Both the position numbers and the translations under genes were made by a program. A stretch of 36,764 bases of DNA from contig JAUSKZ010000001.1 of assembly GCA_030646805.1 (NCBI GenBank), positions 1-36,764 of the forward strand, in the 5' to 3' direction. Under the pieces are notes generated by a model. The model searched no databases. It was not told the origin of the DNA and worked only from the letters and a program-made list of their open reading frames with translations. The DNA is from Candidatus Daviesbacteria bacterium (lineage in GTDB: Bacteria > Patescibacteriota > Microgenomatia > Daviesbacterales > UBA10151). Positions 1 through 36,764 of the stretch are shown here, piece after piece. The first letter of the stretch is position 1; the number at the start of each line of letters is the position of its first letter.

Positions 1-288
1 GGATTTACTGATAGCCTTATTTATGATGAGTTAAAAAACTTCTTTGAAACTCCCATTGATTTCGAAAAGATTAAATCTAAAGCTAATCATTTTATTGCAA
101 TTCATTCTGATAATGATCCTTATGTTCCGCTTAAACATGGGGACATTTTTAAAGAAAAGCTTGGAGCCAAACTAATTGTAAAACATAACCTGGGCCACTT
201 CTCTGGTCCGGTTGGTGACACTAAAAGTATTACTTCCCTATCTGAAGTTTCAGCAGCAATTTTAGAAATGGAGAAATCAAATGTCTGA
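1..288 (+). CDS. alpha/beta hydrolase, RBBP9/YdeN family (5' truncated by window edge)
   Basis: Frame 1 is open from base 1 to TGA at 286-288: ...FIAIHSDNDPYVP...KHNLGHFSG..., the catalytic Asp and His motifs of YdeN-like serine hydrolases. Not in the ORF track. Confidence 0.8.
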   Translation, partial: GFTDSLIYDELKNFFETPIDFEKIKSKANHFIAIHSDNDPYVPLKHGDIFKEKLGAKLIVKHNLGHFSGPVGDTKSITSLSEVSAAILEMEKSNV

Positions 289-427
289 TTTAGTTAAAAT
301 CGTTACACAAATATTAAAAAATCCCTAGGTGTGAAGCTATTTAACCCCCCAGGTGAGATATGGGTTTACACAATTTTTTAGGGTTGGTCTCAGTGTACTA
401 CACTGGAACTTCTGGTAAAATTAGTCA

Positions 428-667
428 ATGTCTCAACAGAAACATTCGAAGAAGATTATTTTAACTGCTGTTGAAATTTCGGATATTAGTATAAGTCTAA
501 GAGAAAATGTGAGAAGGGGCAAAGCAAGTTTAAGAAAAGCGAAGCAAGAGGACATTGAAGGAATTAAAGAATACCTAGAAAAAACAGCAAAGCTTCAAAA
601 AAGATTTCAGCACTTAGCAGTTCAAGTTGAGAATGAAGTTTTGAAGGAAATTAAGGATTCAGCATAA
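428..667 (+). CDS. hypothetical protein, charged and helical
   Basis: 79-aa ATG ORF filling an intergenic gap, with coiled-coil-like composition and no recognised motif. Confidence 0.55.
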   Translation: MSQQKHSKKIILTAVEISDISISLRENVRRGKASLRKAKQEDIEGIKEYLEKTAKLQKRFQHLAVQVENEVLKEIKDSA

Positions 668-706
668 AAAATTCCCACATAGCTAGCTCTTTTTGCTGAC
701 TATTAA

Positions 707-1012
707 GTGTCCACAAACAACTATTACCAAACTCAGGATTATAGGCTTGTATTATCGACAAAAATGCTATACACTGCGCACCTTATGTTAGAAACATTAA
801 CTCGGCCAATTAAGATTGAAGTATACACTGGGGGTAATTCCACGGTTATGTCTTCAGAGATAGAATATGCACTATTTGACGATATAATCGCAAAATCTCA
901 AACAAGCTTTTCTGACTTGGACTTTGCCTATCATCCACAAGCCTTTTTAGAAAATTTTACCCCAACTAGCCGAGTACCCCACGGCCTGGAAGTTTTTGTC
1001 CCAGTTCATTAA
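707..1012 (+). CDS. hypothetical protein
   Basis: 101-aa GTG ORF with no overlap of other genes; start uncertain; no motif. Confidence 0.45.
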   Translation: MSTNNYYQTQDYRLVLSTKMLYTAHLMLETLTRPIKIEVYTGGNSTVMSSEIEYALFDDIIAKSQTSFSDLDFAYHPQAFLENFTPTSRVPHGLEVFVPVH

Positions 1013-1052
1013 TGAAGTCGTTTTTTATATTAGACTGAAAGTCGGGGTAAAT

Positions 1053-1418
1053 TTAGTAACGTCTTTTACCTTTATTACCTTGTCCGCCAAATCTACTATC
1101 ACCACCACGGCTATTATCTCTTCTTTGAGAGTATCCACCGCTTGAGCCGCCAAAGCTATTTTCTCTTGGAGCTTGGGGCCTGGCCTCATTAACTACAATG
1201 TCACGACCATCTATATTTCGGCCATTAAGTTTTTGAACCGCTTCTTGGGCTTCTGAATCAGAAGACATCTCAACGAATCCAAACCCTTTAGACTTGCCTG
1301 TAAATTTATCAGAAATAATATTTGCTGATAAAACATTGCCGGCTTCCGCAAATAAATCACGTAATTGGTCAGAAGTTAAATCCCACGATAAGTTAGCAAC
1401 AAACAATTTGTTTGCCAT
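1053..1418 (-). CDS. RRM (RNP-1) RNA-binding protein with Gly-rich tail
   Basis: RNP2 KLFVANL, RNP1 KGFGFVEM, C-terminal G/R/S-rich tail. Confidence 0.95.
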   Translation of the reverse strand: MANKLFVANLSWDLTSDQLRDLFAEAGNVLSANIISDKFTGKSKGFGFVEMSSDSEAQEAVQKLNGRNIDGRDIVVNEARPQAPRENSFGGSSGGYSQRRDNSRGGDSRFGGQGNKGKRRY

Positions 1419-1460
1419 ATTTTATTATTATACCAACAACATCCTCAAATAGCCATATTT

Positions 1461-2420
1461 TCACCCAGAGTTTGAATTTTGTAAATCTAAAAACAAAAGC
1501 TTTAAACCCGCCGAAAGCTCGACTTTAGGTTCCCAATTTAGTAATTTTTTGGCTTTTTCAATATCGGGCCTTCTTTTTAAGGGATCATCTTTGGGAAGGG
1601 GTTCTTTGAATAAAATTTCCGAATTTGACCCAGTGACTTCTTTAATCTTTTGAGCCAGCTCCAAAATAGTAAACTCATTAGGGTTGCCTAGATTAATTAC
1701 CTCACCTGATAAATCTGGAGTTTCCATTACCTTAATAATTCCTTCAATTAAATCAGAGACAAAACAAAATGATCTGGTTTGTAATCCGTCCCCAAAGATT
1801 GGGATTGGCTGATTACTTATTGCCGCTTTCATAAACTCAATAACTGCCCTACCGTCGTCCAAACTCATTCTCGGTCCATATGTATTAAAAATTCTAATTA
1901 TTCTGCCATCTAAACCTTTACTTCGAACATAGGCAGCTACGATCGTTTCTCCAAATCTTTTTGATTCGTCATAGACTGATCTTGGGCCAGTTGTTGAAAC
2001 ATTGCCCCGATACTCTTCAGTCTGAGGATGGATCAAAGGATCACCATAACTTTCAGAGGTTGAAGCAAACAACAATCTGGCTTGGCTTTTGCGCGCTATT
2101 TCAGCTAAGTTCCAGGTTCCTGTAGTATTAGCGTGCATAGTTTCAAACGGTAGAGAGTGATAACTTTTAAGGCTATGTGTATTTGGAGAAGCCGGTGAGG
2201 CTAAATGATAAATCCTGTCAGCGGCTAAGTCTTCTGGTAAGTCCTTACAGATATCGAGCTTTAAAAAACTAAAGTTCTGATGATTTTTAAATGACTTAAG
2301 ATTATTCTCATCTCCGGTTATCAGGTTATCGATACAAACAACCTCATCGCCAAGATTCAACAACTTTTCACAAAGATGAGATCCTAAAAACCCGGCGCCA
2401 CCAGCAACAATAATTTTCAT
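1461..2420 (-). CDS. UDP-glucuronate decarboxylase-like NAD-dependent epimerase/dehydratase
   Basis: GGAGFLGSH Rossmann motif, HLASPASP, ASTSESYGDP, YDESK (YxxxK), RIFNTYGPRM, DDPLKRRPDI. Confidence 0.92.
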   Translation of the reverse strand: MKIIVAGGAGFLGSHLCEKLLNLGDEVVCIDNLITGDENNLKSFKNHQNFSFLKLDICKDLPEDLAADRIYHLASPASPNTHSLKSYHSLPFETMHANTTGTWNLAEIARKSQARLLFASTSESYGDPLIHPQTEEYRGNVSTTGPRSVYDESKRFGETIVAAYVRSKGLDGRIIRIFNTYGPRMSLDDGRAVIEFMKAAISNQPIPIFGDGLQTRSFCFVSDLIEGIIKVMETPDLSGEVINLGNPNEFTILELAQKIKEVTGSNSEILFKEPLPKDDPLKRRPDIEKAKKLLNWEPKVELSAGLKLLFLDLQNSNSG

Positions 2421-2534
2421 TTTTAGAGCTACTTTGAGTTTACCACAGTAGCCAAATCTATCGAAAGAGGGTCTCTTGCTCTTTCTTTACAATTATCTAC
2501 TCACTTTCTTAACTTTAATGAGTAATATGAGCAC

Positions 2535-2795
2535 ATGAACATTATTACTTGGATTATCTTTGGAACTGTGACAGGAATTATTGCAAATTTTCTAGATCCT
2601 TCACCGGACCAAGGTGGAGCAATCGGATCAATTATTCTGGGGATATTAGGCGGAGTCTTGGGCGGTTTCTTAGCTTCACTGATTTTTGGAATTGGAATCT
2701 CTGGTTTTAATATCTCCTCTTTTATTATCGCCATTACTGGATCGTTAATGTTGCTTTATGCTAGCCGGGTGTTTAAAAGTACACCTCGCTACTGA
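2535..2795 (+). CDS. GlsB/YeaQ/YmgE family (transglycosylase-associated) membrane protein
   Basis: 86 aa, three Gly-rich TM segments, WIIFG...IILGILGGVLGGFL pattern. Confidence 0.88.
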   Translation: MNIITWIIFGTVTGIIANFLDPSPDQGGAIGSIILGILGGVLGGFLASLIFGIGISGFNISSFIIAITGSLMLLYASRVFKSTPRY

Positions 2796-2821
2796 AACTG
2801 CATACTTTTTAAAGAGTGTGC

Positions 2822-2938
2822 TCAGGTTTGGGGGTAGGTATTTCGCTTTAGCGAATTGCTGGGAAGAATACTTGGGACCAACTTTTAACTAGTTTAATCT
2901 AAATGTCCAAAGTTTTCTCGGCCCTACCCCACAACTGA
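2822..2938 (+). ncRNA. candidate structured RNA element (unassigned)
   Basis: Outer stem GGGGTAGG/CCTACCCC extended by TCAG/CTGA, inner hairpin TTCGC-TTTA-GCGAA, and a long arm GCTGGGAA...CTTGGGAC/GTCCAAAG...TTCTCGGC; G-U pairs favour the + strand. Confidence 0.45.
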
Positions 2939-3092
2939 TAATTCTAAGGATACAAATAGACATGAGTAGACAAATTAAAAAAATTTATCGCAAATACCTT
3001 AGGTCTTCGTTTTTTGCTGACTTTGTCTATTTCTTAACTGCTCCAGTTGAATGACATCTTGTAAAATTTCCATTAACTTGTAAGATTGCTTT

Positions 3093-3743
3093 ATGTTTAC
3101 TCTCCCGGAATTACCTTTTAGCTACAACTCACTCGAACCGTCAATTGATGAGACAACGATGAAGGTCCACCACGATAAACACCACGCCACATATGTTACA
3201 AATCTTAATCAAGCGCTAGAAGGACACGAAGATTTATTAAATATGGAAATTGGGGAGCTGATTTCTAATTTATCTCAAGTACCGGTTGAGATCCGCACCA
3301 AGGTTAGGAATAATGGGGGTGGGCACTATAATCACTCTTTATTCTGGACACTTTTATCACCAAAAGGGGGAGAACCCTCTCCGAGCCTCTTGGAAAAAAT
3401 AAACCAATCTTTTGAAAGTTTGAGTAGTTTTAAGGAACAATTTAAAAAAGCGGCTTTAGGCCGATTTGGTAGCGGATGGACTTGGGTGATAGTTAATCCA
3501 GACGGGACTCTTGGAATCGTTGATACTCCCAACCAAGATTCTCCAGTTATGGAAGACCTGCCTGCCGGCCCGCTTCGCCGAAGCTACAGCAAGGCGAGCA
3601 GGCAGGGCAAACAAGTGATCTTAGGACTGGATGTTTGGGAACATAGTTACTATCTAAAGTACCAAAATCGACGAGCTGAATATATCGATGCATTTTGGAA
3701 TATCGTTAATTGGGATACAGTCGAGAAGCTGCTTAAATCTTAA
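3093..3743 (+). CDS. sodA: Fe/Mn superoxide dismutase with a 17-aa insertion
   Basis: [31 protein letters not shown]; the GGG and NQD signature suggests Mn type. Confidence 0.95.
3556..3606. repeat. nested palindromic insertion (21 nt + 30 nt) in frame within sod
   Basis: ACCTGCCTGCCGGC[CCGCTTCGCCGAAGCTACAGCAAGGCGAGC]AGGCAGG, very GC-rich; removal restores [21 protein letters not shown]. Confidence 0.8.
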
Positions 3744-3836
3744 TCTAATTAAAGATTCGTTCTGAGTCTTTTTAAATCTGCTCCACAATTTATTGACTAA
3801 TTATCCGTGGAGCACAACTCACAACTCTGAATAAAC

Positions 3837-4034
3837 TTACCCTTTCTTAAGAACCGGTAAACCAGTCCTCGAATTCTCAACGATCATATACCCTTCAGGT
3901 AAATCATCCATAGCTCCGCTCTCTTTCTTAGAAAAGAAATAGATTCGTTGAATCTTACCACTCCCTCGAAGAGTTACTTCGGTTGAATGAAGGTAATAAT
4001 CAGTACCTTTATTATTTGTATGCTTGTAAGCCAT
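3837..4034 (-). CDS. small conserved hypothetical protein
   Basis: 65 aa, strong SD (AAGGAGGTGA) before ATG; YYLH...YFF...LPEGY..VEN.RTGLPVLKK resembles a small protein family I recall from CPR. Confidence 0.8.
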   Translation of the reverse strand: MAYKHTNNKGTDYYLHSTEVTLRGSGKIQRIYFFSKKESGAMDDLPEGYMIVENSRTGLPVLKKG

Positions 4035-4270
4035 ATGTCACCTCCTTTTCAGATACACACATAAGCTACTTTATATCACTTTACCTAAATAAAACAGTAG
4101 CTTGAAACCTTACGATTATAATATATTGTTTTTGCATTAATTAGTAGTGAGATGCTTGTAAGTAAACGGTAAGGGATACCTGGACCTAAAAAGTTAAAAA
4201 GTAACAGATTTGTAAGAAAGAGGTTTTTCGCTTGAGTTTGTAAGAATAGACTGTTAAAATCCTTAAAGTT

Positions 4271-4942
4271 ATGGCTAAAACAATTTTAATTGTCGAAGAC
4301 GATACTGGGGTTCAAAAATATCTTAAAGAGTTACTTTTGGATAATGGTTTTTCGGTTCAAACTGCCTCTGATGGGGTCCAAGCTCTAAACTCTATTCAAA
4401 AGCTGGCTCCAGATTTAGTTCTGTTAGATTTAGGTTTACCAAATATGACCGGTGAAGCAGTTTGTGCGGAAATCAGGAAAAAGTACCCAGATTTAAGGGT
4501 AGTTATTTTAACGGCTAAGGATGGGGTCTTGGACATTGTCCAAGGACTTAACCTTGGAGCAGATGATTATATTACTAAACCATTTGTTGCAGATGAGCTA
4601 TTGGCAAGAATTAAAGCCCGACTCCGCTATCAAGACGGAAGTGATACCAAGCTTGAAGTTGGGGATTTAGAGCTTGATAACCGGAGCCTGACAGTCGCCA
4701 GGGGAGATAAACCGATCCAATTGACCCCACAAGAATTTAAACTTTTACAATATTTAATGAGTAATAAAGGCCGGATCTTAACCCGGGATATGATCTTAAA
4801 TCGGGTTTGGCTTTACTCCCAAGATATTGAGACAAGGGTAGTTGATGTCTACATGGGCTATCTAAGAAAAAAGGTTGATAACGGTTCAGATCATAAATTA
4901 CTTCACTCAGTCCGGGGATTTGGATATATGATTAAAGAGTAA
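4271..4942 (+). CDS. OmpR/PhoB-family response regulator
   Basis: Receiver ILIVEDD, LLDLGLP, ILTAK, GADDYITKPF; wHTH LTPQEF..L, VVDVYMGYLRKK, SVRGFGY. Confidence 0.96.
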   Translation: MAKTILIVEDDTGVQKYLKELLLDNGFSVQTASDGVQALNSIQKLAPDLVLLDLGLPNMTGEAVCAEIRKKYPDLRVVILTAKDGVLDIVQGLNLGADDYITKPFVADELLARIKARLRYQDGSDTKLEVGDLELDNRSLTVARGDKPIQLTPQEFKLLQYLMSNKGRILTRDMILNRVWLYSQDIETRVVDVYMGYLRKKVDNGSDHKLLHSVRGFGYMIKE

Positions 4943-6152
4943 GTAATCTATCTGGTGGCCAGATCGTCAACTCTTCCAGTCGATTAATTAAATAAGGCTC
5001 TTGAGTTTTTTGTGCTACCTCTACTAATTTTGTTAGTGCTCTCTGCTCAGCAAACCATTCCCTGTCCTCCACCCTTAAGACAGTTTTGGGCAACTGTTCT
5101 GGGGTTAAAACTATACCTCTATAAGGATCATCCTCTCCATAAAAGATCTTTTGCCAACCATAGTAATACTGTATTAAGAACTCGTCCCAAACCATTCTAG
5201 ATTCAGGATCAGACATTAGCTTCCTCCACAAATCCGGCTTAGCTACAGATAGGACTCTTTGCGCTTCTCCAAGGTCTAAGTCCGTTCTTTGCAAAAAACC
5301 CTTCCTTATCATAACATCAGCATTTATTGTGATATCTCTATATTGTTGAAGTAATGTAAGGAGGTTACCACAATCAATATAAGATTGCTTAACTAAGCTG
5401 GCCTCTCTGTTATCAACTATTCCCCTGTCTAAAAGATAGTTATTCACTTCTTCATTAGGGATCTTCGGCACTGCTTCTCTTAGATCCATAGCCTCAATAT
5501 TTACATACTCTGGAGCATTGACTGAAACTTTATACACAAGCGCTCTATTGGCTACTAATCTTTTTAAATCTCTAACATTTCCTCTTGAAGATCCATATGA
5601 TTTGCCATCTATGTACAACTCTGTTTCAGCACAGTTATCTTCTATTAACAGTAGCGGTTCATGTGGGCTTACATAGCCTGGAAGATATCTTAGGATTAGT
5701 TCTCTTACCTCACCGCTTATCCTTCTTCCTCTCTCATACTCCTCACCGCTAATAAAACCTTGCGGTGATTGAATGTCTCCTCTTCGTCTACTTATCTTTA
5801 TATCATCAATGAGATTGTGATAAACCATATTAGGTGTGCGTCCTAACAAAGTCTGACATCTTTCTCTAACAAACTTAGTTGCCGCTAATATCCCTAAAGA
5901 TGTGCCATCTCCAGAAGCTCCTCCCCAAGTCCAAATAATATTCCTGTTACGAACCGTGTCCTCATCAACACTTATTGAACCATCAATATTTCTTCCATAC
6001 ATCTCACTCATTAATTTTGCAGCATGTCTTTTAAATACTTTTGGCTGAACCCGCTCATACTCATTTAAGATGGCTAAAGGGTTGGGACTAATAGTTTGAA
6101 TCTGAACAACTTCTTGGTCCATAAAAAAACCATAATTTTGTCCTTCTTTCAT
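4932..6152 (-). CDS. hypothetical protein with degenerate P-loop-like motif
   Basis: 406-aa ORF; IIWTWGGASGDGTS resembles Walker A lacking the Lys; start overlaps the stop of the upstream kinase (ATGA). Confidence 0.7.
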   Translation of the reverse strand: MKEGQNYGFFMDQEVVQIQTISPNPLAILNEYERVQPKVFKRHAAKLMSEMYGRNIDGSISVDEDTVRNRNIIWTWGGASGDGTSLGILAATKFVRERCQTLLGRTPNMVYHNLIDDIKISRRRGDIQSPQGFISGEEYERGRRISGEVRELILRYLPGYVSPHEPLLLIEDNCAETELYIDGKSYGSSRGNVRDLKRLVANRALVYKVSVNAPEYVNIEAMDLREAVPKIPNEEVNNYLLDRGIVDNREASLVKQSYIDCGNLLTLLQQYRDITINADVMIRKGFLQRTDLDLGEAQRVLSVAKPDLWRKLMSDPESRMVWDEFLIQYYYGWQKIFYGEDDPYRGIVLTPEQLPKTVLRVEDREWFAEQRALTKLVEVAQKTQEPYLINRLEELTIWPPDRLLTL

Positions 6153-7309
6153 ATTTTAGCCTCTGGTAACTTGATGGTTACGGTCGTACCTTTTGTAGAT
6201 TTGGATTTGATTGAAATTGTTATATGATGTCTTTGAAGAATGTTTTTAGTTAGATACAACCCAATACCCATCCCCTCAACGATATGCCCCTTTGCTCTAT
6301 AATAGTTTTCAAAAATTAAGGGAAGATCCTTTTTATCTATCCCAATCCCTTTATCCTCAACTTGAATAATAAAACATTTATTTTGTTTACTTAAAGAAAC
6401 AGATACTGGTGCCCCGTTAGGAGAAAATTTTGCCGCGTTATCTAAGATATTGTCTAGCGCTTGCAGTAACTTATCAAAATCCCCAATAATAATATCCTTC
6501 CCAGTTTTAGTAGAGTTGTGGAAATCAATCTCCCTGCTGGGGTGAAGAAAATGAAAGTTACTTAAAGATCTAGATAAAAGCTCGTTCAAAGAACACTCTT
6601 TAAGTGTATAATTGAGTTCGCCAATCGATGTTTTATTGACAGCTAGTAGTTCATTAATAAGTTGGGCCAAACGATATGACTCCCAGTTTAACTCCCTTGT
6701 CCATCTTTTTTCTGGTCCATCACTATCTTTAAACTTACTTTCTAGCATCTGAGCATACCCTCTGATTGTTGTCAGAGGAGTTTTAAGTTCATGCCCTGCC
6801 ATAGCTATAAAGGTATCCCGAGTTTCCAGAGCTTTTTTTGTCTCCTCATAAAGTTGAGTTTTTCGAATTGCCAAGCTAGCCAAAGACCCATAAAGCTGTA
6901 ATATACTTAACTCTTTTTCTGTAAACTCAATATTTTCATAAGAGTTAATAACTAATACTCCTATCGATTTGCCTTTATAGGCAACAGGGATAAAGATACT
7001 GGAAAGTAGCCCTAAACCCCAAAGTGGCCTACTATTTGTAAAATCTTTTGATTTTTTTACTATAGCTTTTTGTTCTCTAAAGCAAGTATAAGTAAACCCA
7101 TTTTTTCTAGGTTTTAATTGAGAAGCAATGGGTAATGTTGTATACACCCTAGATAATTCACTATCTCTTTCTAACAATAAAGAACCATATTGTGCAGAGA
7201 CTAATTTCACCGCTTCTTGAACGATCGTTTGATAGATATCCAGTGGGTCAAGAGGCACTAAAAACCTTAGAGCAGACTTGTGTATTTTCTCTAAAATATT
7301 ATTATCCAT
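6149..7309 (-). CDS. cytoplasmic GAF-domain sensor histidine kinase
   Basis: N-terminal GAF-like segment (IFIPV..KGKSIGVLVI), H-box HELKTPLT, N-box NILDNAAKFS, G1 DKGIGI, G2 GMGIGL; no TM helix. Confidence 0.93.
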   Translation of the reverse strand: MDNNILEKIHKSALRFLVPLDPLDIYQTIVQEAVKLVSAQYGSLLLERDSELSRVYTTLPIASQLKPRKNGFTYTCFREQKAIVKKSKDFTNSRPLWGLGLLSSIFIPVAYKGKSIGVLVINSYENIEFTEKELSILQLYGSLASLAIRKTQLYEETKKALETRDTFIAMAGHELKTPLTTIRGYAQMLESKFKDSDGPEKRWTRELNWESYRLAQLINELLAVNKTSIGELNYTLKECSLNELLSRSLSNFHFLHPSREIDFHNSTKTGKDIIIGDFDKLLQALDNILDNAAKFSPNGAPVSVSLSKQNKCFIIQVEDKGIGIDKKDLPLIFENYYRAKGHIVEGMGIGLYLTKNILQRHHITISIKSKSTKGTTVTIKLPEAKI

Positions 7310-7500
7310 ATAGGATTATCATTATACCAAAATTACGAGGTTTATGTAAGACTATAAGACAGTGTTCTTATGCCGCCTTACCCCTAGCCTCTTATTTACC
7401 ATAAACTGGATACATTCTCTAGTATGATAGTTTTAAGTCTTTTGATTGGAGTTGTTAGTAAAAAAGAAAGATTCAAATCACTCAGTAGATAAAGGAAGTA

Positions 7501-8760
7501 TTACTCCTCCACAATTTGGGCACCTAAAGAAGAAAGTTTCCCGACCACATCTTCATAACCTCTCTCTATCAACTCAGCTTTATTAATAGTACTTTTACCC
7601 ACCGCTACTAAAGAAGCCAAAACTAAAGCCATCCCGGCTCTGATATCAGGGGTCTCCTGAACTCTCCCATATAACGGGGTAACACCTGAGACCAAGACCC
7701 GGTGTGGATCAGCAATGGTAATATTTGCTCCCATAGAAATTAATTTATCGGTGAAAAACATTCTTGACTCAAACATCCAATCATGAAGCAGAGAGATCCC
7801 CTTACACTGAGTAGCTAAAACTACAGCTACACTCATCAAATCACTAGGGAAGCCTGGCCAAATATTAGTATGAAGCTTATTACCTGGGGCAGTGAGTTCA
7901 GTAAATCCTACCTTAATACTTTTACCTAAGTTCTCAAAGGTCAAACCAAATCTCTCAAGGTGCTTAATCACAGGTAGAAGGTTTGTAAACTCAATATTTT
8001 CAATTTCAACCTCACCACCAGTAATCGCTGCGGCGATGGCATAAGTCCCAAACTCAATAAAATCAGACCCAATTACAAAGCTCGCACCAGTCAACTTCTC
8101 CACCCCTATAATCCGCAAAGTAGATTGGCCCACTCCTTCAATCCGAGCCCCCATCTTAATTAGCAAATTACATAAATCCGCTACATGTGGCTCTGTAGCA
8201 CAGTTTTTTAGAATAACAGCTGAGTTGCCCAAGACTGTAGTCAAAATCATATTTTCGGTTGCGGTGACTGAAGCTTCGGCTAGAAAAATCTCCTTGTTTT
8301 GAGTTCTTTCTTCAAATTTGACCCCTTTATATTGCCTGTCACTGATCTCAAAAACATATCCTAACTCCCGAAACGCTTCAAGGTGGGTATCGATACTCCT
8401 TTTTCCAATCACATCTCCTCCTGGGTGAGAAAACTCAACTTGTCCTAAACGGGCTAAAAGTGGACCAACGAGTAGAATCGAGGCTCTAATTTTTGTCATC
8501 TTATCCTCAGGCAAAAGCGCAACTTTTATATCCTTACACTGGATCGTTAACTGATCTGATTTTCTCTCAACTGAAGCACCTAAACCTTTTAAGATATCGC
8601 AAAAAACCTCAACATCTGAGATATTTGGTATATTTTTTAAAATTACTTCCTCCTCGGTCAAAAGGGTTGCTGCCAAACAGGGAAGCACTGAATTCTTGTT
8701 TCCGGAAATTTTAACTTTGCCCGATAACTTATTACCGCCTTCAATAATATATTTTGCCAT
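7501..8760 (-). CDS. murA: UDP-N-acetylglucosamine 1-carboxyvinyltransferase
   Basis: SGNKNS, RASILLVGPLL, PGGDVIGKR, PGFPSD, PDIRAG, IERGYE. Confidence 0.96.
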   Translation of the reverse strand: MAKYIIEGGNKLSGKVKISGNKNSVLPCLAATLLTEEEVILKNIPNISDVEVFCDILKGLGASVERKSDQLTIQCKDIKVALLPEDKMTKIRASILLVGPLLARLGQVEFSHPGGDVIGKRSIDTHLEAFRELGYVFEISDRQYKGVKFEERTQNKEIFLAEASVTATENMILTTVLGNSAVILKNCATEPHVADLCNLLIKMGARIEGVGQSTLRIIGVEKLTGASFVIGSDFIEFGTYAIAAAITGGEVEIENIEFTNLLPVIKHLERFGLTFENLGKSIKVGFTELTAPGNKLHTNIWPGFPSDLMSVAVVLATQCKGISLLHDWMFESRMFFTDKLISMGANITIADPHRVLVSGVTPLYGRVQETPDIRAGMALVLASLVAVGKSTINKAELIERGYEDVVGKLSSLGAQIVEE

Positions 8761-8765
8761 AAAGT

Positions 8766-10220
8766 TTAACTAAAATTAGGGTAGCTTGTGGCCACCTTCT
8801 TTATCCTCTCCAAGCTACTATTATATCCTATAATATTCATAGAATCAAATAGAGGTGGGGTGACTAGCTGTCCTGAAAAGGCTATTCTTATCAATTGAAA
8901 CATATCTTGACTGCGGATTCCAAGATCCTCGGATAACTTCCTAAAACTCTGCTCAAACTTTTCGGCGTTCCAAGATTCTTTCATCCCCACAAGTACTTCT
9001 ACTACTTTTCCCAAAACCTCCTTGATATTTTCAACCTTTAGTTTCTTAAAAACCTCTATCTCATACTCGGGATCATCAAATAAAAAGTGGGTTAAAGGTA
9101 TGAAATCTGATAGTTTTTTGATCCGCTCTTTAATAAGTGGCACAATCGGTGCAATCTTCCCCTTAGCTGGGTGATCTATCAGAAATTCCTGTAACCTTTG
9201 AGTTAGCTCAGAGTCAGACATCTTCCTAATATACTCTCCGTTCATCCACTCCAGCTTAGCCAAATCAAATTTGGCACCGGTTGATTTAACACTTACTTTA
9301 AAAGGCTCTAACTCAAAGGCTTTTTCAAACTCTCGAGCGTCAAAGATCTCTTTTCCTTCCGGGTGATTCCAAACCACATTGGCTAAATAATTAACAACCG
9401 CCTCAGGTAAAAATCCTTCTTTCCGGTAGTAATCAACTGAAGCATGACCTTGACGTTTAGACAACTTTCCTCCCCCTTCACTATTTAAAAGTAACGGAAG
9501 GTGGGCAAACTTGGGCATACTCTCTTGCCAACCTAAATACTCCCAGAGCAGTATGTGTTTCGGGGTAGAGGGAAGCCACTCTGTACCTCGGAAAATATGG
9601 GTTATTTTCATATAATAATCATCAACTACAGCTGCTAAGTGATAAGTTGGATAACCATCTGATTTTAAGATTACTTGATCATCCAATTCGTTACTGTTGA
9701 TCTCAACTTTTCCAGCGATAGCATCATCAACTACAATAATTCTATTATCAGGAATTTTCATTCTGACCACAAAGGAAATATTCTCAGCCAAATTTTGTTT
9801 AACTTCCTCATCAGTTAATTTTAGGCAAGTTCGATCATATTTGGGAGCTTGGTGATTTTGCTCTTTAAGTTTACGCATCTCATCTAAGCGCTCCTTGGTA
9901 CAAAAGCAGTGATAGGCAAAACCTTTTTTAAGTAGTTCGTTAATATGCTTTTGGTAAAGTTCTAACTTTTCTGATTGTCTGTAAGGACCATACTCTCCCC
10001 CTTTTGATATCCCTTCATCAGGCAAAAGATTAGCCCACTTCAGACTTTCAACAATTACCTCTTCTGCACCTTCAACAAACCTACTTCGATCTGTGTCCTC
10101 AATCCTTAAAACAAATTTTCCCTTATATTTATGGGCAAAAACGAAGTCAAATAGTGCTTGATAAACTATTCCTAGGTGAGCATAACCGGTGGGTGATGGA
10201 GCGACTCTGGTTCGAACCAT
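8766..10220 (-). CDS. gltX: glutamate--tRNA ligase
   Basis: RVAPSPTGYAHLG (HIGH), LRIEDTD, YGPYRQSE, KLSKR (KMSKS). Confidence 0.97.
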   Translation of the reverse strand: MVRTRVAPSPTGYAHLGIVYQALFDFVFAHKYKGKFVLRIEDTDRSRFVEGAEEVIVESLKWANLLPDEGISKGGEYGPYRQSEKLELYQKHINELLKKGFAYHCFCTKERLDEMRKLKEQNHQAPKYDRTCLKLTDEEVKQNLAENISFVVRMKIPDNRIIVVDDAIAGKVEINSNELDDQVILKSDGYPTYHLAAVVDDYYMKITHIFRGTEWLPSTPKHILLWEYLGWQESMPKFAHLPLLLNSEGGGKLSKRQGHASVDYYRKEGFLPEAVVNYLANVVWNHPEGKEIFDAREFEKAFELEPFKVSVKSTGAKFDLAKLEWMNGEYIRKMSDSELTQRLQEFLIDHPAKGKIAPIVPLIKERIKKLSDFIPLTHFLFDDPEYEIEVFKKLKVENIKEVLGKVVEVLVGMKESWNAEKFEQSFRKLSEDLGIRSQDMFQLIRIAFSGQLVTPPLFDSMNIIGYNSSLERIKKVATSYPNFS

Positions 10221-10272
10221 AGTGTCTGATATTATATCAGCCTCAAGGAGTATATAATACTATTAATACAAT

Positions 10273-11283
10273 ATGACCCTAACTCAAACTGCCCAACTAA
10301 CCAAACGCTTAATCCTTCTGTCCATCGTAGTTTTATTTTTGGGGATAGGTGGTAGGATCGGTTATAATTTATGGGAAGACTACCGTTTGGCCCAGCTTCC
10401 TCCGACCGTTGAAAAGCCAGAGATGAAGTTTGGACCATTACCTAAAATTACTTTTCCGGACCCCAAGGTTTCCTCAACTAATTTTTCTTACTCCTTGGAT
10501 ACTTCAACCGGCGGATTTCCGGAATCTTTAAATTTAATTCGGGTCTACTTTATTCCCCAGGCCAGCATATCTTTACTATCACCAGAAAAAGCCAAGGTCC
10601 TGGCTGAAAATTTAGGTTTCTTAACCTCACCAGAGGTTATAGATGATAAAACTCACCTCTTCAAAAATAGCGATGGAGGCACTGTTGAAATTAATATCAT
10701 AACCCTAAATTTTAGTTATCAAAAAAGTGAAAACGCTAAAACTTATGAGGAAAACTTCAACCTTCAATCATTTTCTACTAATAAAGCAACTCGGGAATTT
10801 AAAGAATTTTTAGGCAAAATTAATCTTTTGCCTCAAGAGCTTGGGGAGGGTCAAACCAAGGTAACAATCTCTCAAGAAAAGATCGCTTCCCCTTCAGCCT
10901 CAATCTCAATTTGGCCAGCTGATATCAACAAACTTAAAATTATCACTGCAAATCCCGACCGAAGCTTGGTCGGAGGTGAGTTTATTCCCAAAAATTCCCC
11001 TTTGGATTTTTACCAAGTTGATTACACCTTTTGGCCAATCGATAAAACCACCTACTCAACTTACCCTATTAAAACTCCACTGGAAGCCTTTGAAAACTTA
11101 AAAAGTGGAGGGGGTCACATCAGCCTTGAACCCAAAGATCCTCAAGTTTCCATCACCTCGGTTTATTTAGCCTACTATCAGTCTGAAATCTATACTCCAT
11201 TCCTACAACCGGTTTTTGTTTTTGAAGGACCAAATTTTGTGGGGCTCGTACCGGCAATTAAAGAGGTAGAAAAAGCCAACTAA
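10273..11283 (+). CDS. membrane-anchored hypothetical protein
   Basis: 336 aa, single N-terminal TM, C-terminal VYLAYY...LQPVFVFEG beta motif; divergent from gltX. Confidence 0.8.
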   Translation: MTLTQTAQLTKRLILLSIVVLFLGIGGRIGYNLWEDYRLAQLPPTVEKPEMKFGPLPKITFPDPKVSSTNFSYSLDTSTGGFPESLNLIRVYFIPQASISLLSPEKAKVLAENLGFLTSPEVIDDKTHLFKNSDGGTVEINIITLNFSYQKSENAKTYEENFNLQSFSTNKATREFKEFLGKINLLPQELGEGQTKVTISQEKIASPSASISIWPADINKLKIITANPDRSLVGGEFIPKNSPLDFYQVDYTFWPIDKTTYSTYPIKTPLEAFENLKSGGGHISLEPKDPQVSITSVYLAYYQSEIYTPFLQPVFVFEGPNFVGLVPAIKEVEKAN

Positions 11284-12215
11284 TTCCACGAGAAGTTTTG
11301 CTCTACCCATTTCAGTAACTTTTCTGTTTCTTTAAACCTATTATCACTACCCAAAACTATTGTTAAAATTTTTCTATCTTTAATCTCCACTAAACCAACT
11401 AGGTTTTCTTTAGCCTGAGGAGTGGTTCCAGTTTTAATCCCGATTACCCCGGGTAAATCCAACAGCTTATTTAAATTTGTTAAGTGGTGAGTATATGATT
11501 TATCAACCGATGAAACGGATGTCTCACGGGTTGCAAAGATCCTAACTAAATATGGATCCTCAAGAGCCAAGACCGATATTTTGGCCAAGTCTGAAGCAGA
11601 TGAGTAGTGATTGGGACTATCAAAACCAGCCGGATTATCAAACTTACTACTTAAAAGCCCCATTTGAAATACTTCTTGATTCATGGCAGCGATAAAACTA
11701 GCTCTACCTCCGGGATAGTTATCAGCGATGGTAAAAGCCGCATCATTACCGGAATTTAAGAGCAAACCGTAAAGCAGTCCCCGAAACATAATCTGCTCAC
11801 CCTTTTTGAGTCCCATGGAAGATCCTCCAGCTTCGGATAAATCATACACAGTTAATATTTGGTTAGGTTTAAAATATTTAGTGGCCACCAGGGCAGTCAT
11901 AATTTTAGTAGTTGAGGCGATCGGGACTTTTTTATCTACTTCTTTGGAAAAAAGGACGGTATCTGAATCCAAATCCCAAACGAGGGATGCAACAGCTGAG
12001 ATTTCCGGAGGTGAGAGACCTAGGCTCTTTGGCACTTGGATCAACATTTCCGAGCTAGTATCGGCTTTATCTAAAACTAGACCTTCGGCCGAAATCAAAT
12101 TACTAGGAACTTGGATTATTAACTCTCCTTGTAATTTATTTAAAGCTTGGGGCAGTCCCATGATTAACACTACTGCGGCAATCAAAGCCCCAAGAGACAA
12201 AATTACTGGTTTCAT
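11280..12215 (-). CDS. D-alanyl-D-alanine carboxypeptidase (peptidase S11)
   Basis: SxxK (ASTTK), SGN, KTG motifs; N-terminal anchor. Confidence 0.93.
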   Translation of the reverse strand: MKPVILSLGALIAAVVLIMGLPQALNKLQGELIIQVPSNLISAEGLVLDKADTSSEMLIQVPKSLGLSPPEISAVASLVWDLDSDTVLFSKEVDKKVPIASTTKIMTALVATKYFKPNQILTVYDLSEAGGSSMGLKKGEQIMFRGLLYGLLLNSGNDAAFTIADNYPGGRASFIAAMNQEVFQMGLLSSKFDNPAGFDSPNHYSSASDLAKISVLALEDPYLVRIFATRETSVSSVDKSYTHHLTNLNKLLDLPGVIGIKTGTTPQAKENLVGLVEIKDRKILTIVLGSDNRFKETEKLLKWVEQNFSWN

Positions 12216-13537
12216 TTCAAAGAGGAAAGCCTGATATCAACCCTTTCCATATCCCGGGGAAAAAGCGAAGCCTCCCGAACGTTGGACAACCCTAAAATAT
12301 GCATCACAATTCTTTCCGATCCAAATGAAAATCCACCCTCAGGGGGCATACCATATTTAAAGGCTTGCAAATAAAGCTCGCTTTTCTTAATGTCTACTCC
12401 CCGCGCGCTGGCTTTCTCAGTTAAAAGTTTGACGTCATTAATTCTTTGTCCGCCAGTCATCCACTCAGTCCCTCGGCCCAATAAATCAAAGCTTAAAGTA
12501 TAGCCTGGATCAGACTCGTCTTCGAAGGTATAAAAGGGGCGTTTGGAAACTGGATAGTGAGTGATAAAAATTAAGTCTGATTCTTTTTCTTCTAAAGCCC
12601 ATCTACAAATTTCCCGCTCGTCTTCCGGTTCTAAATCCGGCTCTTTCCTATTATCCCTGCCGGTTCTTTTAAAGATTATTTCTTGAGCTTCTCTTAACTT
12701 AATATGGGGAATTGTCTCTGGAACTTTTGGAATAGAGGTATTATATGAAGTTAATATCGGACTTGTCTCTTTCTCCACCCGCTCTAAAATATATTTTATA
12801 GAGTACTCTGCCATCTCCATCACATCTAACCAACTATCGATAAATCCAAACTCGGCGTCCAATGTTGTGGCTTCAGTTAAGTGGCGGGTTGTCACCGAGG
12901 GTTCGGCTCTTAAGGTTTTATTGACCGTAAACACTCTCTCAAAAACCCCCACCATAATCTGTTTGTAAAATTGTGGGCTTTGGGCCAAATATGCTTTATG
13001 TTCAAAGTATTTAATCTCAAAAACCTCTGAACCGCCTTCGGCTGCTTGGGGGATAATTACCGGTGATTGAAACTCAGTAAAATCTTTTTTCTTTAAAGAT
13101 TCCCGGAAAGCATCTATCACCACTTCCTGGACTTTAAAAATCTCCTTAATTTTAGGGTGCCTTAAAGTTAAGCCTCTAAAATCTAAAAGGGTGGGGAGTT
13201 GTAAATCTAACTCTTTCCCTCCCATATCAAAAGGTAACTCTTCAGCCTTTGATACAATTTCTATTTTTTCGGCTTGAAGTTCCACCTTACCGGTGGGTAA
13301 ATTTGGATTAATTAACTTCGGAGGCCTAGAGGCAACCTTGCCTTCTACACAAACTACGTCCTGTGGTCCTAAATCTTTAACCTGTTCACCACTGCAAACA
13401 ACTTGCAAAACTCCGCTTCGATCTAAAATATCCAAGAAAGCGATCTTGCCGTGATCACGTCTAGTTTGAACCCATCCACAAATCTTGACCGACTCGTTTA
13501 CTTTATCATTACAATCTAAAACCAAAGTTCTCTGCAT
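12212..13537 (-). CDS. aspS: aspartate--tRNA ligase, short archaeal-type (probably non-discriminating)
   Basis: OB-fold GWVQTRRDHG, LAQSPQFYKQ, motif 2 RAE...RHLTE, motif 3 GMPPEGGFSFGSER; no GAD insert. ATG at 13537 preferred to TTG at 13543. Confidence 0.88.
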   Translation of the reverse strand: MQRTLVLDCNDKVNESVKICGWVQTRRDHGKIAFLDILDRSGVLQVVCSGEQVKDLGPQDVVCVEGKVASRPPKLINPNLPTGKVELQAEKIEIVSKAEELPFDMGGKELDLQLPTLLDFRGLTLRHPKIKEIFKVQEVVIDAFRESLKKKDFTEFQSPVIIPQAAEGGSEVFEIKYFEHKAYLAQSPQFYKQIMVGVFERVFTVNKTLRAEPSVTTRHLTEATTLDAEFGFIDSWLDVMEMAEYSIKYILERVEKETSPILTSYNTSIPKVPETIPHIKLREAQEIIFKRTGRDNRKEPDLEPEDEREICRWALEEKESDLIFITHYPVSKRPFYTFEDESDPGYTLSFDLLGRGTEWMTGGQRINDVKLLTEKASARGVDIKKSELYLQAFKYGMPPEGGFSFGSERIVMHILGLSNVREASLFPRDMERVDIRLSSLK

Positions 13538-13575
13538 GCCCAAATCATAACAACTAACTTTAGCCTTGACAATAC

Positions 13576-13797
13576 TTATTCACCTTTTCGCTTATTGACT
13601 AAAAGATCGCAGATTTGTCTGGGATCTTGCCTAATTAGATCCAGTAACTCTTGAAAAGATTTTAATATCTGACCTTGGTCGCTCTGGACATGACGATGCG
13701 CTTTACCCATTACGATGTTTGAAGATAATTCTTGAGTTCTTTGTTTAACAACGTCAGGGCCAAGAACTCCTTGTTCAACTCTAGTTTCAACTACCAT
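13576..13797 (-). CDS. hypothetical protein (73 aa) downstream of aromatic attenuator
   Basis: Strong SD AAAGGAGGTGA upstream of ATG at 13797; no recognised motif. Confidence 0.7.
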   Translation of the reverse strand: MVVETRVEQGVLGPDVVKQRTQELSSNIVMGKAHRHVQSDQGQILKSFQELLDLIRQDPRQICDLLVNKRKGE

Positions 13798-13834
13798 AAT
13801 TATCACCTCCTTTCTTTTTATTTAAAAAATCCAC

Positions 13835-13858
13835 AAAAAAACCTCCCGTTAGGGAGGC
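13835..13858 (-). terminator. intrinsic terminator of aromatic-amino-acid attenuator
   Basis: minus strand GCCTCCC-TAAC-GGGAGGT followed by a T run. Confidence 0.85.
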
Positions 13859-13889
13859 ATATTGGTTTTTAAATTGTGTCTATTTTTAT

Positions 13890-13964
13890 TTAGACACTAA
13901 CCAACCGCCTCCCGAGAGAGGTAAACCAAAAGAAATAACAACTTTTGGTAGATTGGCTTAACAT
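13890..13964 (-). CDS. attenuator leader peptide MLSQSTKSCYFFWFTSLGRRLVSV (24 aa)
   Basis: Five consecutive aromatic codons, followed by alternative 1:2, 2:3 and 3:4 pairings; promoter directly upstream. Confidence 0.75.
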   Translation of the reverse strand: MLSQSTKSCYFFWFTSLGRRLVSV

Positions 13965-13971
13965 TAGAGTG

Positions 13972-14001
13972 ATCTTATCAAAAAGATCTTTTTATTGTCA
14001 A
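13972..14001 (-). promoter_or_regulatory. sigma70 promoter for aromatic leader
   Basis: TTGACA (14001-13996), 18 nt, TAAGAT (13977-13972) with extended TG; ATG 7 nt downstream. Confidence 0.7.
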
Positions 14002-14246
14002 TAATAAAAAGGCAGATTTAGGTATTCCGGATCTAGAACTCTGTTGGGTCCAATCCACAAACCCTTAACTTTTTCAACCATTGAGCGCCTGTTTCCAACT
14101 ACTAACCTAACTCTTTCTCCGGCTGTATCAAAAATAACGCGCCTGGCTTCCGGATCAATCCGCAGTTCACCTAGAGCTGTAAAGACTTTAATGTTTCTAC
14201 AATCTCTAAATCTTTCAATTTTTCTTCCACTCTTTATTTCTATCAT
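13998..14246 (-). CDS. hypothetical basic protein (82 aa)
   Basis: SD AGGAGGT before ATG at 14246; own promoter; the ORF-track TTG start coincides with the -35 box. Confidence 0.65.
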   Translation of the reverse strand: MIEIKSGRKIERFRDCRNIKVFTALGELRIDPEARRVIFDTAGERVRLVVGNRRSMVEKVKGLWIGPNRVLDPEYLNLPFYY

Positions 14247-14268
14247 CTTAGTTACCTCCTTTTTAAAG

Positions 14269-14297
14269 ATTCTACTCATCTTTAATCTCCCTGTCAA
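14269..14297 (-). promoter_or_regulatory. sigma70 promoter
   Basis: TTGACA (14297-14292), 17 nt, TAGAAT (14274-14269). Confidence 0.7.
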
Positions 14298-14340
14298 TGA
14301 AGCTCCACGGTTTTACGACCGTAGTTTCTTCTCAGCTTCA
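14297..14340 (+). repeat. degenerate left-end copy of the hairpin element found in the PIN gene
   Basis: ATGAAGCTCC-ACGGTT-TTAC-GACCGT-AGTTTCTTCT versus ATGAAGCTCCC-GCGGGC-TTAC-GCCCGG-GGTATCTTCT at 30302. Confidence 0.6.
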
Positions 14341-14363
14341 CAGCTTTAGCTGATAAATTATTC

Positions 14364-14392
14364 TTGACAAGAAAATACTACAACATTATAAT
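14364..14392 (+). promoter_or_regulatory. consensus sigma70 promoter for Leu/Val leader
   Basis: TTGACA (14364-14369), 17 nt, TATAAT (14387-14392). Confidence 0.85.
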
Positions 14393-14401
14393 TACTTCTT
14401 A

Positions 14402-14497
14402 ATGAACTTGAACTTTACAAAAAGCTTTAATGTCCTAGTTAGCCTTCTGAACGAGGTGCTTCTTAGCGCACCTATCAAAGGAGGCCTTTTTAGGTAA
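14402..14497 (+). CDS. attenuator leader peptide MNLNFTKSFNVLVSLLNEVLLSAPIKGGLFR (31 aa)
   Basis: 7 Leu and 3 Val, clustered in VLVSLLNEVLL; starts 9 nt after the -10 box; overlaps the antiterminator arm. Confidence 0.7.
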   Translation: MNLNFTKSFNVLVSLLNEVLLSAPIKGGLFR

Positions 14498-14521
14498 GAC
14501 TACCTAAAAAAGAAGTTGCAG

Positions 14522-14547
14522 GCCTCCTTAACAGGAGGCTTTTTTTT
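14522..14547 (+). terminator. intrinsic terminator of Leu/Val attenuator
   Basis: GCCTCCT-TAAC-AGGAGGC followed by T8. Confidence 0.88.
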
Positions 14548-14576
14548 GGGAAAAATGTAATAAATTTAAAACAAAT

Positions 14577-14828
14577 ATGAGCGCAGAAAAAGTTAATGAA
14601 TTAAATTTAGAGTCTCAGGTGGTTGATAAAAATACTCAACTGAAATTTTGCCATCAGGCTGGCAGTGAATATGAAAGACTATTAGTGGAGTGTATGGGTG
14701 ATCCGCGGTCTGTTGCCAACAGGTTTGCCTTCCGCAAGTCCGGATCCAGAGCTGAAAGAGGTTATGTTCCAACCTTTGACTCGAGAGAAGCGTTTGACTG
14801 GAATCCGAAAAGGAGAATGGATGGCTGA
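14577..14828 (+). CDS. hypothetical protein (83 aa) downstream of Leu/Val attenuator
   Basis: ATG 30 nt after the terminator; no motif recognised. Confidence 0.55.
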   Translation: MSAEKVNELNLESQVVDKNTQLKFCHQAGSEYERLLVECMGDPRSVANRFAFRKSGSRAERGYVPTFDSREAFDWNPKRRMDG

Positions 14829-15060
14829 AAAATTTCTGGAAAGAAAAATGTTCGGTAACGGCGTAGCCATACCCAAAGAACCAACTCCCCACGGAAACGA
14901 CTGGCAGTATGTCGGTTTTATTGGTGCGGGAAGACTTGAAAATAATTATATCTACACTGGCAACGATCCATTAATTTTATCTATCCCTGAACAACAGTTT
15001 GGGATTCCAAAGAAGGACGAAAAATTAATTGATGTTAATATCCAAAACTTTAAGTTGTAA
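14821..15060 (+). CDS. hypothetical protein (79 aa)
   Basis: ATG at 14821 preceded by AAGGAG and overlapping the upstream stop; 3' end overlaps the recJ end. Confidence 0.5.
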   Translation: MAEKFLERKMFGNGVAIPKEPTPHGNDWQYVGFIGAGRLENNYIYTGNDPLILSIPEQQFGIPKKDEKLIDVNIQNFKL

Positions 15061-16638
15061 GTTTTCTGAGCCGTTAAATTTATTTATCTCCAAAAAGTAG
15101 GCAATATCTACTACCCCCCGTTCTAAAACTTGTGACTCTAAACTACCTTTGGAGAAAGCGATGGCATCAACTCCTTCAGCTTTGAACTTAAGGTGTTGTC
15201 CATTACTTAAAGTTCGGCAATCACTTATTTTGACTTTTTTTGACCCGAAAATAGGGATGGGGTTTCCTTGACCGAAAGGCTCCAATTTCTCAAGAGTTTT
15301 TACCCAATTTTTATCAACTTTGGATAAATCTAATATCGCCTCAACTTTAAGTCCATTTTCTTTTTCTTCTATTAAAATACCTCCCATCACCTCATCCAAC
15401 TTCTTTTTAAACTCCTCTAATTTCTTTGTCTCTAGAGAAAACCCAGCTGCCTGAGGGTGACCACCTATATCTACCAAAAGATCCGCACAAATTCGCAAAG
15501 TTTCGACAATATTTAATCCATTAACTGACCTGGCTGAACCCTTACTTATAGTTTCACCTTCAGAGATAATAATCGTTGAAACTTTATACTCTTCAGCGAT
15601 CCTACCGGCGACTAATCCAATCACTCCCGGAATCCAATTAGGTGAATGAAGGAGTAAAATCTTCTTGCCAGTTAAATCCCCGCTTTGTAAGACTTGTCCC
15701 TTAGCTTCAGTGATCGCCTCAAGGGTATATTTTTTCTTCAAATCGTTGCTCTCACACAAGTGTCTTGCTAGGCTGATTGCTTTGACCGGATCTTTAGTAC
15801 AAAGCAGTCTTAAGGCCTCGATAGAATCCTCGAGTCTACCGACGGCGTTAATCCGAGGACCTAAAATCCGCCCGACATCTGAAGAGCTAATCTCACCTAA
15901 ATCCAAGGCGCACTCTCTCATTAAAGCTAAAAATCCCAACTTCTCTGTCCGGTTTAAAACCTTAAGCCCCGCTTGTACTAGAGGTCTATTGAGATTGGTT
16001 AAAGAAATTAAATCACAAATTGTTCCTACCGCTACCAAATCCAAAAACTCTTCAGAGTCTTTTTCTCCTAGCAACTCCCGGCTTAAACACCAAGCAACAG
16101 CTGAACCTGACATTTGAGTGGAATGAATTATTGATAACGCTTCAGGTAAAGCCTCCCTCGGCAGATGGTGGTCGGTAATAATTAAATCTATTCCTATTTT
16201 TTTGGCATATTTGGCCTGGTCCAAAGCCACGATTCCGTTATCAACGGTAATTACCAATTTAGCCCCCTTTTCCAAAGCCTTATCTAACCCAAATTCTGAT
16301 AACCCGTATCCTTCTTTTTCCCGGTGGGGGAGATACGGCAAAACCTTAGCCTTGAGTTTAGCCAAAGCTAAATACAGTATGGCGGTTCCACAAACTCCAT
16401 CGGCGTCATAATCACCATAGATAATAATTTGCTCATCCTCGCTTATAGCCTGTTTAATTCTTTCAACCGCCACTTTTATCCCGGCGAGTAATAAATCTTT
16501 TGAATAATTTTCAAGCTTTGGATTTAAAAATTCCTCCCGGTCTTCTTCTTTTATTTCTCGGTTGATAAGCAGCTGGTTTAATAAATCATCAGGGGAAAGA
16601 ATCGCGTTTTTAAAAGAAGGGGAGATTTGCCATTTCAT
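15025..16638 (-). CDS. recJ: single-stranded-DNA-specific exonuclease RecJ
   Basis: GDYDADG, EGYGL, TVDNG, TDHH, PRINAVGR, GGHPQAAG, LEPFGQGNP. Confidence 0.96.
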   Translation of the reverse strand: MKWQISPSFKNAILSPDDLLNQLLINREIKEEDREEFLNPKLENYSKDLLLAGIKVAVERIKQAISEDEQIIIYGDYDADGVCGTAILYLALAKLKAKVLPYLPHREKEGYGLSEFGLDKALEKGAKLVITVDNGIVALDQAKYAKKIGIDLIITDHHLPREALPEALSIIHSTQMSGSAVAWCLSRELLGEKDSEEFLDLVAVGTICDLISLTNLNRPLVQAGLKVLNRTEKLGFLALMRECALDLGEISSSDVGRILGPRINAVGRLEDSIEALRLLCTKDPVKAISLARHLCESNDLKKKYTLEAITEAKGQVLQSGDLTGKKILLLHSPNWIPGVIGLVAGRIAEEYKVSTIIISEGETISKGSARSVNGLNIVETLRICADLLVDIGGHPQAAGFSLETKKLEEFKKKLDEVMGGILIEEKENGLKVEAILDLSKVDKNWVKTLEKLEPFGQGNPIPIFGSKKVKISDCRTLSNGQHLKFKAEGVDAIAFSKGSLESQVLERGVVDIAYFLEINKFNGSENLQLKVLDININ

Positions 16639-16701
16639 AACTTTTTATTCTAGCATACTTGAGTTTACACCAAGCTTCCTCAAGAGGTACAATAGCCTCA
16701 T

Positions 16702-18036
16702 ATGAAGTATCCATTACCAGATTATGTCAGTATTATTATGAAAAAGTTTAGTCAAGCCGACTTCCAAATCTATATTGTTGGAGGAGCAGTTCGTGATTTA
16801 CTTTTAGGACGAAGTGTTACAGATTGGGATTTTACAACCGACGCCAAACCTGAGGAGATTTTAAAGATTTTTCCGGAAGGATTTTATGACAATAAATTTG
16901 GGACAGTTGGAATTCCATTTGAGGATCAAATATTTGAAGTGACTACTATGCGAAAGGAGGGGATTTACCAAGATCACCGTCATCCAGCTGACGTTTTCTG
17001 GACAGATAAAATTGAGGAGGATTTGAGCAGACGGGATTTTACAATTAACGCCATGGCCTTATCTTTAAGTGGGGAAGTAATTGATTTATTTGGGGGACAG
17101 GAGGATTTAAAAAATAAACTTATCCGGGCAGTCAAAGACCCCACTACCCGCTTCCAAGAAGATGCCCTAAGAATGATCAAAGTTTTTAGATTAGTCAGTC
17201 AATTGGAATTTGAAATAGAAAAAGAAACTTTTGAATCAATCAAGCAAAACAGGCAACTAATAAGCTCGATTTCCTGGGAGCGAATCCGGGATGAGCTTTT
17301 TAAACTTCTTGTTGGCATGAATCCATACATAGGTATTGTTAAACTTAGGGAGGCGGGGATTTTAGCAATTATTTTACCGGAGTTGGAAGTTTGTTTTGGG
17401 ATAAAACAGGAAGGGCCAAAACATGATCGAGTCTATGACGTTGGCGAGCACTCTCTACTCTCTTTAAAGGAAAGTCCCTCTAAAGATCCTTTAGTTCGAC
17501 TTGCTGTTTTAATTCATGATATCGGCAAAGCTGATACTGTAAGAGTCGAAGAAGACGGCAACGTCACTTTTTATAACCACGATGTAGTTGGAGGTCACTT
17601 AGCTTTAAAAATTGCTGATCGTTTCAAACTTTCAAAAACTCAAAAAGATAAATTATTCCGGTTAGTTAGATGGCATCTTTTTACAGTCGATGAAAACCAA
17701 ACAGATTCAGCCATCAGAAGATTTATTACCAATATTGGGGTAGAAAATATCGATGATATGATGGACCTTCGGATTGCGGACCGGTTAGGTGGGGGAACTC
17801 AAAAAGCGGTTTCTTGGAGGATGGAGGAGTTCCAAAGAAAAATTAAACAAGTTTTAACAAAACCTTTCTCAGTTACTGACTTAAAAGTTAACGGACAGGA
17901 TGTTATGAAAATATTAAATATCCCTCCCAGCCGAAAAGTTGGCGAAGTCTTAGATAAATTATTTGAAGAAGTTGTGGAAGACTCTTCAAAGAATAATCGG
18001 GAATACCTTCTTAATAGAATTAAGCAATTAGAATAA
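16702..18036 (+). CDS. cca: CCA tRNA nucleotidyltransferase with HD domain
   Basis: VGGAVRD, DWDFTT, RRDFTINAMA, EDALR, ERIRDEL, HDIGK. Confidence 0.9.
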   Translation: MKYPLPDYVSIIMKKFSQADFQIYIVGGAVRDLLLGRSVTDWDFTTDAKPEEILKIFPEGFYDNKFGTVGIPFEDQIFEVTTMRKEGIYQDHRHPADVFWTDKIEEDLSRRDFTINAMALSLSGEVIDLFGGQEDLKNKLIRAVKDPTTRFQEDALRMIKVFRLVSQLEFEIEKETFESIKQNRQLISSISWERIRDELFKLLVGMNPYIGIVKLREAGILAIILPELEVCFGIKQEGPKHDRVYDVGEHSLLSLKESPSKDPLVRLAVLIHDIGKADTVRVEEDGNVTFYNHDVVGGHLALKIADRFKLSKTQKDKLFRLVRWHLFTVDENQTDSAIRRFITNIGVENIDDMMDLRIADRLGGGTQKAVSWRMEEFQRKIKQVLTKPFSVTDLKVNGQDVMKILNIPPSRKVGEVLDKLFEEVVEDSSKNNREYLLNRIKQLE

Positions 18037-18040
18037 GGAA

Positions 18041-18412
18041 TTAAGCTTTAATATAAATTTTTGAAGCTTTAATTAATCCATTAATTAGTTTATGAACCTC
18101 TAATATCTGTTGTATTAACTCCCTATAAGAAGTTTCATTTACGTAACCCACGTCTTTTGAAACAAGAATTTGATTTTCTAGTTCTGTTGTTGACCCTAGA
18201 GCCATATAATAAAATTGAACTTTTTCTTTATATGATTTTCGGGAAAATCCTTCCGCGATATTACTGGACACAGAAATAGAACAACGCCTCATTTGATCAA
18301 CCAAAGAATATCTTTCTTCAGCAGGAAAAAATTTTGTGCATCTATAAATAGACAAAACTAGTTTATGTGCTCTTTGCCAGGTAATTAAATCCTTAAAAGA
18401 TTGAATCGACAT
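18041..18412 (-). CDS. four helix bundle protein (23S rRNA IVP-like family)
   Basis: SFKDLITWQRA, FPAEERYSLVDQMRRCSISVSSNIAEG, ALGSTTEL. Confidence 0.92.
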   Translation of the reverse strand: MSIQSFKDLITWQRAHKLVLSIYRCTKFFPAEERYSLVDQMRRCSISVSSNIAEGFSRKSYKEKVQFYYMALGSTTELENQILVSKDVGYVNETSYRELIQQILEVHKLINGLIKASKIYIKA

Positions 18413-18451
18413 TTAGATCCTTTATTCTTAATTCTATCCGCTTTATTCTAA

Positions 18452-19339
18452 CTAGTGGCCTAACTTCTCTTCCCACAAAACCAGTAGTGCTGTAGCATTA
18501 AAAATTGAGGAGTAGGTTCCAGAAATAATTCCTACTAGAAGGGCCACCACAAACCATTTAATAGACTCTCCTCCAAAAAGAAGTAAGGCTAAAAGGACGA
18601 AAACTACAGTTAAAGAGGTGCCGAGGGACCGGACCAGAGTTTGGACAATCGAAATATTAGCTACCTCGATAAACCTTTTAGATAAGTGTTTCGGGAGATT
18701 TTCCCGGATCCGATCAAAAACCACAATCGTATCATGAACCGAAAAACCAATAATGGTTAAAAGAGCGCTGACAAATAATATATCAATCTCGACTCCTAAA
18801 TAGTGGCCTAAAATTGAGAAAACTCCCACTACTACTAAAACGTCGTGAAGTAAGGCTAAGACAGCTACAATTCCAAATCTCCACGGAGAGGTGGGTCTCG
18901 GAACCTTCCTAAATGAGAAAGCTAAATATAAAACTATCATTACTGCGGCTAAGATAATGGCTATTACGGCGTTCTTGGTAGTCTCAGAGCCAATCACCGG
19001 TCCAACGCTCTCTACTCTCTCCACAGTTACTTTTCCAAACTTCTCTTCAACCTTTTTTTGTGCCTCAAAAATCTGACCCTCTTCAGAGTGTTTAGCTTTG
19101 ATAATATAGGAATTACTTCCAGACTCCGCAATACTGGAAACACTTAAGCCCGAGTTGGTAATAACTGTTGAAAGTTGATCTTTTTCAATAGTCTTCTCGA
19201 ATTTGTATTCCAATAAAACTCCACCAGAAAAATCAATTCCTAAATTTAAGCCGTATTTAACAAGAGAGATGGTTCCTGGGAGAATAATTAAAAATGAAAT
19301 TATAAAAAATATAAACTTCTTGTTCATCAAAGTATTCAT
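18452..19339 (-). CDS. secF: protein translocase subunit SecF
   Basis: LGIDFSGG, VGPVIG, IIGFSVHDTIVVFDRIRE, GTYSSIF. Confidence 0.96.
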   Translation of the reverse strand: MNTLMNKKFIFFIISFLIILPGTISLVKYGLNLGIDFSGGVLLEYKFEKTIEKDQLSTVITNSGLSVSSIAESGSNSYIIKAKHSEEGQIFEAQKKVEEKFGKVTVERVESVGPVIGSETTKNAVIAIILAAVMIVLYLAFSFRKVPRPTSPWRFGIVAVLALLHDVLVVVGVFSILGHYLGVEIDILFVSALLTIIGFSVHDTIVVFDRIRENLPKHLSKRFIEVANISIVQTLVRSLGTSLTVVFVLLALLLFGGESIKWFVVALLVGIISGTYSSIFNATALLVLWEEKLGH

Positions 19340-19680
19340 TTCAGACTCCCTTTAGCCTCTCTGTGCGCCTCTTCAATATCTTTGTGAAAGTCTTTGATAA
19401 TATCGCTCGCGGCCGTTTTAATCTCTTTTTCAATACCTGAAGATTTGTCATTTAGAAAATTAAGTAGTTCCCGATTTTTAGGATTTTCCTGCATCTTGCG
19501 AATAAAGACACTTTTTTCAGAGTCAGTCAACTTTGATAAAACTAGATTTAAAATCTCGTGGTGAATAATCGAATCTAGTAAAGATGCCAGATGTTTCTTT
19601 TGAGACTCATCAAGGTTAAGTTCATCTAACTTAATAATTACCGATTCTATTTCAATAATATGCGAATAAAAATAACTCAT
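19336..19680 (-). CDS. hypothetical helical protein
   Basis: 114 aa; ATGA overlaps with both neighbours inside the secD-secF cluster. Confidence 0.75.
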   Translation of the reverse strand: MSYFYSHIIEIESVIIKLDELNLDESQKKHLASLLDSIIHHEILNLVLSKLTDSEKSVFIRKMQENPKNRELLNFLNDKSSGIEKEIKTAASDIIKDFHKDIEEAHREAKGSLK

Positions 19681-20546
19681 TTTGGTCCAATTGGTCCAAG
19701 TTGAACAATATCTTCCGGATCATCAATAAAAAAATATAGAACCGGACCCTTTCTTGGTCCAGCCGCTAAACTTAACTCATGCATCACTTCGGGAGAGCCA
19801 CCCAAATGTTTACCCGTCCACTCTCCGGGCCCAGCATCACCAATTACCGTCACCACCCCTTGTCCAGTTTTAGGATTTACTAAAAGCATCTTTCTAAATT
19901 TAGAAAAATCCCGGTATCTTCCAACATTCTCAGCAAACCCTGGAGCTAGAAACGTTTGGACGGCGATATAATACTTTTCTCGAAGTCGATCTTTTTCTCC
20001 AAAGGCCGCCTCAGAAGGGGTAAAGTACCCCCAAGCCCCAAGTCCCGGAGCGATCCCAGCTCCCCCAAACATCGCCCACTCTGTTGCGCTTTCAGCGTGT
20101 TTATTTAAACTGTCTCCCGGATAACGATAAAGATGTTGCTCTCCTCCTATTAAACCATAACTTCTATTTAATCTAATACCTTGGATCTCAGATTCTGTTT
20201 TCAAGTTAAAATTTTCAGATAAAATTTTACTGACATTACCCTCTTCTTCCTGATTTAACTTCCTGACCTCTTTTGGCAATACCCCGTCAAGCTTCTGAGC
20301 AAGCTCAGTGTTAGAATCTGATAGTTTAGTTATGTGGGCGTTATCAACCAAAACTTGATTATGAGTTACCGGCAAGACACTCATCCCGGGGGTTGTTAAA
20401 AGCATTAACCCTCCTAAACCCCCTAGAGTTAGGTGTCTGACCGTATCCCCATGGGTAGTAAGTAACTTCTCAGAAACCGCCCGGTGCTTCCCCAGCCATT
20501 TTTTTCTTAAAAACTCATAGTGAGGGTGTCGACTTTTAAATTTCAT
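19677..20546 (-). CDS. membrane-anchored protein, possible RlpA-like/DPBB C-terminal domain
   Basis: ATG at 20546 just after the secD stop; hydrophobic segment; LLVNPKTGQGVVTVIGDAGP...LGGSPEVM resembles the DPBB D-x-GP motif. Confidence 0.65.
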   Translation of the reverse strand: MKFKSRHPHYEFLRKKWLGKHRAVSEKLLTTHGDTVRHLTLGGLGGLMLLTTPGMSVLPVTHNQVLVDNAHITKLSDSNTELAQKLDGVLPKEVRKLNQEEEGNVSKILSENFNLKTESEIQGIRLNRSYGLIGGEQHLYRYPGDSLNKHAESATEWAMFGGAGIAPGLGAWGYFTPSEAAFGEKDRLREKYYIAVQTFLAPGFAENVGRYRDFSKFRKMLLVNPKTGQGVVTVIGDAGPGEWTGKHLGGSPEVMHELSLAAGPRKGPVLYFFIDDPEDIVQLGPIGPK

Positions 20547-20547
20547 C

Positions 20548-21849
20548 TTAATTTTTAAAACGCGGCAGCATTCTGAGCAAGTTTCGGCTGACAATTATGG
20601 CTGAAAACATCGAGACCAAGATTCCTATCGTTAAAGTTAAAGCAAAACCGCGAACCACACTTGTTCCGAATAAATATAAAATGAAGGCGGTGATAAGAGA
20701 CGAACTGTTAGAATCTCGGATCGAAGTCCAGGCTCTTCTAAACCCTTGTTCCAAAGCGATGCTACCTTTTTTCCCCAAACGCTCCTCCTCTTTAATTCTT
20801 TCAAAAGTTAAAATATTGGCATCAACCGCCATGCCAATCGATAAAATAACCCCGGCGATCCCAGCTAAAGTTAGGGTTACTGGGGGGATAATAAATAATC
20901 CTGTCCGAAATATTGCTAAAACGAGCAGGGTATAGACAACTAGGGCGATATTGGCAATCAACCCGTATATTCCATAATAGGCAACCATAAAAATCATTAT
21001 CGTCAAAAGCCCAATCCCCCCGGCTAAAAAGCTTTTTTGAACTGATTCAGCACCCAGAGTTGCTCCGATCGATCTTTGTTGTAAAATAGTGATTGGCACG
21101 GGGAGAGCTCCAGCGTTTAGCTGAATGCTTAGGTTTTTGGCTTCCTCAAGACTAAAGTTACCTGAGATTACAGCAGAGCCTGCAACTATCTCAGTTTGGA
21201 CAATTGGTGGTGGCCAAAGTAGTGGCTCCTCATCTAAAAACATCGCCAAGGGCTTGCCAATATTTCTTTTGGTCACTTCAGCAAATTTACTTTTCCCAGC
21301 TTCTGAAAACTCAATTAAAACCTGAGGACCACTTCCTGCTCGAGAAGAATCAAAAGTTACCTGGGTCTTTTTTAAATCTGCCCCAGTCAAGCCGGTGGGT
21401 TTGGTAATGCTTAAGTAATTTATTCTCCCCGATTCCGAAGCTTCGGCCGAAGGAGATGAAAGTAGTTCTCGAAAATCCAGTTGGGCAGTTTTACCAACTA
21501 AATCCACCGCAGCTTGTGTATCTTGAATTCCCGGCATCTCAACCAAGATCCTCCTTTCATCCCCAACTTTTGACGTTTGAACTGTTGCCTCGGAAACTCC
21601 ATAAAAATTAACTCTTCTCTCAATCACCCTCTTGGCTGATTCCAAGGCTTCATCGCGGCTTTCTGGTTCTATTTTATTCATCGTGGCTGCAAGAACGAGT
21701 TCTGTTCCACCTTGTAAATCGAGTCCAAGTTTTAAGGGAAATTTTCCAACCCCTATAATTTCCGGAATCTGAGGGAATTTAGGAACATTAACCCAAACTC
21801 CAAAGAGCGTTAGCATCACTATTAATCCTAAGATTAGTCTTGGTTGCAT
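20548..21849 (-). CDS. secD: protein translocase subunit SecD
   Basis: LGLDLQGG, LNAGALPVP, IGATLG, IGMAVDANILTFERIKEE, VRGFALTL. Confidence 0.96.
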   Translation of the reverse strand: MQPRLILGLIVMLTLFGVWVNVPKFPQIPEIIGVGKFPLKLGLDLQGGTELVLAATMNKIEPESRDEALESAKRVIERRVNFYGVSEATVQTSKVGDERRILVEMPGIQDTQAAVDLVGKTAQLDFRELLSSPSAEASESGRINYLSITKPTGLTGADLKKTQVTFDSSRAGSGPQVLIEFSEAGKSKFAEVTKRNIGKPLAMFLDEEPLLWPPPIVQTEIVAGSAVISGNFSLEEAKNLSIQLNAGALPVPITILQQRSIGATLGAESVQKSFLAGGIGLLTIMIFMVAYYGIYGLIANIALVVYTLLVLAIFRTGLFIIPPVTLTLAGIAGVILSIGMAVDANILTFERIKEEERLGKKGSIALEQGFRRAWTSIRDSNSSSLITAFILYLFGTSVVRGFALTLTIGILVSMFSAIIVSRNLLRMLPRFKN

Positions 21850-21873
21850 GAAGATTCTTTTAGATTTAAATAT

Positions 21874-22458
21874 TTAGACGACCAATCCCGAAAGTAGATC
21901 TTCTTCGTCACCCATAATCAGCACTTTAGGTTGGGTCAATACTTTTAAAATAAATGGGTCACGACGTTTAACCCTAAAGTTAAATTCCGACTCATCCATA
22001 AATGAATAGTTAATCTCCGCCTCTCTTCTGGCCTGCTCGTCCGAAATAATCGCTTGAAGTTCGGGCGAGACTATTTGTCCAACCACTAGAATATCAACAT
22101 CATCTGGGGCCGAAGGGTGATTCTTAAGATAGCGCAGAGAAATTAAGGCAAACTTTATTTTACCTAATTTATTTTTATTTTTGACGATCTCTCCGCCAAC
22201 CCCGGTTGACTTGGCAACAAATCCTAAAAGTTCCCGATAATAAACATAATCTTTACGAAAATGGTAAAGCCTGCGGTTGGCTCTCCACTCGGAGGTGACC
22301 ATATTAAACTTTTCCATCCTCAAAAGCTCACGCCTAACGGCGTTAATCTCTTCATCGACTCGACGAACGATCTCACGGACATGTAAAAGTGGTTCTGTGG
22401 TGGTTAAAAGCAACTTTAAAAGTTTAACCCGGACTTTTGATATAAATAACTCTTCCAT
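21874..22458 (-). CDS. winged-HTH protein with nucleotidyltransferase-like C-terminus
   Basis: LFISKVRVKLL..HVREIVR..EINAVRREL (wHTH); DVDILVVG and EINY (minimal NTase-like). Confidence 0.7.
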   Translation of the reverse strand: MEELFISKVRVKLLKLLLTTTEPLLHVREIVRRVDEEINAVRRELLRMEKFNMVTSEWRANRRLYHFRKDYVYYRELLGFVAKSTGVGGEIVKNKNKLGKIKFALISLRYLKNHPSAPDDVDILVVGQIVSPELQAIISDEQARREAEINYSFMDESEFNFRVKRRDPFILKVLTQPKVLIMGDEEDLLSGLVV

Positions 22459-22487
22459 TCGCTCTTCCTTTCTGAGCAGAAATTATC

Positions 22488-23669
22488 TTAGTAATTTACT
22501 TTTGATCCTTCCGGGACAGTTTGGATCCAAAGCTGACCTTTATTAAAGATTATCTCTTTACCTTTACTATCAACAAACTTAGTTCTTTTGGTCCGATCCG
22601 CTTTAATCCATTTGCCTTCGGTAACTTTACCATCCATGAAAATTAAGGCACTACCTTCCCCGATAGTTTTATAAATTAGATGAACATTATTTTCGTAACC
22701 GTCGTTGGCTCTTGACTCTCTTTGAAATTGAACAACGATATTTTTAGATGATAGTTGTTGGTTGGTATTTAAATCAGCGTGTGCTACTCCACCGTTATCG
22801 CGTTTATAACAATTGCATCCGCCATCATAATACCAACTGACACTGTAGCTCGTATGACCTTGCCAAAAGTCAACGTCAATTTTGGTCGCTTGAGCCAAGT
22901 TATTATCTTTGGAAGGAGCATCTTCTTTAAATTTCCAAGGTACAAAGGCGTTATTCCAACTTACTCCCTTAAGATCTTTGGCCGTCCAACCCTTTTTTTC
23001 TCCAACCGCCCAAAGTTTTTGGGTAGTTGAATACATAGTATGCTCGGTAGCCACTGCCCGACCTAATCTTTGATAATCTCTCCAATAGGTTGGGAAACCA
23101 ATCCCGAATTGGTTTAAGGATTTAATTCCATACTTAATAATTTGACCGAGTGCATCAGCCGGACCTGAGGTATTAGCACCACCAACGTGGGCGTATAGCG
23201 GATCATACTCCGAGGCCCAGTCTAAAAAGTAAGTCCTAGCTGACCTAACAGGTCCAACTTGAACATCACCTAAATTACAATAATAAACTGCCATAAAGCG
23301 GGTTATGCCACCTTCTGCCACCGCCTCATAAACTATATCTGCTGAAGAAAGACCCGATTGTGGCCGGGATTCTTCGTGATTTTCAATCATCACTGCCAAG
23401 GGGCGTCTTTGAGTCCAGTTTTCCTTGGCCCTTTTGGTGTGGAGCGCCCCATTTAGCGGACACTCTTCGGTTCGAGGTTCTTTGGGATCTTCAGTGATCA
23501 CCGAGGCTGGACCAGGCAGGGCACTAGTTAAGGAGGTAGCACTTTGACCAAGACTGGTGTTTGAGAAAAGGGAATAAGATCCTCCGGCCGAAACCACAAA
23601 GATAACGACTGCCAGAAGTGTTAATACTAGGCTTTTTTGGACGGTAGTTAAATCGTTTAGAAAATTCAT
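22488..23669 (-). CDS. DUF3048 domain membrane-anchored protein
   Basis: RPLAVMIEN, RPQSGLSSADIVYE, EGGITRF, GPVRSAR, HVGG. Confidence 0.9.
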   Translation of the reverse strand: MNFLNDLTTVQKSLVLTLLAVVIFVVSAGGSYSLFSNTSLGQSATSLTSALPGPASVITEDPKEPRTEECPLNGALHTKRAKENWTQRRPLAVMIENHEESRPQSGLSSADIVYEAVAEGGITRFMAVYYCNLGDVQVGPVRSARTYFLDWASEYDPLYAHVGGANTSGPADALGQIIKYGIKSLNQFGIGFPTYWRDYQRLGRAVATEHTMYSTTQKLWAVGEKKGWTAKDLKGVSWNNAFVPWKFKEDAPSKDNNLAQATKIDVDFWQGHTSYSVSWYYDGGCNCYKRDNGGVAHADLNTNQQLSSKNIVVQFQRESRANDGYENNVHLIYKTIGEGSALIFMDGKVTEGKWIKADRTKRTKFVDSKGKEIIFNKGQLWIQTVPEGSKVNY

Positions 23670-23673
23670 TTTA

Positions 23674-24117
23674 TTATTTAGTAGCTTCTACAATAACATC
23701 TTTTTCTTCTTGCGAAAAGTCGATATCTGTATGTTTCCCTTTTTTAACAGATTTTGCAAAAACCCGCGTCCCAGCCCGAGAGTGAAGACTTGTTACAACA
23801 AGACCATCCCCCAAACCATCTAGTAAAGCTAAGCTGAAACTCTGACTACCTCCGGTATCTTGATATGGGTTATAGCGCTTCAGGGCAAACCGTTGCAAGG
23901 CCTTTAGTCTTTGTTCGTCTTGCTTTCTCATTCTTTCAAGTTCCTTTTCCAGCTTAGAAAAGTATCCCGCGAGAGACTGCTCACGACCTTCAGAGCTTGG
24001 AAATAGTCTAGAAATCAGCAGATTATATTTCCAAAACCAAACAGTTAATACTCCAACCCAGACAAAAGTAACAATACCCAAAAACTTCAGAATCGTCCCT
24101 GTCGTATCTGGATACAT
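23674..24117 (-). CDS. DUF4446 family protein
   Basis: N-terminal TM; RYNPYQDTGGSQSFSLALLD, SLHSR..TRVFAK, SQEE. Confidence 0.88.
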   Translation of the reverse strand: MYPDTTGTILKFLGIVTFVWVGVLTVWFWKYNLLISRLFPSSEGREQSLAGYFSKLEKELERMRKQDEQRLKALQRFALKRYNPYQDTGGSQSFSLALLDGLGDGLVVTSLHSRAGTRVFAKSVKKGKHTDIDFSQEEKDVIVEATK

Positions 24118-24262
24118 ATGTTACTCCATTTACTATACCTATCCACTCTAAATTTGTCAATTCAAGAAAACAACCGTCAATATAGCAGGTGAGTTGAGGC
24201 TGGAGTAGTATTGACAGGCACAAATATTAGTGTTAGGCTCAAGAAAGTTCTCTACGTTTAAG

Positions 24263-24508
24263 ATGCCTTACAACATTAAAAAAGATACTAACCAAGACAC
24301 TCGGATCCAAGCCCTTAAACTCCAGCTGTATGGAAAAGACAGCCAGGTGTTTAGATACTCGGCTACATCTAAAGCAAGTTCCGCTAAAATCTCGCTAGAC
24401 AGAGCCTATACGGATTATCCTCAAGTTAAACACGATCTCATAAAAATAATATCTTTGGCCGGAATTATTTTTGTATTACAATTTTTACTGTACTTAAAAG
24501 TTGGGTAA
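24263..24508 (+). CDS. hypothetical protein with C-terminal TM helix
   Basis: ATG at 24263 preferred over GTG at 24230; DLIKIISLAGIIFVLQFLLY tail. Confidence 0.65.
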   Translation: MPYNIKKDTNQDTRIQALKLQLYGKDSQVFRYSATSKASSAKISLDRAYTDYPQVKHDLIKIISLAGIIFVLQFLLYLKVG

Positions 24509-24537
24509 GGGAAACCTTTGAGAGGAGGTGAGTGATA

Positions 24538-24681
24538 ATGCAAATGTATTGCGTTAAATGCCGCCAAAAAAGAGATGCCAATAACGTTCAGAATGTTACC
24601 ATGAAAAATGGAAAACCAGCAGTTAAAGGTGTTTGTTCAGTTTGTGGTACCGGAATGTACAAGATCGGTGCACAAGCTTAG
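24538..24681 (+). CDS. small zinc-ribbon protein, DUF5679-like (47 aa)
   Basis: MQMYCVKCRQKRDANNVQNVTMKNGKPAVKGVCSVCGTGMYKIGAQA; two CxxC; SD GAGGAGGTGA; terminator follows. Below the ORF-track cutoff. Confidence 0.9.
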   Translation: MQMYCVKCRQKRDANNVQNVTMKNGKPAVKGVCSVCGTGMYKIGAQA

Positions 24682-24694
24682 TTTCTAAGTTTCT

Positions 24695-24726
24695 AAAAAA
24701 CCCTGGAGATAAATCCAGGGTTTTTT
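24695..24726. terminator. bidirectional intrinsic terminator
   Basis: A6-CCCTGGA-GATAAA-TCCAGGG-T6 between convergent genes. Confidence 0.9.
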
Positions 24727-24749
24727 CTTTTTAAAAATCAAATTTAAAG

Positions 24750-25055
24750 TTACAGGGAGCTAATATCTTGATCTATTTGAATAAAATCTTTACTGGGATC
24801 TTCTAAGGTTACTTCATCTAGTTCGGACTCTAAAGAGGTCGGTGGAGGCTCTACTTTTGAAGCCTCCGGAGGTTCTACGTTCTTCTTTTGAGTATAAAAA
24901 TATACTCCAGCAGCAACTATTATACCAACCAATAAAACCCCCAAAAGGACCAACGGGAGGTGTGATTTTGTAGACGCAACCGGAGCAGGAGTTGGTAGTG
25001 GAGGGGTTGGGATTGGAGTAGGTGTTAATAGATTACTGTCCATCTTTTTCTCCAT
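24750..25055 (-). CDS. hypothetical single-pass membrane protein, Pro/Thr-rich
   Basis: PTPIPTPPLPTP linker, one TM, acidic tail. Confidence 0.75.
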   Translation of the reverse strand: MEKKMDSNLLTPTPIPTPPLPTPAPVASTKSHLPLVLLGVLLVGIIVAAGVYFYTQKKNVEPPEASKVEPPPTSLESELDEVTLEDPSKDFIQIDQDISSL

Positions 25056-25722
25056 GCAATAAATTTACTGCTTGTATGGCTCCCCTGACTGCGTCATGCG
25101 CTGCTTTGACTATTTGATGAGTATTTTTTAGATCAGTCCCTAGCTTATCTCTTACAACCTTAACCTCCGCCCGGACTCCACTTTCACTACTAATACTAAC
25201 TGTATAATCTTTATTGCCTTGCTCCAGCGCAGCTACCCGCGCTTGATCGATGGAGATTTTCGCTTGGGCAATTGCCCCCCTAGCCGAAGACCCATCCTTG
25301 CCTGCCGTTTCTGCCTTATCTACCCTCTCTTCGACTCTTGTTAAGATGCTCTCAACTTTTTCTAAATGCTTAAGCATAGCCTCCGTCCGGTTGGTATTTA
25401 CGGTATTTAACATCTCGTCTACTCTTTCGATAATTTGGGCTTTCTTTTGATCCTTATGAGTTTTAAGTCTGGCTGAAAGAGCACTTTTTAGCTTATCTCT
25501 TTGTAGTTTAATAACTCCTTCCCTTGAGGCGACTTTTTCCTTTCTTTCCAAGGTCTTTGCAGAAACAGAAGCACTTTTTAGTTGGCGATCTTTTAGATTA
25601 CTTGATGGAGTAGCGTTTTCAGCCAAAGTTGCAGCTGGAGCTAGTAAAAATAGAACTAGTATTAGACTGGGCAGAGTAACTCTCACAAGTCTTATCAAAC
25701 CATAATTTGAGACTACTGTCAA
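25033..25722 (-). CDS. secreted coiled-coil/helical-bundle protein
   Basis: Signal peptide ending TLA-E followed by long amphipathic helices; exact start uncertain. Confidence 0.75.
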   Translation of the reverse strand: MTVVSNYGLIRLVRVTLPSLILVLFLLAPAATLAENATPSSNLKDRQLKSASVSAKTLERKEKVASREGVIKLQRDKLKSALSARLKTHKDQKKAQIIERVDEMLNTVNTNRTEAMLKHLEKVESILTRVEERVDKAETAGKDGSSARGAIAQAKISIDQARVAALEQGNKDYTVSISSESGVRAEVKVVRDKLGTDLKNTHQIVKAAHDAVRGAIQAVNLLHGEKDGQ

Positions 25723-25723
25723 C

Positions 25724-25984
25724 TTAAAAACCGAGACTTTTTTCTAAATTATTAAAGTCAGGAGTAAAGTCTCGTGGTTTAACTTTTTGAAGCTCCTCAG
25801 ATAAATTAGAGCTTTGGTTAAATTGTGGTAAGTTAGGCGAAGGAGTCGGTAATTCCTTTGGCGTAACTAAGTTTGCAGCTGATGGATCTTTTATCTCGCT
25901 AGGTTTATTTTGGCTCTTAAAAATCAAAAAGCCAATGAGTATAATACTCACAGAAATAATAATAGCTACTCGTTTAAAACTCAT
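25724..25984 (-). CDS. hypothetical membrane-anchored protein
   Basis: N-terminal TM, Pro-rich linker; overlaps the upstream gene end. Confidence 0.7.
   Translation of the reverse strand: MSFKRVAIIISVSIILIGFLIFKSQNKPSEIKDPSAANLVTPKELPTPSPNLPQFNQSSNLSEELQKVKPRDFTPDFNNLEKSLGF

Positions 25985-36764: not shown

Follow-up and report, generated by a model that had tools for sequence, protein, structure and literature searches.

Two divergent leader units in the window

The window, i.e. the whole stretch of 36,764 nucleotides that was analysed, comes from the genome of a tiny groundwater bacterium (Candidatus Daviesbacteria; 0.69 Mb, 685 kb; 90% complete). Between positions 13576 and 15060, it contains two units facing away from each other, the only two putative attenuators of this genome. 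Their anatomy is established, and each comprises a promoter, a short upstream ORF (uORF), alternative hairpins, an intrinsic terminator and one or two small ORFs.

The left unit lies on the minus strand. The -35 box of its sigma70-type promoter (TTGACA, 14001-13996; 18 nt spacer; TAAGAT, 13977-13972) overlaps the stop codon of an 82-aa gene, and 7 nt separate the end of the -10 box from the uORF ATG, which makes the transcript leaderless or nearly so. The leader ORF (13964-13890; 24 codons and a stop, MLSQSTKSCYFFWFTSLGRRLVSV) includes the putative sensing tract Tyr-Phe-Phe-Trp-Phe (13937-13923). Two 5' arms of alternative pairings follow, segment 1 (CCTCTC, 13921-13916) and segment 2 (GGGAGG, 13913-13908, extended by CGGTTGGTT to 13899), then a hairpin H (GTGTCTA..TAGACAC, 13875-13896 on the minus strand) that contains the uORF stop TAA (13892-13890). 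Segment 3 (AACCAATATGCCTCCC, 13867-13852) can pair either with segment 2, as an antiterminator, or, across a TAAC loop, with segment 4 (GGGAGG, 13847-13842). The latter pairing gives a terminator hairpin with a 7-pair stem (GCCTCCC-TAAC-GGGAGG, 13858-13842) followed by T7 (13841-13835). A GTG follows this T-run at a distance from segment 4 appropriate for a Shine-Dalgarno (SD) site, while ORF A (73 aa, 13797-13576) has a separate SD (GGAGG, 13810-13806) and starts 37 nt past the T-run. A weak promoter match (9 of 12) overlaps the gap between terminator and gene. ORF A contains one Phe, no Tyr and no Trp, and is predicted to form three helices. No relatives of ORF A were found in 95 genomes of the family or in two very large protein sets, and it may not be a stable gene. 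As no terminator-like site is listed between ORF A and the downstream class II aminoacyl-tRNA synthetase gene, the left switch may also feed that operon.

The 82-aa gene, ORF B (14246-13998, minus strand), occupies the space between the two units and has both an SD and a promoter-like site (14297-14269) of its own. Neither relatives nor a family could be identified for it. No terminator-like site is listed between it and the left leader, and its transcripts could possibly read into this leader, where the uORF would be internal and without an SD. A repeated structured element (ATGAAGCTCCACGG..CCGTAGTTTCTTCTCAGCT.., 14297-14360, plus strand) separates the ORF B promoter from the right promoter and has at least 5 further copies in the genome.

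The right unit lies on the plus strand. Its sigma70-type promoter (TTGACA-17-TATAAT, 14364-14392) matches the consensus at 12 of 12 positions, with the -10 box ending 9 nt before the uORF ATG. The leader ORF (14402-14497; 31 codons and a stop, MNLNFTKSFNVLVSLLNEVLLSAPIKGGLFR) carries a Leu/Val tract (VLVSLLNEVLL, 14432-14464) and encodes a C-terminal GGLFR-stop that is common to relatives. Segment 1 (GCCTTCT, 14442-14448) is followed by a hairpin P inside the uORF (GGTGC..GCACC, 14455-14472), by segment 2 (AGGAGGCC, 14479-14486) and by a hairpin H (CTTTTTAGGT..ACCTAAAAA, 14487-14511) containing the uORF stop TAA (14495-14497). Segment 3 (GGCCTCC, 14521-14527) has segment 2 as its alternative partner and forms the terminator, across a TAAC loop, with segment 4 (AGGAGGC, 14533-14539); the hairpin (14520-14541) has a 9-pair stem and T8 (14540-14547). 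A mini-ORF, TTG GGA AAA ATG TAA (14546-14560), starts 7 nt after the segment-4 GGAGG, at the position where the main gene of relatives often starts. No separate promoter is listed between the right terminator and the gene. ORF C (83 aa, 14577-14828) starts 30 nt past the T-run without an SD, and ORF D (79 aa, 14821-15060), preceded by an AAGGAG site, overlaps its end. ORF C is a member of a conserved family comprising 25 small hypothetical proteins. Their core motif is FCQEPS..YL..LEECGGDPRSVAG, the DPRSV core does not vary, and for ORF C a two-helix core is predicted. For ORF D, a single relative was found (65% identity). The contig bearing this relative is 17,796 nt long, as is the contig of a close relative of ORF C.

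In both units, the intrinsic terminator (GC-rich stem and U-run) stands between the leader and the putatively regulated gene, the terminator and antiterminator folds share one segment and are mutually exclusive, and a ribosome terminating at the leader stop codon would, given the position of this codon, mask segment 2. The leader folds are far from chance expectation (z = -4.9 and -4.8; 0 of 200 shuffles as good). The pattern CCTCC-loop-GGAGG-T5 has 4 overlapping matches in the window, corresponding to the two sites, vs. none in 100 shuffles of the window, and a 17-mer core has no occurrence in the 685-kb genome outside these two places. With a covariance model derived from relatives, the right unit scored 122.6 bits and the left one 35.2 bits; its scan of the whole genome gave no other match below E~1.

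We also compared the units with known RNA families. No Rfam family reached its gathering threshold in the window. Membership of the Phe_leader family (RF01859) was rejected, both scores (29.9 bits, right; 27.9 bits, left) being below the threshold of 55 bits; the function is similar, and the units are not members. T-box leaders and amino-acid riboswitches were likewise rejected, with none at E up to 10 in positions 13500-15100 and none at gathering level in the window.

A first-pass annotation, made from the sequence alone, had listed the promoters, uORFs, hairpins, terminators and small ORFs of this divergent arrangement, with an 82-aa gene in between; all of them are indeed in the sequence. 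It had also pointed to T-K-S at positions 6-8 of both peptides. This holds for the window but is not a feature of the family, since TKS is present in only 4 of 69 related leader peptides. As to its description of the pair as homologous, BLASTN found no significant similarity between the left and right leaders, and homology therefore rests on the shared architecture and the covariance-model hit.

Conservation of the leader scaffold in related genomes

The pattern CCTCC-N3-8-GGAGG-N0-3-T5 was found in 91 of the 96 genomes of the family to which the window belongs, while the reversed control pattern gave 0-2 matches per genome. A stricter three-segment pattern was detected in 46 of 151 genomes of the class (a tally including one genome flagged unpublished, G160, with 1 match), with no control match across all 151. 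Outside the class, only 6 of 115 genomes in a sample of the phylum displayed it. Many family genomes carry several units, and those of some relatives are often grouped in tandem islands. The loci sampled below were chosen from pattern hits and are not a random draw.

Among 81 distinct hairpins in the fetched loci, 68 are preceded by an ATG ORF of at least 15 codons with its stop 40-70 nt before the end of the T-run, vs. 18.0 +/- 3.8 in shuffles (maximum 27 in 200). The leader ORF is thus conserved well above chance, its translation itself being inferred. The geometry is also conserved: in 57 of 69 elements, 10-15 nt separate the start of segment 2 from the stop codon (15 nt in the right unit of the window, 20 nt in the left one), and in 55 of 69, segment 3 begins 27-33 nt past the end of the leader stop. 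A promoter matching at least 9 of 12 positions was found at 49 of 69 uORFs, with a gap of 6-11 nt between the -10 box and the ATG in 37 of these 49; with random ATGs, 140 of 3000 pass this promoter-spacing test.

The left leader aligns end to end with a leader from another genus, in which the aromatic codons are kept (..NFFYFWFT..) and one hairpin is swapped for a different, still-pairing sequence. For the right type, 24 leaders from other genera fit one structure, with 94.8% of cells paired vs. 44-64% in slid controls; this alignment was fitted to the structure under test. Compensatory (double) changes affect 15 of 28 pairs, a number reached by none of 500 shuffles, and covariation supports helices 1:2, P, H and 3:4 in this set. 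We consider the covariation of three of the helices as established. Helix 2:3 is 93.9% paired. As the core of this antiterminator helix is almost invariant, it shows no significant covariation of its own: 2 pairs carry double changes, and 48 of 500 shuffles do as well. The bases flanking this core do covary (1.86 extra pairs vs. 1.47 +/- 0.12 with permuted partners; 1 of 2000 permutations reaches this value). The first-pass annotation would have been refuted if uORFs and pairings were not conserved in relatives; both are, and it passes on this point.

Codon tracts and downstream genes

We then considered the genes located behind the leaders of relatives. The sensing tract matches the enzyme encoded downstream in all 13 biosynthetic cases, seven of them identified by Pfam and six by BLASTP clustering with those seven. 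Runs of Ile precede genes encoding an HMGL-like synthase (citramalate/isopropylmalate synthase; 3 cases), an acetolactate-synthase-type TPP enzyme (2) or RidA (2); runs of Phe/Tyr/Trp precede prephenate dehydratase (2) or DAHP synthase (3); and a Thr run precedes an amino-acid kinase (1). In addition, a Met run was found before a SAM hydroxide adenosyltransferase and a Cys run before a PIG-L deacetylase, the Cys-run leaders of the family reading CCCC and CCC. Hybrids join one 3' switch module to Leu-rich, Ile-run or Phe-run tracts. The scaffold is therefore modular, in agreement with the earlier proposal of swappable sensing codons.

Small unknown proteins are encoded behind 37 of the 69 sampled leaders, in relatives that still possess the enzymes; such targets are therefore normal for the scaffold. 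The small proteins behind Leu-type leaders are depleted in Leu (median 6.0%, n=20, vs. 9.2%, n=19; p = 1.7e-4) and those behind aromatic leaders in Phe+Tyr+Trp (4.5%, n=7, vs. 7.8%, n=32; p = 3e-4). The same test on these proteins was not significant for Ile (p = 0.22). The proteins compared are partly related to one another. Genes of the ORF C family were found behind Leu-rich canonical leaders in the window, in two family genomes and at one metagenome locus, i.e. the leader type stays with its gene. The match between tract and gene function is thus shown in relatives; for the window, which amino acids count and whether the small ORFs are the functional output remain inferences.

One could object that the short ORFs are functional small hydrophobic peptides (membrane or type I toxin-like), the hairpins being mere terminators and the downstream genes independent. 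The right-type peptides do resemble a charged N-terminus followed by a hydrophobic helix, and an N-terminal MSKV.S.DL+..E.LL is alike among genera where no RNA helix is predicted. However, the uORF-internal hairpin keeps pairing as residues change (compensatory changes at 5 of 6 pairs), and the stop codon keeps a fixed position with respect to segment 2. Moreover, peptides of the other types (aromatic, Ile, Thr, Met, Cys) do not resemble membrane peptides; the codon run is their main difference, and it tracks the downstream enzyme. The lack of any listed promoter between the right terminator and its gene, with only the weak 9-of-12 match on the left, also argues against independent genes. We regard this explanation as very unlikely.

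Equally improbable, in our opinion, is that the right-type 3' module binds a protein or a small ligand, in the manner of TRAP or of a riboswitch, and that the uORF is incidental. The module (GGGAGGTCTTTTTAGGTAA..ACCTAAAA..GAAAGGAA..GACCTCCC) is conserved beyond the needs of pairing, including an unpaired purine tract, which would suit such binding. Against it, no Rfam family was matched at threshold, the frame and stop position of the uORF are conserved, and one module is combined with different codon tracts matching different enzymes, which fits codon sensing and not a single ligand.

Another possibility is that the two units are vestigial, i.e. relics of an ancestor with aromatic and branched-chain genes, in which young or meaningless small ORFs follow switches that regulate nothing useful. 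Indeed, DAHP synthase, prephenate dehydratase, HMGL-like and TPP-enzyme families, which are found behind leaders of relatives, were not detected in the 90%-complete genome of the window, while control genomes were positive. The genome has two units only, vs. several in many family genomes; ORF A is an orphan; and ORF C lacks the start directly after the T-run seen in relatives, a 4-codon mini-ORF being found there instead. Nevertheless, the promoters, uORFs and all four segments are intact in both units. The 25 proteins of the ORF C family keep an invariant DPRSV core, and the Leu-rich leader is kept in other genera; ORF D is conserved in a close relative. Enzyme-bearing relatives also have small unknown proteins behind their leaders, and without selection acting on the translated products, depletion of the sensed residue would be difficult to account for. 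Finally, no credible tblastn match to biosynthetic genes was obtained in the region. The possibility that the ORFs are decayed biosynthetic genes, which the first-pass annotation had named as a refutation, fails on this result and on the family membership of the 83-aa ORF. Vestigial switches are thus unlikely. The suggestion of a likely auxotrophic cell, made in the first-pass annotation, fits the four missing families.

Transcriptional and translational modes

The GGAGG 3' arm of the terminator raises the question of translational attenuation of the ermC type, in which this arm would be the SD, the T-run a spacer, and the leader peptide would gate ribosome access. The segment-4 GGAGG is followed by a start codon at a distance of 5-10 nt in 64 of 69 elements (ATG in 45), and in 30 of 69 the main gene begins at this codon. 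In the window, TTG (right) and GTG (left) are also found at the right distance past the T-run. However, the main ORFs of the window start 30 and 37 nt past the T-run and ORF A has its own SD, therefore sequestration of segment 4 can affect mini-ORFs only. In addition, a GC-rich stem of 7-9 bp with U7-8 behind it is what a standard intrinsic terminator looks like. A mainly translational switch is thus unlikely for the window. The two modes are compatible, and both probably operate in the family.

Proposed mechanism

Both units are likely to be ribosome-mediated (leader-peptide) transcription attenuators. Stalling, termination and read-through in vivo are inferred, without expression, termination or ribosome data; no RNA run contains this stretch. 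Transcription would start at or within a few bases of the leader AUG, and we therefore propose that ribosomes translate the leader ORF from a leaderless mRNA. This RNA would contain four segments, 1 (CCUCC-like), 2 (GGAGG), 3 (CCUCC) and 4 (GGAGG, then U7-8), with three possible pairings: 1:2, 2:3 (antiterminator) and 3:4 (terminator). With an ample supply of the sensed aminoacyl-tRNAs, the ribosome would reach the leader stop codon, inside the small hairpin, and cover segment 2; segments 3 and 4 would then pair and RNA polymerase would terminate at the U-run. When these tRNAs are scarce, the ribosome would stall on the tract (the five aromatic codons on the left, the Leu/Val-rich stretch on the right), hiding segment 1 and freeing segment 2 for pairing with segment 3, and no terminator would form. 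Read-through would then reach ORF A in the left unit and ORFs C and D in the right one, and the output would be small proteins of unknown function. Because the matching pathways are seemingly missing from the genome, the switches would most likely report a shortage of imported amino acids. The first-pass annotation had proposed that small proteins are switched on when amino acids from the host run short: this view is supported, while switching in vivo, the roles of the proteins and the host as a source are not shown.

A bolder reading, which we consider possible but less likely than not, is that the attenuators were kept and repurposed as dedicated sensors of imported amino acids in an aromatic and branched-chain auxotroph. 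Their output would be fast-evolving small cytoplasmic proteins, many with a helix-DP(R/K/T)-helix, purged of the sensed residue so that they can still be made during its shortage. Taken as a whole, this would be a response to starvation for particular amino acids, widespread in Microgenomates. If true, this response might act on the cell's own translation or growth or on its dealings with a host.

Relation to known attenuators

The type of mechanism is already known, and the theory of classical leader-peptide attenuation has been described (PMC1183508). What is new is its occurrence in this lineage, with leader ORFs that are leaderless, a terminator arm that is at once an SD site, and small orphan targets. 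The enterobacterial pheA/pheST, leu and ilvGMEDA attenuators consist of a leader ORF with a codon run, mutually exclusive 1:2, 2:3 and 3:4 hairpins and an intrinsic terminator, and the window units have all these features. The pheA and ilv leader peptides also resemble those of the window, the Phe peptide having an aromatic run and the ilv peptide being hydrophobic and rich in Leu/Val/Ile. However, the units are not sequence relatives of these attenuators (Phe_leader: 29.9 and 27.9 vs. 55 bits). Their leader ORF is leaderless instead of SD-led, their switch core is SD/anti-SD-like (GGAGG/CCUCC), with a terminator 3' arm that is often the SD of the next gene, and their putative targets in the window are small proteins of unknown function, the genome seemingly lacking the pathway.

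In mycobacteria, leaderless polycysteine short ORFs act as cysteine-responsive attenuators (bioRxiv 10.1101/834739). As here, they are leaderless, lie at the 5' end of an operon and use a codon run to respond to one amino acid; the phylum is different, and the present scaffold has a defined four-segment terminator/antiterminator and at least six amino-acid specificities. In Actinobacteria, classical attenuators have been predicted by comparative genomics, some of them before aminoacyl-tRNA synthetase genes (PMC1262725). These also lie outside Proteobacteria and have short conserved complementary motifs common to the terminator and the antiterminator. Each operon has its own element there, with biosynthetic or aminoacyl-tRNA synthetase targets, whereas here one scaffold has been multiplied, mostly before small unknown proteins (37 of 69 sampled).

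In ermC translational attenuation, stalling on the leader peptide opens a hairpin hiding the SD of the next ORF, and the signal is an antibiotic together with a specific nascent peptide. The likeness concerns the 30 of 69 family elements whose main gene starts right after the segment-4 GGAGG. Here, in contrast, the signal would be codon supply, the hairpin is a terminator with a U-run, and the main ORFs of the window are too distant for SD sequestration. The proline-codon leaders mgtL and mgtP of Salmonella mgtA and mgtCBR are amino-acid or stress sensors for non-biosynthetic genes. They are single loci of one lineage, combined with other signals, and are not known to constitute a family of interchangeable sensors or to control orphan small proteins.

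We found no report of leader-peptide attenuation in candidate phyla radiation bacteria in the literature searched. These bacteria are regarded as minimalists in both regulation and metabolism, and next to nothing has been learnt about RNA-based regulation in them. In the reduced genome of the window, the sensors are kept although the pathways seem to be gone, and amino-acid perception by an auxotrophic symbiont therefore becomes directly testable. One compact and easily recognised scaffold serves at least six amino acids. As the codon tract reveals the amino acid sensed, dozens of "dark" small proteins receive a functional label at no cost, and so do several larger unknowns, e.g. a 323-aa protein encoded behind a Tyr-Tyr-Tyr-Tyr leader.

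Two divergent leader units and their downstream genes

Two divergent transcription units are flanked by the gene of a class II (Asp/Lys/Asn-type) aminoacyl-tRNA synthetase (12212-13543, minus strand) and by recJ (15025-16638, minus strand). The first-pass annotation had described each of them as a promoter, a leader ORF (uORF), alternative hairpins, a terminator and small ORFs, and this description was confirmed in the sequence. In the right unit (plus strand), a perfect TTGACA-17-TATAAT promoter (14364-14392) is followed, 9 nt past the -10 box, by the ATG of a 31-codon leader ORF (14402-14497; MNLNFTKSFNVLVSLLNEVLLSAPIKGGLFR), then by a terminator hairpin of 9 pairs and T8 (14520-14547) and by two overlapping genes, ORF C (14577-14828; 83 aa) and ORF D (14821-15060; 79 aa). 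The left unit (minus strand) presents a TTGACA-18-TAAGAT promoter (14001-13972), a 24-codon leader ORF starting 7 nt past the -10 box (13964-13890; MLSQSTKSCYFFWFTSLGRRLVSV), a terminator hairpin GCCTCCC-TAAC-GGGAGG followed by T7 (13858-13835) and ORF A (13797-13576; 73 aa), which has a strong Shine-Dalgarno site (SD). ORF B (14246-13998, minus strand; 82 aa) is located between both units. The folding energies are -46.1 (left) and -54.5 kcal/mol (right), i.e. z = -4.9 and -4.8 versus shuffled sequence, and a 17-mer core common to both leaders has no further site in the 685-kb genome.

The two leaders had also been called homologous. BLASTN reported no similarity between them, and a covariance model derived from seven right-type leaders (related to that of the right unit) matches both, with 122.6 bits for the right unit and 35.2 bits for the left one. 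This model found 61 elements in 251 kb of collected sequence, and only these two units over the whole genome of the window. No Rfam family reached threshold for either leader; the enterobacterial Phe_leader model matches weakly (29.9 and 27.9 bits versus a threshold of 55), owing largely to the GCCUCC..GGAGGC-U terminator.

Distribution and geometry of the scaffold in relatives

In a DNA search of 60 relatives, the 3' half of the right leader was found at 74-81% identity in six other genera, and the entire left leader in one other genus. The same build recurs at the relatives' loci: a promoter, an ATG a few bases on, a short ORF with GGAGG near its end, then a stop-codon hairpin, CCTCC, a loop, GGAGG and T6-8. 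This hairpin pattern was detected in 91 of the 96 genomes of the window's family, where the copies are frequently arranged as tandem islands, versus 0-2 matches per genome for a reversed control pattern. A stricter pattern, requiring segments 2, 3 and 4 of the CCUCC/GGAGG switch, was present in 46 of 151 genomes sampled from the class Microgenomatia (a count that takes in G160, a genome flagged unpublished) without any control match, and outside the class in only 6 of 115 genomes of the phylum sample.

For the statistics, 20 additional regions from relatives were collected and 81 distinct hairpins were used. In 68 of them, an ORF of 15 codons or more begins with ATG and has its stop 40-70 nt ahead of the T-run end, versus 18.0 +/- 3.8 (maximum 27) when the upstream part was shuffled. 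Geometry counts were restricted to the 69 elements whose uORF has 10-50 codons: in 57, segment 2 begins 10-15 nt ahead of the stop codon, and in 55 the stop ends 27-33 nt ahead of segment 3. Of the 69 uORFs, 49 are preceded by a promoter with a score of 9 of 12 or better and, in 37 of these 49, the -10 box ends 6-11 nt ahead of the ATG, a test passed by 140 of 3000 random ATGs. The leader ORFs of this scaffold are therefore very probably leaderless or nearly so, as judged from promoter position without RNA data. The comparison with relatives strongly supports an identification of the elements as attenuators, inferred without RNA data.

Several tandem islands were observed in relatives (L052, G008:C10:25500-33000; L050, G062:C5; L053, G016:C11; L054, G001:C15; L051, G064:C6), in which each gene is equipped with a separate promoter, leader and terminator. 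In one example island, proteins of 201 aa and 81 aa follow Leu-type leaders, an HMGL-like synthase follows an Ile-type leader and a prephenate dehydratase a Phe-type one.

Conservation of the alternative pairings

For the terminator-state structure, the 24 best right-type leaders give 94.8% pairing, with both-side changes in 15 of 28 pairs, a level reached by none of 500 shuffles; slid controls gave 44-64% pairing. The alignment had been fitted to the tested structure, which favours that structure. The hairpin within the coding part of the uORF shows compensatory changes in 5 of 6 pairs. Conservation of uORFs and pairings in relatives, without which the initial interpretation would have been refuted, was checked and held (68 of 81 hairpins with a uORF; 94.8% pairing).

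The antiterminator helix, which pairs segments 2 and 3 (2:3), was left out of the covariance model. It is 93.9% paired in right-type leaders and, because it is nearly invariant, its covariation is not significant. The window's right unit has one of the two double changes in this helix (GGAGGCC:GGCCTCC replacing GGAGGTC:GACCTCC). Across all classes, the pairing of the bases flanking the GGAGG/CCTCC core of 2:3 amounts to 1.86 with their own partner versus 1.47 +/- 0.12 after permutation, a value attained by 1 of 2000 permutations. The left leader and that of the other genus share 78% column identity and the tract TTTTGGTTTAC, while hairpin H, the small hairpin holding the leader stop codon, has an unrelated yet still pairing sequence in the other genus.

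Variant switch cores were observed at the metagenome loci L088 and L090 and at L048:1914-2078. There, GGGAGG/CCTCCC becomes GGCGGG/CCCGCC-like with segments 2, 3 and 4 altered together; the entire switch has changed in a concerted, compensatory way. The leader stop of L090 lies just ahead of segment 2, not past it. In addition, most right-type leaders keep the sequence of a purine tract (GAAAGGAA) that is unpaired and separates hairpin H from segment 3, a conservation not needed for pairing (alignment A5, columns about 140-157); the window counterpart of this tract, at about 14512-14520, is GAAGT.

Proposed switching

In the right unit, the predicted segment 1 (GCCTTCT) falls inside Ser-Leu-Leu codons and lies, with the internal hairpin, within the tract VLVSLLNEVLL. 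The predicted segment 2 (AGGAGGCC) corresponds to the codons Lys-Gly-Gly-Leu and begins 15 nt ahead of the stop in hairpin H. A ribosome at this stop would mask segment 2, so that segments 3 and 4 would pair and transcription would end at 14547; a ribosome stalled at the Leu/Val codons would mask segment 1 and leave segment 2 free for segment 3. The left unit would follow the same logic, with Tyr-Phe-Phe-Trp-Phe directly ahead of segment 1 and with segments 1 and 2 predicted to fold into a small hairpin whose loop has 4 nt. Stalling, termination and read-through are all likely, as inferred from anatomy and comparison. No RNA run was found among the sequencing runs matching the stretch, the sole match being a DNA run labelled groundwater metagenome, possibly the one from which the window derives.

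Of the 69 family elements, 64 have a start codon 5-10 nt past the terminator's 3' arm; in 30, this codon is the start of the main gene. From sequence, this arm probably doubles as an SD in the family. In the window, only a mini-ORF (TTG-GGA-AAA-ATG-TAA) begins after the arm on the right, and only a 15-codon GTG frame, ending over the start of ORF A, on the left. Since only mini-ORFs begin at this site, termination would be the main lever of the window units, a likely inference from anatomy and comparison made without RNA data.

Codon tracts match the downstream enzymes

In relatives, all 13 biosynthetic enzymes found behind a leader follow one enriched in an end product of their own pathway. 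Proteins behind the following tracts were identified by Pfam: ..IIIGIIIT.. precedes an HMGL-like synthase (citramalate or isopropylmalate synthase type), ..LIISIEIIA.. a TPP enzyme of acetolactate synthase type, ..IQIIGIIIT.. RidA, ..KFFYFFFAF.. a prephenate dehydratase, ..NYFRFEYFT.. and ..VWFNYFSFTF.. a DAHP synthase, ..KKTTTEK.. an amino-acid kinase, ..EKMMMLEM.. a SAM hydroxide adenosyltransferase and ..NCCCCL.. a PIG-L deacetylase. Six more enzyme cases were assigned via BLASTP clustering with the Pfam-identified ones. The right-type 3' module (..GGLFR-stop, hairpin H and GACCTCCC) occurs joined to three kinds of tract (Leu-rich, Ile codons in the internal hairpin, or a Phe run), and one Ile-codon hybrid precedes an acetolactate synthase. 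These hybrids are direct evidence that the scaffold is modular.

The Met-run leader stands before the SAM hydroxide adenosyltransferase, an enzyme type that frees methionine from SAM, and Cys-run leaders before the PIG-L deacetylase and before a methyltransferase (genes at L012:88-864, minus strand; L065:1506-2297 and L042:1569-2363, plus strand). These pairings hint at salvage rather than de novo synthesis. A 323-aa protein without a Pfam or NCBIfam family (L053:4348-5319, plus strand) follows a Tyr-Tyr-Tyr-Tyr leader (MGKLINKYYYYNNFSKGGGLA), which suggests a role in tyrosine supply. In two genera, an aromatic leader (..NNYWFFFH..) precedes a large protein (>590 aa) with no Pfam family (L063:3-1793, minus strand; L038:1542-3020, plus strand); the relatives of this protein in the window's genome (C27:24-878 and C39:6532-6996; 39% and 34% identity) are both near a contig end.

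Small orphan proteins in an apparent auxotroph

The DAHP synthase, prephenate dehydratase, HMGL-like and TPP-enzyme families were absent from a search of the window's genome (90.4% complete), while control genomes matched; tblastn with the relatives' RidA, aspartokinase-type kinase, SAM hydrolase and PIG-L gave no match in it either. The cell is probably unable to make the amino acids sensed. The first-pass interpretation, a modular attenuator scaffold with swappable sensing codons in a likely auxotrophic cell, is supported by the hybrids, the match between tract and enzyme and the missing pathways. The alternative that it had raised, namely that the downstream ORFs are decayed biosynthetic genes, was rejected: with 14 relatives' proteins searched against 13400-15200 by tblastn, the best E value was 0.037.

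The 69 sampled leaders precede 37 unknown proteins no longer than 170 aa, 20 known-domain proteins and 8 larger unknown proteins, 4 being without a nearby ORF. The small proteins are poor in the sensed residue: median Leu content is 6.0% behind Leu-type leaders (n = 20) versus 9.2% for the others (n = 19; p = 1.7e-4), and Phe+Tyr+Trp content is 4.5% behind aromatic leaders (n = 7) versus 7.8% (n = 32; p = 3e-4). Ile depletion behind Ile-type leaders was not significant, and kinship among the small proteins weakens these p-values. ORF A has one aromatic residue in 73. Such depletion is expected for proteins made during that shortage, which argues that the small proteins are translated; translation, although likely, is inferred.

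ORF C falls into a 25-member family of small hypothetical proteins whose DPRSV core is invariant. Canonical Leu-rich leaders precede its relatives in two genomes of the window's family and at one metagenome locus, and variant leaders do so at three more loci, two of them near-identical with a CCCGCC/GGCGGG core in segments 2, 3 and 4 jointly. ORF D has one relative (65% identity), on a 17,796-nt contig that it probably shares with a 61%-identical relative of ORF C, also on a contig of 17,796 nt; ORF D shows no similarity to the second ORF located behind a relative of ORF C. No credible relative of ORF A was found in the family genomes or protein sets searched, the sole phmmer match (a 419-aa tandem-repeat protein, E = 1e-6) being judged spurious.

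ORFs A, B, C and D match no family in Pfam, NCBIfam or PHROGs. Among the relatives' proteins, five small ones have no NCBIfam or PHROGs family, four of these (with others) gave only sub-threshold Pfam matches, and ten mid-size ones have no Pfam family. ESM Atlas gave no usable match for ORF B or ORF C. The AlphaFold models are weak for both ORF C (mean pLDDT 68.6, confident only in a two-helix core at about residues 25-55) and ORF A (mean pLDDT 65.8, three helices).

A single superfamily for ORFs A and C was considered and is not established. Comparing the C-family profile with ORF A, hhalign aligned the DPR motif with a probability of 1.3% (E = 0.039), and BLASTP between ORF A and an 82-aa protein behind a homologous leader of another genus gave E = 0.008 in a single comparison. 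The motif DP[RKT] occurs in 15 of 39 small proteins, several of them kin, versus 1.9 +/- 1.3 in shuffles; it may be a mere helix cap.

Relation to known systems

The mechanism proposed for the window's units is common to classical attenuators, and their elements are members of no curated RNA family. Outside Proteobacteria, attenuators have been predicted in Actinobacteria (PMC1262725), and mycobacterial polycysteine ORFs are a precedent for leaderless sensing ORFs (bioRxiv 10.1101/834739). In the literature searched (supplements excluded), no report of leader-peptide attenuation was found for CPR, Patescibacteria, Daviesbacteria or Microgenomates. What is new is the lineage, the reuse as a multi-specificity scaffold and the small orphan outputs in an apparent auxotroph.

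Sequences flanking the units

Between ORF A and the synthetase gene (13544-13576, minus strand), the sole site noted is promoter-like (TTGTCA-17-TATGAT), and the site listing contains no terminator-like site there. In the absence of such a site, transcripts reading through the left attenuator could run on into the synthetase and D-Ala-D-Ala carboxypeptidase genes.

A repeat some 50-65 nt long (ATGAAGCTCCACGG..CCGTGGTTTCTTCTCAGCT..GCTGATA), for which Rfam has no family, was also observed. At least 6 copies are present in the window's genome (14297-14360, plus strand, in the window; C23:6841-6889, C16:4681-4740, C8:8433-8473, C22:5837-5880 and C25:639-684 elsewhere); further copies occur in several genomes of the family, 6 of them in G034. 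The internal hairpin of the repeat keeps its pairing with a variable loop, and the window copy lies directly upstream of the right unit's -35 box.

Follow-up and report, generated by a model that had tools for sequence, protein, structure and literature searches.

The analyzed window is a stretch of 36,764 nucleotides from a Candidatus Daviesbacteria genome (685 kb, 49 contigs, 90% complete). The element described here lies on the minus strand, at positions 14001-13835. It is followed by a strong Shine-Dalgarno (SD) sequence, AAGGAGGTGA (13812-13803), and a 73-aa ORF (13797-13576). The next gene is aspS (13543-12212), encoding a class II Asp-tRNA synthetase (Pfam tRNA-synt_2, 1.3e-72, together with an anticodon-binding OB fold). 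A gene for an S11 D-Ala-D-Ala carboxypeptidase comes after aspS on the same strand, in agreement with the gene order given in the initial annotation of this DNA. On the upstream side, an 82-aa ORF is located at 14246-13998, also on the minus strand.

The element begins with a promoter-like site (14001-13972) composed of a TTGACA -35 hexamer (14001-13996), an 18-nt spacer containing TG, and a TAAGAT -10 hexamer (13977-13972); a consensus scan gave 10 of 12 consensus matches for this site. A leader ORF of 24 codons plus TAA, MLSQSTKSCYFFWFTSLGRRLVSV, occupies positions 13964-13890. Its ATG lacks an SD and starts 7 nt past the end of the -10 hexamer; the predicted mRNA is thus leaderless, or almost. 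To go by the promoter-like hexamers alone, transcription would start a few bases 5' of this ATG. The ORF contains five putative regulatory codons, TAT TTC TTT TGG TTT (Y-F-F-W-F, 13937-13923), and the 3' edge of this run abuts segment 1 (ACCTCTC, 13922-13916).

Segment 1 can pair with segment 2 or, in the minimum-energy fold, with segment 4. Segment 2 with its extension, GGGAGGCGGTTGGTT (13913-13899; GGGAGGC core at 13913-13907), has two alternative partners, namely segment 1 with the 5' domain, and segment 3. Segment 3 with its extension, AACCAATATGCCTCCC (13867-13852; GCCTCCC core at 13858-13852), pairs with segment 2 in the antiterminator or with segment 4 in the terminator. Segment 4 (GGGAGGT, 13847-13841) is followed by a T7 run ending at 13835 and forms an intrinsic terminator with segment 3; this 3:4 hairpin was picked up by the terminator scan, with 7 pairs (5 of them G-C), a 4-nt loop, and the T run. 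Folding also gave an inner hairpin, GTGTCTA/TAGACAC (13897-13876), at the tip of the antiterminator, and the stop codon of the leader ORF is located within it, 3' of segment 2. The leader, the four segments, the extensions of the 2:3 helix, and the T run had been read on the minus strand in the initial annotation, and all of them are present at the coordinates given there. The CCUCCC of segment 3 is complementary to SD sequences.

In the ribosome-free RNA, a 5' domain (13958-13925) is made up of a hairpin, ACCAAAAG/CTTTTGGT, with 13949-13942 paired to 13932-13925, and a long-range helix that joins early leader codons to the bases directly 3' of segment 2. This domain and the 1:2 helix are jointly predicted from the modeled folds to sequester segment 2 and thereby to act as an anti-antiterminator.

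Folding of the alternative structures gave energies mostly well outside chance expectation. The energy was -27.7 kcal/mol (z = -6.7) for the 2:3 antiterminator, -12.7 kcal/mol (z = -3.8) for the 3:4 terminator, and -46.1 kcal/mol (z = -5.0) for the whole 151-nt region; in all three cases, 0 of 200 shuffles were as good. The 1:2 hairpin by itself is weak (-5.6 kcal/mol, z = -1.5, matched by 20 of 200 shuffles). Folded as 13964-13898, the 5' domain plus 1:2 reaches -20.8 kcal/mol (z = -3.2, 1 of 200 shuffles as good). In the minimum-energy fold of the full leader, 1:4 is nested round 2:3, and the outer stem adjoins the T run. Because both this fold and the 3:4 fold end at the T run, the ribosome-free RNA looks terminating either way, and read-through would depend on a covered segment 1. 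The computed features are those of an attenuator: mutually exclusive terminator and antiterminator hairpins, an aromatic run abutting segment 1, and a T-run terminator upstream of the downstream gene, or cargo.

The aspS gene had been placed among the genes behind the attenuator in the initial annotation, but its regulation by the leader is improbable. A promoter-like site, TTGTCA-17-TATGAT, was found by consensus scan at 13572-13544 of the minus strand. The aspS ATG, at 13537, is 6 nt past the end of its -10 hexamer, and the gene, which lies 32 nt downstream of the 73-aa ORF, has no SD. The same promoter-like motif is found directly 5' of aspS in relatives both with and without the leader. 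With a conserved promoter-like site of its own and no SD, aspS appears to give rise to a leaderless mRNA of its own and probably falls outside the unit controlled by the leader. No terminator-like site was found by the terminator scan between the 73-aa ORF and aspS, and there may be some read-through from one into the other. Since an aminoacyl-tRNA synthetase gene lies downstream, a T-box was also considered; no T-box was found among the seven Rfam matches listed at E up to 10 for 13500-14350, none of which reached its gathering score.

The DNA search in 41 relatives gave matches confined to the terminator part of the element (query positions about 443-471), which is uninformative on homology. 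Leader copies were found by inspecting the DNA upstream of aspS, a gene present in 93 of the 96 family genomes. The same module lies upstream of aspS in several genera with AspRS proteins 62-81% identical. It comprises a promoter-like site, a short ATG-started ORF rich in Phe, Tyr, and Trp, the GGGAGG/CCTCCC segments, and a T run. After the module comes a differing small ORF, or a gene for DAHP synthase (genome G011) or prephenate dehydratase (G012).

A covariance model, R1, was built from seven copies and gave matches with E up to 0.01 in 85 of the 96 family genomes. Weak matches are mostly generic GGGAGG/CCTCCC terminator modules, and the analysis was therefore limited to the 30 best loci. 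At 29 of these loci there is an ORF of 16-33 codons that starts with ATG and has 4 or more aromatic residues within 8 consecutive codons, in 27 cases 5 or more; the ORF was picked as the most aromatic one per locus, a choice that favors the aromatic count, and 7 of the 29 copies are those on which R1 was trained. The aromatic codons are thus conserved in the orthologous leaders, as the attenuator reading of the initial annotation required. The 30th locus (G018) has a different, hydrophobic ORF of 34 aa.

The ORF occupies a corresponding position, with its ATG in frame, in all 29 copies, and the other two frames are interrupted by stops in 52 of 58 cases. No copy has an SD-like motif within 20 nt 5' of the leader ATG, and in 28 of the 29 a TAnnnT hexamer ends 3-16 nt 5' of it. 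In total, the 29 leaders contain 123 Phe, 43 Tyr, and 25 Trp residues; Phe occurs in all of them, Tyr in 26, and Trp in 23. The aromatic run lies immediately 5' of segment 1 in all copies compared. Copies differ in the order of Phe, Tyr, and Trp, in run length, and in where the stop lies, while the frame and the aromatic content are kept. Such a pattern is more in line with regulatory codons than with a functional peptide or a fixed RNA motif. The stop of the G012 leader lies right after segment 1. T-rich DNA readily yields Phe codons, and one off-frame reading (G090) has 6 aromatic residues in 8 codons.

The RNA structure is also retained across the copies. In the 30-row alignment A2, the model pairs are formed in 87.2% of cells (shuffle mean 80.2%, a value as high in none of 500 shuffles), and both sides vary in 12 of 22 pairs, a number reached by 8 of 500 shuffles. 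Since A2 was fitted to R1, so that its counts lean to the model structure, and since its rows are mutually related, the shuffle counts overstate the support. All slid controls of A2 were lower. Over the 30 copies, pairing amounts to 98.6% in the terminator helix and to 86.6% in helix 1:2. Helix 1:2 has changes on both sides in 4 of 7 pairs, and the long-range helix, which is the RNAalifold consensus, shows such changes in 6 of 8 pairs. When segments 1 and 4 are omitted, the fold of each of the 29 copies is closed by 2:3, with energies from -9.8 to -28.7 kcal/mol, and the inner hairpin is seen in all 29 copies folded. Outside the invariant core, the extensions of segments 2 and 3 pair better with their own partner (mean -4.1 kcal/mol) than with a foreign one (-2.8 kcal/mol); none of 10000 permutations was as low.

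These data indicate that the region 14001-13835 is, in all likelihood, a ribosome-mediated leader-peptide attenuator that senses the supply of charged aromatic tRNA, and that it is one member of a family spread widely among Daviesbacteria and other Patescibacteria of the Microgenomates group. In the proposed mechanism, the leader would be transcribed from its own promoter, starting a few bases before the ATG, and translated without an SD. When aromatic tRNAs are charged, the ribosome would reach the stop codon (13892-13890) and cover segment 2, allowing 3:4 to form. When a ribosome is absent, segment 1 and the 5' domain would hold segment 2, and 3:4 would again form. In both cases, the hairpin followed by the T7 run, as the computed folds suggest, should terminate transcription at about 13835. 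When Phe-, Tyr-, or Trp-tRNA is scarce, the ribosome would stall on codons 10-14 (13937-13923), covering segment 1 and melting the 5' domain. Segment 2 with its extension would then pair with segment 3 (-27.7 kcal/mol), segment 4 would stay single-stranded, and transcription would read through into the 73-aa ORF. For the steps of stalling and read-through, we rely on analogy with the trp and pheA attenuators.

A readable downstream gene was found for 28 of the 29 leaders. Nine of these genes encode DAHP synthase (PF00793), in five cases with an ACT domain, and one encodes prephenate dehydratase. The others are 4 larger ORFs and 14 small ORFs of 65-149 aa, including the one in the window, all without a Pfam family. 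Viewed from the side of the enzyme, the 96 family genomes contain 31 DAHP synthase genes in 30 genomes, and an R1 match lies directly 5' on the same strand of at least 28 of the 31, with coordinates matched by eye. The DAHP synthase gene of G024 sits behind a prephenate dehydratase gene that is itself headed by a leader; for those of G017 and G104, no R1 match was found upstream among the matches listed. A leader with codons for each of the three aromatic amino acids is well suited to DAHP synthase, which catalyzes the first step of the common pathway. In four cases, the DAHP synthase start codon lies 0-2 nt past the T run, so that segment 4 would double as the SD of the gene.

A pattern derived from the copies, which fits 18 of the 29, was scanned over one genome per species in 185,579 species. 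The scan gave 82 stretches, and an in-frame aromatic ORF was found in 72 of the 80 retrieved. By record title, these 80 loci are assigned to Levybacteria/Levyibacteriota (12), Daviesbacteria (9), Gottesmanbacteria (4), Roizmanbacteria (2), Microgenomates (2), "Patescibacteria group" (7), other Patescibacteria labels (4), and other labels (8). Twenty-eight loci are titled "uncultured Gammaproteobacteria", yet have a G+C content of 33-44%, and at least 6 of them share the leader peptide and the start of the downstream protein with family genomes. The remaining 4 are true Enterobacterales pheL-pheA loci.

Among the 77 downstream proteins of the scan, 16 are DAHP synthases (2 more were just below the cut-off), 10 are PfkB-family kinases, 3 are dehydroquinate synthases, 2 are prephenate dehydratases, 1 is PheS, 1 is an Asp/Glu racemase, and 4 are the enterobacterial chorismate mutase-prephenate dehydratases (pheA). 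No Pfam family was found for 38 of the 77, and 31 of these 38 are shorter than 155 aa. What is known of Patescibacteria (candidate phyla radiation) comes almost entirely from genomes, and their gene regulation is little understood. Among the top-ranked full-text literature matches, none described a leader-peptide attenuator from this group. For Daviesbacteria and, going by record titles, for Levy-, Gottesman-, and Roizmanbacteria as well, the element would be a searchable regulon marker of aromatic amino-acid limitation. It would link unannotated genes to aromatic metabolism, namely those of the 10 PfkB-family kinases and of several 260-460-aa proteins for which no Pfam family was found. Moreover, aromatic starvation appears to induce a class of about 40 small aromatic-poor proteins, in pathway-less genomes too, which makes the physiology of uncultured auxotrophs a testable question.

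The likeness to the E. coli pheA attenuator, noted in the initial annotation, stands as a resemblance and does not extend to membership in the Phe_leader family. The enterobacterial pheL-pheA leaders likewise have a Phe-codon run ending at segment 1 (TTT ACC/ACT ...), GGGAGG/CCTCCC alternative hairpins, and a T-run terminator, and the pattern derived from Patescibacteria also matches the 4 true Enterobacterales loci mentioned above. The best Rfam match of the element is Phe_leader (RF01859), with 27.9 bits and E = 0.023 over the 851 bases searched, against a gathering score of 55, and the alignment mainly covers the terminator. No Rfam family reaches its gathering score anywhere in the whole window. 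Given the sub-threshold score and the mixture of Phe, Tyr, and Trp codons, the attenuator family is, on sequence grounds, separate from Phe_leader and absent from Rfam. In contrast to pheL-pheA, the Patescibacteria leaders mix the three aromatic codons, have no SD, and are apparently leaderless, and in most copies the stop lies beyond segment 2. Their cargo is DAHP synthase or another gene, an orphan in the window, and not chorismate mutase-prephenate dehydratase, and the lineage is unrelated.

The aroF leader of Corynebacterium glutamicum is the nearest functional precedent. There, a Phe-Tyr-Phe leader peptide (aroR) upstream of the DAHP synthase gene aroF is read as an instance of ribosome-mediated attenuation (PMC4046766; PMC11802643, citing Neshat et al., 2014), and translation of the leader peptide without a ribosome-binding site is described (reference 42 in PMC4046766). 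The two are likened by description and not by sequence, and C. glutamicum belongs to another phylum. Furthermore, the aromatic run is longer in the family described here (4-7 aromatic residues per 8 codons), Trp is present in 23 of 29 leaders, and the cargo is often not a pathway gene. In the pheM-pheST system of E. coli, as summarized in PMC11802643, a Phe-codon leader controls Phe-tRNA synthetase. A similar arrangement was found in the family copy L128, with four consecutive Phe codons ahead of the PheS gene. However, only 1 of the 77 downstream genes is pheS, and the copy in the window lies upstream of aspS, a non-cognate synthetase gene with its own promoter-like site.

The association with aromatic genes is present for the family and absent for the copy in the window, where the cargo is an orphan. 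Its 73-aa protein has a single aromatic residue, which places it within the lowest 0.2% of the long ORFs of the genome. The profile search suggested for this protein in the initial annotation revealed no ACT or DAHP-synthase-like domain, and no Pfam family was found at E up to 0.1. In the 96 family genomes, and among the clustered proteins of 40-128 aa in a set of 5.8 billion, the search returned only the protein itself. The lone extra match (P0002; HMMER, E = 1e-6), found among 1.84 billion representatives, is spurious, since P0002 consists of near-identical tandem Myb/SANT-like repeats and its E-value adds up one 25-bit match repeated six times. No usable feature match came from the ESM Atlas, whose own model of the 73-aa protein is poor (pLDDT 0.53) and matches generic helical folds only.

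A possible origin of the 73-aa ORF as a remnant of a DAHP synthase C-terminus, raised by an eye match near SD..Q.I...F.E.L, was not supported. A lineage HMM, built from 10 downstream proteins of which 9 are Pfam DAHP synthases and the tenth (L052) has no Pfam match, scored -0.4 bits (E = 0.5) against a set of 15 small ORFs, and six-frame translations were no better. In an all-against-all BLASTP of 15 small downstream ORFs, the only clear match was between two from one genus (5e-8). The ORF in the window shows a weak likeness to the G083 (E = 0.04) and G065 (E = 0.14) ORFs, too little for a family call.

As a group, the small ORFs behind the leaders are poor in aromatic residues. Phe, Tyr, and Trp together make up 3.5% of the residues in 41 such ORFs, a few of which are the same ORF with a different start. 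The corresponding values in the genome of the window are 8.6% for ORFs of at least 150 aa and 7.9% for the mostly non-coding ORFs of 60-150 aa. The small ORFs are thus unlike chance ORFs, and their depletion is as expected of proteins made during aromatic starvation. Small hydrophilic proteins can be aromatic-poor for other reasons too.

A search of the genome of the window (90% complete) for DAHP synthase, chorismate synthase, and prephenate dehydratase yielded none of the three, and the classical logic of a biosynthetic operon is therefore inapplicable here. The single EPSP_synthase-family match in this genome (7534-8742) is presumably MurA. Likewise, none of these enzymes was found in 16 of the 29 genomes with confirmed leaders, including a one-contig genome and several that are 99-100% complete. 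We tentatively suggest that the attenuator has been uncoupled from biosynthesis here and in at least 15 related genomes in which the three enzymes were not found. It might then serve as a free-standing sensor of aromatic aminoacyl-tRNA that induces fast-evolving, aromatic-poor small proteins, possibly as part of a starvation or host-interaction response, and the terminated 130-nt leader RNA, with its exposed CCUCCC, might act in trans. If so, an auxotrophic and probably host-dependent cell could still make small proteins when Phe, Tyr, or Trp run out.

Alternatively, the element could be a relic, that is, a genuine family member left from a lost aromatic-pathway operon, without an adaptive role and with an incidental 73-aa ORF. 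Such an origin would agree with the lack of detectable pathway enzymes in this genome and of relatives for the 73-aa ORF. It would also agree with the occupants of the position between leader and aspS in other genomes, namely DAHP synthase in G011 and G109 and prephenate dehydratase in G012. However, all parts of the device are intact in the window, and the 16 leader genomes without the three enzymes likewise keep an intact leader ahead of an SD-bearing ORF. The small ORFs, with their conserved strong SD and their aromatic depletion relative to random ORFs (3.5% versus 7.9%), do not look like chance ORFs either. We consider the relic unlikely and keep to a functional attenuator.

It is less likely still that the region encodes a structured non-coding RNA with an incidental short ORF, either a trans-acting sRNA of about 130 nt or a riboswitch-like leader binding a ligand or protein. 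The promoter-like site and the terminator of its own, the strong folds, the SD-complementary CCUCCC of segment 3, and the leader ATG without an SD would all suit such an RNA, and the trp attenuator RNA and peptide of Sinorhizobium are reported to act in trans. On the other hand, the aromatic codons are frame-specific and kept despite sequence change: all 29 copies have the ATG in frame, and stops interrupt the other frames in 52 of 58 cases. The association with aromatic-pathway genes likewise fits the sensing of codons, and no Rfam family matches at threshold. A trans role of the terminated RNA could coexist with attenuation. For Sinorhizobium meliloti trpL (rnTrpL/peTrpL), both the attenuator RNA and the peptide are reported to have roles beyond the downstream operon, which gives a precedent for keeping an attenuator for non-biosynthetic reasons; for the element in the window, the trans role is only a lead.

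Hardly credible is a plain intrinsic terminator of the upstream 82-aa ORF, with the leader ORF and the extra complementarity arisen by chance in T-rich DNA: although this ORF ends at 13998 with no other terminator, CCTCCC...GGGAGG terminators are common in these genomes, and the DNA matches in relatives are limited to that part, the reading is contradicted by the comparative data, since the entire module recurs after unrelated upstream genes in other genera, always with its own promoter-like site, and precedes at least 28 of the 31 DAHP synthase genes. As part of the attenuator, the 3:4 hairpin may also serve the ORF at 14246-13998, for which no terminator of its own was seen.

PfkB-family kinases of 273–313 aa were found immediately 3' of an aromatic leader at ten loci (L077, L081, L083, L086, L087, L098, L103, L130, L136, and L139). 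In these lineages, the ten leader-headed kinases are candidates for the role of a non-orthologous shikimate kinase or of an enzyme at a different step in aromatic metabolism. In L128, a locus with the record title Levyibacteriota, a PheS gene follows a leader that contains four Phe codons in a row, an order that parallels pheM-pheST in E. coli. Additionally, a conserved protein of approximately 262 aa, with no Pfam family, was found in L051 (genome G023) and L022 (genome G089), located between aspS and the leader or the place usually occupied by the leader. Its gene is also unannotated and possibly linked to aromatic limitation. Three leader-headed small ORFs, those of L044 (G084), L046 (G082), and L145, have a common C-x6-G-x-C-x2-C motif and possibly constitute a small Cys-rich subfamily. 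This motif is absent from the 73-aa ORF of the window.

The only match to the EPSP_synthase family (PF00275) in the genome of the window is located at 7534–8742 on the minus strand. The remainder of the shikimate pathway was not found in this genome, and for this reason the gene probably encodes MurA, not AroA.

Upstream of the attenuator, an ORF of 82 aa (13998–14246, minus strand) is preceded by a strong SD and belongs to no Pfam family. It has its own consensus promoter-like site at 14297–14269, and its stop codon overlaps the -35 element of the leader promoter. On the downstream side, aspS lacks an SD (13537–13572, minus strand), as it does at the same place in L011–L030. In the window and in these loci, a conserved TTGTCAAG-17-TATGAT-like site is located 6–10 nt before the aspS ATG. 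The missing SD together with this short distance suggests frequent use of leaderless mRNAs in the lineage of the window.

Some of the weaker hits of R1, the covariance model built from seven attenuator copies, are explained by a second type of module, including hits just 5' of aspS on the opposite strand. In this module, a small hydrophobic ORF of approximately 33 aa with the C-terminal end ...LGGLF(R) continues into GGGAGGTC...GACCTCCC...GGGAGG and a T run, and another gene comes next. It was found in L068 (G018) and also in L014, L023, L024, L025, L029, and L030, where it is located 5' of aspS on the opposite strand. It resembles either another kind of leader or a small membrane protein and shares the terminator design of the attenuator.

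Within L071–L148, 28 loci are titled "uncultured Gammaproteobacteria bacterium," which is at odds with their DNA (G+C 33–44%). In at least six of these loci (L071, L075, L092, L097, L102, and L124), the leader peptide and the start of the downstream protein are identical to those of loci from the Daviesbacteria family. The record titles of L077/L110 and L086 are likewise at odds with the DNA, and in all these records, the label given for the taxon is probably a placeholder or a mistake.

Follow-up and report, generated by a model that had tools for sequence, protein, structure and literature searches.

The element described here, found in the window (the whole 36,764-nucleotide stretch of Candidatus Daviesbacteria bacterium contig JAUSKZ010000001.1 that was analysed), is probably a leader-peptide attenuator, ribosome-mediated and of the Leu type, which would control the genes that follow it. 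The family of switches to which it belongs, in the tiny-genome Microgenomates bacteria, had not been catalogued before. We establish here the sequence features of the element, its conservation, the covariation of its helices, and the correlation between codon type and downstream enzyme in its paralogues. The family is a sequence-defined and widely conserved cis-regulatory RNA for the lineage, usable in RNA family libraries and in regulon annotation.

Leader ORF, pairing segments and predicted terminator

The promoter, upstream ORF (uORF), segments, hairpins, and terminator proposed in the original prediction were all recovered at the same positions (Table 1). The promoter is the sole perfect match (12/12) in a promoter scan of 10 kb. 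The ATG of the uORF is located 9 nt past the −10 box and is not preceded by a Shine–Dalgarno (SD) sequence. With respect to the predicted transcript start, the 31-aa uORF would be leaderless or nearly so. Given the distance from the −10 box, a 5′ UTR of 2–3 nt is likely, and the uORF is hence probably not strictly leaderless. A promoter of at least 9/12 that ends no more than 25 nt 5′ of the ATG precedes 49 of 67 homologous uORFs.

Table 1 Coordinates of the element, of the cistrons that follow it, and of the second copy on the opposite strand. Promoters, ORFs, and terminators are predicted.
Feature	Position	Strand	Details
Promoter	14364–14392 (TTGACA 14364–14369; TATAAT 14387–14392)	+	17-nt spacer; 12/12 consensus
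Leader uORF, 31 aa	ATG 14402 to TAA 14495–14497	+	MNLNFTKSFNVLVSLLNEVLLSAPIKGGLFR, then stop; contains VLVSLLNEVLL
Segment 1 (A)	14442–14448	+	GCCTTCT; within codons Ser14-Leu15-Leu16; pairs with segment 2
Inner hairpin hp1	14454–14473	+	AGGTGC 14454–14459 / GCACCT 14468–14473; inside 1:2; −9.6 kcal/mol
Segment 2 (B)	14478–14487	+	AAGGAGGCCT; codons Lys26-Gly-Gly-Leu29; partner is segment 1 or segment 3
Hairpin hp2	14488–14509	+	inside 2:3; uORF stop TAA (14495–14497) in 5′ arm; −8.3 kcal/mol
Segment 3 (C)	14520–14529	+	AGGCCTCCTT; partner is segment 2 (antiterminator, 10 bp) or segment 4 (terminator)
Segment 4 (D) and T8	14533–14547	+	AGGAGGCTT and T8; terminator 3′ arm; also SD-like (AGGAGG) with respect to the start codon at 14546
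Intrinsic terminator	stem 14520–14541; T8 14540–14547	+	9-pair stem; terminator scan
Mini-ORF	14546–14560	+	TTG GGA AAA ATG TAA; begins at end of U-tract
orfA, 83 aa	14577–14828	+	orphan; no SD of its own
orfB, 79 aa	14821–15060	+	orphan; SD AAGGAG 14810–14815; start overlaps orfA stop; 3′ end overlaps convergent recJ
Second copy, diverged, aromatic type	13831–14001	−	R1 score 36.6 bits, E = 4e-5
Promoter of second copy	TTGACA 14001–13996; TAAGAT 13977–13972	−	18-nt spacer
uORF of second copy	ATG 13964 to TAA 13892–13890	−	MLSQSTKSCYFFWFTSLGRRLVSV, then stop
Terminator of second copy	stem 13858–13841	−	followed by T-run

The uORF, for which translation is predicted, lies between the promoter and the presumed regulated genes. 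Leucine accounts for 7 of its 31 residues (23%), compared with 12% in the long ORFs of the window, and Leu codons 12, 15, 16, 20, and 21 (14435–14464) are positioned above segment 1 and hp1. Leu codons are enriched over segment 1 as in an attenuator, though less densely than in relatives, the thinner run of the window being interrupted by Asn, Glu, Ser, and Pro. The original prediction described the uORF as Leu/Val-rich and pointed to frequent Asn as well. Assignment to a Leu-rich class holds, as the orthologous uORFs contain 21–39% Leu, but the four Asn residues are not conserved among the orthologues. Therefore, Leu is likely the residue that the element senses.

Segments 2 and 3 are able to form a perfect 10-bp helix around hp2. 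The predicted energies of the 1:2, 2:3, and 3:4 helices are −21.6, −25.3, and −13.9 kcal/mol, respectively, and folding with parts of the RNA masked, together with these energies, indicates that the three helices are mutually exclusive. When 14432–14462 is masked, mimicking a ribosome stalled on Leu15/16, the RNA adopts the 2:3 fold and the terminator is absent. When 14481–14510 is masked, mimicking a ribosome at the stop codon, the 3:4 terminator forms. The stop codon starts 8 nt 3′ of segment 2 (among homologues, offsets of 8 and 4 nt are the modes) and is thus placed for a terminating ribosome to mask segment 2. Hairpin hp1 possibly serves as a pause hairpin. The minimum free energy (MFE) is −52.3 kcal/mol, compared with −36.3 ± 3.7 for 200 shuffled sequences (z = −4.4), and none of the 200 shuffles is as stable. 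As a correction to the original prediction, the full-length RNA has its MFE in the antiterminator form (2:3 closed by a 1:4 helix, −49.3), to which the terminator form is nearly isoenergetic (−47.7). Therefore, termination would depend on co-transcriptional kinetics.

We infer as follows where transcription starts, that the uORF is translated without a leader, that ribosomes stall on it, that transcription terminates or reads through, and that this genome uses Leu as the signal. The strong promoter would start the mRNA at, or a few bases from, the ATG of the 31-codon leader ORF. By default, segments 1 and 2 would pair as the RNA emerges, and segments 3 and 4 (14533–14541) would then form a GC-rich hairpin followed by U8, so that transcription terminates and the AGGAGG of the next start codon is buried. 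A ribosome that reaches the stop codon would cover segment 2, with the same outcome. Under a shortage of charged tRNA-Leu, the ribosome would stall at Leu codon 12, 15, 16, 20, or 21 and mask segment 1, which would leave segment 2 free to form the 10-bp helix with segment 3 in place of the terminator. RNA polymerase would read on, and segment 4 would be available as the ribosome-binding site (RBS) for the mini-ORF, orfA, and orfB. The sequencing runs listed for 13500–15100 comprise no RNA run and one DNA run, which may be the source sample.

At the sequence level, the predicted terminator is complete, with a stem of nine pairs (five of them G–C), a 4-nt loop, and T8. Its 3′ arm appears to double as the SD of the next cistron, with the U-tract as spacer. 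The 3:4 hairpin might then be a purely translational switch that only hides the RBS in segment 4 and does not terminate transcription, the RBS being freed by a stalled ribosome. A start codon lies 6–7 nt past segment 4 in 53 of the 61 homologues parsed, as such a switch would have it; the logic of alternative helices suits SD sequestration equally well, and terminator-like sites are not enriched in a 10-kb scan (12, compared with 10.0 ± 3.1 expected). However, the spacer after segment 4 is a pure run of 6–8 T in nearly all copies, which is demanded by an intrinsic terminator and not by SD spacing, and the GC-rich stem with its short loop also argues for termination. We therefore consider a switch without termination unlikely. 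Termination and SD masking are compatible, and we think that both operate.

Conservation of the element in the family

A covariance model of the element, built from 11 homologues, matches 92 of the 96 genomes of the window's family at E ≤ 0.01 and 88 of them at E ≤ 0.001; the order-level genome set consists of the same 96 genomes. In other families of the class, 42 of 143 genomes have a match at E ≤ 0.001. The matches outside the family score just 30–53 bits and may be partly due to the terminator hairpin alone; a uORF is present in six of the seven inspected. The nearest named relatives are Candidatus Daviesbacteria/Microgenomates. With 97 bits, the window's element is mid-range among its orthologues. 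The locus lies between aspS and recJ, is syntenic across the family, and has been inherited vertically. A uORF is found in 67 of 68 homologous copies (one mirror-strand row was dropped), and its stop is located just 3′ of segment 2.

In an alignment of 69 copies (A3), which was fitted to the model's structure and is thus biased in favour of that structure, 92.5% of the cells are paired compared with 82.0 ± 0.4 in shuffles, double changes occur at 26 of 30 pairs, and the covariation score is 0.320 compared with 0.160 when shuffled and 0.04–0.11 when slid. The 1:2 (A:B) helix is paired in 87.7% of the cells across the 69 homologues, with double changes at all seven pairs, and hp1 has compensatory changes at all six of its pairs despite its location in coding sequence. 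Covariation in this alignment supports 1:2, hp1, hp2, and 3:4. For the 2:3 helix, pairing is possible in 88.7% of the cells, compared with 43–59% when slid, and covariation is low since its two arms hardly vary.

In the uORF, one set of conserved nucleotides is read in two different frames among homologues, giving a C-terminus of either GGLFR or GRSF with the stop in the same place, and pN/pS is ~0.7 in both halves of the uORF. Judging from the aligned sequences, the conserved feature is the nucleotides and not the peptide. This bears on the proposal that the locus serves to make the peptide of 31–34 aa, a small membrane protein with a single pass, the hairpins being simply the structured 3′ end and terminator of the gene, with independent expression of the ORFs downstream. 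The promoter is very strong, and the Leu-type peptides of relatives have a hydrophobic stretch of ~20 residues after a charged N-terminus, MSKxxxxDLKRxE, that is kept with some synonymous changes. Neither the N-terminal motif nor an unbroken hydrophobic stretch is present in the window's copy, yet all of its RNA helices are intact. In addition, the Ile or Phe runs of the paralogues described below, at 6–8 residues, are not long enough to cross a membrane, although they are found on the same scaffold with cognate enzymes downstream. With the pN/pS value, the C-terminus read in two frames, and the apparent role of segment 4 as the SD of the downstream cistron, these observations make a membrane peptide very unlikely as the function of the locus.

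Paralogous leaders and the genes that follow them

Relatives carry paralogous copies of the element, in which a common four-segment scaffold is combined with short ORFs whose amino-acid runs differ. Leaders of the Ile type are followed by HMGL-like/citramalate synthase (four copies) or acetolactate synthase (three copies), those of the Phe/aromatic type by PDT+ACT (prephenate dehydratase, two copies) or DAHP synthase (two copies), and one of the Leu type by an isopropylmalate-synthase-like gene. The enriched uORF residue fits the pathway in 12 of the 12 copies with an identified biosynthetic enzyme downstream. The original prediction had raised the occurrence of the same leader ahead of ilv/leu genes in other taxa, and it is indeed present directly upstream of acetolactate synthase, citramalate synthase, and isopropylmalate-synthase-like genes. 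The 1:2, 2:3, 3:4 attenuator logic that had been proposed is supported by the comparative evidence, that is, by conservation, covariation, and the match between codon and enzyme.

A pathway gene, as expected downstream of an attenuator, thus follows the paralogues of relatives and not the element of the window, where the next genes are orphans as originally described. Neither orfA nor orfB has a match in Pfam or NCBIfam. Homologues of orfA are present in just 3 of 95 other family genomes, and the copies in G093 and G119 come directly after a Leu-type leader. A word-indexed protein search with orfA returned just the window's own protein, and the Atlas holds no match to it at ≥0.9 (pLDDT of its Atlas model, 0.39). 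The Atlas has none for orfB either, for which the search of the family genomes gave a single borderline match (E = 0.0099). A grouping of orfB with the second ORF of G119 by a shared 'FGNG' motif was dropped (BLASTP E = 7.8). For a useful alignment, the relatives of the orphan ORFs are too few.

At the position of the mini-ORF, 30 of 61 relatives have the start of the regulated gene, and 13 of 61 have a mini-ORF of ~4 codons whose stop overlaps the next ATG. In the window, orfA begins 17 nt past the stop of the mini-ORF. With this gap, and with no SD belonging to orfA, the window has a degraded form of the coupling found in relatives.

The genome of the window, at 90.4% completeness, yielded no homologue of HMGL-like, TPP_enzyme_C, PDT, or DAHP_synth_1. 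The element could accordingly be read as a relic in a reduced genome, a scaffold that no longer regulates and serves as a leaky constitutive terminator, an insulator, or a promoter for orfA and orfB. The absence of these four enzyme families, which leaders precede in relatives, agrees with a relic, as do the thinner Leu run and the degraded junction between the mini-ORF and orfA. However, all helices are intact, the promoter is perfect, the uORF is open with its stop at the canonical place, and the model score is in the middle of the orthologous range. A Leu-type leader in a genome without an HMGL-like gene is also the norm in the family, as the element is present in 92 of 96 genomes and the HMGL-like gene in 21 of 96. 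We consequently regard a relic as quite unlikely.

In most family members, Leu-type leaders precede orphan small ORFs and not leu genes, and in one genus the leader is located directly 5′ of rel. Since Leu-type leaders without an HMGL-like gene are the family norm, the association with non-biosynthetic genes appears to be maintained and not accidental. One possibility, which we put forward tentatively, is that the Leu-type leader acts in these amino-acid-auxotrophic bacteria of the candidate phyla radiation (CPR) as a general starvation sensor, reading the charging of tRNA-Leu through a leaderless uORF, and not as a regulator of biosynthesis. It would switch on fast-evolving small orphan proteins and also, in the genus just mentioned, Rel/SpoT, the (p)ppGpp enzyme. 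Through re-coding, the modular scaffold would have acquired at least four specificities (Leu, Ile, Phe/aromatic, and Tyr), with one hairpin serving as both terminator and SD mask. A Leu-codon switch that is retained without an HMGL-like gene (isopropylmalate/citramalate synthase family) offers a way to test amino-acid sensing in ultra-small symbiotic bacteria.

Relation to known systems and a second copy

Leader-peptide attenuators are known from enterobacteria, where they control leu, ilvGMEDA, ilvBN, pheA, trp, his, and thr (Rfam Leu_leader, Phe_leader, and others). The present family resembles them in its leader ORF rich in end-product codons, in exclusive 1:2, 2:3, and 3:4 helices with 3:4 as the intrinsic terminator, in a stop codon that lets the terminating ribosome cover segment 2, and in codon runs that differ by operon. 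It has, however, no similarity to them in sequence or structure model. The uORF here is without an SD and lies 0–5 nt from the predicted transcript start, one scaffold with SD-like/anti-SD-like GGAGG/CCUCC segments serves all specificities, and segment 4 is apparently the SD of the next cistron with the U-tract as spacer. In addition, the Leu-type leader stands before orphan small ORFs here and in most family members, unlike its enterobacterial counterparts.

Rfam gives no match at the gathering score in the window or in the loci of eight relatives (50 kb), and a tRNA/tmRNA scan found none. The best match, Phe_leader with 29.9 bits (gathering score, 55), was rejected, being driven by the terminator hairpin. 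The other sub-threshold matches (nse_sRNA, PyrR, and others) likewise align mainly to that hairpin. Such weak matches to sRNA families are what a stand-alone small RNA or a type I toxin-like peptide transcript might produce, and a short (~150 nt), strongly structured promoter-to-terminator unit with a partly hydrophobic peptide would suit either. Type I toxin–antitoxin loci combine a small hydrophobic toxin peptide with an antisense RNA that overlaps it or lies nearby, and many are multicopy or mobile. Here, no family is matched at its gathering score, no antisense partner or repeat is seen, and the scan contains no antisense promoter-terminator unit. The synteny and vertical inheritance of the locus, and a codon type that tracks the downstream enzyme in paralogues, speak against both as well, and we regard them as extremely unlikely.

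In the translational attenuation of ermC and cat, stalling of a ribosome within the leader ORF changes the RNA fold and exposes a sequestered SD, the antibiotic being sensed via the nascent peptide. The window's family differs in its amino-acid codon runs and its canonical terminator U-tract. Gene regulation in Patescibacteria (CPR) is poorly known. The literature collection searched contained no paper that links leader-peptide attenuation with Patescibacteria, or transcription attenuation with the candidate phyla radiation, and the papers listed for Microgenomates and leader peptide concern other topics, as far as their titles and abstract openings tell. In mycobacteria, leaderless polycysteine short ORFs are reported to act as cysteine-responsive attenuators (bioRxiv 10.1101/834739). 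As described there, they are similar to the present family in that a leaderless first cistron with a codon run for a single residue brings about a downstream response to that amino acid, and differ in phylum, in amino acid, and in having no common scaffold with it. The compact layout proposed here, with a leaderless uORF, a terminator arm as SD, and the U-tract as spacer, may be of interest for synthetic regulators.

A second, diverged copy of the attenuator is present on the minus strand (Table 1). It is followed by a 73-aa ORF (13797–13576, minus strand) and then by aspS. The 73-aa ORF does not align to the start of the ORF after the orthologous leader in L030. As with the (near-)leaderless uORF and the putative use of segment 4 as the RBS of the next cistron, the copy on the other strand goes beyond the original prediction. 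A divergent pair of Leu and aromatic leaders is also found in L030, L049, and L141.

Leader anatomy and predicted folds

The original prediction had coordinated a promoter, a short leader ORF (uORF), pairing segments, hairpins and a terminator within 14364–14547 (+), and all are found where it had placed them (see table). In the window, the uORF ATG lies 9 nt past the −10 box. The 152-nt transcript folds at −52.3 kcal/mol, versus −36.3 ± 3.7 kcal/mol for 200 dinucleotide shuffles (z = −4.4; 0/200 as stable).

Features of the leader, its downstream ORFs and the second copy in the window
Feature	Position	Strand	Remark
Promoter TTGACA, 17-nt spacer, TATAAT	14364-14369, 14387-14392	+	sole 12/12 match in 10-kb scan
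uORF, product MNLNFTKSFNVLVSLLNEVLLSAPIKGGLFR	ATG 14402 to TAA 14495-14497	+	ORF call
Segment 1 (A) GCCTTCT	14442-14448	+	sequence
hp1 arms AGGTGC/GCACCT	14454-14459, 14468-14473	+	sequence
Segment 2 (B) AAGGAGGCCT	14478-14487	+	perfect complement of segment 3
Segment 3 (C) AGGCCTCCTT	14520-14529	+	perfect complement of segment 2
Terminator hairpin, then T8	14520-14541, T8 14540-14547	+	sequence and 10-kb scan
Mini-ORF	TTG 14546 to TAA 14558-14560	+	
orfA start	ATG 14577	+	17 nt past mini-ORF, without SD
orfB start	ATG 14821; AAGGAG 14810-14815	+	overlaps orfA stop
Second-copy promoter TTGACA, 18-nt spacer, TAAGAT	14001-13996, 13977-13972	-	
Second-copy uORF MLSQSTKSCYFFWFTSLGRRLVSV-stop	ATG 13964	-	7 nt past -10 box; aromatic type
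Second-copy stop TAA		-	in 5' arm of differently sequenced hairpin GTGTCTA/TAGACAC
Second-copy terminator GCCTCCC-TAAC-GGGAGGT, T-run		-	
GGAGGTG SD, 73-aa ORF, then aspS		-	downstream of second copy

The 1:2 helix with its inner hairpin hp1, the 2:3 helix with its inner hairpin hp2 and the 3:4 helix are computed at −21.6, −25.3 and −13.9 kcal/mol, and the whole leader at −47.7 kcal/mol in the terminator state and −49.3 kcal/mol in the antiterminator state. When 14432–14462 is masked, as by a ribosome with Leu15/16 in the A site, folding gives the 2:3 helix and the terminator is absent; when 14481–14510 is masked, as by a ribosome at the stop codon, folding gives the terminator. The alternative folds, as computed, behave as expected of an attenuator. 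The start point of the transcript, its leaderless translation, ribosome stalling and the termination event are all inferred. A type I toxin or small RNA would share the element's size and structure, and nothing beyond these supports that reading.

Pairs were counted for the terminator-state structure in A3, 69 copies aligned to the covariance model R1; with the caveat that A3 is fitted to the model's own structure and its sequences are related, paired cells amount to 92.5% versus 82.0 ± 0.4% shuffled, and the covariation score is 0.320 versus 0.160 shuffled and 0.04–0.11 with partners slid. Changes on both sides occur in 26 of the 30 pairs, and hp1 is wholly replaced in some copies (e.g., GGGTAAT/ATTACCC, TCCTCC/GGAGGA) despite its location inside the ORF. 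In the B:C (2:3) helix, 88.7% of cells are pairable versus 43–59% slid, with little covariation, since the two arms hardly vary. The comparison indicates that the RNA structure of the element is under selection.

Distribution of the element and its leader peptides

The genome holding the window comprises 685 kb in 49 contigs (the window is contig 13) and is 90.4% complete; its closest named AspRS records are from Candidatus Daviesbacteria, Microgenomates and Patescibacteria, with identity up to 78–79%. In a DNA search of 60 relatives, same-family genomes match window positions 14480–14556 over ~75 nt. All 11 relatives' loci inspected share one layout. A promoter close to the consensus is followed, a few bases past the −10 box, by the ATG of a 25–42-codon ORF; two inner hairpins are present, as are four segments complementary to one another, namely A (GCCUCCUU-like), B (GGGAGGUC), C (GACCUCCC) and D (GGGAGGU + U-run). 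R1, built from 11 sequences with the terminator-state structure, matches 92 of the 96 family genomes (75/77 high-quality ones) at E ≤ 0.01 and 88 at E ≤ 0.001 (order search, which comprises these same 96 genomes). Many relatives carry 2–7 copies, which frequently follow one another on a single contig. Across other families of the class, weak matches (30–53 bits; 42/143 genomes at E ≤ 0.001) hint at a wider distribution, and 6 of 7 inspected have a hydrophobic, mostly Leu-rich uORF. No Rfam 15 family reaches its gathering score, either in the window or across 50 kb of loci from relatives, where ~30 copies lie.

Once a mirror-strand row is removed from the 69, all of the remaining 68 copies except locus L147 have an ATG-started uORF that ends just past segment B (67/68). 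The modal stop offsets past segment B are 8 nt (TAA, peptide end GGLFR) and 4 nt (TAG, peptide end GRSF); identical conserved nucleotides thus serve two reading frames, a sign of constraint on the RNA rather than the peptide. For 21 Leu-type uORFs that share a register, raw pN/pS is 0.70 (codons 2–13) and 0.69 (codons 14–24). The rival reading, in which the peptide itself functions as a membrane protein, is weakened by this frame switching of the C-terminus, by the pN/pS of ~0.7 and by the degraded hydrophobic stretch in the window's peptide, but in relatives the element may have a dual role.

Classed crudely by largest residue fraction, the 67 uORFs comprise 44 Leu, 14 Ile and 9 aromatic types. 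The window copy (97 bits) falls in the Leu class, with 23% Leu against 21–39% in orthologues and 12% in window ORFs of at least 200 aa; the four Asn pointed out in the original prediction are not a feature shared by orthologues. Unlike those of textbook attenuators, the uORFs are putatively leaderless. A promoter match of at least 9/12 ending ≤25 nt before the ATG precedes 49 of 67, at a modal distance of 7 nt from −10 box to ATG (6–12 nt in 40/49), and an SD-like motif precedes only 3/67; ordinary neighbouring genes have GGAGG-type SDs.

Codon type and the genes downstream

In eight multi-copy regions of relatives, we read the uORFs and classed the downstream genes by Pfam and NCBIfam. Phe-rich uORFs (..KFFYFFFAF.., ..NFNFFFTF..) precede PDT+ACT genes (L053, L056; prephenate dehydratase above the NCBIfam cut-off), and aromatic uORFs (..KWFFAYFAF.., ..KFFYTYFWF..) precede DAHP_synth_1 (L054, L049). 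Ile-rich uORFs (..EIIEIIITS.., ..IAIIIN.., ..IIIGIIITS..) precede HMGL-like genes (L053, L059, L026, L022), that of L053 being a citramalate synthase (TIGR00977, 459 bits; cut-off 450). Ile-rich or Ile/Val/Leu uORFs precede the acetolactate synthase large subunit (L054, L055, L060; in L060 TIGR00118, 695 bits, cut-off 538), and a Leu-rich uORF (..NLLGLLLLALLLGAFL..) precedes a 416-aa HMGL-like protein in L057, with 2-isopropylmalate synthase as its top-scoring NCBIfam model (470 bits, under the cut-off). The enriched residue agrees with the enzyme in 12/12 identified biosynthetic cases, and the suggested search for the same leader ahead of ilv/leu genes elsewhere is thereby answered: the scaffold precedes genes for acetolactate and citramalate synthase and an isopropylmalate-synthase-like gene.

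The isopropylmalate-synthase-like protein (L057:2183-3433) is short and lacks the LeuA_dimer allosteric domain present in citramalate-synthase-like paralogues. In L053–L060, between aspS and recJ, single first-committed-step enzymes (acetolactate synthase, citramalate synthase, isopropylmalate-synthase-like, prephenate dehydratase, DAHP synthase) are strung in one locus, each with its own leader. A conserved 263–266-aa protein without Pfam or NCBIfam match lies behind Phe/aromatic-type leaders of two relatives (L058:3141-3929, L141:1846-2643), a candidate unrecognised enzyme or transporter tied to aromatic amino acids. A Tyr-run leader (MGKLINKYYYYNNF...) stands ahead of a 323-aa protein without family match (L059:11231-12315).

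In the window, the downstream genes had been called orphan ORFs rather than ilv/leu genes; consistently, neither orfA (83 aa) nor orfB (79 aa) matches a Pfam or NCBIfam family, and Atlas gives nothing usable for either. Among the 95 other family genomes, three have an orfA homologue, which in two of them (G093 and G119) lies directly behind a Leu-type leader; the family search finds no convincing orfB homologue. The 3' end of orfB overlaps that of convergent recJ by 36 nt (15025–15060), so leader read-through would be antisense to the recJ end. HMGL-like, TPP_enzyme_C, PDT and DAHP_synth_1 are not found in the window's genome (controls positive in 14, 14, 14 and 11 of 14 genomes); their absence is likely rather than proven, as the genome is 90.4% complete. 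The case is typical: HMGL-like occurs in 21/96 family genomes versus the element in 92/96, and in most relatives the Leu-type leader is followed by varied small ORFs without Pfam match (scan of ORFs of at least 100 aa). This family-wide association with non-biosynthetic genes, together with the intact helices, argues against the element being a relic.

In G029 a Rel/SpoT-family gene (HD_4 + RelA_SpoT) lies directly behind a Leu-type leader, and coordinates place one likewise in G089. We hypothesize that the Leu-type leader reports general amino-acid supply. In L045 (G029:C3:9654-12778), rel starts 5 nt past the leader U-tract; the G089 case is at G089:C15, ~53.9–55.2 kb. Only 14/96 family genomes have rel, often close to the leader locus, and it is absent from G000. 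Of the four family genomes without an R1 match at E ≤ 0.01, three (G002, G033, G078) carry rel, perhaps by chance, two of the three being <90% complete.

Segment D and the second copy

Segment D, unlike its counterpart in textbook attenuators, doubles as a putative SD. With 61 copies parsed (7 rows unparsed, one mirror row dropped), a start codon follows soon after D in 60, and at 6–7 nt, the exact end of the U-tract, in 53/61. It is the start of the regulated gene itself in 30 copies; in 13 it opens a ~4-codon mini-ORF (often MEKI-stop) with a stop that overlaps the following ATG, and in 17 it opens a mini-ORF followed by a gap. The terminator hairpin would therefore also mask the ribosome-binding site. 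A purely translational switch is a possible reading, compatible with termination too; the U-only spacer is an argument for selection on termination in addition.

A second, diverged R1 match lies on the minus strand (13940–13831, 36.6 bits). Its promoter (copy at 13831–14001) overlaps the stop of an 82-aa gene (14246–13998). Divergent Leu-type/aromatic-type pairs are also present in L030, L049 and L141, the aromatic leader of L049 standing ahead of DAHP synthase.
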